In this document: positions 1-64,000 of the stretch, one piece after another
How positions within the stretch are numbered: position 1 is the first letter of the stretch
Layout of the letters: each line of letters begins with the position of its first letter
Origin: Euglena gracilis
Lineage: Eukaryota
Assembly: GCA_039621445.1 (NCBI GenBank)
Contig: CP154954.1
Coordinates: 19,330,642-19,394,641, forward strand
DNA: 64,000 nucleotides
Direction of reading: 5' to 3'
Notes under the pieces: model-generated
Told to the model about the DNA's origin: nothing
What the model saw: only the letters and a program-made list of their open reading frames with translations
Databases searched by the model: none
Translations under genes and position numbers: made by a program

Positions 1-3000
1 ATCCCTGGGCCCGTACCCCCCCCCGGGAAACTGTCAGGTGACAGGTCAGCCGGTGCCGGGGACCCTGACAACTTCCTATTATGACAGGTTGGCCAGTAAT
101 GGGACCCTGACAGTTTCCCAGGGGAGGGGGGGCGGCTTAACGTTGCGTGGTCTGGAGCTCTCAGAACCGCCCAGGGAAGTTCAAATGACTGTTAAGACAC
201 CCCACACCGGCTAGACCAGGTGTCACCACAGCATACAGGCACAAACGCCTGGCATATGTGTTTCCTCATAACATCCCATGTTGTATCAACCTTGGATGTC
301 TCTGGAACAATTTTAGGAAGAGAGCGAGCCTTACAAAATACCATGCAGTGTGCCTTTTAAAAAAAAAATGTCGGTCCTAATTGTGTTTGCACAAAATGGT
401 CTGTCGGGAAAATCATGAAAATCGACACGGAGAGAGCAGTTCAAAACCCTGGACCTGGACCGAAACGCTGAGAAATTTTTTTGAAAACTTGAATACAGGA
501 AGAACAAAAAGCTGAAATGAAAGATCGAGCAATAAAAAAGCAAATCTCTTAGACGGCCGGGAATGCACCTTTCTTGTTCAGTCACAAAATTCTGGAAGTT
601 TTAGTGAAAATGCGCATCCGCGCATTCCGGAAGCGAAGTGCGCAGGTGCGCATTCCGGACGGTTCCGTTCCTCTTCCAGACTGGGTGAAAACACCACAAA
701 AATGAGTTGTTTGGATTTAACACGACCACAGGGACCGCCCCTGTGTATACTGCTTCAACTGTGTATCATGCCTGCAGCTGTTGCACGACGACTGTGGCAC
801 AGTGCGTGGCTGGACACACATTCGGCACACTTTACACGACATACGGAACACAGGCGACGCAGGCCAACCTGGACCATAGTGTGCCACCTTGTGTTTACCG
901 ATGTGTCCTGATGGCTTCTGGGGGGGCAGGGCCTGGTGAACCCGGGACGAGTATGGGAAGGAACTCCTGGCAGCCATAGAGAGACAGCCCTTCCAAGGTC
1001 AAAACAACATGTGTCACTGAGCACCTGCGCATTTTTTGGAAACCCAAAAGAATGCGCAGGTGCGCATTTTTTTTTGAATGGACGCAGGCTGTGGGAAGGG
1101 GGAATGCGCGCACGCGCATTGATGTTGAAGGACGCAATGGGGATTGCCTTGAATCCGAGTTGTGCACCGCTATGATGTGGTTTCAGGCTTGCAGAACATG
1201 GGTGCGTGAGGGGGAGATGAACCAAACAAATCACCCTTGGCAACAAAGTCACTGTACCAGGCCACGCCCTGAAACACGACACCTGCAGCGGCGTGGAAAA
1301 CCCTGGGCTCGGCGACAGCGTCTCAAAGCAACAATTCATGTCCTTTAAGGACAAGGGAGCTGCCCCCCTGCAGCTCAAGTCATTGAACAAATCAGAATGC
1401 GCACCTGTCTACGCAGTCCACTGCCCAGCCCAGCCTGCGCTGCTCTTATGAACGTGTGGAGCATGTAACAAAACACTTGCAACCGTCCCCCACCCGTCGG
1501 AGGTGAAGGGCCGGTTGCTGCCAGTGTTGTCCAACCCCACGCCCCAGAGCATGCATGGCAGCACACAGCCAATGGTCACCCTGAACAACCTTACGTTGGG
1601 CTGCAGTGCACGGTGCAAGGAGGGGCAACGCAGAGGATTGCGTCTGGTTCCACATACACGGTGCTCACGGGGTTGGCACCTCGAGAGCAAAAGACACCCA
1701 TCTCCACCTTCAACCTCATTCCCCAAAAACGGTCTGTAAACACAGAACTATTTCACAATCCATGCACTGCACTTTTTTGCGCACATGCACAAAAAAGCGT
1801 CCTGTGGCTTTCTTTAAATTACAACCACGCTGCTGAATTTTTTGCGCTCCCAGGTGGGCCTGCCACCAACCACGCCACCTCCCCCTGCCTAGACTGGGTT
1901 TGAAACCACACGGCTGAAGTGTATACCTCCCTGTGAGGATCGAATGGTGTCCGAGAACGAGCCCTGGAGCGAAACTCGGCAGAGGAGGACCACCACCTGT
2001 GGCCTTGCTGGCAGCAAACGTCACCCACCACACAGAACCCTTATTTATCATGTACTCAGAGTCGATGCTCCAGCACTGAAAACAACACCACCGCTGGCCG
2101 CTGTGAAGACCAAGGAGAGCGCATATACACACACTTTCTCCATGCACCCCATCCGCAATGGCTGCAGTCAAACACAGCACATTGGGGTGAATGCACACAT
2201 GCTCCGTCTTGTGTCTCCCATTAAAGCACCCTGGCAAGAGGTTGCCGCACAGGGCCATGTCTAACAATTCAGCGCACAAGGTGGAGCTGGTGACTGGGTG
2301 ACATCCACCTGTGCAATGAGATGCGCTAACAAAAAGGACAGCGGTGCACCATGAGGGGTCCCCTGTCACAATGCTGTGCTAGCACTTCAGGAGTGCGAGA
2401 CACAGCTCCCCACAACACAGAGAATGCGCACATGCGCACTCCCCCTCACGAAATGCGCAGGTGAGCACTCTTGTGGATGCCCAGTGCAGCTCCCCTCCTG
2501 CTCTGCTACAGATAGAATCACACCAAGCCAGCGAAGAAATGGCCTCAAGAGTGCGTACGTGCGCATTCTTGTGCCTCATGCAACCTCGAGAGGAGTCATT
2601 TTATATCGTTTGTGGGGGTTGTTCTGGAGGGTGCAGTCTGTGACAAAAAGGGGTTGAAGCGGGGTTCCGCTCCGGAGCTTTGGGAACCAGTGACGCAAAC
2701 TAAAGGAGTGCAAGCCAGCAGCCCCCCCCCCCTCCATACCCGGCCGGCACCCCATCCCAACCATCAGACCCAAAGAGTGGTGGGCGACGGTGTATTTAAA
2801 ACCATGCCAGGTGTTTGTAAAAGAGGGATTGGTGCCCTGCCTCAAGGAGCCTGCTGTTTGCATTCCACACGGTGCACTGTACCCCTCCAAAACACATGCA
2901 GGCATAGCATTCCTCCAGCCGTGCACGGTGTCCGCTTTGCATGCGCCTTCTCATAGCACCACGACACATCACCCTGTGGGACCACCTGTGTGACAGCGCG

Positions 3001-5035
3001 TGAAAGTTCTCTAAGACGACCGTCATTTCATTTGTGAGTTATTTTTCCAATCATGGTGTTTCGAAATGAACTTTGGCCATTTAGCACTCCCTTCATTTTG
3101 AAGTGGGCGTCGCTGGGAATATGGGGATTGGGTATGGGGTCTGGGCTGCAGGTACTGGCACCAAAAGCTGCGGAGGTTCTTCCTCTTTTGGCTCCTGTTT
3201 GTGTGTGGACATGAAGGTGCAGGTGGTTTCTTGTGTGTGCCATTGCCAGTTTCACATAGCTTGCTTGCGGTTTCTCCCTCCCTACGATGCATTGGTCATT
3301 GACGAACGGAGGTGCATCCACCCGTATTCAAGAATTTGATCCAATACCATCAATTACATTCATTCACCCCTATTGAATGGATATCGACGTATTTCCCTGG
3401 CACGTTTTATGGAATTTCCGTGGTGCTGGTTTTTGGACTTTGGGTTAATGGATACACATCTAGACTTTGTGTTAATGGATTTAATGCGGTGTGCATCCTA
3501 GACTTTAATGCGGTGTGCATCCTTTGTATTTTTAAGCCACAATTTCCTTTGAAAATAATATTTATTTTATTTTATAGTATATATTTTCTTGAGCGTGCTA
3601 CAACAAAATCCAAAACCCCCACAACAACAGCACCTCTTTCTCTAAAATATGCCTCTGCCCACAAATTATTTTTACTCGCTTTACACTGCAGGCGTCCCTG
3701 TTCGATGTCGCCCACAGGAATCATAATTTTCAAGGCGCCTTAAAAAAAACATTAAAACCTTAAAAGGGGGCCTTAAATTTTTGTGCCAAGATACCGTAAA
3801 ATGCCTGAAAATGCCTTTTGAATAAAAAAAATTCGGGCCGGCATGATTTTCTCCGACCGAGCAAAAATGAAATCGCAAACTCTTGGCTGAAACAGGCCTA
3901 CTCTGGGGAAGAAAAAGATTTCTGGTATCGCTGGTCCATCCAGTGAAAACTCAAAACATGTGTTTTTCGACTTTTTTGACCTTGGGCCATGCAAAATCAA
4001 AAACGTTGGTTCGATGCCTGGACAGCCCTTGGGCCACCCTGGAAAATGGCGCCTTAAAAAGCCTTAGAATGGCTTAAAAAGCCTTAAAAAAAAAAGACTC
4101 AAAATGCCTTAAAAATTTGAAAAAAAGCCCTCAAAAATATTATTTGGTGGACAAACAGGGGGGTGCGGTGGACGAAATGAGACTGCAGGGGAAGGGAGGT
4201 GGAGGCTGGAGCAGCTGAACACGTGTTCGTGGACACGACGTCGACACGGGGCCAAAGGAGGGAGAAGGATGGACTTGGATGCGGTCCGCCAGCACAGCCA
4301 CAACGTTGCAGCGCCACGAGGTGCGCCTCCAACAGGACCAGGAATAGGGGGCACGGTCTATGCGAGCGGGGCAGGCGCCGGGGGATGACCCACCTGGCGG
4401 CAACCACCCAGCAACAACCCCCCCCCCCCGGAGACGATGGTCGCAGCCTCAACTGGTTGGATTGGGATGGATTGGAGACTGTCCGGGGACCCATCCGCTC
4501 AGAAGTTGGTCTTGAATCCATGAGGCATTGAGCCATTCGCTTGCTCACCCCTGCTCCAGCCATCTGCCAGTGCGATTCTGAGAGGCCAACCGCCATTCAA
4601 AATGGCGGTAGGCTCCAGGTATCCTGGGTCTGCGGATGCTCCTGGACCCCGCGCCTTCTCTGCAGGTAGCTGGACACTGACTGTAGGGTGGGGGGGAATC
4701 GCTGATGAGGATTGAAAAAAACGGCCATTGGACTTGTGAGGCGTCCCCTATTCTGGGGGGCGAGGCCCGGACTATTCAGACCACCAAAAAGGGGGATCGT
4801 TCAGGTGAAGTGGCCTTTGTATTCTCTGTCTGAGTCTGAGGCGCTTCTGTCTGGAGGCCGCCTGATGCCTGCCGGCTGCTCATCCCCTGTCCCAGAGGAA
4901 GGAGGCATGGGGGGGTGAGGGGGTGGGTGGAATGAGGGACGGAAACCAGGGGAAACGGGGAAAGGAGAGCGAGGCGGTGCGAGTGTGTTGGGGCCCAAAT
5001 AAAAAGGAGGGAGGGCGGAACAGCGCAGGCGGGGG

Positions 5036-5293
5036 CCGGGCTGCACGGGAAAGCCTGGTGTCGACCCCCCGACCCACCCACCAGGGTCAACTGACCAGCG
5101 CAAAGAACCCCTCCCTTCCACGCCAAAGGCGCTGAAGGAAAAATTTGACCTAAAAACTGGCCCCGAAAATACGGGAAGGCCTGGTGGGGGTGGGGCCTGG
5201 TGGGTGGGGGTCCCCCCACCCACCAGGATGAGGGTTGGGGGTGATCGACCTGCCCACCACCCATAGCGTTGCCGGGATTCCCGTCCAGCCCTG
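5036..5293. mobile_element. MITE (family C); relatives at ~6690-6940, ~13720-13932 and ~40105-40188
   Basis: Imperfect 20-bp TIR CCGGGCTGCACGGGAAAGCC / GGGATTCCCGTCCAGCCCTG; the interior is clearly similar to 6825-6940. Confidence 0.7.
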
Positions 5294-6349
5294 GGTGGGG
5301 GAGGTTCTCTGGGACATCGGGGAGGTCAACAATTTACAGGGGCAAGAGAGGTCAGATGTGGCGGAAGGCTTTCCCAGGCTTTCTTTGTCCGCCAAAGAGG
5401 CAGGGGTGACATTTAACGGGGAAATTGTGCAATGGTGGAGCCTCCTGGGGACAGAACAAATGTCAGGAAACAGAACCCCATGGTTTCGTTCATTGGCAAT
5501 TCACCATGGCACTGAAACAGAAAGAGAAGCACTGATTCAGGCAGCGAATATCCTTCTGGGCACTGCCATCCGTGGTGGGGGAAAAAGACAAGTCTGGACA
5601 GCGTTGCCATAATGGGGTGCAAAAAAATATGGTCAGGGCTCCCTGTAACATTCAAAGAGCAGTTCAGAAGCTGCTTTCAGGAACCGACAGGGGATCGCCA
5701 CCAAGGAGGATCAGGGGCAGAGGGTTGGGGACCGAGCCTTCTTTGGGGGTCAATTTGGGTGGATCAGAAAACTTTCCTGCTCCAAAAAATATATTCTTCA
5801 GCACTCAACTGAAAACTAAACGGTTTAAAAACCCTTCATGAGCACCACCTGCTGTGGCCATTTCCTTGAAGCATTCAATCAACAAATGAAGTTCGGAGTC
5901 AAACGAGAGGTACAGCCTGCCTAACAATGAACACCCCTCCGGCATGCCTTCGATTGGGATGAGGATCAGAACTTCATTTGGACCTGGAGGCCCACCCGCC
6001 TAGAGAGGTCTCGCCTGGGGGTTGCTTGGGGGAGGCAATTTTGGAGTCCACAAACAGAAACACTCCTTCCTGGAAACCCTGGAAACACTCTTTCCAGGGT
6101 TTCCAGGGGGGGGGTTCAGGTAGCAAGGTGGGCCAGAAGCGAAATTAGCGCCGGCCATAAACAAACAAGAAGCCTTAGTGCAACTAAGGGGGGTTCAGGG
6201 TACTCCCTCGGCCCGGCACCCAACCTCGGGGGGGGGGGCTGAGACCCACCCCTCCTCGGGTATGTTTCTAACCCCCCCCCCGTCACCAACCATAAAATCG
6301 GGACGACCAACAGACACAGCGAAGCAGCGCTGGCACGGGCCCGCACGGG

Positions 6350-9300
6350 CTACGCGGAGTAGCCCATGTCGCGCTTGTACTGCAGCTCCTCCGCGGGCGT
6401 GAAGCGGTCGATGTGCCAGTTGGCGGAGCTGGTGCGCGGCCGCTTGTGCTTCGCGTACGTCGGGCCGAAGATGCGGTCCAGGTCCACGCCGGTCCCCAGC
6501 ACGGGGGGCACCCGCGGCGGGGCACGCGTTCTACCAGAGGTTTCTTTTTAGGAGTGGGAGACGGGGGATTTCTTAAGGACCCGTGAGGCTGCTGGCTGGA
6601 AACGAGCTGCTGATTGGATTTTGAGCTGCTGGCTGGCTGGACCCTCCCCCCCCCCCCGGGGATGGGGTCCCCTCCGGCTTAAGAAATCCCCTGGCGGGGG
6701 GGGGGGGTCGGCACACACCCGGGAGGTGCGCGGGGTGGACACCCCCCCACCCACCATGGCACCTGCTCAAATCCTTCAGTGCCAAAAGCGCCGAAGGAAA
6801 ACTTTCACCCAAAGAATCGGCGGAAATACGGGAAGGCCTGGTGGGGGGGGTCAGACCCACCCCCTACCACCCGGATGAGGGTAGGGGGGGGGGGTCGACC
6901 CCCCACCACCCATAGGGTTGTGGGGATTCCCGTACAGCCCTAACCCACCCACACCTAGCACACCCTGGAGCGGGGGGGGGGGGGTTGGCGGCTGGGCCTT
7001 CCCTTCCCCCAGGAAGCTGAACTTCAAAAAAATAAGTTTCCACTTACTCGGCTTCCATTGGACAAACCAGTGTTAATCAGTGGAGAGGACCCATTGTTGA
7101 TAAAGGAGGGAAATCACCGATTTAGGGGAAATTGCCAGCAAAGAAAAATGAGGAAGGAGGTTTAATTACCAGGGGAAAACGTTCGGCAAACAAAAAGCAA
7201 AAAAAAAATGCCCAAGGTCGAAAAAGGTCACCATCGGTTTCCGCTCTCTGGTCGTTGTCGCTCATGGGTCGTTGTCAGTGTTGCCACCTCTGCTCCCAAA
7301 TTGCAAAAAGCAGTTTGATTTCAGGGATGTCAGGGTGGTAAGGGTTTTCACCGACATTACCAAATAATGCAAATATATAATACAATAAAAAACCTGTTAC
7401 TCCATTCCAGTGTTCACTGAACGAAACACCTTGTGGACAATTTTCAAGGAACAAACCTTTGCATAGCAAAAAAAAAAGAATGAACATTGTCCATGCACTT
7501 TATGCACTTAGGGATGTTCATTCCTGAGGGGCCAATTATTTGGGCTTTTGGGTCACAAAAAAAAACTTCAAAGGCTCCGTTAATAAAAACTTCTTTGTCT
7601 TCATTCCGTTTTCTTAACTTCTTTGTTTTCATTCCGTGTTGGCAGATTATTTTTTAAAACTGTCACATTGGACAGTGCCTTCGACGAAGAAATGATGCAG
7701 AAACAAAAAATTCGCGGGGGGGGAAAATGGAAGGGTTATTATTTGGGGAGCTTGCGGAATATGACAGCATATCAATGAAAAGGGGGGCACTGAAATGATC
7801 CACACTCCAACGCGCTGTTTGAGTTCTTGGCAGTACACAAGAAACATTCTTTGGGAAGAGACCCCCTTTAAGCCTCAGAGAGCCGTGCACCCTGTGTTCA
7901 GTGGTGCGAAGATCTCATCAGGATCCCGGCAATGCAAATGCTTTGCACAGGGGGACGGAGCCAGATTCATTCCATCAAAAAAAGGCAAAAACACAATCCA
8001 AGAAATGAATTCAACGAGTCCCTTTGCCAGGCGCCTGGGGGGGGGAGGCAAAGTTGCCAGCTACCAAAGCATGTGAAAGGGAGAAGAGGCGTAAGCATTC
8101 ACATGGCTGCGGTTCTGGGCGGCGAGGGCGTCGTGGATGGCCTGTGACCGGGCCCAGGCGGGCCAGGGTCTAAAGTGAGCAGTGATGAGGGGGGGTCCCT
8201 AACCCTCCGATACCTCTGTAGGGGGGCATGGCCCTTCGTGCGACCGCCCGGGGGACATGGCAGGGGGGCCTTCGGGCCCCCCGGCTTAGTAGGAGCGCAC
8301 CCCCCAGCAACCCAACCCCAAAGGGGAAGCCAGCAGAGAGGGACCCACCCGCGAGGCAGCTGACCGCCCAAACCAACCCCGGACAGGGCATGGAGCGCAG
8401 GTACCAGTATGTAAGTAACTACTGGTACCCAGCAGCACACTACCCACCCGCCACCCGCCCTAAGGCCGAGACTTGGTGACCCGGGTTTACCTAAGCCGCG
8501 GGACCGTGAGACCACATTGGAGTTTTTCAAGTCATGGCGTTGTGCCTGCGCCATGCATCCCCCACACAGAAAAGTGGGAAGAGGGCAGGAGGCAAGAGCA
8601 GCACTGGGGCGCAAGGGTGTAGACCCACCCACGGGAACCACACCAACCACACAAGGTGAGTGTATGTCCCTACAGCGCCGGAATTACACCAGAGTTACTC
8701 ACCCGGCCAGGGGGGCAACAAAAGAGGACCGGTGTAAGGGGTCCCTGGCCACTCACCACACAGCAAACTGGGCCAGAAGCGAAGTTAGCGCCGGCCATAA
8801 ACAGACAAGAAGCCTTAGTGCAACTAAGGGGGTCCCTAACCTCCTTCACGCCCAGGGGGGTCGACCCCCTCCTGCTGGGGGAAAAAAAGCCGGCGCAACG
8901 CGCGGGAATGTTTTTGGGAGGCTACAAAGACAACCCAAATTCGTGCTTTCGGGTGATTCTTTCACCAAATTGGCAAACCCCGATGATGAAAACATTTACA
9001 TTCCGGCACAACGCGCCGCGGAACAAAAAAAATTCCCGGCCCTCCCCCCTGTACAAAACCAATGGTCACTTCGCACCCTGGGCGGGGGGCTGGGCCTTCC
9101 GGCTGGGGTCGTCGGCGGGCGACGCAGCCACGGGCGGCGCGGGGGCGACCGCCGGCTGCGGCTGCGGCTTGGCGGGGGCCGGGGCTGCGTGCTGGGCGGG
9201 GGCGGGCTTCGGGTGGGCGTGCAGCTCGTGGGACCGGGGGGACTTGGGCGTCTGCCGGGGGGACTGAGCCGGGGCGGAGGCAGGGCCCTGAGGCCCCAGG

Positions 9301-9497
9301 CAGAGTTCGAAGCAGACGGTGTCCTCAGCCGGTGATGGGCTCTGCCTCGGCACAGGTATGTGTATGGGTGTGGGTGTGGGTATGGGTATGTGTCGTTTCT
9401 TTTGCGGACTTCATAACTGGGTCTTTTGCGGCACCCATACCCATTCCCATACCACACCCATACCCATACCCATACCCATACCCACACCCATACCCAC

Positions 9498-9541
<44 letters not shown>

Positions 9542-12002
9542 TCATACCCACACCCACACCGATGGTTTTGCCACGCCGTGCACGGCACTTGACTCGCAAG
9601 GAACATTTGTGGCCCTCCGCACTGCGCCTGGATGGACGACCCACAGGCCCTGGGTGTTTGTCATGTTGCCGAGGGGCACTGCCTTCAGGGAGGAGGGCGG
9701 CGGCATAGATACGTGGCGACCTCGGGGGAGAGGGGAACTTCATCCATGGGCCAAGCCCGCCCCCCAACGCAGGCTGAATTTGACCAACCTCGGGAGGGGT
9801 ACGGGGGTGTCGGAGTGCCCTGGAGTGCCTGGGGAGGCAGGCACGACCCCCCCCCCCGCCCTCGGGCCCAAAGTCACACACGAATCCATGGGCGGCGGCA
9901 TGTCGTAATGCGCCGCTGCAGAGCGAGGGGAGCACGGCGGCGGGGGCTGCCGCTGCTTCTTGCTCAGCCGCCGCTCCGGCTCCTCGTGCTGCCGCTTCAG
10001 GCGGTTCTCCTTGTCCTCCTGCGCCTTCCGCGCCTCCTCCCGCCGGGGCGGGCTTTTTTGGGGGTTGTCCACTTCTCTTGCTGGCTGGCTCCCCCTAAAG
10101 TAAAAAGTGCAGCCCTAGCTTCTTTTCCAGATTCCCAGCGGGGACCCCAAAAAATTGTGGTGTCCAAGGGCGGTGGAGAGGACTTGTTATTTATAAAATA
10201 AATATATTGAAAAAGATTGATTTTATTAAAAGCCGCTTCCGTGTAAATTTTTGCTTTGCAACATCATTTGCTCTGAAGCATGGTGCATGCTTTGAACAAT
10301 CATTTGCACTTATTTCTACATACATCAAAAATGTGGTCCAAACTTGGAAAATATCGTGCTTGGTTTGCCCAGTGGCATCCACTTGTGTTTCATTATGCAA
10401 CTATTGCTAATGTGAAATAGGTCCAAAATGTGTGGTGTGCAACCTCCATTTTCCTGGCAGAAGAGCAATTTCAAGCGCAATTGCCCCTCAAATTGGATAG
10501 CAAAGTATGAAAAAAATGTAAACAATGCGAGTTTTTTGCAAATTCTTCATTATGGAAAAAAAACTTCAAGAAAGAGCTTTGCATCATACAAGGAAATGCA
10601 AATGCAAAATATCCAACTTGCATGTCCCCCCCCTGGACACAGGCAGCTCTTTCCTCAAGTCCCCAACCCAAAAATTGCACTGTGGTCCATGCACAAAGAG
10701 CAAAGAAAAAAAGAGAATAATCCAAAAAAGAACCACATTTAGAACCCAAATCAATTAACACCCAAATCCTCCAGGGCACCAGCCTCGAAAGAGGCCTGCC
10801 CTTGTTCACGTTCCTCCCGCATCCGGCGTTCACAGCTTCAGAAAGGCCGGTTTTCCTTTGAGGAAGCACACCAGAGTGGGAGTGCACCCGGGGAACATAA
10901 TGCACGCCGCACTAAGAAGGGTAATTGGTCTCGAGTAGCCCCGGAGTGCTGAGTGTTAATGAACGGTTCACTGGGCAAACAGTGAACCCCCCCCAACTTG
11001 TAACCCACCCCTTGGGCTGACCAACCAAACCTTGACTTATAACCACCTCTGGAGAAGCAAAATGAAAACCGCCGGGGACGATTTTTTCGGCAGCAATCCA
11101 CCCAAAAACTATTTTTTGGAAATTTTTTTTGAGACAGACCATCATCAAAAATGCCGTTTTTGACCAAATTTGCCGAAACTTGCCAATTTCGGGGGGGTTT
11201 TAGGTCACCTTGAGGGGTCAGATTTTCACCAACATTCCTTGATGTATAAACCCCCCCTTTGCCCCTTTGGCTGACCAACCAAACCAGATCCTATAAACCC
11301 CGGGGGTTTATCGGATCTGAATAACTGAAAATCTGGATAACACAGCCATTGCCACTCCGGACGTGCCCTCCTCCCACACAACGACCATCCTGCCCGCTCC
11401 CGCGCCGCCCGGTCCTCCTCCTCGCGCTGCAGCCGCAGCCTCTCCGCCGCCTCCCGGTCCCGTCCCCTGCGGGCCGCCTGTGTGGGTTTCGTGAAGAGTC
11501 GCGACAGCACCAAGGTTCAATAAAAGGGCGGGAGGGGGTCGTCAGACCCCCCCCCCAGTCAGGCAGGGGACTCCCCCCCTCCTGTGCAGTGGCGTGGTCT
11601 GGGTGACCGAAATTCGGCCAGCGCGATGCGGTTTGACCCAAAATGGCCAAATCAAAGTTTGACCCCGCCCAAAAGAGCCAAAAGTGTCAAAAATGTCATT
11701 TCGGGCACTTTTGGGGGCAAACATTGTCAAAAAGCTCAAAAATTCGGCGCAAAGCGCTGGAAGGAAAAAACTGACTTTTTGGGGGGTCTCAGGTACCCCC
11801 CCAGGGTCGGAACAGACCCCTTGGCAGGTGGGGGGTGGTCCGGACCCCCCCTCTGGTCCAGGAGGGGGGGGCTGGGGGGGACACCCCCCCCCTCCTCCAA
11901 CCCGGACCGAGGCAGGTCTCCTGTGTTCCGATGTTGGCCCCTTCCACTGGGAAGGAGGGGCCACCCGGCCTCACCTGGTCAACCGCCCGCCTCAGTTCCC
12001 CG

Positions 12003-12033
<31 letters not shown>

Positions 12034-14118
12034 TTCCTTACGCTCACTGACAAGCCAGGCCAGCAGTTACCTTTCACATGGCGAAACGTTTTACACAACT
12101 ATGCATTGGGGGGAGTCCATTCACAACGCATTGGGGCTTGCCAGGGGTATTCCGTCCGCAACGTCGTCTCTCAGGCATGGAATAGCTAGTGATCCCAGGA
12201 CCCACTTCTTTAAAAAAAAAATCGGCCCCCGCATGACCAGGTCGACCCACCCACCCACCCACCCAAAACCCAGGCGGGGGCCTGCTTGTGGCAGCCCATC
12301 CCCAGCAGCCTCCCAGAACCGCACGCTGACCCCACCGTCACCACTGGCCAGCTGCTGGCTGTCGCGGGAGAAGGCCAGCGCCCGCACCACGGTCCTGTGG
12401 CCCGCCGGCTGGGGCGTTTTTTTAGAACAAGGCCCCCCCAAAAAAATGTCGGCGTCAGCGGTGGCTGGCAGCGACCCATCGTCCCCAGAGCAAGGATCGC
12501 TGTATTGGACATCCGCCCATTTTGGCCTTGTCGACGACCTTGAATTTATCGGATCCCGAAAAAAATATCGGGAAATATGGGCCCTGTTGGGGGGGTTAGT
12601 TGACTTTTTTGGTTTTTTTAGGCGATTTTGGGATTATCCAAATCACAAAAATGATGAACTCGGGGGCTGACCACAAGTGCAGGAGAGAGGTGGGGTGCCC
12701 AAACCACCACCGATTGGTGGTCCAGGTTTCTGACCCCCCCCCCTCGCAAGGCACTCAGACACCACCTCCGCGCTTGGGGATCCAGGTGGCAGCCCAGGCT
12801 GGCCCGGCCGGTCCTTCTCCGCCCGCTCCCACTCCGCCTTGTCCCACGCTGCCCGGGCTTGCTCCTCCGACCGGTGCCGAGCGGGGCCAGGGGGTGGGAG
12901 GGCGGCAGTGTGACAAATGGGCCGGGGCTGTGGCACTCCCGACTGCCCACTGACAAGCCAGGCCAGCAGCTACCTTTCGCATGGCGAAATGTTTTACACA
13001 ACTATGCATTGGGGGGGAGTCCATTCACACCGCATTGGGGCTTGCCAGGGGTATTCCGTCCGCAACGTCGTCTCTCAGGCATGGAATAGCTAGTGATCCC
13101 AGGGGCGTGGGGCACTTTTCCCAGGGCCCAAACCTGCCACCCACTTCTTTAAAAAAAAAAAATCGGCCCCCGCATGACCAGGTCGACCCACCCTCCCACC
13201 CACCCAAAACCCACCCAAAATCAGCCAGAACCCCTGGGAAAAAAAATCATCGGCCTTCAGCCGGCTTCAGCCGGACAAAACTCACCCACTCTAGAACACC
13301 CACCATCCACCTGTGGGGAAGGGTAACACAGGTGTCAAATGAGTCTACGCTCCTAGACCTTTAATTCCACCGCCCTCTCCCAGTCTGTTTGGAGGGTGAG
13401 GGGGGGGGGGGCAGATCATTCCTTCAACACCAAACGAAAAATTTAACCTAAATATTGATGGGGTGATGTGTGAGGTCGGACCCTCCACATTCGGCACACC
13501 CTGCCCGACATACATTTGCCGTGACTCCCGTCCCCGCTCGAGTCATCCTGCTTTTCAATATTTCCGAATTCTGAATTGGTTTCATGATTCGGCTTGGGCA
13601 ACGTCACACAACTGTGAGTTTTGCTGGCGGACGGTGGTCGCCAGCAAAACTCACAGTTTAAGGCTATGGTCAAGTAACCCAACCGCCCACCAGGATACTG
13701 GGATAGGGGGGTCAACTCCCCACTTACCGCGGTCGACCCCCCGGGAGGTGGGGGGCCACCCACCACAGCATTTTCACGGATTTTTTAAACAAATTTTTCC
13801 TGGCGCCTTTGACGCCGGGGAAAAAAATTTGGGTCAAAAATTGGTGCTCCGGAAATATGGGCGGAGGTGGTGGGGGGGGGGGTCGACCCCCCCCCTACCC
13901 ACCACTGTTTGGCCGATTCGCGTTCTGCCCTGGCCCCCAGGGTTGCCGGGATTCCATTCAGTCCGGCCCCTCCCCTGGCCGGGGGACGGCAGCGGAGGGG
14001 GGACGGAGGGGAAGCCGCCGGTCGTGCCGGCGGCCGCCAGCCGGTCCAGCCGGCCCTGCTGCAGGGCCCCGAACCGGTGGATGGCGTCCACCGCCTCCTG
14101 CAGTGCCACGCAAGCCAT
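6350..14118 (-). CDS. INCENP: INCENP-like chromosomal passenger protein, multi-exon (central exons only approximately resolved)
   Basis: The joined 3' exons (9084 upward, 8113-8159, 7891-~7930, 6350-~6530) read DDPSRKAQPPAWARSQAIHDALAAQ..RDPDEIF..GVDLDRIFGPTYAKHKRPRTSSANWHIDRFTPAEELQYKRDMGYSA*. This matches the IN-box (Aurora-B-binding) pattern PxWA...Q...DPxxIF...DLxxIF...RTSSANW. Upstream are E/R/K-rich helical exons (~12805-12880, ~11395-11477, ~9890-10045) and a Pro-rich exon. The putative ATG at 14118 follows a pyrimidine tract and AG; its assignment to this gene is tentative. Confidence 0.75.
8160..9083 (-). other. Nonconventional intron (N3+N4 geometry) in the INCENP-like gene
   Basis: ccc|gccCAGGGT...ACCCTGgccc|gcc; removal gives QPP|AWA. 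Confidence 0.7.
9356..9560. repeat. Inverted hexamer arrays (TGGGTR)n / (YACCCA)n
   Basis: Short TGGGTA/TGGGTG run at 9356-9390 facing a long TACCCA run at 9432-9560. Confidence 0.9.
12045..13212 (+). repeat. ~230-265 bp dispersed direct duplication (12045-12272 and 12948-13212)
   Basis: Near-identical CACTGACAAGCCAGGCCAGCAG...CCCAAAACCCA; the second copy has ~35 extra bp. Confidence 0.95.
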
Positions 14119-14824
14119 CGCTGGGGGGGGGGGGGAAGGGAGTCTGGGGTCCATGCAGCCGCTGTATTCAGGGTGGCCGTGGGAAATTGAAAAAAATGAA
14201 GTCAATAAAAATTCACAGTGACCATGGAGTTAGTTATAGGTAAAAAAAAAAACCCAAATCACGGGGCAGTGCCGTTGGAGTGGGCAGTGCCCGAATATCG
14301 GGGCAGGAGGCAGGCCGAAAAAGACGGTTCCAATTACGGGGCACCCTCAGTTTTTGGCCCAAAAGGTTAGCAACGACGAAAATGTTCCACAACGCTTGCC
14401 TGCCGCGAGTGCAGTTGGTGCAAATGGAATCAGGGATGGGTCAAAACCAAATCATATTCAAGGTCTCGGATCTCAGGTTTGTAACACTCATCATTTTCAT
14501 AAATAGGTTGATGTGTCATTCATCACAAAAGGTCTGTGAGGGAATTCCATGATGACGGGTAGTACACAGATAATGGGGCAGGGGGGAAGGTCAAAAAAGA
14601 TGGTGCCAGTAACGGAGCACCCTGCCCCGTTATTTGGGGGGATGTATATATGAAAAATATGCCTGCATATTTGTACGTGTATGCATTCATACACACATAT
14701 CCAGCTGTATATGTGAGTATGTGTATGTATATATATTTTCAGATATGCATAAATGTACCTATAAATACATAGAGGTATATGTATATTCTTTCATTTACAT
14801 TTTCATTTTTCGGTGTGTCTGCAT

Positions 14825-15221
14825 CAGGCTTTTGCTTAAGGACCCCCCGGGGGGGGTACTGGCTAGCCAATCGGCTAGACACTGGAAAAAGTGGACTAGC
14901 TAGACCCCCCCTCCCCTGGGGGGGGGGGGGTCTGGGGTCCCCCGGACTGGAAAAAAAATTTTCCTCCGGCGCTGCGCGCCAGAGGAAAAATGAGGTTTTT
15001 AACAAGTTTTGGGCTGATTTTGTTCCAAAAATTCCTAAAAATGGCCAAAAACGGGCATTTTCGGCCATTTTTGGGGGTCCCAAAAGAATTTTTTTTCCAC
15101 TAGCTAGCCCTGCTAGCAGACCCCCCCGGGGGGGTCTGCTAGAAAACCCACTAGCCAAATTTGGACTAGCTGCAGTCCAGCCCCCCCGGGGGGGTACTGC
15201 AATCCCTTAAGCAAAAGCCTG
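14825..15221. mobile_element. hAT-type MITE (family A)
   Basis: TIR CAGGCTTTTGCTTAAGG / CCTTAAGCAAAAGCCTG; perfect 8-bp TSD GTCTGCAT. Confidence 0.95.
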
Positions 15222-16051
15222 GTCTGCATGTTTGCATAGGAGGGCTTGCCAAATGCCTTAAATTCCACACATTCGGCTTCTTCCAGCACTTTTGGTGCCA
15301 CCGGTGATCCATGAGTTCTCAGGCCATGCCTTGCCTGCCTCTGTGCATCACTGTTAGACCAGTTGCCATTCTGGATATTCCCAAATTTTGTTTGTGTTTT
15401 TCCAAGACCAGTCCGAACTCTTGTCCCCCCCCACTTCCTGGCATTCAATATGTTTGGATGAAGGACACAACCTCACTATAAAATCGCACAAGGGCACAGG
15501 TGGAAAATTGCTGAGGCAAAGACCCAGAGTCCTAAACAGGGAGGAGAGTCGGAGTTGAACTGGCAGCACAAAATGACTTTGTTTTGTTGAAGGAGGAACC
15601 AAAGCAAAAATAACAAACAAACAAACAAACAAACAAACAAACACCACCATCGCAACCAGCATGAGACAAAACAAAACTTATCCGATGTGAAAGATACTTG
15701 TTCCAACAAGTCAAGCAGAGGTTCGCTGGAAGGCTCGGGTTGGAAAGGAAGGGGAAGAAGCGTCTCCGTCATTCAGCCCAAAGGCGCACGTGTCGCGGGC
15801 CAAATCAGTGCCGTAGTGTGCCGCTAGCTACGAGGACGCCAAACCAAGGAGTCTCCCCACAGGGGGGGCAGAGTGGTGAATGGTACCGGTCAGGGCGAGG
15901 GGAAATAGCGCCACCACATCGGGATGCTGTGGGGGGTCTCCAAGGACAGGGGGGGGGCTCACCTGCCTGCAGCTTTGCACTGAAAGAGGTGCTTTCCGAA
16001 ATCAAGATTAAGAACAGCACAAACGAGAGCCAAACACCCCAGGAATGTTTG

Positions 16052-16369
16052 CAGGGCGGTCCTTAAGCAAATAAAAAAAAATTCTCGGCCGTCCCAGCAC
16101 ACTCAGTGAAAAATAGACAGGAAAATGGCAAGAAATTTTTGGCATTTTTCAGTGAGAACACGTCGACATCGGGGAAAAAAATTGATTCCTGGCACCCCTG
16201 GACCATCGTCCATCCACCCAAATCATCAAAAACTGTGCTTTTTTGGACTTTTTAATTTTGGACCCCGTTCAAGTCCCAGTCTGGCCCTTAACCGGCCCTT
16301 TGGCCGAAAGGGAGGCAGTCCTTAAGGAAATAAAAAAAAAAACTTTCCTGTCCCTTAAGGACCGCCCTT
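16052..16369. mobile_element. MITE-like element
   Basis: Inverted ends CAGGGCGGTCCTTAAG / CTTAAGGACCGCCCT; TSD not clear. Confidence 0.6.
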
Positions 16370-16709
16370 AAGATTGAACCTTCCTGGCATCATTGTAATG
16401 CTATGTGTGCATAGCACCCACAAATGAAGCCCTTCTTGCCTCACCCCTCCCCCGACCTTGAATTGAGGGGGGGGGCACGTTTTGCAGTAAATAACCTGGT
16501 CAAAAGAGTGATCCCAAAAACATGGCTCAAAAGATGGCTGAGAAAAAAATGTGCTGAGGAAAAGACAAGCACGTCGCGCTGCTATGGGGGTTGGAAGTTG
16601 GTCATGACCCTCTCCTCTTGATGGCCCCATGAGATGGCCTCACTGGTATTCCTGACCCTGTCGCAGCCCAGCAGGAAGGCAAATGAGCCCCCTTGGGCAT
16701 AGGCTGGTC

Positions 16710-19700
16710 TCAGTTGTCCTCCGGGCCGGCGAGCCGCAACGCGCGGTCCACAATGCCGGCGTGTTGTGGGGCGGCGGCCTGGTACAGCGCCCGGAGCTTC
16801 TTGGTCACCCAGTTGAGGACATCGCTGTTCTCCGCATTGGCAGCAGTGCCCGTGAGCCTGGGCAGGGGATGCCCCCTCACCCCACAGATGGGCAGGGACC
16901 CGTGGGAGGCCCTAAGGGGGGGTTGGACCCCCTCCAATTTGAAAAATTAATCCAAAATGCCCATTTTTGCGCCGTTTGAACATTTTCTCACTGCAAAAAA
17001 AACACCAAAATATCAAAAAAAAATGTAAATATGCTATAAGTCAGAAGAAAAGACAGTTTTTGTTGCATTTTCCGGCGCACAGCGCAGGAAAACTGCTGTT
17101 GGAACCTGCCAAGAGGATCCGGACACCGCCTCCCAAGGTCTGGAGGGACCTGCCCCCCCCCCAGCTACCTCACCCCTGGGGGGGGGTCTGGAAACCTCCA
17201 ATTCCGAAAAGGGGGGGGTCAGGGTCGACCCAAAATTTTTCCAGAAAAGCTGGCAGGGGGATGGCCTTGGGGCAGAGGCTTTTGTCGGAGACCCCCTGGA
17301 CCGACCCCATGGATAGCCGTCGCTTTCAGAAGGTCTCAAGAATGGTGGTTGGCAGAGATTCTCGGGTCACTCCACCGACACTTCCCACGCCCACTCTGTC
17401 TGGATGCCAAGCGATGATTTTGAACAGCGCACTGGGAACAACAAAAATGAGTTCTCTTTCTTTATGGACCAGTTTTGCAAGAAACCTCCCCAGAGGTCTT
17501 TGGAGAACAAAGTGAGACACGGTGGGGGGGGGGTCGATCCTTCCAGGGTCACTGGGTGTCGCGCAGACCAAACTGCGTGGCCAGGGTGATACAGCAGATC
17601 CAGAGGCCTGGGGAGGGAAGGAAGAGGTCCCCCCTGTCAGGAACAACCGATGGAAGACGGGCCAACAAACCCCCCAGCAGCCCAAGCGGTTGTTGGACAA
17701 TCCGTGCAGCCCTGAACCACAACGTAACAGCGCGTACTTTTTGTGATGGATGAATGGCGTATATTGGGATGCATTTGACGTATTGTATTGTATGTGATGC
17801 ATTGTGTCATATGTGATGCATTGGTGTATTGTATGTATTGGGTGGGATGTATTGTTGGGTGAATACATGAATGGCGCACATTGGGACAGATCGGATGCGG
17901 GGCCCCGGATGGGGACGGGGCACACACCGTAGTACGCCCGCAGGTTCCGCACCGAGTCGTTCAGCTTGATGGACTGTGCAAAGTACTTCCGGGCTTCCTC
18001 GGTGGGCCGCTTCTCCCCAATGGAATACAGCACCTGATTAGACACGAGGGAGAAATCCCATCAAAACGGGGGAGCACTTCGGGGGTCCTATTTTTAGGGG
18101 TTTACTCCAAACAAGAAAAACCATGGAGGGGTGTCCAGGCTCCTGGCTGCCTTCCTCGATAGGGGTGCTCTTATATGGACCCACCCCATGCATATATTAG
18201 GATCTGTATCCTAATATCACGAATGGTCAAACATAATCTCATAAGGTAAGATAAGATATCTCCCCTGCAGAAATAGAAGCTTCTTTGTTGATTGGCTGCC
18301 AAATGCAGAACCCACTCCTGGCTGCAGGGCTGGATAGACAACAAAATGCCAATGTCGGATTCTGTCACTTATTTTTGAAAGGAAAAAAAGATTCACTCTT
18401 TTGCAAACGACGGAATATTGGTTGAAACGTCACTGACGACGAAACGATGTAGAACAATGGCATCTCCTGGATTGATGAGGCTAAATTGGAAAACATAAGG
18501 TTGCAAAAAAACCATATGAAGTCCTCCTCTCTGGTTGGGTTTGATATTTGGACCCTCCCCTGGAGATTTCTTTGGGACCTGTACTCCCTGGCCTGAATTC
18601 ATCGGGACCTGTCTCTGACCTCTGTACGACACATCTGGGACATTTTGTGGGGGGGGTTACCTATGTGTGCACATTCAAAAACAATTGCATATTATCTGAC
18701 TCATACTGTGAATTATTGGGTTCGAGTCAGAGGAACAAAGTTGACATTTCCGACTCCCCTGGCAGACATGAAAATCAGAAAAAGTGATTCTTTAACACAT
18801 TGAAAGAAAAATGATCACAGAAACAGTCATTTTGATGATTATGGAAAAACCTTGTAAAAATTCTTAGGAAACAGGTCAGCGGATACAAGGGTTGGAGACA
18901 GGTCCATATGAGGACAGGTTGGCAGGTAAAGGAGGCAGAGGATACTTTCTCGGGGAAGACTGGGGGGTAGATACATGTCGATGCATCTAAGTTTTAGCAT
19001 CACGTTCCACATGGCACCTCGGCATATTTGAGCATAAAGAGAAAATTGTGCGGGTCCCCGAGGATCATCTCCTCGAAGCAGTAGGCCGCCTTGTTGTAAT
19101 CGCAGTCCACCAGGTGGAGACCAGCCAGCTCGTGCTGGGCGTCCTCATCCACCTGGACAGGAAAACCGGAGGTGGGCATCCCCGCCCACAATGTCCTCAG
19201 ATGTGCACGGGGGGGGGGGGGGGATCGGCGTTGTGAGTATGTGCGGCATCGCACGTGGGGGAAAAGTTGGAAAGAGCTTTTAGCATGTGAAGGCTAAGGA
19301 TGTGTTGCTTCCGGGCAAGAATGCAAAATAAAGAATGGCATGATGGCATGCCTTTCTCAACTGGGTTTGCCTTCCACAACGACCGGGGGGGGGGGGGGAG
19401 AATGGGTCCAGAAAAATGAAACGACCATTCAAAAAGCACCAGAACAAAACGCGAGGACACAATATGGACTCAGAAAAAAACACACAAAAAATCTTGCCAG
19501 AATCGAAAACTGCAGAAAAAACGAGCCCCCCCTCCCCGCGTATGGGAGGGGTGGGGACCTGGAACACGGTCAGGTACTCCTCCAGAATCTTGATGGCATC
19601 CCCGCGGTGGCCGCGCGCCTTCGCCACGGCCGCCCGGCGCTTGAACGCCAGCTTGTCACAGCGCTGAGTCTCCTCCAGCAGGTCCTTGTAGCACTTGTCC

Positions 19701-21602
19701 GCGTCCTCGTACTGCTCCTTCGCCTCCAGGATGAGCCCATGGAGGCTGTGGAAGCATGTTGTGGGGGACAGGGGTGGTGGGGTCCATCGAGTCAAGGGCT
19801 GGGATCGCGAGATACGGCACAAACTACACACACCCCTACTCGGGATTTTCTTTAATTTATTTTATTTTTTTTGAAAAAGGGTGAGGGCCACCCCCGATCC
19901 CAACAGGAGGGGGGTTGGACCCACTCTTTAGGGGGCCAACTTTGGGGTAAAGAATTCTTGGCACTTTGTGCCGAAAATAGAGAAACCCCTCTCACTCAAC
20001 TCGACTACACCCCCTGGGGGGAGGGGGTCCAGCAGACCCACCCACCAAACCACCTCCTCCCCAGGCCAACCTGTAAAAAAAAAAAACGCTGCACCTTTCC
20101 CTAACCCTAACCAGAACCCAACTCTAAAACCCACCTTAATCCCCAGCCTCCACCTAAAAAAAAACTTCCATTCCATACCACCCTCCTAGCGTGTCCCCCT
20201 CCCACCCTCACCCAGGTTTGTGCTCATCGTGGTATATCACGCACGGTTGCCAATCCAGTCGGCAAACAACTGATGAAGAGCGTCTGGAGCCACTTGCTAC
20301 TACTCACGCACTCATGCAATGTTTGACTGGGAAGTGCCACGGCCAGGACAATACCCATCACTTGTCCCCTGTTGATCGCCAGTTTTTGGCACCGTGCATG
20401 TTGTGTCTTCAACGGGCAGCACTGTGCAAGGGTACTGCAGCAGCCACACCGCCTCACACGGCGGCTGTCCTCCGAGAAACGGGTGGCCAGCCGATGACAG
20501 GGTTTGGACCACGAGCCGGAATTGGTCCCTCCCCACCCAACCCTGAAGCCCTGAGGCGGTGGGGTTTCGGACACCCCTCCCAACACAACCCCCGCCGACC
20601 TCGAAACCGGCATAGGCCTGAAAATTTTTCAATTTTGTGGTACCACGCAAGCATTGTTGAAAAATCCCTGAATTTTATTTGAAAATAAATCCAAAAATGC
20701 ACATTATTTGAACAGTTTTTTTTTTGTGGAAAACAACAAAACATCAAAAAAAAAGTGCAATGTACTCAAAGGTGAGAACAGAGGCATTTTTGGTTCATTT
20801 TCCAGCGCACAGCGTCAGAGGAATTTTTTCTTTCATTTTTTGAAACCTGTCAAGGAAGGGGGGGTCCGGACGCCCCCTCTCAACAGGGGGTTTGGAGTAC
20901 ACCTTACCCCCTGTGGGGGGGGGGGGGGTCGGAACCCCCACTACCACCTACCTCAAAACCGAAAGGTTTCCCATCTATCCCTGCAACCAGCGCACACCCC
21001 GGCGGTGCCCAACCCTGGTCGGGCCCAACACTCCTCGGCATCTGGAATGCAGCGGCAGTCGAGGGAGGCCATCAGGACCTGCTCTGTGATGACCCACACC
21101 TGCAGCAGCCGTACGGAGGAGGAAGGGTTAACAACACACGTGTTCACATGCAACATGCGCACGCGCGCGCACACACACACGGACGTGTGCGCGCACACAT
21201 GCACGCACACGCACACGACACGAATGCGCGCTCTCACGCACACACATGTACACTGCAGTGGATCAAATACGTCATTTTTTTGCATCACATACTTCATCGC
21301 CAAGGGATTTCGCATAATGCTTCAACAGCTGCTGTCCGCAGTAGTGCACAACTTCCGAACAACGGACTGGATTTGTTCGCAAATCCTGCAACAGCTTGCG
21401 CATCTGCGGATATGCCGGCTTCAGGGAACACCCATCGCAAGCTGGAAGACTGGATGGATGGGTATGCAAATGACAAATTGCTGAACATATTTGTTGGGTT
21501 ACTGAACATTGGCTTTGTTCTTGGATGGATTTTGTGTGGTTTGAGACAGCATCAGAGGGGAAAAAAACGGCTGTATGCCGGCTTCAGTTGCTGCGCAGCC
21601 AT
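16710..21602 (-). CDS. EMC2: ER membrane protein complex subunit 2 (TPR protein), 10 predicted exons, about 293 aa
   Basis: Exons 21577-21602, 21293-21416, 21021-21099, 20450-20492, 19559-19745, 19018-19152, 17924-18033, 17558-17572, 17307-17321 and 16710-16857 sum to 882 nt in one frame. Motifs: LGDEVWVITEQVLMASLD, SRRVRRLHGLILEA, AAYCFEEMIL..PHN, RAYYGVLVCAT. Five introns are GT-AG and four are nonconventional. The borders of the two 15-nt micro-exons are less certain. Confidence 0.9.
20493..21020 (-). other. Nonconventional intron in EMC2
   Basis: c|gacCAGGGTTgg...aAACCCTGtcatc|g; joins CWA-R-LATRF in frame. Confidence 0.85.
21417..21576 (-). other. Nonconventional intron 1 of EMC2, with an 11-bp flanking duplication
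   Basis: gc|ataCAG...CTGaagcc|g; AAGCCGGCATA lies on both sides of the CAG...CTG core. Confidence 0.75.
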
Positions 21603-24600
21603 GCATTCTGAGTGTTGCTGGGTTGAATGAAATCGCTTGCGGCCATCCTCTGCATTTCAGTTTCATCGTCGTGCAAGTTTTTTTTAAGACAATGATCAAA
21701 TTTCTCAAAGACCTTTTGGAAAAACATTTCGAAAGTATTTGTGGATCAAAACACCATAATTCATACATCTAAAAGCATTTTAAAGCAAATTAGCCCCCCC
21801 CCTCCCAAATATAAAGCCCCTTTATATTTGGAGGGACCAACACGATTTTTTTGGGGGTTGTCTCGAAAAATTATAGAATACTAATTTGTACCAAAATTGA
21901 GTTGTGGATTTGGGGGCCCCCCTCCAGGTTGTTAAAATGAAGGCCGGTGGCCACTTTCTCGTGAGGATTTAAGAAAATATACAGCTCCACACAAAAAAAA
22001 ACTATGAAGTACTGGTGCGCAGGAGAAGTCGCTCCAAAGTTCAAAAATGTTACAAATCAAAACTTGTTTTCAAAAAAACATTGCAAGAAGAAAGCAAATA
22101 AAAATTGCATCACCCACCTTTGCCAGGATTGGCCAAACCATGACGGAATGAAAGCCCTTCAGTCCTTCAGAAGGGTTGCCGCCGCAGCTTGCTCACCCGA
22201 AATGTACTACCCAGAAAAGGAAGAGGAACTCAGCCTCTCTGACTTGGCATTGAATGGGACCAGTCTGGTAACCTGGTAACCTGGTAACTCACAATGGCAT
22301 TCCTCTCACGATGGCACGGCGATCCCTGCGCATCTTCTGGTACTCGGCACCAGCATTCCGGCTGATGGGGTGGCTGGGCTGAACCCCCCTCGAAGCAGCG
22401 CAGCAACCGCTCCACCCCCCAGGGAAAGCCGGCACACAAGAGAATCCTCCAATGTTGTTGCAAAGAAATGGGCAGGAAAAATGCTGGTGAGGGGGGAGGG
22501 TGTACCCCCACCCCACCGAATAACAGACCAAACTGACAGTGATGGGGTGAGCGGGGTCAGACGGCAGCCTGGCGGACCACCCCATGAAGCATGGCACGGG
22601 TGAATGTATGGCGACACTTTATGGTACCACCAAAATTACGGACGTGACAAATTTGGCATGAATCTTTTAAAAATAAGGGGCCGCAAATTTTGGCAAAGGC
22701 GCTGGTTTTTTGCTCCGTAGAATGGGCCAATCCGATGGGGGTAGCATTGAGCTTTAGAGACATTGGCAGAAAGCTGAGTTGGTAGAAAGGATAAACTTGT
22801 CAGGAGTTCGGTTCTGCGCTTTTCCAGGGGAGAAAATCCGCCTCCCATCTTTCTCCCAGCCCTTACAGTGGTCTCCTGGCCTCCCTTCCCAACCAGAGGA
22901 CCCTCGTCCCCAGAACTCTGGCCTCCAGGGTTGGGGCGAAGTGCTGGGTGAGCGGGGGCAGCCTGGGTTGGGCAGGGCGGGTCTGAGCCATCACCGAGCA
23001 GACCGTCTGGGGGAGGGGGCAGCTGTGGAGAGGAAGGGCGGCGGGCTGCGGAAGAGAAGGGGGGGATTGGGGACCCGCAAATCCGAGAGGTGGCACATGG
23101 ATGGTGGAACACAAGGGTGGTGGGGGTGGCGGAAAAGGAATTTGGAGGTTTCAAAGGGTGCGGGGGGGGGGGGGACTTGACGTACCCCCCACAAGCCCAA
23201 TGAACAATACAGAGAAAATCTGGACAGTCAATCTGGATGTGGGACGTTCATTGGGCATGGATTGTATGGCTATTTGTATTGCTGTAAAATGTTACAAACT
23301 GGACGGCCCAGACACCCCCTGTTCATTGAGCAAGGGGTTCATTAGACATGGGGGGTCTAGGTTCGAAGAGGTTAAGGAGCAAGGACGACATAGGACTTTC
23401 ATGAGGACCTTGAGGGCCTTACCCTCATCCGCTGAAGGGCGAGGCAGCGGGGTGGTTCACAACTAAACCCCCCCAAATAATAACCCCCCCCCAAATAATA
23501 ACCCCCCCCCTGAGGACTGACTTCGGCCGCCCAAATAATAAACCCCCACCTCTGGCAGGTGTGAGGGCAAAGGAAAAAAGAGTCAAAAATTAGCAGAAAT
23601 GCTGCAAAAAAAAACAAAAATGGATCAAATTGGTGCAGAAAATATGGCAAAAAAGCACCCAATTTTCAAAAAAGCCCAAAAATGCCAAAAAAAAGTGACC
23701 ATTGGAGCCTGTGGAGGGGTTTTCGGGTCAATTTTGACTTCGACATTTTTGCCCAAATAATAAACCCCCCCAAATAATAAATCCCCCTGGACCCCAACTT
23801 CGGGTGTCCAAATAATAAACCGGGGAGTTTATTATTTGGGGGGAGGGGTTTACCAAACCCAGGGTCGTCATCAGATGCGAAAGGGGTGGAGTTTCCACCA
23901 ACCCAAGGGGGATGGCGGCCCTCGGAGTGCCCTGGAGTGCCCTGGAGTGCCGGGCTGGCAGGCAGGCAGGCACCCCCCGGAGGGGTCGGTGCCTGCCTGG
24001 CCGAGAAAAACAATTCCAAAATTGCCCAAAATTGCGAAGGTTGTCCAGAAAAGGCCGTTTCTTGGCATTTGGCTTGTGGCACCTTTGGCGACGGAGTACC
24101 TTCGTCGAGTGCCCAAGCACTTTGACCATAGTCCCCCTGGGGTCGGACCTGGGTGCCTTGGAGCTCTTGCTCCAACACCCCGGGGTGGGGTCGGCTTCGC
24201 CTTAAAATTCAGATAGGACAATAAATGGGACAAAATGGGACAGTAAACGACCCTCTTTTGAGCATGGATGATGGATGCCCTTTCCTACCTCCGACAAGTC
24301 TGGGGACTCTCAGTGAATGGTATCTGCTCCGCCAGCCTGCGAGGGCCCAGCTTCAAGAGGGGCTTCAAGATAGGTCAAAGGGTTGGCCCAGGAAGTCGTC
24401 ATGGGGGGAAGTATGTGCTAAAAGGCACCCCCCAAAATATGCAGGAATGTGTGCTAAATATGCGGGAAAGATGTGGAAAATATGTGATATTTCTGGAGCT
24501 GGGCCATATTTGGACATGTTCAGGTGACCCAACTGGCAAGTCAGCAAATTTGGATGAGTTTGTAATGAAAAATGGCCGAAATGACCTAATAAACAGCTGA

Positions 24601-25073
24601 TTTGCTAAAAAAAAAAAAGCCAACAGTGGCCAAGAATGTCCAGAAATGGCCAACAGTGGTCCAAAATGACCCAAAAATGGCCCACAGGGGCTCAGAATGG
24701 CCCAAATAAATGCCATAATGGTCCCAAAAATGAAAGCAAATGGCCTAAAAAGAAGGTGGAAGAAAGCAAAATGGCCCCAATAAGATGCAGGAAATATGCG
24801 GAAAATATGCGAGGCTGGGAAAATATGCAGTGGGAAAATTCTGAAAACCCTCCCAACATGCACAAAATATACAAAATATGCGCTTTTGGCCAAAAAAAAA
24901 GTGAAACATGCACTAAATATGCGAAATATGCACAAAAAAAAGTGTTCTGCACATTACCGTCCCCCCTACAGTCATGCGGTGTCGCCTGCCCGCAGAACAT
25001 AGGAGCTCTTTGGCGGTGCAAGTAACGGGATGTCGGCCAGGGGAGCTGTGCCACGGAAGGGAGCAGTGCAGTA

Positions 25074-27511
25074 CTACGAGGTCTCCTCGTCTTCCTCCTC
25101 CTCCTCCTCGGGGTCCTCAGCCTCAGCCCGCCTCCGCTCTCCCATCGGCTCATCCCCAGAGTCCTCGTCGTGGCTGGGACATCCATCGGCTGGATCGCCC
25201 TCAGGTAGAGCTGGAAATGCAAAATGCGTACACAATGCGTGATGGGCTGGCAGCTGGTCTGCCTCAACCTTTCAAGGCCGTGGGCATGCAAAGACCCAGT
25301 GGTTTTAAATCTCACCCTTCAATGTCTGTCTGGATAGTGTCTTTGTCTTTTGTCTATTGTTTCTCTCGCTTTAAATATCATTTTCAGACATTCTTGTAGA
25401 GCAGTCTAAACTTTTGTTGACAGCCACACCAGCCTCAAGCGGTCAGTCAGTGGTCGCTCCAGCTTTTTTTTGCTTTTTTGTCCTAAAAATGACGTTGCGC
25501 GATATTTGCACGCCACAATAATTTTCGGACCACAGATGGAAAGGCGGGGGACGTCGTCTTCAACAATGACACCCACTTGGGAGCACAGAAAACCTTCATC
25601 CAACTCCGTTCATGCCCCATCCGACCCCAACCCGGGAATGGGTCCCGCGGGAAGGCAAGGCGAAAAAAAACCAAGGAATCCCCCACATATCCTCCTCTTC
25701 CTCGTCCTCCTCCCCGTCCCCGTCCCCGTCTTCGCCGCCGGCCTCCGCGGCGGCCCGGGGCCGGGCCAGCAGCAGGCTGAAGTACAGCGGGCCCCACCCG
25801 CACCGGTCGGGGAGGAACGTCCACCCGGCGGCAGGGCTGGCCGGGGGGGGGGGCCGGGACGGGTCCCGCTGGACGGGCGGCTGTTGGCGGCTGGCTCACC
25901 CCCGCCCCCATGTGTGGCTGTTTGTGCGGTGCCTTTTTATCCCGTCTTCTGGCCTGGCGCTGTTGTTTTTCCGCCTCTGGCCATTTTTGTCCGTGTGCAT
26001 GGAGGTGGCCGGAGCCTGGCGGGACTTACCTGGCTGACCCCCCCCCCCGCAGGTTGGGTTCCCCTCACTCCGGGCTCCCAGTCTGGGATTCCCATTGGGG
26101 CGTCGCTCGGCGGCCCCCAGCGGGCAAGCGGAGGAGGTGGGGGATGGCTCCGTTCAGCCCTGCCTGACCCGCGTCGGCTCCGCCCCCAGCGCCGCGGGAC
26201 TGTTGGGGAAGTCGGCCTCCGTGGCCACCTGCAGGGCCGGGGGGGGGGGGGCTGTGGGATGTGTGGGCGGGGGGTGGGGGGAAGGGCCGCTCTGGTGGCG
26301 CCCGGTACTCCCCCTCGCTCTGGTTGGTAGTCGCGCTGGTGGAACCGCGGAAAGGGGGGGGGTAGGGCACACCCTTCGGGTCGAAAATGGAGGAAACCCC
26401 ACCGCCCCTAGGAGGGGGGTCTAAGCCTGGACCCAACCGCCTACCCACCGCCCACCCCCCTCGGGTGACCAAGGGTGACCAAACTTCGAAAAAAAAATAT
26501 CTGGTCCACGGCATTCTTGGTTGCCCACGTTTTCTGTGCTGCAGCGGTGCAAGATGTGTGTGTTTTGTTCGTGTGTGTGCCGGTCGTATGTGGGCGTATG
26601 AGTAAGAATGCATGTGCGTGTGTCGAGGATTACTTTCGAGGTGCTGCCTTCGACATTCTGTTTGTGTGGCCGGCAAAGCTGGTGCCCAGCCATTTTCTGC
26701 AACTTTTACAGACCTGTTCGTGTCTCGTTGATTCGGGCTCCGAATCAACGAGACACGAAGCGGTCTGCTGCAGGCCGAACAGTTGCAACAGATGAACAGT
26801 TGCATAGAGCCGTCTGGAAGCTTTGGAAAGGGGAACAGTTCGTGTTTGTGGACGAAGGGGAAGGGGAGCGGGGACTTGAAGAAGGTTGAAGAGGGGGAAA
26901 TTTTTGGGAATTGCGTTCATTGGCAAAATGAAATGAACGGACCTGAACCAAATCGCCGCGTTTCTTCACCAACTTCTCCACCACCGCATCGTTCTCCAGT
27001 GGGGAAATAGAACACGTGCTATACAGCAGCCGGCCTCCGCAGCCAGGTTGGCTGCTAAAAAAAAAACCCCACACACAGACACGCACACACAGACACACGC
27101 ACACGCACACACGCGTGCACACTGGTGTGTTGGGGTATTACGACGTCCCGTGAATCTGAGTAGACATGGATGAAGGACTTCGAAGCAGATGGGTGGGGTG
27201 GCAGCAAATTGTGTTGGCACTCAGTGCAGAAAATTAGATATTCGATAGAGAACAAGGCATATACCCATTTAATGTGTTTCACAAATGAGAAACAAATTTT
27301 GTGGTATCCTACCATAGATGCCCCACCCCAAAGGTTTCTGGCTGGCCCAAAAGTAGACACCACTAAATTTAGATGCCTTTGAATAAGTACCGGATGGTGA
27401 AATCGTGAGTCACTTTTGTACTGTCCAACTGTTTGCAAATATTTTAGAACCTCAAGCTGCCTCCAAGGCCAAAAAAAAAAAAAAAAAAAACAAAAAAAAA
27501 AAAAAAAAAAC

Positions 27512-27544
<33 letters not shown>

Positions 27545-30500
27545 AAGAAAAAAAAAGAAGAGCTTTTCACCTTTTCACCTTTGAGCATTTCACCAATTGG
27601 GGCAAAATAAAGAGGTCGGGGATCTCAATTCCGGACCTGGCCATGTGTCTGTGCCCATGTTGTGTTTCGCAGGGACCGAACTCCGAGGCATCCCTGGGGC
27701 AGGGGCGACGGCGTGGATGGCCTGCAACAGGATGTCCAGCTGGCGCTTGGCGTTCTGCTTGGTGCGCTTTGGGGTCCCTGTCAGGCTTGCGCTGAAGACC
27801 ACCCGATGAAGTTCCGCTGGCAGGACCGGGGGAGAATGAAAAAAAGGGGGAAATGGGGGGAAAAGGGGGGGAAACAAAAAAAATGAAAAAAATGGGAAAA
27901 CATAGAAAAAAATGAAAAAAAAAGGAAATAATGGGAAAAAATGCAAAAAATGCCCCAAAAAATACCCCAAGATTCCCTGTTGCTGGGTTCTTTCGCCCCC
28001 AAACAACAGGAATACACCGAGCGGAGAAATGCCCACTGCCAGCACCTCCACCCTCCGCCATGAGGAAGAGGGTGCCTAAGAATCTGTTGCCTGGCAACGT
28101 CGTACCTCCCCCAACCCTCAGGGAATTGACTTCGGCCAAGTTGGCGAGCACAAGAGGGGGAGGCAACCTCCCCATCTGTCCCGGTGGCGAGCACTGCCCC
28201 AAAGGACAACTTTGCAAGGGAAGCCAACGTTGGAGTCGGGAGTTGTCACGGGGGGGGGGGGTAGTGTGGTGTTGCACAGCTGAAAACCATGCAGGCGATG
28301 CCCACCGTCCGGACCTTGTCCAGTGCAGGCGAATACCTACCCCCCCCCCCGGGGAAACTGTCACCTGACTGGTTGGCCAGTACCGGGGACCCTGACAGTT
28401 TCCCGAGCGGGACCCTGACAGTTTCCCGGGTAGGGCATTTCAAGGGAAAGTCAATGAAAAATGACCCTGACAGGTTGACCGGTACCGGGGACCCTGGCAA
28501 CTTCCTATACTGACAGGTTGGCCGGTAGCGGGGACCCTGACAGTTTCCCGTGCGGGACCCTGACAGGTTCTCGGGCATGACAGTTTCCCGGGGGGGGGGG
28601 GGTAGGTATGAGCTGTTTGGAGAGGGGCACCACTGTGGGTGCTTGTGCCCACAGTGGGGACCCTGCAAATGTGGAACCACCCTCCTATCGTGGTGGTAAG
28701 CATCGTCCTAAAACTATTGTGGATGTTCCGCTGGCCCATTTCGCGGGGGGGGGGGACCACAACACGGATGTCAAAAAAAAATGACGCAAAAAAAAAATAA
28801 GAGAACCAAAAAAAAAAGCAATAAAAACGAAAAATATGAAAAATACGAAATTTCGGCAAATCAAAAAAAACACAAAAAAAACACGCAAAATTTGCCTATG
28901 CCCCCCTCCCTCGCGTTGCTCCATCAACAGCCCGTCGCAACCAGACGATTGCTGAAAAGCACACGCCGGGGCCACGTCAACAGCTCCTTTGGGTCATGCA
29001 GCAGGTGGCGCTCCGAGGAACACGGGGCGTCCAGCAGCACCGCGTGGAAGTCCCTGCGGGATGGGGCGGGGAAGGGGAAATAGTGGACGCGTGAGGCGGA
29101 CAGAAGCAGGGCGTAGCTTAGCCCCGAGGAGGTGGGGGGGGGGGGGTGTCCAGCTCAGAGGCTTAGAGGCTGGCAAATTTGGGCCGGCTGGAAAAAGCCT
29201 CTCTCCATAGGATCCCTGGTTGGAGCTGACCTCACCTGTGGTCGAAGCGGGAGCAAAAAAAATTGAAACTGCAAAAAAAAAAAAACTGCAGATTATGCAA
29301 ATGTCGAGGTTTGCCAAGGTTCGACTGGGCAGCCATTTTCAACCCATCCTTGCCAATTTTTGGCCCATCTTCACATTAAAGAAAAATGCCAAAAAAAATC
29401 GTTTTTGGGTGCCTTTGTTGGCATATCAACAGATAATACATAAAAAAACATAATTATTCTGGGGCAAAGTGCCAGGGAAGGAAAATGTTGGTTCTTGAGG
29501 GGTCCCTGGACCCTCTTTGGTCCAGAGAGGCAGGGAGTTAGGCCCTACTTGTTCAAAAGCACGCTTCCTCAGCACTCAACGGTGGGGTCTTGAAAAAAGC
29601 ACACCGCCTTCGCCACCCTCCATGCTGAACGGGAGACCGCACGGGGGCGGACATCAAAATGGAAAAGGGGGGTTTGATGGACACGGGGTGGGGTTCCTTC
29701 TCACTGGCGACGGGCGCAGTTCCGCAGTCCTGGGTCGCACCGGCCGGGCCAGGGCAGCGCACTTGACGGGGGCCCCGCGGGCGCTGCGGCGCCACTGGGT
29801 GGCGTCGTGGCCCGTCACCGCCGCGACGTGCTTCCGCGCGTACGGCACGTAGTCCTTCAGCACCTTGAGGAGGCGCGCCCGCCGCGGGGCCGACATTTCG
29901 TTGCGGGCAGGGCAGGGGCCAACGGAGTGGGCCAGAGAATGGGCCGTGGGTTGCCCGGGGGATGCTCGCGTGCGTGGGTGTCACACTTCCGCAGAACGCA
30001 TTGTGCGTATGCAATGCTTAGGTTTGGTGGCCTAATATATGACCACCACATACATGCATACAGATACATGCATACAGAACCCCAGAAAAAGTAATTTCCT
30101 ATAACAATATTTTTCAAAAGAATATCACCTGTATAAAAAAAAACATACACTTTGAAAACAGAAATAAATGTGCCAAACACATCTGCCAAAAAATGGAAAG
30201 TTCCAAATTGTGCAAGCATGCAAAAGAGGACCAAAGAATGAGAAAATATGTAAAATTTGAGGGAAAATCTTTTTGAAATCTACGGCGCCAGTTGGAATAA
30301 ATTTTCTCGACTTTTGTTGGGTAGAGGCCTGGATCCCCTTCCTGGCATCCAGGGGGGGGGGGTTCCTTCAATTTTCCATGGGTTTCGAGATATTTTGGAA
30401 AAGTTGAATTTCACCCCACAGTGGTCAAAAAATGCCCAAGTCTCCCCTTGGGGGCCAGTGTTTTGGACCCCCGACGGCCCGTATCTCAGGCTGGTAGTGC

Positions 30501-33500
30501 AGCTGGGTTTCTGGGTCTCCACCAGTGGTTATGCGGTACCAGGGGCTTCAATTTTGCCCACCACAGGTGTTTCCTTCAATTCCCCACGGGTTTGAATATT
30601 TTTTGAAAATCGATTTTTGACCCCAGAATGGCCTAAAAATGGACCCGGGGTGTAAATTTCTTCTAAGTTGGAAGGCACCTCGGGGGTACCACCAGTTCAC
30701 CACACCTAAACCACACCTAGGTGTTTCTTCGAGCCCTGGGACCAATTCCATCATTTGTCCTCCTATCCTAATATACTGCAATTTATTGTTTCCTTGGCAT
30801 GAAAACACACGCAGAAAGGATATTTAATAAACAAAAAATTTTGTTTTTGTTGTTGTTGTTGCTGTTGTTGTTGTTGTTGTTCATGAATGTATTTATGCAA
30901 CTGATGCATGTGTTGATTCAAGCAAGTTCGCAGATTTGCAACACAAATGCATGACACCCACGTGAGCACATGCAAATTCACACACATGCACACGTCCTTA
31001 CACACAAACACTCACTCACTCACTCACTCACTCACTCACTCATTCACTCACTCACTCACTCACTCACTCACTCAGTCACTCACTCACTCACTCATGCACA
31101 CACGCACATGCGCACACGCACGGACACACACACACGCAGGCATTCACTCCCCCTCGCTGCCTTGCTCACTTACTCACTCACTCATTCACTTACCCATTAC
31201 ACACCACATACACACACAGTTGCGATCGCACTTGAAAGAGAAAGACACCTTTCATTCCGGCATATCTACCTGAACCAACACGGCAGATGGTCGGCCGCCG
31301 CCCTGGAGGCACACCACCCGTCCTCCCTCACCCACTGCCTCAGCCAGGATGAGCGACTTGCCCCCCGGGGCCGCACACAGGTCCAGAACGCGGTCGCCCG
31401 GCTTCGCCCCGACCGCCCAGGCGGCCACCACGCTGCCGAAGTCCATCAGGTAGTAGAGGCACAGGCTGCCGTCGCGGCACCGCGGTGGGGCCAGGCAAAG
31501 CACCCATACGTGTGCTGTGGGGTGGTGGGCAGCCACACTACCGCCGCATTCCGGTGCAGGTGCATCGGTCAAGGTGCAATCCTCCTAGACCAAAAAGGAA
31601 GGTTGTTTCCAGAGCAGACCTATGTTTAGTGTGTATCAGCGATACACACCGATACACACGATCTTTTTTGCCGATACACACCGATACACAAAAAAAATTG
31701 CCGATACGCACTGATCACAAAAATTTTTTTGCCGATACACACCGATACACAAATTTTGTTTGCTGATACACACCGACACACAAATTTTTTACAAAAATGG
31801 GAAAAAAAACATGGGTTAATCTTTTGACACCATTGCCACAGAGCTATGTGGACATTGGCCCCAGCTCAACCCGTAAAGTGTGGTAGGGAATCTCACCCTA
31901 CTGTTCTGGTTGGGGGAGGGGTGCTACTCCCTCACATGGCAAATGCAGAGGCCCGGATGCATCTGCGCATGCCCATACCCCGGCTCTCCTTTTTTGAAAT
32001 TTTACTTTTTTTTGTTTTTTCTTCTTTTTTTTGAGACGTTCAACACATGACAGACAGAATCTGTCAAGGTGTGCTGCTTGTAGCTGCACTGATTTGCATA
32101 TCTTGGGAACGTCTTCCACTAACCGCCTGGTCACGCCAGGGGAATTGTTAGAGACCTGCAAGAGAAATGGGAAAGTCTGGTGGTGGCCGACCGGTTTCCT
32201 GCGGGGGTGATGGGCGACTTTTCATGCGTCTCTGGAACAGACCTCTGTTTAGTGTGTATCGGCAAAAAAAATTTGTGTATCGTGTGTATCGGCAAAAATT
32301 TTTTGTGTATTGGTGTGTATCGGGAAAAAAATTTTGTGTATCGGTGTGTATCGGCAAAAAATAATTTGTGTATCGGTGTGTATCGGCAAAAAGAAATTGT
32401 GCATCGTTTTTTTTTTGAATTTGTGAATCGGCTTTTCGAAATGAAGGATTTGACACCAAAGAGACTTTCCCATTTCTCAGCATCTCTCCCCCCCTGGCGT
32501 GAGGCGGTTAGTGGAAGACGTCAAGATTTACAAGAAAGTTAACATTAAAAAAAAAACAATGTCAGCCCCATGTTGGGGACAAACCGACAACCTGGTACCG
32601 ACCGATATTCCGGCCAGTGCTCACCTGGTCGGGGTCCCTGGTGGCAGCTTTTGGGCGATGAGGCAGTTCTCAAAGATGGGGTGGGAGGCTGCAGCAGTGA
32701 CCGGCCGGCAGTCGGCCGGAAGATGGCCAGAGGGGCAAAGGCAGCCCCCGCAGGTACGGGTTCCAGAGAGCCCAAATCATCGTCGTTGGAAGGTCAACGA
32801 GGGGGGTGGGCAGCTGACGATGAGGCCAATCGAGGCAGGGCGGCACCGTCCAGGCGCCCAAGGGGGCATTCCGAAAGGACCACCTTCGCTGAACTCCTGT
32901 CTGAAGAGCTGCGCCTGAGGGGAAAAGTCCAGATATTTTTTTACCACCCCCCCCCCCTATGTCCAACGACCGGTAACCTCTGTCCAATCACCTGACAGAT
33001 TCCAAATTTTAGCCCGCGGTCGGCTGCGGTCGGCCGCGGTCGGCCGCGGTCGGCTGCGGTCGGCTGCGGTCGGCCGCGGTCGGCCGCGGTCGGCTGCAGT
33101 TGGCTGTAGGTGGGGGGCAGGCCAACAAAAAATGAGCGTATACCACAATCACGCAATCCACTGTTGCCGACTTTTGGCCACTTTTCGCTGCCTTTGGCCA
33201 GTTTTGGATGCTTTTGGACTGCTTTTGGCCACTTTTTGCTGCTTTTGACTGTCTTTTGGCCACTGTTGCCGACTTTTGGTCGATTTTTGCTGCCTTTGCC
33301 CATTATTTCCTGCCTTTTGCTTTCTTTTGGTCACTTTTTGTTGCTTTTGCCCACTTTTTGCTGTGTTTTGGCTGCTTTTGGCCAGCTTTTGCTTTGCTTT
33401 GACCTCTTTTGACCACTTTTGGCCTCTGTAACCTACTTTTGACCACTTTTCTCGGTCTTTGGCCATTTTTACCCACTTCTGGCCACTTTCAGGCTACTTT

Positions 33501-36500
33501 AAACGTCTGTTTGTTGCTTTTGACATCAAGAGCAGTCAAATGTGACCTAAAAAGATGGCCTAAAAGTGGTAAAAAATGGTTAAAATGGCCAAAAGTTCCA
33601 AAAGCAGGCAAAAAAATAACAAAAATTTTGGGCCAAAAATGGCCCAAAATGACCCTGCTTTTGGCCAATTTGGGTCACTTTAGCAGCTTTTGTTCGGTTT
33701 TGGCAACAAACTGGCGCAAAATGCTTAAAATGGTCAAATTGGACCAAAAAGAGACCAAAAAAATGGCAAAAATAACAAAAGAAAAGGTCGAAAGTGGTTT
33801 TAAATGGTCAAAAATGGCCCAAAATGACCTAAAATGGCCCAAGAGCAGGACAAAATGGCCCAAAATTACAAGAAATGGGCAAAAAGTGGCCAAAAATGGT
33901 CAAAATGGGTCAAAATGGGTGAATTATGGTGGCAAATGGACCAAAAGGGGGCAAAAGCGACCAAAAATGGCCAAAAAGTGGCCAAAAGTGGCCAAAAGTG
34001 ACAACGTGAGCCAGATGAGCCAGAAAAGTTCTCAACATCTGGGATAAAAATGAGCCTAATTCATCATTCTCACTGAAAAATTGACATCGATTAGAAAAAA
34101 GTTGTGCGGTCGGCTGCGGTCGGCTGCGGTCGGCTGCGGTCGGCTGCGGTCGGCTGCGGTCGGCACCCCACCTATGACAGTCCTGAAACCCGCGGTCGGC
34201 CGCGGTCGGCTGCGGTCGGCTGCGGTCGGCTGCGGTCGGCATAGGTGCCTGGCTCTGTCCTCTGACTGGGGGGGGGGGGCGGTCGTTGGACATAGGGTAT
34301 TGACCAAAAAGGTGTCCTCTGACCGGGGGGGGGGGGGGCGTTGGACACAGGGTCGGGGAAAAAGGTTTGCCGAAACCCCCCCAAACAGGTCAAAGTTTTC
34401 CTTCCGGCGCTTCGCGCCCCCATTTCCAGCCCTGTCAACGAATATTTACTTAAATATCACCCAAAACTGACATCCTTGGACGATTTTGTTGCGGAGATCA
34501 CGTCAACAGAACATGCAAAGAAATGCAAACGAAGGTTGGTGACCAATGTAAATAAAGAGGCTCTGTGACAGAAAACACTGGTCACGGAAACGAAACGGAA
34601 TCACAGCGGCGCAACCATAACGCAACTTCCTCTTCCCTCCCATCGCTTCTCTTACATGTCTCTCCAACCATCACTCCATCACCCTTTTTTGGGGTACTGG
34701 GCGGTTGGTGAAACCCTTTCTCCGATCCCACATCACGGCAAAATCTTGCACAACTTTTCCATCCTTTCCCACCACAGGTGCAGCTTCCTTCTTTTTCTTC
34801 GGTCCTTCCATCTTTGGGATCTCCAAATTGGAGGAATGAAATCATCCCGCATCACATCACGTGTGAAATACAGTTTCCCTCCAAAACTGTGTGCCAAGTC
34901 CCATGTTCCCCTCTTGCCCTCAGCAAACAGGATCACTTTGGAATCGAAAAAACCCCATTGCTTCAAAATCGGGGGAAAAAAACAAAGATACCCAGTCGAC
35001 AATCCCTGCATTCCATCAACCATCTTCACTCCATCGTACAACCCAGCAAACACCCGAAAATGTCATGGTGGAATGTTGGGAGTGTGGTGAAGCTCCTTCA
35101 ACAACCGCAGGCATTATCTCCCCGGTGGAGCGCTCGTTAATGCACAAAACTCCCCAGAGGGAACATTCTAATGGACGATGGGCTGCAGTGTAGAAGAGAA
35201 GGGCAGAAGAAAAGCCTTTCAGGGCTGGCAAACTCCGGCTTTCACACACCTGCAGAAAAACATCAAACCTCCGAAAAGGTGTCCTCTGACGGGGGGGGTC
35301 GTTGGACATAGGGGGGTCGTTGGGCATAGGGGGGGGGGGTCGTTGGACGGGGGGGGGGGGTAAAATGTAATTCTGTCTCCACAAACGACAAATATACAAA
35401 TATATACAAATATACAAATTGCAAAAAAAAATACAGCTGAGGCAAATTGCACTCACCGTCTCTTGCACGTGCCAAAAAAATACAGCAGCAGCTGTCATGA
35501 AATGTTTTAGGGGCGGAGTATGAACTGTCTTCTTGCATCGTTTAAGGTATCGTTTACCATGTTTTAGCAGGGAAAGCGTGTAGACACCAGACAGCACAAC
35601 TTTTTCTTGGCCTAAGCCAAACCACCCACTCCTCTCTACTTTCCCCCCGGGGCAAAATGCTGTCGCCGGCAGTTGGTTTTGTAGAGTAGGACTTTCCTTT
35701 TGCGTGGTCAGGTTTGACTGGCCATGCTCCCTGCCCAGGTTTGACTGGTCAGGTGCCCCCCCTCCTTCCACACCTTCCCCATGGGTTTTCCTGGAATGCC
35801 CATGGACCCTACCCCAAGTGCCTTTGGCACACCCAAACTGGGTGGATGGGTTTGCTGAGCAAGGAAACCTGCCAGCCCCATTTTCCCCAGCGGGCTATAA
35901 TATACTATACCCATAAGCCTAGCAAAATAGGTGAAACCGTTTTGCGCGTTTTGGCTTTTTGGGTCCCCCTCCTTTCCGCCCCCCCCCCCCTCTTTTTGAG
36001 TGGACCCCTGTGCGACGGAAAGGGACCCTGTGGATGCGCCAGGGTGCACCTCCTACAGACCAGGTCTGTGTCCGAAATCCCTGTGGCCAGAATGCCTGGT
36101 CCAAAGGGGAAATCGGGCATAGCCCTGGGAGGGGGATGTGTACCAGGCGTATGCTTCTGTCCACTTCCGTTGAGGAAGTTAGGACGGAAGCAGATCCTAT
36201 TAGGATCTCCTAATGGGTGCCCCTTCTCTCTCCACAGGTGGTATTCTTTATATTATTTATTTTCCCTTTCTTCCTCGGACTTATTATAGTCCGTTATCCT
36301 TTCCCATCCTCTCTCTGTGCTTTGCTTCTCGGGAAGTTGGGAAAAGGGTTTTTTGTTACTCTGATTTTCTCTTCCCTAAGTAGGTCCGCACCAAGGCGAA
36401 AGCGAGGCTTTTTGGGGAAAAGGGAAGATCAGACGTACACTAAAATACCCAAAGAGTCGAAACTATTTTGGCACAGTTCCAGCGGGTCATTGGGATAAGA

Positions 36501-37813
36501 ACACACCTCCTCCATCGGGGCAAAGCCGTTGACGCGGACAATGTGCTGAGTGGGTTGGGATGGGGCCCATCGGTGCTGAGAATAAGAACAGGAGTGCGGC
36601 CCACTTTCTTTCTTGGTGTTGTGGCTGACTTTCTTGCTGCGAGACACCAGGAGTTTGGGGCTTCAAGAGCAAAGTAAACCCTCCCCTCAAATAATACCAC
36701 CCCCAAATAATACTCCCCCCGCTCGGGTTCCAGCTTCGGCGACCGAATCAATACCCTCCCCCCAATCTCGGGCCGACGACCCGGATTTTGACCTGAAAAC
36801 ATAAGTAAAAAATCTCAATCTCTGACAAAAAAAATACGAAAAGAAATCGATTTTTCTGGATCATCTGGCTTCCAAAGATGCTGAATTTCATGAGAAAATA
36901 CAAAAAAAATGACCCCAAAGGGTGGTTTTGGGTGCTGTTTTGGGCCCGTATTACGGGACTTCGAAAAATTTGGGGTGTGATTGCCCCGCCCAAACAATGG
37001 CCCTCCCCCCCCGGGCCGGGTCGGGCGAAAAAAAAAAAGAATACCCAGGGGGTTATTACTTGGGGGGGGGGTAGTAAGGTTACTACCCAACCAAGAGGAA
37101 AAATAGTAAACATCCCAGTCCTCCCAGGGGGTTATTACTTGGGGGGGGGGGTAGTAAGGTTACTACCCAACCAAGAGGAAAAATAGTAAACATCCCAGTC
37201 CTTTTTTTTAATATTTTTTCATGCATAATCAAGCTTAGCTCGTTGCCTGAATACACATTTTCCCATCAGAGGCATGTCCCCATCGATCCGTCCCCCAGGA
37301 ACACACTGACAGTGGCCACCGCCACCCCTCGCCACCGCGGCGGTGCATGAGATTCACCCCAGGCGCTGCATCGCCTGCCTGAGGCCAACCCAGCGGCCGC
37401 CGTACACCGCTGCATAGTGGGCGTCAAAGGCCCGCAGGGTGGCCGCTAGGCGGTCTGGTTGCCGGGGCACCGACGTTGAGGCCAAGAAGCACTTAGGACA
37501 ACACGCACACACCACACACACACACACATATGGCACACACACACACACACATAACACCACACATAACACACACACACACCCTTGCAACACGCATGCACAA
37601 CACACACGCACGCATTCATGCACAACACACACACACACACACACACCACGCACACACACAACGCATGCACAACACAGCACGCATACACGCACGCACGCAC
37701 GCACGCACACAGATTTCTCTGAGACGAATTTGTATTAAAAGGACCACAAAAAAAATGCGGGAGGCTCCTCCCCATCAACGTGAGGGCCGATCCCCTTTCC
37801 GCTTCGGGCCCAT
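25074..37813 (-). CDS. RsmB/NOL1/NOP2/Sun-family RNA m5C methyltransferase, NSUN3/NSUN4-like
   Basis: In-frame exons 36507-36545, 32884-32914, 32631-32688, 31309-31486, 29763-29902, 28973-29053, 27700-27776, 26943-27037, 26166-26228 and 25826 downward give YYLMDFGSVVAA, VLDLCAAPGGKS, NEMS..RR, VLLDAPCSSER, LLYSTCSISPLEND and FLPD..WGPLYF. The N-terminal exon ~37358-37454 reads FDAHYAAVYGGRW. The start (37813), the 37358-36545 junction and the last acidic exon (~25074-25210) are not firmly resolved. Confidence 0.88.
25827..26165 (-). other. Nonconventional intron in the NSUN-like gene
   Basis: gtc|aggCAGGGCTG...CAGCCCTGccgcc|g with a perfect 8-bp inverted repeat; gives TRV|GWTFLPD. Confidence 0.85.
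27038..27699 (-). other. Nonconventional intron (N3+N6) in the NSUN-like gene
   Basis: g|cccCAGG...CCTGgctgcg|ga; gives VAP-G-GRLLYSTC. Confidence 0.75.
27777..28972 (-). other. Nonconventional intron in the NSUN-like gene
   Basis: tg|gccCCGgcgtgtgc...gcgcaagcCTGacagg|g; gives LLT-W-TPKR. Confidence 0.75.
28326..28615. mobile_element. MITE with GGGACCCTGACAG internal repeats; second copy at ~10-132
   Basis: Inverted ends ATACCTAC(C)nGGGAAACTGTCA / TGACAGTTTCCC(G)nTAGGTAT; the same motifs occur at the window start. No TSD recognised. Confidence 0.75.
29903..31308 (-). other. Nonconventional intron in the NSUN-like gene
   Basis: tgc|ctcCAGGGCGGCGGCC...GGCCCCTGCCCTGcccgc|a; gives VVC|NEMS. 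Confidence 0.88.
31008..31095. repeat. (ACTC)n microsatellite
   Basis: Seen directly. Confidence 0.95.
31487..32630 (-). other. Nonconventional intron in the NSUN-like gene
   Basis: cc|gacCAGGtgAGCAC...GTGCTttgCCTGgcccc|a; in frame; the flanking 8-mers ACCCCGAC and GCCCCACC match at 5 of 8 positions. Confidence 0.75.
31630..32390. repeat. GCCGATACACACCGATACAC repeat clusters in opposite orientation
   Basis: Cluster at 31640-31783 and its reverse complement at 32250-32390. Confidence 0.85.
33014..34240. repeat. (CGGCTGCGGT)n arrays flanking a degenerate TTTTGGCC/GGCCAAAA fold-back region
   Basis: 10-bp arrays at 33014-33100 and 34105-34240; the interior switches from T-rich to A-rich at ~33530. 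Confidence 0.85.
37044..37202 (+). repeat. ~80-bp direct tandem duplication
   Basis: CCCAGGGGGTTATTACTT(G)nTAGTAAGGTTACTACCCAACCAAGAGGAAAAATAGTAAACATCCCAGTCCT occurs twice. Confidence 0.95.
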
Positions 37814-37833
37814 CACACATCGGCTGTTATGGT

Positions 37834-37932
37834 CGCTACAGGGCAGATTGCAAGAAATGACATTGATCTGTTGCAAGGAGGGCACTCAACCAGCCAACGA
37901 TGCAGACCGAAGTATCATCCCCTGCCCTGTCA
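37834..37932 (-). other. Candidate 99-nt nonconventional intron upstream of the NSUN-like start
   Basis: a|tgaCAGGGCAG...CTGCCCTGtagcg|a with a perfect 8-bp inverted repeat; removal puts the ATG at 37948 in frame with MGPKRK. Confidence 0.5.
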
Positions 37933-38544
37933 TGTGGGCGGCCGCCATGCCAATTTTCAATTTTCGAAATGGACACATTAGCCTGCAAAAGTTTGGGGAC
38001 GCAAAAGAGCAAAAGAGCAAAAGTGCAAAAGTTAGGAAATTACCACAAAATGAGCAATTGTTGAATACTCAGGGTTAATCTGGAGCCATCACCGCATGCA
38101 ATTGTTTGTCGACTTGCCACCCCTTTCGAAAACGTTTCAATGATTCAATAATTCTCATGTATTTTTCTTGAAGAGCTCTTGATTGCACAATACTGCGCGA
38201 GAGGAAGCACATACCTGAATGGTCTGCAAAAAACCCTTGTGAAACTATTTTTGCAAATACTCTACTTCTACCCCAAAAAACTCTAACGTGATGATTACTG
38301 CCTCAATTTTTCAACAAAGAGGGGCTCCATCTGCGCATTTCATCATTTCATTTCATCACAAATCGCACAATGTGAAGATTGGTTGTGAAAATATCAAGAA
38401 CACAGAAGTGAACAACAAACGGGGGGGAGAATGCAACATGGACCTTGAAAAAAGCGGCACAAAAATACAAAAACGAGCAAGAAAACGCAAAAAAAAAAAC
38501 GCAAGTGTGTGGGTGTGTATGCTTAAATACATACATATACACAC

Positions 38545-39120
38545 ACATACATACATACATACATACATACATACATACATACATACATACATACATACAT
38601 ACATACATACATACATACATACATACATACATACATACATACATACATACATACATACATACATACATACATACATACATACATACATACATACATACAT
38701 ACATACATACATACCTACATACATACATACATACATACATACATACATACATACATACATACATACATACATACATACATACATACATACATACATACAG
38801 ACATACATACATACATACATACATACATACATACATACATACATACATACATACATACATACATACATACATACATACATACATACATACATACATACAT
38901 ACATACATACATACATACATACATACATACATACATACATACATACATACATACATACATACATACATACATACATACATACATACATACATACATACAT
39001 ACATACATACATACATACATACATACATACATACATACATACATACATACATACATACATACATACATACATACATACATACATACATACATACATGCAT
39101 ACATACATACATACATACAT
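38545..39120. repeat. (TACA)n microsatellite, ~570 bp
   Basis: Nearly perfect tetranucleotide array. Confidence 0.99.
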
Positions 39121-41536
39121 TCCTTCTAACGTACATACATGCATGCATGCATGCGTGCATACATATTTTGGACACTGTTTCGAAACATGCAAGAAAACCA
39201 CAAAAAGCGTAAAAATGCAAAGACTGCAAAAGAAACATAGTTTCATTCCCCCCTTGCAACAAGTGAAGAAAAAAAATAGATGGTAGAATAGCAGTGTGGA
39301 GGCCAGCAAGAAAGCGCGAGAAAGGCTCTGGGTCAGGCCAGGAAGGAGGTCATCCGGCCTAACACTTGCAACAAGGGCCCAAAAATGAAGGTCTGATACA
39401 GCGTCTTGTGTGACGGCGTTCCCTTGTTTTTGTGAACAAACAACTGGGGGGGCTTAAGATTCAAGCTGAGATGAATACTTTTAAATACGTTTGGGACAGA
39501 AAGGAAAACCTTGAACACACAACCTGTTTCAGCACTGTCCCAACGCACCAGGGGGGGGGGGTGACCGAGCCAGGGTGACACGGATTGGACCAGGGCCTAA
39601 CTGTCAGGTAACCCAAAACACGTCCCCTCTTTAAGGTATTGTGCAAAACAATGATAACTTCCGAAGCCAATGCCCAAAAGCTTGTGTTGTAATGGTTGGG
39701 GACCATGGTGTTTGGGGTGGGTTTTCAGCACCTTTCCTCATTATTAAAGACGACTTTCCTCATATTGTGAGGACGCATAAGCGAGTGCAGAGGACAATTT
39801 CCGAGGGGGGGGGTCTCGATCAGAGGGGGAAATGACAGTTGTTTGCCGCCAACAGAAGAAACCAAAATAAAGTTCACACATGTTCGTGACCAGAAACCTG
39901 GAAAAAGTGTTTGTAGTTTTCTTCACTGTGGGAAATTGCAATAAAATGTGGGAGGAAAACTGTCAAGAGACGGGGCAGGAGCCAGACTATCAGGTCCCTG
40001 TGAGAGAAAAGTGGGTAGAGGACAGTTTTGTGGGGGTGGTATGTGGCCCGGTTTTTCCAGTGCAGTACAGGTCTGGGCCACCTTCCCGGGGAGGGGCCCT
40101 CCCTCAAAGCAGAACGGGAGTCGGCCAAACAACCAGGGTGTCGGAGGGGGTCGACCACCCCCCCACCAGGCCTTCCCGTTCTGCCCTGCCCCCCCCCCTC
40201 CCCCCCCAGGTTGGTCAAATTCAGCCTGTCGGAGGCAGGGGTTGAGAGGCTGCGGAAGGAGCTCGCTGTGACGGCAGGGTGCTCGACCCATCATTTGTCC
40301 CTGGCAATTCGAGAACCGGTTTGCTACAACTTCCTGACCTCCTGACCCAGAGACCCTGGCTTCACAAGGGACCCCGACCATTTCAGGCATCAGGGAGGAA
40401 GCGTGGGAGGTGGGGGGGGGGGGGTGACAGCCCTCTTTAGTTTGATGGTCCACATTCCACCACCCCAAAGTATCAGACCCTGCAGAGGCACCATTGTACG
40501 CCGTACACGCACAACATCATATACTGACACGGCGGCCGACACCCAATGGGGGGGTCATTGAGGGGCCGCACATGCGGCATTGCTTACCTGGCATGCTGCC
40601 CTTGGCGCTTAGGTGCCGCAGACAACATGGTGAGGAGCAGGCTGGATTTGACTGAACAACAGTCAGGCACCGAAGCAACCACATCCTTCCTACTGGTGAG
40701 AGCATTTCTGTGCAACGCACACCTTGGGGGTGGGGGGCTTGGGGGAGACAACCTTGAGTCCAATTTTTTTTGTTGCTTCGCACAAAAAAAAAGAGGGAGG
40801 GCCCCCCGTAGGGGGGGGTTAAGCACTCGGCTTGTCCCTGGGGACCCCCAATGTCACCAAACTGAAAATGATGTAGGCACCCCTGCTCCCCTTCTTGGGG
40901 GGGGGGTGGGGGGGGGTTGAACCCGCCATAAGATATGTGTTTGTGTGTGCATTGCACAATATTTTTGATAGAGTCGGTGAGAAAAAAATGCCCGAAAATG
41001 CCATTTGGGGGGGGGGGCAAATTTCAAATCCCCAAAAATTTCTGGCGCTTTGTGCGTATTTTTACAGGGGGAGGAAAGATCTGACCCCCCTCCAGGGGAT
41101 CATGACCTACCCTCCCTCCCTCCTTCCCTCCTGGGGGCGGCCCTGGGGGGGGGGTCTGAGACTTAAGTAAAACAATCCCCCGCTGAGGGGTAGGGTGCGC
41201 ATGGGTCAGGGTTTTGGCCTTGCTGAACGTAAAATTTTTCCAGCGTTTTGGGACGATTTTGGCTGTGGTCCAGAGGCCCCGACCCACCCACCCACTCTCG
41301 AAAACCCACCCCCAGGGGGGGTCGCACAGGTGTTCAGTGAATCTATGTGTGCGGCCCAAGTTACTTTGGCACTCGCCATTGAAAGCGTAGAAAGCACCAT
41401 CATCGCATAATTTTGGCCCCAGAGACCTCCTTGTCAACCCTGGGCGGGGCAGCGCTGGGCCCATTTTTGACGCATGAGCCCAGTGAGTCGGCATTGCAAA
41501 ATACAGCCTGGGAAGGGTTCCCAGCCCCCTTTGGAC

Positions 41537-44500
41537 TTATTTCTGGAGCTGCTTCTCGTATGTGATCAGTTGGTCGATGAAACCGTCACAAGGGAACGTT
41601 GCCAGCAAGCACCCATGGCAGCTCACTGAACAACGAGAGTGGTGGTGCGGAGAAAGAGCTGGCCCCCACAGAAAGTGCTTGATAACAGCTGGAGTCTTGG
41701 GGAAAGCAAATACCAAAAAAAACTTATTTCACAGGGGAAATAGGTGCTGGGAGCCTCATCAACAACCAAATACCGAGAAAACTGAAGAATCACAAACTAA
41801 GTAAAATGAGTTGTTTGTTTTGTTAGTTTGTCTGGCTTCACTCACGAGGGGTGGCCCTCCTGAGTTGGTTGTTGGATCACCCCGCCCTGCCATGAATCCT
41901 ATTCCCTAAACCACTTGATTTGCGCCAATTGGAGACATGGGTTTTCTTTAAGCACACAACACCCGGACAGGGTAAGGCCGGAACCGAGCCGGACATTCTG
42001 AAAAAAGAAACCGGCAGAATATAATCGGAAATTTTTTGTTTGTATTGTTTGTATTTTTCAGAGGCCAACCTGAAAAATATTTGCCAAAATAATCCCTAAT
42101 TTTCAAGCAGGGGTCAAGAACGATGAAATGATGGTTTGTTCTTGTTGTTGTTGTTTTGTCTAATGGGTTTTTTTTGTGACCCCTGCCCACTGGGAATGCC
42201 TGCTGGGCTGGTTGCGAAGGGGAGCCCCTTTGGGGGCCTTAAAAAGAAGCCTGGCTGTGACCTTCAGGACTTCAGAACTGCGTTCATTGGCGTTTCAAAA
42301 CTGCATTCAGTGAGGCTTCGTCAGGTGGTTGAAGCACATCCAGGGCACTGGGCTACTTCAAACCATCAAAAAAAGACACAAATACCTCATTCGTGACCGA
42401 ATCGGAATTCTAGCATTGTGTTGTGATGTAATGTGCCATGCCCCCCCCCAACAGTGTCCCATACCCAGCTCGACCACAGGGTGGGTATGGGACACTATCA
42501 GGGGGGCCACTATTGGGGTGGGGGGGCTGTCTGGCACCATCGGGGTGGGGGGGGGGACAAGGGACTTTCAATCGAGCTTTGGGGCTTGGGTGCGCCCCAG
42601 CGCTCCGCCACGTACCGTGTAGCATCAGCGGCGTTCAGCCCCTTCTCTTTCATCACGTAGGCGATGGCGAACACTGGCCCTCTCGGGCTGGAAGTGGTGG
42701 CAAAAAGTACAACCCTTCCCACCCCCCCCAAAAAAACAATACCCCCCGTATTTCTGTTCTTTTGAGAGACATTTGTTGGGCAAATGCATCTTCAAGCACT
42801 CTTCCTAACCTCAAATCCGTTAAATGGCTTCTTTTTTGGCCCTTTTCAACCTCGAATTTTTTGACTTCAAAAGATTTCAGGAGGGAATACTCCCCCCAAA
42901 TAATAGCCCCCTCTTGGACCGGGACCTCGGGTGAAAAGGAGCAAACCCCGTGGTATCATTTGGGGATTTAGTAATGCTGGTGGGGTTGGACCAGACTGAA
43001 TTTGACCAACCGCGGGGGAGGGGGGTTCAGAATGCCCGGGAGTGTAGGCAAGAATGACCTGAGTTTTGTGCTGGCCTGGTCACGCATCGTCAGTCAAACC
43101 CGGGTCATTGGGCTTCCAGGATGGGAAACCGAGGCGGCGCAGTGCACGTAGGCGGGCTCCCCGGCCGCCTTCGCCCCGTCGATGGCATCGATCACCTTCG
43201 GGAGCACTGCTAGCACGTCCCCTGTCTCGTCCTCGATCTCCACTGTGCCCGGGGCGCCGCTGACAGACCCCCCGGCGCGCCGCAGTTTAGAAAGTTGGGA
43301 AAGTAAAACCGATTGGATGGATCCTGAGGGGTTGGATTTCCGCAAAATCCAATTGCTTCTGCCTCCCAGAGGGCCTCCGGGCTTCAGCGGCGCTCTGGTC
43401 GGGACGTAAGTTTTCCCGGGGTAGAAGTCCGAGGCAGTGGCTGGCCAGCAACGGTGCAACCCACGATTGAAAATAAACAAATGAAATCTTTCAATAACTG
43501 GGTCCCCTTCCGGGGGGTTAGATGAACATGGGGGGACTCCCTGCATTTCACAAGAGGGCCCAAGAGCCAAGGCAGGGTCGTGCTCTCCTCGTGCTTTTTG
43601 TTTGTTGGTTTGGAATAAGAGATCTTTAGTACACCACATTTGACACCAAACTCCGGTTTGTTTGTTTGTTTGACACCCATTTACTCCTAAAAACTTGTAG
43701 GGGAAAAGTCGATGAAAACACCCAAAAAAAACATTCACCTCGCCTCACTCAGGACCAACTTTGACGGCCGAAATAATAACCCCCCAATCAGGCTTTTTGC
43801 TTAAGGACCCCGGGGGGGGGGGGTACTGGCTAGCCAATCGGCAAGCCAATCGGCTAGACACTGGAAAAAGCTAGACCCCCGGGGTCCAGGGGTCCCCCGA
43901 ACTGGAAAAATGAGGTTTTTAACAGGTTTTTGGCTGATTTTGTTCCAAAAATTCCCAGAAATGGCCAAAAACGGGCATTTTGGGCCATTTTTGGGGGTCC
44001 CAAAAAAATTTGAAGCGCCGGGCACTGGGAAAAAAATTTCCACTAGCTAGCCCTGCTAGCAGACCCCCCCCCGGGGGGGTCTGCTAGAAATCCCACTCGC
44101 CAGATTTGGACTCGCTGCAGCCCAGCCCCCCCCCCCCCCACGGGGGGTACTGCAATCCCTTAAGCAAAAGCCTGCCCCCAATGAACTGAAACCAGAAGCA
44201 TTGGGAAAGTCATACAGATCATTGGGCAGCTGTTGTCTGCCTCTGCACTCCCACACATCTTACGACATTTCCTGAATGTGTACCAACAATGCCAAGAGCC
44301 TTATATTTGGGCAGAATTTAGGCTCTCAGGGAGTTGATTTGGGGGCACTGTTTTTGGAGGGGCAAAAAGAACGTTTGGGCAGCGTGTACCTACTTCTATT
44401 GCCTCAATACCATTTTTATGTGTATATCTGTCGCTGCAGTTGTATTTTAGCATATACAGGGGGAGGGGGATAAAATTGTTCCGCATGATTTTCAGCGCCA

Positions 44501-46323
44501 AAAATTGACCGAGAAGGTTCAATTTTCAATTCAAACATGGCCCCTGGCCTTTCTTTTTGGACTCTCAGACATTTCCCCTCAATGCATGGTCATTTTCATT
44601 TTCATTAGGCCCGACTGAAATATAGCTGATTCAAAGGTCAAGAAAAAGAAGCACAGAAGAAGTGTATTTATTTGAGAAAAGTATTTACAAATTAGGAGTG
44701 AAAAAGAAAAAAAGATTGAAGAAGAATTATCAGCAGGTGCAGAGACAGGAGACAAAAGAATAGGTTGAGATTAAGGATAGGTTGGTGAGCACAGGGGTTT
44801 GTGGGCATGTTTAGTGATGAGATTTGGACAGCACCACCAGGATGCAAAGTCGCTAGTTCCCCACTGGGCAGGCCCCGGATTGCTTTTGTTCAGTCCCGCA
44901 TTGATCACGGTCCGCGGCAGCACCACCCAGCACTACGGCCACCTTCCCGTCACCCAGGCCCTACACAGCGGTGGCCGGCGGGGCTTCAAAGATTCTGCAA
45001 TTTGCTCCGCACCCTCCCCTTGGAAAAAAAATAATCCCCTGCTGACCGGGGGCAAAATACCCAATGAAAAAAAAAATGCAAAAAAATGCAAAAAATGCAA
45101 AAAAAATGCAAAAAAATGCAAGAAATGCAAAAAAATGCAAGAAAAAATCAGTATGCAAAAAAAGCAAACTATGCAACTTGCATGTCCCCCCTGCCCTGGC
45201 CTTGGAGTTTCCAACGGAGCAGGATAGTGCACGAAAATTCCTTCTGAAAAAAAGGTGCCGAAAGAAACTTCTGACCTAAAACTTAGCCCCTTAAGGAAGG
45301 GGGAGGGGCTGTTCACGTTGTGACCCCCTGGCACTTTCCTGGGCAAAAACCCATCCACCCACTTTTTTTTGAAAACCTGCCAATCCACAGCACCCACTCA
45401 GCCACCCAAAATCGCCCGAAAATCAGCCAAAAACCCTTAAGAATTTTCTGTCCAACCTACTGCCCTGGCGCACACCACCCCAAGGGGGGGGGGTCAGCAG
45501 TCCAAACCCACCCGCCCACTTTTGAAAATACACTCACCCGTCTCCCTCCAGGGGGTGGGATCACACAAGGGATAAATGAATGTGTGGTGTCCAGATATCC
45601 AGGTTCCCAGGGTTCCGCCCGTGTGGGGGTGGTCCTGGGCTTCACATTCAAATCATCCAAGAGTGGCAATTTCAGGGCGTCGTCCTTCGTCCCAATGTGC
45701 AGCCATGGAAAGGGGGAGGGCCATGCGAAAGCACAGGAAGTGAGCAGCAAAAAAGCAACTCAACTCGCAACTCCCCAAGATGAGCTGGACAGCTGCAAAA
45801 TTCTTCATCGTTGTTCTTCGCCAGCCCCTGAAATAATCCTCTCAAGAATACTTTGTAAAAATTGAGAATGTGTTGATGAAGAAAACCATTGCACACAGCC
45901 TGCACAAAAAAAAAATCAAACAGGGTCCACCCAATCCCCCCCCCCAGCCCCCCAGCCCCCTAGCCCCCTACGGGCGGATCTGGATGCCCGCAGACAAGGA
46001 TCCTCTTGGGGTGGGATCGGACATCATTGATGAATTTTTGTTGGAAGATTTCAAAGAGCGCCCGTTGTGAAAAGCCACACCCTTCACGCTTTGGGGAAAT
46101 TTTGGGTGCTTTGCTTACAAATCTGTTTGTGTTTAAAGTTTCCGGGATCCAACACGCGGCTGGAGAACGCAAACCTTGCGCCACCATTTGTCGGCCGTTG
46201 ACAGGCCCTTCTGCCCTTCCTGCAGCGCCCTCAGCGGATCTCGGCGGGGGGCAGCCCGTGGTTGACGTCGGGGCGGGCCGCCTTGAGGCATGCGGCACGG
46301 ACGTCGGCTGGGGTGGAGGACAT
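41537..46323 (-). CDS. Dual-specificity protein phosphatase (atypical DUSP), 7 exons, 168 aa
   Basis: Exons 46236-46323, 45641-45710, 44870-44912, 43401-43429, 43123-43244, 42592-42682 and 41537-41600 sum to 507 nt: ...PAEILPWLHIG...VKTVINAG...YVPVEIED...VHCAASVSRGPVFAIAYVM...FPCDGFIDQLITYE. The CX5R catalytic loop is assembled across an intron. Confidence 0.9.
43789..44174. mobile_element. hAT-type MITE (family A), nested in a phosphatase intron
   Basis: Homologous to 14825-15221; perfect 8-bp TSD CCCCCAAT. Confidence 0.95.
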
Positions 46324-46787
46324 GGCGGGGGCAGCTGTGCTGTGGGGGGGAAGCGGGGGGATTCCCACAAAACCAGCAACACATCAAGACAGCATTGCTG
46401 CGTGCTCTGAGGTCATGCTGCAGGCGTTTCAAGCCGTTGTTGGTGACAGCCTGTCTGCAGAACAAAGGATGCAAGCTTCTTCACAAACGGCCACAGGTTG
46501 GTTGCCCCGGCGTACGCGACAACACCTGACAGAGAAACTACACTCCCCATCACCACAGACTCGGCCCCAAGGGCGCCCCACACCACACGGCGCTCGGAGG
46601 TTTGGCACGTCTGACAAGGATGAGTCTTGGTCTTGTATTCTTGGGGGGGTACCAAGAGTGACCCAAGATTCTTGCCCCCCCACCCAAGACCCAAGATCTT
46701 GGGTGCAGGCAATGCGAATGTGAAGAAACAAGATGCTCAACACCAAGTCTTGGCCCTTGCCATCACATGCATGGTGCTTCACAAGGA

Positions 46788-48402
46788 TCAAGATTTGCGT
46801 CGTTTTGCTAGGATCTCATCTAGCAACGCCTCCTGTTTAGCACGATGCTTTTCACGCAAAGCAGAGTTGCGCTCAGGCTGTTTTTTTTTTTACCAACCCC
46901 GGGGGGGAGGGGGGTCAGAAGTGCCTTTGAGTGCCTGCCCAGGCAGGCACTACCCCCCCGGGGGGGGTTGGGTTTCGGCCTGTGCCCAGGCACTTTCCTT
47001 GGAAAATCGGCCATTTTAGGCCATTTTTTTTTGCCTTCCGGCGCCTTCGGCGCCAGGGTGCCTTGCCAGGCACTTTTGGCCAAGTTTGTTGGAGTGCCTT
47101 GGGGTGCCTGCCCACTAAAAAACAGCCTGGTTGCGCTTGGTCCTTTCTTCGGCCAGCTTTGGACGCATGACAGAAACATAGTTCATGGCAAGCCAGAGCT
47201 GTGACTCGCAGTGCGAAGCGGTTAGGCGAGCCCGCAACTTCGTGAACATCTTGCCCTGGATCGAGAAGCTCCTTTCAACGGCCGCTTCCGTCACTGCAGC
47301 CTCTCCAAGCGCCAGCGCGAACTGGGGTAGCTCAAATGCCGAAGTTGCTTTGATGGCAGGGTTGTAAAGGTATTTCAAAGATTCAGGGACACACAAACAG
47401 GTTGGCCAAATAACATTGTTCGCATGCCCAAAAGGTCGACATCGTTGGCTCACACAAGAAAGAAAACTTTAGTTTTGCGACGAGGTGCCTACCAACGAAT
47501 GAAAATGTCACCGAAAACAACACTGGTCACATGCCCAGTACTCAGCGTAGGAGTCCGACGTTGATATCGTCCTCACCAGAAACCGACCGAGTTGTCCTGA
47601 AAAAGAAAAATAACCATTTCAGGTTACACGAACAGAGGCACACCAGCAAAGGACATGTCATTATCAGCAACAATACAGAAGACAAACACCTCCTTGGAAT
47701 CCAAATCTTGGATGATTATTTCCAATTGCTTCAATATTTCAAGGGTGTTCAGGCATGGCACACGGAGGCTCCTCCAAAAATAAGATTTGCCCTCACAACC
47801 AATGGATACGTTCAATAATCTCATCCGGTTCAAGGTCCCCCCATCCACCAGGAGGAAAACGTTCTTACTGCGCAACCTGAAAAAATATTTTTGCATGCAC
47901 GGTAAAAATGAAAAAAATACCTTCGCAAAAGAACATTCTCTGCATTACTCTTGAGCGTTTCGGTTGCGGATGCTAATTCATTTCGATCCATCTTCCGTGG
48001 GATTTGAACGCCGAAGGCGTCACGGAAGGACTCATCATCCACCAATTGGTAAGGAAGCCCATTTTGTGCAAACGCAAGGACAACTTTTTCCCTTTGTTGG
48101 CGATCAACTTCGTCCTTCATTCCGAAAGCACGAATGTCCATTTGACCTGAACCCTGTTCTTCTGCAGATCCCTCAACCGAGGCAAACTCCTTGCGGTGCA
48201 CATCACGGATGTGAATACGCAATCCATTTGTGGAGAAATTGGTTGCCTTGATAATCTGATTACAAGGAACTTTGGTGAGGGCACCATCAACATTTGCATC
48301 AATTTCCAATGTACACTTGTACAACTGGCCTTTCCAAGTCGCAGGTAAATCAGGCAAGGTCGTCTTATCAACGGCTTTGTAGAACTTCTTGAACACAGCC
48401 AT
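46788..48402 (-). pseudogene. hAT transposase remnant
   Basis: BED-like finger (C...C...LRIHIRDVH), LPYQLVDDESFR, LLVDGGT, IVADN, and the hAT C-terminal motif TEAAVERSFS..G......RARL. There is a 44-nt GT-AG intron at 47877-47920. The central region is much shorter than a full hAT transposase and has stops in all frames. Confidence 0.85.
46874..47129. mobile_element. hAT-type MITE inserted in the transposase reading frame
   Basis: TIR CAGGCTGTTTTTT / AAAAAACAGCCTG; perfect 8-bp TSD GTTGCGCT. Confidence 0.95.
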
Positions 48403-50248
48403 GATAATGAGAAACCTTCTGTGACGAAAAAATTTTTCGGCCGGGGTCCCAAGACCCAAGAATCTTGTCATTCTTGGGTACCCCCCCAAGAAGCAAGATC
48501 TTGGGGGGGTAACCCAAGACCCAAGACTCATCCTTGCGTCTGACGAGGACCGTTGGTCCCCCAGGCGGGGTCCACCGTGGCGGACAGCCCGAATTTCCCA
48601 AAGGAATATTCATTGGTATGGTTCAGCATGCCGTGCCGAGGAGGTCGGCTGACCAGGGGGGGGGGGGGGCCATTTTGCCGTGCCGAGGGGGTCCGACCAC
48701 CAGGGGGGGGGGGGGGGCTGCCGAACCTCCCTCCTGACCGTTGCTCCTTCCGACCCCTCACCGTGGCTGGGGGGAGATGGGCTCGTCAAGGCCGAGGATT
48801 ACACCCGTGCGGAGCTGGCACCCATCCTCCTCATGCCGTGTCACCCTCAGGATGAGGAGGGGCTCACCACTTTTCATGGATCGCCTTTTTCCCGAGGCCA
48901 TGCTCACCCCAAGGAGCTTCGTCTGATTTCACGTGGGCTTACATGGGCCTGGCTGTACATTGAGCCACCATGCGCAGGTGTCTCCACGGCGACCTCCCTG
49001 CGTTTAGGTGACTGGCCAGTGACCCAGTCGATAGCGATCCCCAACACCAGTGCGCCACACTCCAGTGCAACCCAGAAGGGGCCAGAGCCCCCGCTGGGCC
49101 ACCCGGGTTTCCCCGGGGAGGAACAGACAGTCTGAACCGCAGCCCCCGGCCGGGTGCGTACGAACTTTGGCCGTTTTCACAGGCCTTGCCTGTTTACCCC
49201 CCCCCCTTTATTTGACCCCCTCCCCCCTTAATTGAGCATTTGGGTCCGGGGAATTTTTTTTTCATATGCACCGAAGGCGCCGAAATTTTTTTTTGCCCTT
49301 TTTCTAAAGGAATTTTTGACCCCCCCCCTTATTTGACCCCCCCCTTATTTGAGCATTTGGGGGGTCCGTTGGCCCGTGGGTGTGCTCAAATAAAGGGGGG
49401 GGGTACCTTGGGTGCAGCCAGGGTTGGGTTTTAAACAACTTGGAGAAGTTAAATGCAAAAAAACTGTATTAAACCAGATATAATCGGCGTGCACCTTTTG
49501 TGTACATGGTGCTCCGGCGGGTCAGAGATATACATCCCACGTCATCCCGAGGGGACTCGGTTGAGTGTTCTATGTACAACATTTACACCGTAGGTGGTGA
49601 GAGTTATTTACAGCTGACGTGAGCGTTGTGAGATTGAAAATGAGCAAACCCACTTTCTCGTGTGGCCACCGTAGCCCCCAGGCGTTCCTGGTGGTTAGCG
49701 TACATGAGCAACAGAGGGCATTGTGCTCCGTCCGCCCGCTGCTTCTGCCTTCCGTCATCCGTCGTCCTGCTGCGTGCTTCCCGCGTTCTCCGGCTCCTGC
49801 ACTGACACATCCTTGCGTGGAAGTTTTCGGTGAGAATTGTGTTTATCGGGCTTGAGAAGTGGCAAATCACAAGTTGCAAGGGAGCCCAGGGGCCGGTAGA
49901 AGGTGCAGAGACCGCTACGGTCATTTGAAAGGCTGAATATCCATTTACGACTGGTACGGGGAATGTGTACTTACGTCACCACAGCAGAAGCTGTTCAGGG
50001 CATTGCCCCCAAGCCAATTGTCGGGCTAGCTCTCGCATCAATGCCATTCCAATTCCCTGCCACACATTGGCCTCCACACCCCGCATCTCCCAGCCGTTGT
50101 GTTGGCTGGTCAGAAGGCGGATGCATGTGGACATGAAGCCCTGTCCTGCTTCACTCATGCCTCATAGCAGTCCATGACCAAGGGAACAAAGGTCCAGCCA
50201 CGCCGCTTGCAAGGGTCTCCATACTTGGCAATTTTGTCTTCCTCCTGT

Positions 50249-50656
50249 CAAGGTTGACAGCTTGTTTTTTTTGAAACAAAAAAAACATGTCTTTTTTTTA
50301 AAAAAAATATGATTTTTTATAAAAAAAAACAAAAAAATGCCACGGAGGGTTTGGGTGAAAACTTTTTTGAATCTTTTTTAAAGGAGAAAGGTCATTTTTT
50401 TATCTTTGCCACTTCGTAGTCCGTAAAGGGTGATGGTTTTCACATGAACCATGATTTTAGTATTTTTGGATGAAGGGTCTGGGAAAACGAAAGAAAACGT
50501 CACTTTGATGACCAAAAAAAAATGAACTTTTTCCTCAAAAAATGGCCATTTCACAGGGAAAAAGGTCAATTTTTGCTTTTTCAAAAAACATGTTTTTTTT
50601 GCGGGTTTTTTTTATAAAAACATGTTTTTTGTTGTTGTTTTTTAACGTCAACCCTG
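50249..50656. mobile_element. hAT-type MITE (family B)
   Basis: Ends CAAGGTTGAC / GTCAACCCTG; perfect 8-bp TSD CCTCCTGT. Confidence 0.93.
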
Positions 50657-50688
50657 CCTCCTGTCGGTGGTGCCAGTTGTCCACTTAA

Positions 50689-51512
50689 GCCGGCGTTTGA
50701 GACGCCGGGCTCAGGACAGAACCGGCGTCCCCCCCCACGGGCTTTCCGGACGCCGGTTCTGTCCTAAAGCCCGGCGTTAGGAACGCCGGGTTGTGGACAA
50801 AGCCCGGCGTCCGGTTTTCATTCCTAAAAATGTCACCAAAAGTGCCCAAAAGTGGCCCTAAGGTGCTGGTATGAGTGTTTCAACCATCAAGGACAATGAA
50901 TTTTGCCATCTGGGGACCAGTGGGGTGGATATCCAAATCTCGTGAAAATCAGCCAGATTTGGAAATAGAGTACCGTGCAGCGTGGAAAGATCTGATGAGC
51001 ACCGCTGGTCGTCTGTTGAAAAGAGCTTTCGATCGATGGGTAACTTGGTACCCTAACGTTGCACGCAGCCCGAGATACGCTCGCGATGGTCGGATCGGCC
51101 AGAATCTGAGTCGAAACTTGTAGCAATCTTCAGTGACTTTTGGTTTAAGATGCTGAATAAACCCTACAGAAACGTTTTTCCTCTTCGAATCAACGACCTG
51201 AGGGCCTTGGGGGGGCACCAGAGTTGTGAAATTAGGATTCCCCAGTGACAGAAAATAAGAGCTCCAGGCGACGTGGCTGAATTTGGTGGTGATCGCCAGT
51301 CGTCTGATGAAAAGAGCTTTCGATCGAGGGGTGATTTTATACCTGGACAATTGACACAGCCAGAAATACCCTCGCGATCGCCGGAATTTGGTGAAGTGCA
51401 AAGTGGTGTGACATTGCAGATCAGTGGTCGGAGATTGGTCCTGGGAGTGTCCTTTGGCCGAAGGTTGGGGACGCCGGTTCTGTCCTGAGCCCGGCGTCTC
51501 TAAAACGCCGGC
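50689..51512. mobile_element. TIR element bounded by TTAA
   Basis: ~45-bp inverted repeats GCCGGCGTTT..GAGACGCCGGGCTCAGGACAGAACCGGCGTCCCC, with TTAA at 50685-88 and 51513-16. A related hairpin lies just outside (51519-51588), so the true boundaries are uncertain. Confidence 0.6.
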
Positions 51513-51667
51513 TTAAACAAGAGGTGGCGGACGCCGGTTCTGTCCAAAGCCTGGCGTTCCGGACAGAACCTGCGTCCGCCACCTCTTTTTTGTAGTAGAA
51601 ACCGTGTTTGGGCCGATTTCGAGACTTTAAAAGTTTTAAATCTTCGCCCAAACACGGTTTCTATACA

Positions 51668-52102
51668 CAAATTGTGGCTGAGCCCAGATTTCAGCCTGAA
51701 AACGTGTTCAGCCAGGGGGTTCCCGAAGGGGGCCACCTGAACACGTTTTCAGGCTGAAATCTGGGCTCAGCCACAATTTGTTTAAAAACGTGTTCAGAGC
51801 CCGCCAAATGCCTGCCCTGAATTCGTGGTCATGATTCACGCAAGGGGTCAAAAACGCGAATTTGTGAAATTCGACCCAAGAAACAAATTGTGGCTGAGCC
51901 CAGATTTCAGCCTGAAAACGTGTTCAGCCAGGGGGTTCCCGAAGGGGGCCACCTGAACACGTTTTCAGGCTGAAATCTGGGCTCAGCCACAATTTGTTTA
52001 AAAACGTGTTCAGAGCCCGCCAAATGCCTGCCCTGAAATTCGTGGTCATGATTCACGCAAGGGGTCAAAAACGCGAATTTGTGAAATTCGGACCCAAGAA
52101 AC
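51668..52102 (+). repeat. ~216-bp direct tandem duplication
   Basis: CAAATTGTGGCTGAGCCCAGATTTCAGCC...ACCCAAGAAA occurs twice; each unit is internally palindromic. Confidence 0.92.
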
Positions 52103-52291
52103 GGCGCCCTCATTGAAAACGTGCCTGAACACAGATGCCTTAATTGAAAACGTGTCATTGCCACAGATGCCCTCATTGAAAACTGAAAACGTGCCTAACC
52201 ACAGATGCCTTCATTGAAAACGTGTCATTGCCACAGATGCCCTCATTGAAAACGTGTCACCCCCCCCCCCTTTTTCCGCAGCCCTCCCACT

Positions 52292-53080
52292 ATGGCGAAA
52301 CGCACGGCTAACTTTGTGAATGGTCTTTTACCACCTCCCCCTAGGACAGAACTGTTCCTGGCTGCTCTCACGGTATACCAGCAAGATGCCAAGAAGCCGA
52401 AGGTTGACCCCCTTCATGGCACCTTGCTGGCACAGGGCAACACAAAGAAAAAGTCCGGCTCCGTAGGTGCAGAGCTTGCTGCTGTTGCCAACTGTTTGGA
52501 GTTTGCCAAACTGTGTCAACATCGGCAAGCCTCTTATCCTGAGCTGGATGCTTTCTTTGTTGCCTGGACGGGATGGGAGCTGGAACCCAGCCTGTTGTTC
52601 GATGAGGCGAGCGTCTTTGAACAATGTGTGGCTCAACGTGAGCAGCAGTCGGGAACTTTGTTCGTTTCAGGGAATCGTTCGGCAACCTCTTTTCAGACAT
52701 ACGTGAATGCCGTCGCTCGGGCATTCCGCAAAACAATCGGTCGAAAATCAGGACCTGACCGATGTTTTGTCTGTGTTTCCCACCGCTGAGCAACGTTCCG
52801 CTCCTGTGGTCAGCAGCTCCGTTTCCTCCCCTGACCAACCCCCTGTCCCTTGTGCTGTGTCCCGACTGCCTATAAAACAGTAGGTTTTTGTGGTGTTCCC
52901 ATTCCCAAAAATCCAAATTGTGTGGAGCCGAACAAAGTTGTCTGTGACGCCTGTGGTTTGGCATATCATTTTCATTGCCAAGATTGCGGCGGCCACCAAG
53001 TTATGGCTCTTTTTTGTGTAAAGTGTGTCGTGTTCAGTGATGTCCGCCACTCTGTCTCGTTGTGCTCCAAGGCAACCTAG
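52292..53080 (+). pseudogene. 165-aa ORF followed by a frameshifted PHD-finger-like segment, inside nested repeats
   Basis: Non-repetitive ORF 52292-52789, then FCGVP...VVCDACGLAYHFHC...FCVKC* (Cys/His spacing of a PHD finger). Flanked by GCCACAGATGCCCTCATTGAAAACGTG repeats. Confidence 0.5.
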
Positions 53081-53571
53081 CCTTCTGTCGTGTTGTAGAG
53101 TGCCCCCGACCCGCCTCACTCGTTGAGGACCACCCGGCCTCGCAACCACCCGCCGATTTTTCATGACAGCGTTTTTTGCTTTTTACTCAGGGCTGCCACA
53201 GATGCCCTCATTGAAAACGTGCCTGAGCACAGATGCCTTAATCGAAAACGTGTCATTGCCACAGATGCCCTCATTGAAAACGTGTTCATGACCACGAATT
53301 TCAGGGCAGGCATTTGGCGGGCTGAACACGTTTTTAAACCAAGAGCATTGTTTTGGGCCAAGGTTTTAGGGGGGCCTGGGGGCGACCACGGCGCCTTCGG
53401 CGCCGCGGTCCCCGCCCCCAGGCTCCCCCAACACTTGGCCCAAACACAGTTCTTGTCACAGAGCTGGGGGTGACCTGGACGATGCCAGTGGGTGCCGGAC
53501 AGTGACATCGATGGCAGCGGGTCCATTGGCGTCAAACCGGGTGATGAACACGTCTCCAGGTCGGGTGCCAT

Positions 53572-54280
53572 CAGGGTTGATGTTTTTTTTAAAAAACAAC
53601 AACAAAAAAACATGTTTTTTTTAAAAAAAACACAAAAAAAAACATGTACCTTTTTCCTTGCGAAATGGCCATTTTTTGAAGAAAAATTTTCGGGGGGTGG
53701 TTTGGTCATCGGGGGTCACGGGGGAACATCACATTTTTTGGTGGCCAAATTAGGAATCACCGAAAACGAGTTTTTTTGGGAAAAAATCCTTTTTAGGCTC
53801 CAAATTAGGAATCCCCAACCTAAAATTAGCATTTTGACACCAAATTAGGCATCACCATTCCAAATTTTGCAAAATTTATGCCTCAAAAATAGGAATCTAC
53901 CTGAATATTTTGTCAAATTAGGCATCACCGGCAAAGTTTTTCAGAAAAAGAATGGCCGAAAAGGGTCCTAGGTCGGGTCGAGGGAGGGGTCACGGGGGGA
54001 ACACCCCCTCTAAAGTTTTCTTTATGTGTGAAAGTATTTCCAAATCTGTGTTTTCTAGTGCAAAAAAATCATGCTTTCAAACCCCCACAAAAAAACAAAA
54101 AATGAATGCTGCAGAGATAAAAAATGAACTTTTTTCTAAAAATTTTCCACCAAGCTGTACATGACGTTTTTTTTTAAAAAAAAGTCTTTTTCAAAAAAAC
54201 ACGTTTTTTTTTTAAAAAAAACATATTTTTTGAAAAAAACATGCTTTTTTTTGTTTAAAAAAAACAAGCCGTCAACCTTG
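53572..54280. mobile_element. hAT-type MITE (family B, opposite orientation, longer interior)
   Basis: Ends CAGGGTTGA / GTCAACCTTG; perfect 8-bp TSD GGTGCCAT. Confidence 0.93.
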
Positions 54281-55965
54281 GGTGCCATCCTCGGCTTTCT
54301 CTTCACGACGTGCCGGGAAGCCAACTCGCAAGGCTCAGGACAAAGGAGATCAGGCGGTGACTTTGGGTTTTTCGGGCGGGACCCCCCCCCACCCCCCCCC
54401 TCTTCATTGGAAATACATGGCGGTGAACTTCACCGGTGAACTTCACCGGTGAAGTTTCTCCAGTGAAATTCCTTTAGGGGCGAAGCCCCCAACCCCCCCC
54501 CCCCACCCCTGCCTAACCTCCAAAGCTTTGTACCACCCCATGCCGTCGAGTAAGGTTGTTGCGGTGGCAGCAGAAGAGGTGGTGGCCAGCTGTGTCAAGC
54601 GCACTCCTGCATCGTGGACATCCAAGTCTCCCTCATCCGATTTTACTACAGGAGCACCCAGGGTCCATTGGAGAAGGGCACCAAACTTTTGGTCGGAATG
54701 AGAGTTTTCACTCCTACTGGAGGGCATGCACATGCCCAGGCCATTGCATGCGGCCTTGTTTGGCAAGCAAACCGAACGGCGTCGGCTCCGGACAAGGATT
54801 GTTGCAGTTTCTTTTGGCACAAAACTGAGCAAATGTTTCCCCAATGTTTTTGTGACACCTTTTCCCGAGGTGGCTGTGCTGCACAGGTGAAATCTTCTGA
54901 AAAATTAACCAGATTCAACAGTTTCGAACCATTTGCCCCACCACCACTATTGTTTCGATTTTTTTTCGCAGATCAGGGGTCACATATACCGGCGTGCACT
55001 TTTTATGTACCAACACCCCCCCCTATTTGGCCGCCCTCCGGGCGGCCCGGACCCCCCTTCTGGCCAATTAGGGGGGGGGGGACAATTAGGGGGGTCGCTG
55101 AGCTCTTATCTCTTCAGAGTAAGAGCGAAGCTTACCACCCCTCCCAAACCCCCCCCTGCCCCCCCCCCGCCCCCCCCCCCCCCCCCCCTGAGTAGGCCCG
55201 GGCACCCGCGGATTATCGATGTGACCTGATTTCCGGACCCGAGAAGTTAATAGCCTATAGGTTAGGAGACGGTCCCTAGTTTGTCCAGAGCCCGTATTTT
55301 GCCCCCAACTCCCCGCCAGTCCGGAGATCTGGCCCGAGCAAAAAAGTTGTGTACCGTTTTTTTTTTCAAAGAACTTTTGTTGGACCGGCAACAGGGGGTC
55401 ATTTTTGGGGTCAAAAAATCGAAAAATTCAAAATATCTCGAAAACGCCGGGGAGTTGAGAAAAACCAAAGAGTACCTCATTCCACAACTTTGGGACGCCC
55501 TATCCACCGGTATGCGCGGTTTGGACCAACTCCCCGCCTGGGCCGCGATATGGCCGTTTTGTGGTTTCGCCAAGGAGGGACTCTGCCATTTGGAGCCCAA
55601 AACGGGCCAAAAAACCAGTTTTTGCAAAATATCTCCAAAATGGTGGGGAGTTGAAAAAAATGTCCGGAGACCTAAATTGAAGCCCTTGGAACGCCCTATC
55701 TACTGGTATTTTGATTTCCCCGCAACTCCCCGCCCAGCCCTAGATACGGCCGTTTTCAGGTCCAAATGGCCGTTTTGTACACTTTTCCCTCTATCCGACT
55801 TGGCCGTTTTCGGGGCAAAAAGTCGAAAAAAATCGAAAAAATTTTTTGTGCCCAAAACCATGTTTTTTGGCTTCCTGGACCCGGAAAAAGTGTTTTCGAG
55901 CCGAAAATTGGCGGTTTTCGACACCCAGCCCCTCATGGCCCTCATGGTCATGATGCGCATCATGC

Positions 55966-57368
55966 CCAATGATGGCCATCATGACCCATGATGGCCATCA
56001 TGACCATCACGACCAATGATGCCCATCATGACCCCGGATGGCCATCATGACCCCGGATGGCCATCATGACCCCGGATGGCCATTATGACCCCGGATGGCC
56101 ATCATGACCCCGGATGGCCATTATGACCCCGGATAGCCATGATGACCCCGAATGGCCATCATGGCCCCGGATGGCCATCATGACCCCGGATGGCCATAAT
56201 GACCCCGGATGGCCATCATGACCCCGGATGGCCATCATGACCCCGGATGGCCATCATGACCCATGATGGCCATCATGACCCCGGATGGCCAAAATCACCC
56301 CGGATGGCCATCATGACCCATGATGGCCATCATGACCCCGGATGGCCATCATGACCCCGGATGGCCATCATGACCCAATGATGGCCATCATGACCATCAC
56401 GACCAATGATGCCCATCATGACCCCGGATGGCCATCATGACCCCGGATGGCCATCATGACCCCGGATGGCCATTATGACCCCGGATGGCCATCATCACCC
56501 CGGATGGCCATTATGACCCCGGATGGCCATTATCACCCCGGATGGCCATCATGGCCCCGGATGGCCATCATGACCCCGGATGGCCATTATGACCCCGGAT
56601 GGCCATTATGACCCCGGATGGCCATCATGACCCCGGATGGCCATCATGACCCATGATGGCCATCATGACCCCGGATGGCCAAAATCACCCCGGATGGCCA
56701 TCATGACCCATGATGGCCATCATGGCCCCGGATGGCCATCATGACCCCGGATGGCCATCATGACCCAATGATGGCCATCATGACCCATGATGGCCATCAT
56801 GACCATCACGACCAATGATGCCCATCATGACCCCGGATGGCCATCATGACCCCGGATGGCCATTATGACCCCGGATGGCCATCATGACCCCGGATGGCCA
56901 TTATGACCCCGGATGGCCATTATGACCACGGATGGCCATCATGGCCCCGGATGGTCATCATGACCCCGGATGGCCATTATGACCCCGGATGGCCATCATG
57001 ACCCCGGATGGCCATCATGACCCATGATGGCCATCATGACCCCAGATGGCCAAAATCACCCCGGATGGCCATCATGACCCATGATGGCCATCATGACCCC
57101 GGATGGCCATCATGACCCCGGATGGCCATTGTGACCCCGGATGGCCATCATGACCAATGATGGCCATCATGACCCATGATGGCCATCATGACCCACGGAT
57201 GGCCATCGTGACCAATGATGGCCATCATGACCAATGATGGCCATCATGACCCCGGATGGCCATCATGACCCCGGATGGCCATCATGACCAATGATGGCCA
57301 TCATGACCCATGATGGCCATCATGACCCCGGATGGCCATCATGACCAATGATGGCCATCATGCCCAAT
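55966..57368 (+). repeat. Minisatellite (GATGGCCATCATGACCCCG)n with variants
   Basis: 19-bp tandem unit seen directly. Confidence 0.97.
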
Positions 57369-57709
57369 GGGGCGATGGCAGTACAGTTGGGGTTTTTTGG
57401 GGACCCCCCCCTCCCCCCCCCTGTACAGTTGGGATTTTTGGCCCCCCCCCCCCTAGTGCCGAACGTTCAGAGACAGATGGCCTTTTTGGACCAAAAATGG
57501 CCTTTTTGGACCAAAAAAAGGCCATAAAAATTTTTTCCGGCGCCTTTGGCGCCGGTTTTTGGCCAATTTTTGAGGGGGGGGGTTGGCAGTACAGTTGGGA
57601 CCCCAGGACCCTCCCCCCCCCTGTGTTGAGACAGTACAGCAAAAAGTGCCAAAAAATGCAAAAAAATCAGACCTCGGGAACCCCCCTCCCCCCCCCCTGC
57701 CAAAGCCCC
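57369..57709. mobile_element. MITE with 3-bp TSD (PIF/Harbinger-like) inserted in the minisatellite
   Basis: Ends GGGGCGATGGCAG / CTGCCAAAGCCCC with AAT on both sides; the minisatellite resumes afterwards. Confidence 0.75.
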
Positions 57710-59014
57710 AATGATGGCCATCATGCCCAATGATAGCCATCATGACCCGGGCCGGGCTGCCGGGCCGCCGCCGGGCCGCCGGGCCGGGCTGGGGGGGTCT
57801 CCCAAAGAGCTCAGCTCTACGTCACACCCTGGTTACCCCTAACCCCCCCCCCCCTAATTGGCCACCTGGACCCCGTCCTTCATAGTCGCGAACCCCCGTA
57901 AACACCCAATAAAGGCATTTTCCCTTGAAACCGTGTTTGGGCCGATTTCGAGACTTTAAAAGTCTTAAATCTTCGCCCAAAACACGGTTTCAAACAAGAA
58001 CAGTGTTTTGGGCCAAGGTTTTAGGGGGGCCCAGGGGACCACGGCGCCTTCGGCGCCGCGGCTCCCCCTAACTCTTGGCCCAAACACAGTTCTTGACACA
58101 GAAAATGAGTAACCCCCCCCCCCTATTGGCCACCTGGGCTCTGGCCCCCTCGCCATGGCGTACCAACCACCCTGTCCCCCATGTCCTCTCCTTGATATGC
58201 CACCCAAGGTTCCCGGGCTGTTTTTAAATAAGTTGTTTAAAACAGGTTTTTCCTATTTATAGTGTTTTATTTTAAAAAAACACCCTTTTTTAAAACAAAA
58301 AACCGTTTTTAAACCGTTTTTTACTCATGAAAGTTTTTTTGCTTTGTTGTAAAACAAAAAAAAACGGGAACCTTGCCACCAACGTCAGTGTAGCCATCTG
58401 TTCGCGACCAAAGATGAAAATTAACCGAAACCCATATGAATCCATGGAGCAAAACAGCCCTTAGGTCCCGACACACACACGCCATCCAACGGAAAGAAAG
58501 CACAACACACGCGCCCCCCCTCCCTGGCACCAGGGTTTGAATATAAAGCGTTTAAAACAGAAACAATTGCCCTTTTGATTAAAACACTGATTTTTTTCAG
58601 GGTTTTAAAACACTTCGCGATTCGCGAAAACGCAGATGCCTAATATTTCACTGGAAGACCGTGTATGCGGATTCATTTTTTCATGCAGATTGGCTTCATT
58701 CTTTCATACAGCCAACAAGCGAAGGCCCATCGTGGATTCAAGTTTTAAAAACAAGCTGCCAAACTTCAAGTTACAAGTTTCAAGGTCAAGGTGTGTTGCT
58801 TGAAAGTTAAGGAAGTCGAAAGAAAGGTGAATGAAGCAAATCGAGTTTGAGGTACTGCTGCAGAAGTTCGTGGTGCTGTGCTGCAGAAGTTATTGGTACC
58901 TTTTGGCAATTTCATGTTTCAGCTGTGCTTTGCCTTGCCCTGAGATCTGAGAAAATCTCTTTCAAACAGTTTTTTTTTGTCAACCCAGCAACTGAAACAT
59001 TCACCCCCCTGCCC

Positions 59015-59470
59015 CATTTTGGTGCCACATCTTGGAGGCCACAGATGGTGAAACATCTTGGCCACAGATGGGGAAACATTTTGGGTCCAGTTTGATGGCA
59101 CATTTTGGGGACATTTTGGCACATCTTGGGTGCAGTTTGGTGCCACAGCTGGGGGCAACGTTTTGTTGTCACACATCTTGGCCACAGTTGGGGGAAACAT
59201 TTTGGCTCCAGTTTCCTGGCACATTTTGGGGATTGGGCCACAAATCTTGCCCACAGCTGGCCCAGCTGTGGGCCAGAAATCTTGGCCACAGATGGGGGAA
59301 ACATTGTCCAGTTTGATTTTGGGGCCAGTTTGGTGCAACAGGTGGGGCAACATTTTGGTGCCACAGGTTGGTCACAGTTGGGGGAAACATTTTGTGAACA
59401 GTTTTTCTGGCACAACTTGGGCGGCCACAGTTTGGGGCGAGTTTGGTGCCCCAGCTTGTGCGCAGTTTTG
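59015..59470 (+). repeat. Degenerate tandem repeat (GCCACAG.TGGGGGAAACATTTTGG)
   Basis: Recurrent motif seen directly. Confidence 0.8.
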
Positions 59471-60339
59471 TTACCCGTCTCGGGCAAGTTTTGTGACACA
59501 GGTGGGTGGCCCTGATTTGTTCCGGGGTCCTGTCCAAAAACCCTGGGCCCAGATATTTTTCGGCGATGACCCCGTGTTTTGTTGGCCACTGGCGGCCTCC
59601 TCACACGGGCGGAGCGACGAAACCGGGGGTCCGGGGGTGGCCTTCCATACTGCAGCGTTAAAAGGCCTGCTGTCGTCGCTGCAGACCCCCTCGTGTGAAT
59701 AAAAAGCGACCTAAATACAAAATGTTTTTAACTCTGCAATAAAAAACGAGTTTTAAACGACAAACGACTAAAATACCGGGCGATGCCTGCCTGGCACATT
59801 ACCCTCACCCCCCCCTATTTGGCTAATGGGCTCCTTCATACCCCCAACCGGCCATTTCAATGGGGGGGGGCTCAAGGACCCCCACCCAATTTTTCCCCTG
59901 TGCAAAATTTGTCGATTGTTGTCCTTGAGAGACTCCGTGGGGCGTTGGAGATCAGGCAGTAGACTTTGGTCATTTTGTCCCCCCTCCCCCCCCCTATGGT
60001 GAGGTTCACCGTTTGAAAGTTCACCGGGGGTCCCGGCCCCCCTCCCCCCCCTCTGCCTAACCCATCGGTGAACTTCACCGGTGAAGTTCACCAAGAGAGC
60101 ACTTTTTGGCCAAAAATGGCCAAAAAATGACATTTTGGGCAAGTTTTCGGAAATTTCGATAAAATTCCATGAAGCATCAACCTCAAAATGACCATTTTGA
60201 GAGGAAAGAAGCAAAATTTTATCCATGAAAATTTCACCCCCAACCAGCAAAACGGTGAAGTTCACCGGGTTTCGCCAGGGGTAAGCTTCGCTCTTACCCA
60301 TAAAGGGATAAGAGCTCAGCGACCCCCCCCCCCTTACCC

Positions 60340-62900
60340 CCTAACCAGGTTTTGAATAGTGCTGAGCTCTTTATAAGCGCGCCCCCACCCCTTCATTGAC
60401 CCCGGCCCGGCGGCCCAACGGCCCGGCAGCCCGGCGGCCCGGCCGGCGGTCCGGACGGCGGCCCGGCGGTCCGGCCGGTGGCCCGGCGGCCCAGCGGCCC
60501 GGCCGGCGGCCCATCGGTCCGGCCGGCGGCCCGGCGGCCCGGCGGCCCGGCGGCCCGGCCGGCAGCCCGGCGGCCCGAAAAACGCTCGTTTTCGGATCAA
60601 AGCAGTTTTTCTGGGTCCGCGAGGCAAAAAGGCCAAAAAAACATCGTTTCGAGCAAAAAAAAATTTTGGGATTTTTTTCGACTTTTTTGACCCGGGGTCA
60701 TGATGGCCATCCGGGGTCATGATGGCATGGGGTCATGATGGCCATCTGGGGTCATGATGGCCATCCGGGGTCATGATGGCCATCCGTGGTAATGATGGCC
60801 CTCCGGGGTCATGATGGCCATCCAGGGTCATGATGGCCATCCGGGGTCATGATGGCCATCCATCATGGGCCATGATGGCCATCCGGGGCCATGATGGCCA
60901 TCCGGGGTCATGATGGCCATCCGTGGTCATGATGGCCATCCGGGGTCATGATGGCCATCCGGGGTCATGATGGCCATCCGGGGTCATGGTGCCATCCGGG
61001 GTCATCATGGCCATCATTGGTCATGATGGCCATCATTGGTCATGATGGCCATCCGGGGTCATGATGGCCGTCCGGGGTCATGATGGCCATCATTGGTCAT
61101 GATGGCCATCCGTGGTCATGATGGCCATCCGGGGTCATGATGGCCATCCGGGGTCATGATGGCCATCCGTGGTCATGATGGCCATCATTGGTCATGATGG
61201 CCATCATTGGTCATGATGGCCATCCGGGGTCATGATGGCCATCATTGGTCATGATGGCCATCATTGGTCATGATGGCCATCATTGGTCATGATGGCCATC
61301 CGTGGTCATGATGGCCATCCGGGGTCATGATGGCCATCCGGGGTCATGATGGCTATCCGGGGTCATGATGGCCATCCGGGGTCATCATGGCCATCCGGGG
61401 TCATGATGGCCATCCGTGGTCATGATGGCCATCATTGGTCATGATGGCCATCCGTGGTCATGATGGCCATCCGGGGTCATGATGGCCATCCGGGGTCATG
61501 ATGGCCATCATTGGTCATGATGGCCATCATTGGTCATGATGGCCATCCGGGGTCATCATGGCCATCCGGGGTCATGATGGCCATCCGGGGTCATGATGGC
61601 CATCCGGGGTCATGATGGCCATCCGTGGTCATGATGGCCATCATTGGTCATGATGGCCATCATTGGTCATGATGGCCATCCGGGGTCATGATGGCCATCA
61701 ATGGTCGGCGGTCCAAAACGGGGCGCTGGCGGGTCGAAAAACGCTCGTTTTCGGCTCCAAAACAGTTTTTCTGGGTCCGGGAGGCCAAAAAACATCGTTT
61801 CGGGCAGAAAATTTTTTTTCGATTTTTTTCGACTTTTTCGACCGGTTTTGACCCAAAGTCAATGGGTCGGCGGCCCAAAACGGGGCGCCGGCGGGTCGAA
61901 AAACGCTCGTTTTCGGCTCAAAAACAGTTTTTTTTCGTTTTTCGGGCAAAAAAATTTTTTCGATTTTTTTCGACTTTTTCGACCCGGTTTTGACCCAAAG
62001 TCAATGGGGCGGCGGCCCAAAACGGGGCGCTGGCGGGTCGAAAAACGCTCGTTTTCGGCTCAAAAACAGTTTTTCTGGGTCCGGGAGGCCCAAAAACATC
62101 GTTTCGGGCAAAAAAAAAAATTTCGATTTTTTCCGACTTTTTTGGCCGAAAACGGCCAAGTCGAACAGAGGGAAAAGTGTACAAAATGGCCTGAAATGGC
62201 CAAATTGGCCAAAAAAACGCCCGTATCTCGGGCTGGGCGGGGAGTTGCGGGGAAACCAAAATCCCAGGAGATATAGAGCGTTCCAAGGGCTTCAATTTAG
62301 GTCTCCGGACATTTCCTTTGATTTTGCATCATTTTCGAGAAATTTTGAAAGCATCGATTTTTTGACCCCCCACCCCCCGAAAACGGCTAAGTCGAACAGA
62401 GGGAAAAGTGTACAAAACGGCCAGCTGCGCCGAAAACGGCCGTATCTCGGGCTAGGCGAGGAGTTGCGGGGAAATCAAAATACCGGTGGATGGGGCGTTC
62501 CAAGGGCTTCAAATTAGGTCTCCGGACATTTCCTTTGATTTGGCTTCATTTTGGAGATATTTTGAAAATTGACATTTTTTTGGCAGTCCAAGGGGGGGGG
62601 CTCATCCAGGGGGGCGGGTAAATCCTACCGAGTTTGGACCCCTTCGCGCGTGAATAACTCGGGCCTGGCGGGGAGTTGGGGGTCAAACCCAGGTGATTCG
62701 GAAACTAGGAATCCAGTCGCTCGCGACAGAAGAAAAAAAATTCCGGGAACGGGGCCGGGATCATGGTGATAATACGTCGGTTCCCGAGGTGGCCCCGACC
62801 CGGGGGGGGGGGGGCGGGGGGGGGGGGGGGGCGAGGGGGGGGTTTCGCCGGTGGTAAGCTTCGCTCTTACCCATAAAGGAATAAGAGCTCAGCGACCCCC
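60340..62900 (-). mobile_element. ~2.6 kb element carrying an internal 19-bp minisatellite (copy 2, inverted)
   Basis: 62850-62900 is the reverse complement of 55089-55140, 60342-60370 of 57806-57835, and 62100-62560 of 55620-55900. Confidence 0.7.
60693..61700 (-). repeat. Minisatellite (CGGGGTCATGATGGCCATC)n
   Basis: Reverse complement of the array at 55966-57368. Confidence 0.97.
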
Positions 62901-63177
62901 CCCCCCTAACCCCCCCCCCTACCCCGTACCCCCTAACCCCCCCCCCCTAACCCCCCCCTAACCCCCTAACCCCCCCTACCTGCCAACCCCACCAGAAGCA
63001 GAAAAAGACCAAATTTTTTGATGAAAGAGCGGGTCGTATGCAACTGTCCGGCACGGCCGGTGAACTTCACCGCCGAAAGTACCCCCCCCCTCCACCCCGG
63101 TGAATGTTCACCAGTGAACTTCACCGGGGGGGTCCACAGCCCCCCCCCACCCCTGCCTAACCTCCGTTCTGTGTACA

Positions 63178-63621
63178 CAGGGCTGCATAGAGGTAGAGGT
63201 AGAGGTCAAAGGCCTCTACCTCTATGTCAACCACCTCTTCCTCTACCTCTACCTCTATGTCACCTCTATGTCTGTAAAATGTACCAAAATGGCCTCAAAA
63301 AGGGTCATAAAACACTCCATCTGCTCGGAAAATGGCAATTTTGCATGAAAACACATGCAAAAAGGCGAGGGGATGAGAAACAATATGTGGGTTGGTGATT
63401 TTGAAAGTTGTTGGCGCAGTTATGTGACCACATTGAGCAATTCTGAAAACCTTTCATGTATTTCTCCTTTGCTGGCAAAAAAATTCCTTTATTGAGTCAT
63501 TTTCCTTTGGTTTTTGACATAGAGGTGACATAGAGGGATAGAGGAGGTTGGAAAACCTCTACCTCTACCTCTACCTCTACCTCTACCTCTACCTCTATCC
63601 GTCTACCTCTATGCAGCCTTG
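63178..63621. mobile_element. MITE with (TAGAGG)n subterminal repeats
   Basis: Ends CAGGGCTGCATAGAGGTAGA / TCTACCTCTATGCAGCCTTG; 7-bp TSD GTGTACA. A related end begins at ~63653. Confidence 0.88.
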
Positions 63622-64000
63622 GTGTACAACATGTACTCGGTATGTGCTGAGTCAGGGCTGGATAGAGGTAGAGGTAGAGGTCAAAGTCCTCTACCTCTAT
63701 CTGACCCACGTCTACCTCTACCTCTGGGGGGTCGGCACGCCGTGGCGAGGTATCCGGCTGGGGGGGGGGGGGGTTGGCGGGGCGAGGGTGTCCCGGATGG
63801 GGGGGGAGGGGGGCGCGGGGGTTTGCCAAGAAAATTTTCTTTGCGGGCCTGACATGGCGTGGCGAGGGGGTCTAAAAGGGGGGGGGGGTAAAATGGCGTG
63901 GCGAGGGGGTTGGTGAGGGGGGGGGAGGGGTGTGAGTGTACGTCTGATTCCCAATTCTCCTTTCCCAATTCCCAAAAGCCTTCGCTTTCGCCTTGGCGCA

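Follow-up and report, generated by a model that had tools for sequence, protein, structure and literature searches.

Terminal helices of constant geometry border the nonconventional introns of a probable phosphatase gene in Euglena gracilis

What marks the borders of a nonconventional intron in Euglena: the sequence of its terminal triplets, or the geometry of the helix that they form? Nomura et al. (2025; PMC12501133) define genetically a noncanonical splicing code, N3CDG/CH'GN5-6|R, and report that splicing is lost upon any single substitution in CAG or CTG. Milanowski et al. (2016; PMC4770533) had already concluded that complementarity, not sequence, is what counts. In the two reports of that group (PMC3935182; PMC4770533), the pairing of +4, +5, and +6 with -6, -7, and -8 is the most conserved feature, and +5/-7 and +6/-8 are paired in all 55 introns. 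Gao 2024 (PMC11170887) gives a consensus CCAGG at +3 to +7 and divides the nonconventional introns into 'ss-invariant' and 'ss-variant' groups, with terminal pairing.

The locus described here lies in a 64,000-nt stretch of E. gracilis DNA, the whole of which is called the window. The original prediction, made from the letters alone, placed six introns in a phosphatase gene on the minus strand. It held that none has GT-AG ends, that all keep the same N3/N5 spacing, and that the sites are set by the geometry of pairing and not by sequence.

The region is very probably a nuclear Euglena gene on the minus strand (about 46340 to about 40398) that codes for a dual-specificity phosphatase of 168 residues, with all seven cis-introns of the euglenid nonconventional type. 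Its features are listed below in the order of transcription. Triplets are those at +4 to +6 and -8 to -6, and reads are junction reads of RNA run X21.

Putative spliced-leader (trans-splice) acceptor, 46340-46341, minus strand: AG after a C-rich pyrimidine tract; the mRNA body begins at 46340 or 46339
Exon 1, 46236-46340, minus strand: 5'UTR 46324-46340, ATG 46323-46321, coding part 88 nt
Intron 1, 45711-46235, minus strand: 525 nt, ends GC..CT, GAG/CTC, helix GAGGGC/GCCCTC of 6 bp, non-slidable; joint 45710>46236, 38 reads; next exon begins with T
Exon 2, 45641-45710, minus strand: 70 nt
Intron 2, 44913-45640, minus strand: 728 nt, ends GC..CG, CAG/CTG, helix of 3 bp, mismatch, and 7 bp, slidable by 1 nt; joint 44911>45640, 71 reads
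Exon 3, 44870-44912, minus strand: 43 nt
Intron 3, 43430-44869, minus strand: 1440 nt, ends GC..CG, CAG/CTG, helix CAGTGG/CCACTG of 6 bp, slidable by 1 nt; joint 43428>44869, 87 reads
Exon 4, 43401-43429, minus strand: 29 nt
Intron 4, 43245-43400, minus strand: 156 nt, ends GA..AC, CAG/CCG, helix of 1, 1, and 10 bp with two mismatches, slidable by 1 nt; joint 43244>43401, 88 reads
Exon 5, 43123-43244, minus strand: 122 nt; bears most of the predicted catalytic loop, HCAASVS
Intron 5, 42683-43122, minus strand: 440 nt, ends AT..GA, CTG/CAG, helix CTGGAAG/CTTCCAG of 7 bp, non-slidable; joint 42682>43123, 93 reads
Exon 6, 42592-42682, minus strand: 91 nt; starts with the two bases that finish the Arg codon of the predicted CX5R
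Intron 6, 41601-42591, minus strand: 991 nt, ends AC..GC, CAA/TTG, helix CAAGC/GCTTG of 5 bp, mismatch, and 2 bp, slidable by 3 nt; joint 41599>42591, 70 reads
Exon 7, 41514-41600, minus strand: end of the coding sequence (stop 41537-41539) and start of the 3'UTR
Intron 7 (in the 3'UTR, inferred joint), 40633-41513, minus strand: 881 nt, CAG/CTG, helix CAGGCTG/CAGCCTG of 7 bp, mismatch, and 4 bp, slidable by 3 nt; next exon begins with C
Exon 8 (3'UTR), 40398-40632, minus strand: start placed at 40632; 3' end approximate, by arithmetic from an X1 contig (676 nt) that extends 235 nt past 41514
Cryptic conventional GT..AG intron, 44961-46174, minus strand: 1214 nt, from the interior of intron 1 to the interior of intron 2, skipping exon 2

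Intron 2 includes a 10-nt tandem repeat (45069-45163), and intron 3 a nested repeat element (about 43783-44174). Intron 4 is in frame and contains no stop codons.

The junctions were examined in four runs from four studies, as Logan contigs of X1, X2, and X4 and as raw RNA-seq reads of X21, 5% of which was read. X21 is recorded as RNA, whereas the RNA status of the other three is a guess. The joints of introns 1-6 are present in all four runs, at the predicted sites or within the sliding ambiguity. Each is represented by one contig in each of X1, X2, and X4; at intron 1, contig depth is 2800, 500.7, and 970, respectively. The positions at which the prediction had placed the six introns are thereby borne out. 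Introns 1 and 5 are non-slidable, so their N3/N5 register is fixed exactly by RNA. In the other five, that register is one of two to four positions that give the same mRNA. The claimed constancy of spacing is thus seen directly in two introns and is an allowed position in the rest. No GT/GC-AG or AT-AC ends occur in any of the seven introns at any sliding position compatible with the mRNA. In intron 6, a 3-nt direct repeat, GCA, permits four positions, none of which is GT-AG.

The prediction had missed three features: intron 7, the probable spliced-leader site, and the rare cryptic intron. Intron 7 appears in the RNA as a loose end before 41514, supported by 54 reads of X21 and one contig each in X1, X2, and X4, which continue 235, 31, and 240 nt further. 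A 30-nt consensus of these loose ends has a single match in the window, free of mismatches, at 40603-40632. We infer the joint from the loose ends and this unique match; it is not a listed joint. In total, the gene has seven major joints, six listed plus that of intron 7, and four minor ones that fall within its own introns and exons.

The protein agrees with these junctions. Removal of the six introns, rebuilt from their coordinates on the minus strand, leaves an open frame of 168 codons that includes EILPWLHIG, HCAASVSRG, and RWGATFP, the peptides that cDNA had been expected to encode. The spliced model and a transcript-derived protein, P0001 (eukprot EG_transcript_21736), are identical at 167 of 168 residues, and P0001 includes all six junction peptides. 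The sole difference, V20A, corresponds to a SNP at 46265 (A>G) that is present in the reads. P0001 matches the DSPc profile of Pfam (PF00782) with 78.8 bits, against a gathering cut-off of 33.5, and covers positions 2-133 of the 133 in the profile. Exons taken singly score only 19.2 and 16.5 bits, at the consecutive profile positions 48-85 and 89-113. The predicted catalytic HCX5R loop, HCAASVSR, spans the junction of exons 5 and 6; we take HCX5R to be the defining motif of the dual-specificity phosphatase family.

All seven introns share a common geometry, in which 3 unpaired nucleotides precede a helix that starts from +4/-6 and 5 unpaired nucleotides follow it. The triplet pairs recovered from the six rebuilt introns are identical to those predicted, and each of the six helices extends beyond the triplet in register. 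Watson-Crick pairing of +4, +5, and +6 with -6, -7, and -8 is perfect in six of the seven introns. The exception is intron 4, which has an A.C mismatch at +5/-7 and is backed by a perfect 10-bp helix between +8 to +17 and -10 to -19, with the register unchanged. At a random pair of positions in this pre-mRNA, at least three contiguous Watson-Crick pairs occur with P = 0.020; they occur at +4/-6 in six of seven introns. By arithmetic, with sliding choices allowed for, the joint chance is about 1e-9, and the pairing is more than chance. Among 169 registers per intron, the longest helix falls in all seven at (3,5) or where that helix continues, at (7,9), although in intron 6 a rival 5-bp helix at (0,10) ties with that at (3,5). 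The terminal 10+10 nt of introns 2 and 4 fold with energies of only -2.2 and -0.4 kcal/mol, equalled by 36% and 65% of random pairs, respectively; the stability of these two introns comes from pairing deeper inside.

Sequence preferences accompany the geometry. Five of the seven introns have C at +4 and G at -6, and six have G at +6 and C at -8. The intron starts with a purine in six of seven, and the upstream exon ends in a pyrimidine in six of seven. The downstream exon starts with a purine in five (G, G, A, G, and A after introns 2-6) and has C as its third base in five. The remaining two downstream exons start with T after intron 1, the pyrimidine that had been noted beside GAG/CTC, and with C after intron 7, where a pyrimidine is still found if the intron is slid upstream. 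In GAG/CTC the +4:-6 pair is swapped to G:C, and in CAA/TTG the +6:-8 pair has become A:T. Each change is compensated by its partner on the other strand, and RNA shows that the two introns are removed, in line with the prediction that these pairs go beyond the CAG/CTG-type consensus.

Conventional signals occur in two places. Loose ends behind 46340 are present in 11 reads of X21 and in one contig each of X1 and X4. On the minus strand, they read eight T and then C before the gene sequence begins, only about 10 leader bases being visible. The genomic tract upstream of 46340 ends in ...CCCCCCCACA, followed by G at the mRNA start. We take the T-run to be the 3' end of the Euglena spliced leader. 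The cryptic GT..AG intron is rare: its joint, 44959>46174 (CT..AC on the plus strand, cut +1), has a contig depth of 8.41 in X2, versus 500.7 for the main form, and 2 reads in X21. The retained intron sequence puts a stop codon after exon 1, which makes this form non-productive. Extra exons with GT-AG borders had been named in advance as what would speak against the predicted structure; the major junctions are as predicted.

Intron 1 also gives some unspliced signal. Read depth in X21 is about 2 at 45850-46043, versus 0 in seven other wholly intronic, non-repeat bins, and X4 contains an unspliced border contig of depth 3.7, versus 970 for the spliced form. Intron 6 has zero intronic read depth in X21. 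Since intronic depth is seen in intron 1 alone, which also has the unspliced border contig, its removal may be less complete; the numbers are small, from 5% of the run.

These observations are very probably explained by the following scheme. A spliced leader would be added at 46340, and the seven nonconventional cis-introns are lost from the pre-mRNA. The two ends of each intron pair in a single register, in which +4 faces -6 and the helix extends inward. The 5' strand of the helix is cut 3 nt upstream and its 3' strand 5 nt downstream. The literature suggests that the measuring from the helix may be done by a machinery distinct from the spliceosome, that this machinery may favour triplets of the form C-D-G/C-H-G together with a purine behind the 3' cut, and that the intron may be released as a circle; spliceosome-independent excision and circular intron RNA are proposals in Gao 2024 (PMC11170887) and Nomura 2025 (PMC12501133). 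Within this scheme, a bolder reading, slightly less likely than not, is that C:G at +4/-6 and G:C at +6/-8 are not obligatory if changed on both strands and that a purine need not follow the 3' cut. The machinery would measure 3 and 5 nt from the end of the helix, and CAG/CTG as such would go unread. Partial retention of intron 1 would then mark either the identity of +4/-6 or the pyrimidine as a tuner of efficiency and not as a requirement.

A stronger version would have only the terminal helix and its geometry recognized, with every complementary triplet equally good and CAG/CTG a mere inheritance, the transposon-like 'fingerprint' raised as an alternative by Milanowski 2016 (PMC4770533). 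The removal of the compensated introns, with no intronic read depth in intron 6, agrees with it, as does the report that removing 12 bp of pairing beyond the triplet abolishes function (Nomura 2025, PMC12501133). We nevertheless consider it unlikely. The 5,941-nt pre-mRNA contains 6,570 maximal helices of at least 6 bp, 231 of which begin with CAG, CTG, or CGG. The terminal helix alone is not sufficient, because so many decoys face the few joints that are used. In the mutagenesis of Nomura 2025 (PMC12501133), moreover, only CTG-CAG was spliced among the variants compensated at the middle position, with a purine favoured as the base following the 3' cut. The pairs at +4/-6 and +6/-8 are largely kept in this gene as well, and detectable retention is limited to the one intron in which the outer pair is swapped. 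The claim that geometry, not sequence, fixes the sites therefore holds in so far as pairing is kept where triplets change; as a general rule, it is too strong on account of the decoys, the kept pairs, and the published mutagenesis.

The main scheme assigns introns 1 and 6 to the same pathway as the other five. They could instead leave by another route, with the spliceosome working at non-canonical sites or with the helix in another register. Both lie outside the published signature; intron 6 has the equally long helix at (0,10) and four possible cuts, and intron 1, which has a pyrimidine after it, is retained to some extent. A separate route is nonetheless quite improbable, given that neither intron has GT/GC-AG or AT-AC ends at any allowed position and that their best or joint-best helix lies at (3,5), like those of the canonical introns of the gene. 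For intron 1, N3/N5 is read directly from RNA, and falling outside the signature is common: 38.8% of the nonconventional introns in E. agilis lack it (Nomura 2025, PMC12501133). It is harder still to credit that the joints are artefacts, made by template switching of reverse transcriptase at paired or repeated ends or derived from a processed DNA copy that lacks introns and lies elsewhere in the genome. Terminal helices and direct repeats of 1-3 nt are a context typical of template switching, and three of the runs are RNA only by guess. Against this, two joints lack any repeat, and six identical joints recur across four studies at depths of hundreds with almost no unspliced signal. Their product is a complete DSPc domain with a probable spliced-leader 5' end, and the independent transcriptome-derived protein agrees with it.

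As a discovery, the gene carries little weight. Nonconventional introns are the majority class, at 16,151 of 28,337 introns (57%) in E. gracilis (Gao 2024, PMC11170887) and 71.8% in E. agilis (Nomura 2025, PMC12501133), so a gene with seven introns, all nonconventional, is expected in about 2-10% of cases (0.57^7 = 0.02; 0.718^7 = 0.10, introns taken as independent). Its value is that of a clean, RNA-verified test set, in which a single gene holds three introns of the strict signature and four natural departures. In two of these the change, at +4/-6 in one and at +6/-8 in the other, is compensated, whereas the compensated variants in the main text of Nomura 2025 (PMC12501133) concern the middle position only. 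The introns could be placed directly in the EgGSL2 knock-in assay that is already available. This gene is also evidence that Euglena junctions can be predicted correctly, by a reader without tools, from the N3-helix-N5 rule.

With conventional spliceosomal introns, the gene shares GT..AG ends in the rare cryptic intron 44961-46174 and a pyrimidine tract with AG at the putative spliced-leader acceptor. The C-rich tract upstream of 46340 resembles that before the AG of E. gracilis outrons in Gao 2024 (PMC11170887). The introns share with the code of Nomura 2025 the lack of GT-AG, the 3-nt and 5-nt spacers, the triplets at +4 to +6 and -8 to -6, and a helix that extends past the triplet. Introns 2, 3, and 5 carry the full signature, intron 5 in the CTG-CAG form tested in that paper, and introns 2, 3, 5, and 7 follow the triplet rule (CDG/CH'G), which introns 1, 4, and 6 do not. 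Four of the seven depart from the strict signature: intron 1 (GAG/CTC, then T), intron 6 (CAA/TTG), intron 4 (CAG/CCG), and intron 7 (CAG/CTG, then C). With the model of Milanowski et al. (PMC3935182; PMC4770533), the introns share the +1 purine, the exon-edge bases, the third-base C, and the direct repeats that make junctions slidable. Nothing essential differs from the model as described there; intron 4 has A.C at +5/-7, a position always paired in that set. The introns are of the already known Euglena nonconventional type, well verified but ordinary, with some natural departures from the published rule.

The phosphatase gene lies on the minus strand, where a frame opening with the ATG at 46323 is interrupted six times. 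Rebuilding on this strand from the predicted coordinates reproduces exactly the ends and triplets of the six introns in the original prediction, including the T that follows the GAG/CTC intron. The spliced frame encodes 168 aa, stops at 41537-41539, and contains all three expected peptides, EILPWLHIG, HCAASVSRG, and RWGATFP. A seventh intron, which the original prediction lacked, lies in the 3′UTR. Triplet pairs denote intron bases +4 to +6 and -8 to -6, and N3 and N5 are the unpaired spacers outside the helix.

Introns of the gene (window coordinates), with their RNA joints; ambiguity is the sliding ambiguity of the joint, and reads are those of X21, a raw RNA-seq run.
Intron 1: 45711-46235, minus strand; GAG/CTC; helix of 6 bp; next exon base T; joint 45710>46236, skip 525 nt, ambiguity 0 nt, 38 reads
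Intron 2: 44913-45640, minus strand; CAG/CTG; helix of 3 bp, mismatch, 7 bp; joint 44911>45640, skip 728 nt, ambiguity 1 nt, 71 reads
Intron 3: 43430-44869, minus strand; CAG/CTG; helix of 6 bp; joint 43428>44869, skip 1440 nt, ambiguity 1 nt, 87 reads
Intron 4: 43245-43400, minus strand; CAG/CCG; helix C:G, A.C, G:C, A.C, then 10 perfect bp; joint 43244>43401, skip 156 nt, ambiguity 1 nt, 88 reads
Intron 5: 42683-43122, minus strand; CTG/CAG; helix of 7 bp; joint 42682>43123, skip 440 nt, ambiguity 0 nt, 93 reads
Intron 6: 41601-42591, minus strand; CAA/TTG; helix of 5 bp, mismatch, 2 bp; joint 41599>42591, skip 991 nt, ambiguity 3 nt, 70 reads
Intron 7: 40633-41513, minus strand; 881 nt, 3′UTR; helix of 7 bp, mismatch, 4 bp; next exon base C

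Nineteen sequencing runs of one organism label, X1, X2, and X4 among them, each contain 5-16% of the words that were sampled from the stretch. Window positions 41000-46800 were compared with Logan contigs of X1, X2, and X4, runs from three coded studies that are only guessed to be RNA, and with X21, which has the same species label and was read to about 5%. The six predicted joints are present in all four runs, with one contig per joint in X1, X2, and X4 (depths 264-2800). All six predicted introns are identical to the RNA joints or lie within their sliding ambiguity, and every coordinate of the original prediction is correct and backed by RNA. Introns 1 and 5, whose joints are free of ambiguity, set the register directly, with 3 nt before the 5′ triplet and 5 nt after the 3′ triplet. 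GT/GC..AG or AT..AC ends occur at none of the sliding positions of the seven introns.

Intron 7 is deduced from loose ends. Matches stop at 41514 and continue into other sequence in 54 X21 reads and in one contig each of X1, X2, and X4. The 30-nt consensus of this loose end has a single match in the window, at 40603-40632, which places an intron between the two. It starts with TCC-CAGGCTG and ends with CAGCCTG-CTCCT, giving N3, a 7-bp helix, and N5. At the other end of the gene, 11 X21 reads carry a non-genomic run behind 46340, TTTTTTTTC on the mRNA strand, which we take to be the Euglena spliced leader. Position 46340 is a putative spliced-leader addition site. Upstream of it, the genome has a C-rich tract that closes with AG; C-rich tracts have been reported for Euglena outrons (Gao et al. 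2024, PMC11170887). In X2 only, one contig stops following the gene at 46331; the 27 letters that come next are unrelated and are not the leader, and the contig may be chimeric.

Extra exons with GT-AG borders are absent from the main mRNA, as the original prediction implied, and such borders appear only at a rare cryptic joint, 44959>46174. The corresponding intron (44961-46174, minus strand) is GT..AG on the gene strand, runs from inside the unremoved intron 1 to inside intron 2, and skips exon 2. It is represented by two X21 reads and, in X2, by a contig of depth 8.41, where the main form reaches 500.7. The isoform is non-productive, because a stop codon immediately follows exon 1. Conventional splicing has been described as preceding nonconventional removal (PMC6221363), and the cryptic intron is consistent with this order. 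Other minor joints are 45710>46242 (3 reads), 45709>46236 (low depth, one additional G), and a 33-nt skip within intron 4 (low depth).

The spliced model is matched by a transcript-derived protein. A word-index protein search, with exon 5 alone as the query and longer proteins requested, yielded two proteins among 68 candidates. The first, P0001 (eukprot:EG_transcript_21736 in its source), has 168 aa, is identical to the model at 167 of them, and contains all six junction-spanning peptides. The sole difference, V20A, corresponds to an A>G change at 46265 that is present in the reads. The name given by the source, together with the leader and the large number of RNA studies, points to Euglena gracilis, if EG stands for that species. 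P0001 matches the entire dual-specificity phosphatase profile DSPc (PF00782) with 78.8 bits (cut-off 33.5); single exons give only sub-threshold DSPc matches, and the HCX5R loop (HCAASVSR) is interrupted by intron 5. A PF22785 match on P0001 (18.2 bits, cut-off 27) was disregarded. A search of solved structures with exon 5 alone (40 aa) was uninformative, its only two rows (E = 0.23 and 0.65) being at chance level. Where reads differ from the window, the 46265 change is carried by the majority of reads, and 46268 T>G (D19A) is found in X21 only, in about a third of its reads. Differences at 41558 and 43223 are synonymous. Allelic variation, differences between strains, or copies that are almost identical probably account for all four.

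Intron 4 is in frame and free of stops, so that it could be read as retained coding sequence; the 88 junction reads and P0001 refute this. Read-through over its 156 nt gives a 216-aa ORF (window 43094-43744, minus strand). The second protein, P0002 (214 aa, called on a Logan contig), aligns over 209 columns and with 92% identity to the stop-free genomic read-through that leads from the end of intron 3 via exon 4 and intron 4 into exon 5. It was rejected as a second protein form, as it matches the unspliced read-through, introns included. P0002 is thus an ORF call on the unspliced sequence of a related copy, and the locus therefore has a second copy or another allele elsewhere that has diverged.

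Terminal pairing was examined by aligning base +i with base -(i+2) in the seven introns. The helix starts at +4/-6 in all seven, and the in-register helices of the six predicted introns extend past the triplet, as anticipated. When 169 registers are scanned per intron, every intron has its longest helix on the (3,5) diagonal, starting either at (3,5) itself or at (7,9), with a tie at (0,10) in intron 6. Random position pairs from the same pre-mRNA show at least 3 contiguous pairs with P = 0.020 and at least 6 with P = 0.0006. By our own arithmetic, six hits of at least 3 bp have a joint chance on the order of 1e-9, allowing 1-4 sliding choices per intron. Terminal fold energies, computed after Gao 2024 on 10 nt + U7 + 10 nt, do not tell the introns apart from random pairs, of which a fraction of 0.04-0.65 is equally good. 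The register scan is the informative test, whereas the fold energies are not discriminating.

The claim that pairing geometry rather than sequence defines the sites is right on geometry and covariation, but overstates the irrelevance of sequence. The 5,941-nt pre-mRNA contains 6,570 maximal helices of at least 6 bp, 231 of which begin with CAG, CTG, or CGG. Within the introns and exons of the gene, only seven major joints (six listed, one deduced from loose ends) and four minor ones are found; pairing is therefore not enough. The triplet bases are also mostly kept, with C at +4 and G at -6 in five of seven introns, and G at +6 and C at -8 in six. Intron 1, whose outer pair is swapped and which precedes a T, is the only one with depth in a wholly intronic bin: X21 depth is about 2 at 45850-46043 and 0 in seven other wholly intronic non-repeat bins. 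An unspliced border contig of intron 1 is present in X4 (depth 3.7 versus 970). Retention of intron 1 is only hinted at, because the numbers are small and the cryptic isoform may contribute part of the signal.

The introns also harbor repeats. An element of about 390 bp in intron 3 (43783-44174) has terminal inverted repeats (AGGCTTTTTGCTTAAGG... / ...CCTTAAGCAAAAGCCT) and long internal palindromes of C/G runs. Its contig depth reaches 11,126 in X1, compared with a few hundred for exons, and the element resembles a dispersed repeat of MITE type. Two further low-depth skips both fall within it. Intron 2 carries a tandem repeat at 45069-45163 with a 10-nt unit, AAAAAAATGC, in 7.7 copies. Its contig depth of 5,920 in X1 and the read length variants at 45089 and 45099 show that it is common to other loci. 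In one X1 contig (depth 555), 45493 and 41029 are linked through 33 intervening letters. Both positions lie in palindromic G/C-run sequence, and a further dispersed repeat family is therefore likely.

The same structural model was presented by Milanowski et al. in 2014 (PMC3935182) and 2016 (PMC4770533), and the interpretation is not new. In their model, moreover, +1 is a purine (6 of the seven introns here), the upstream exon ends with a pyrimidine (6 of seven), and the downstream exon starts with a purine (5 of seven) and has C as its third base (5 of seven). Nonconventional introns account for 16,151 of 28,337 introns in E. gracilis (Gao et al. 2024, PMC11170887) and, in E. agilis, for 71.8% of the total (Nomura et al. 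2025, PMC12501133); a gene with such introns only is thus unremarkable. In the knock-in mutagenesis of Nomura et al., every CAG and CTG base matters singly, the 5′ spacer is obligatorily 3 nt, the 3′ spacer has an optimum of 5 nt with 6 tolerated, a purine is favored after the cut, and a helix past the triplet is required. Of the nonconventional introns in E. agilis, 61.2% fit their signature, N3CDG/CH'GN5-6|R. Introns 2, 3, and 5 conform strictly, whereas intron 1 (GAG/CTC, then T), intron 4 (CAG/CCG), intron 6 (CAA/TTG), and intron 7 (followed by C) depart from it and belong to the known 38.8% non-signature class. The main text of that study holds compensated variants at the middle position only; its supplements may add outer- and inner-pair tests or triplet-type tallies. 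The gene is a further well-verified case of a known intron type, and its introns are of some use as naturally occurring test cases for the compensatory mutations of the original prediction.
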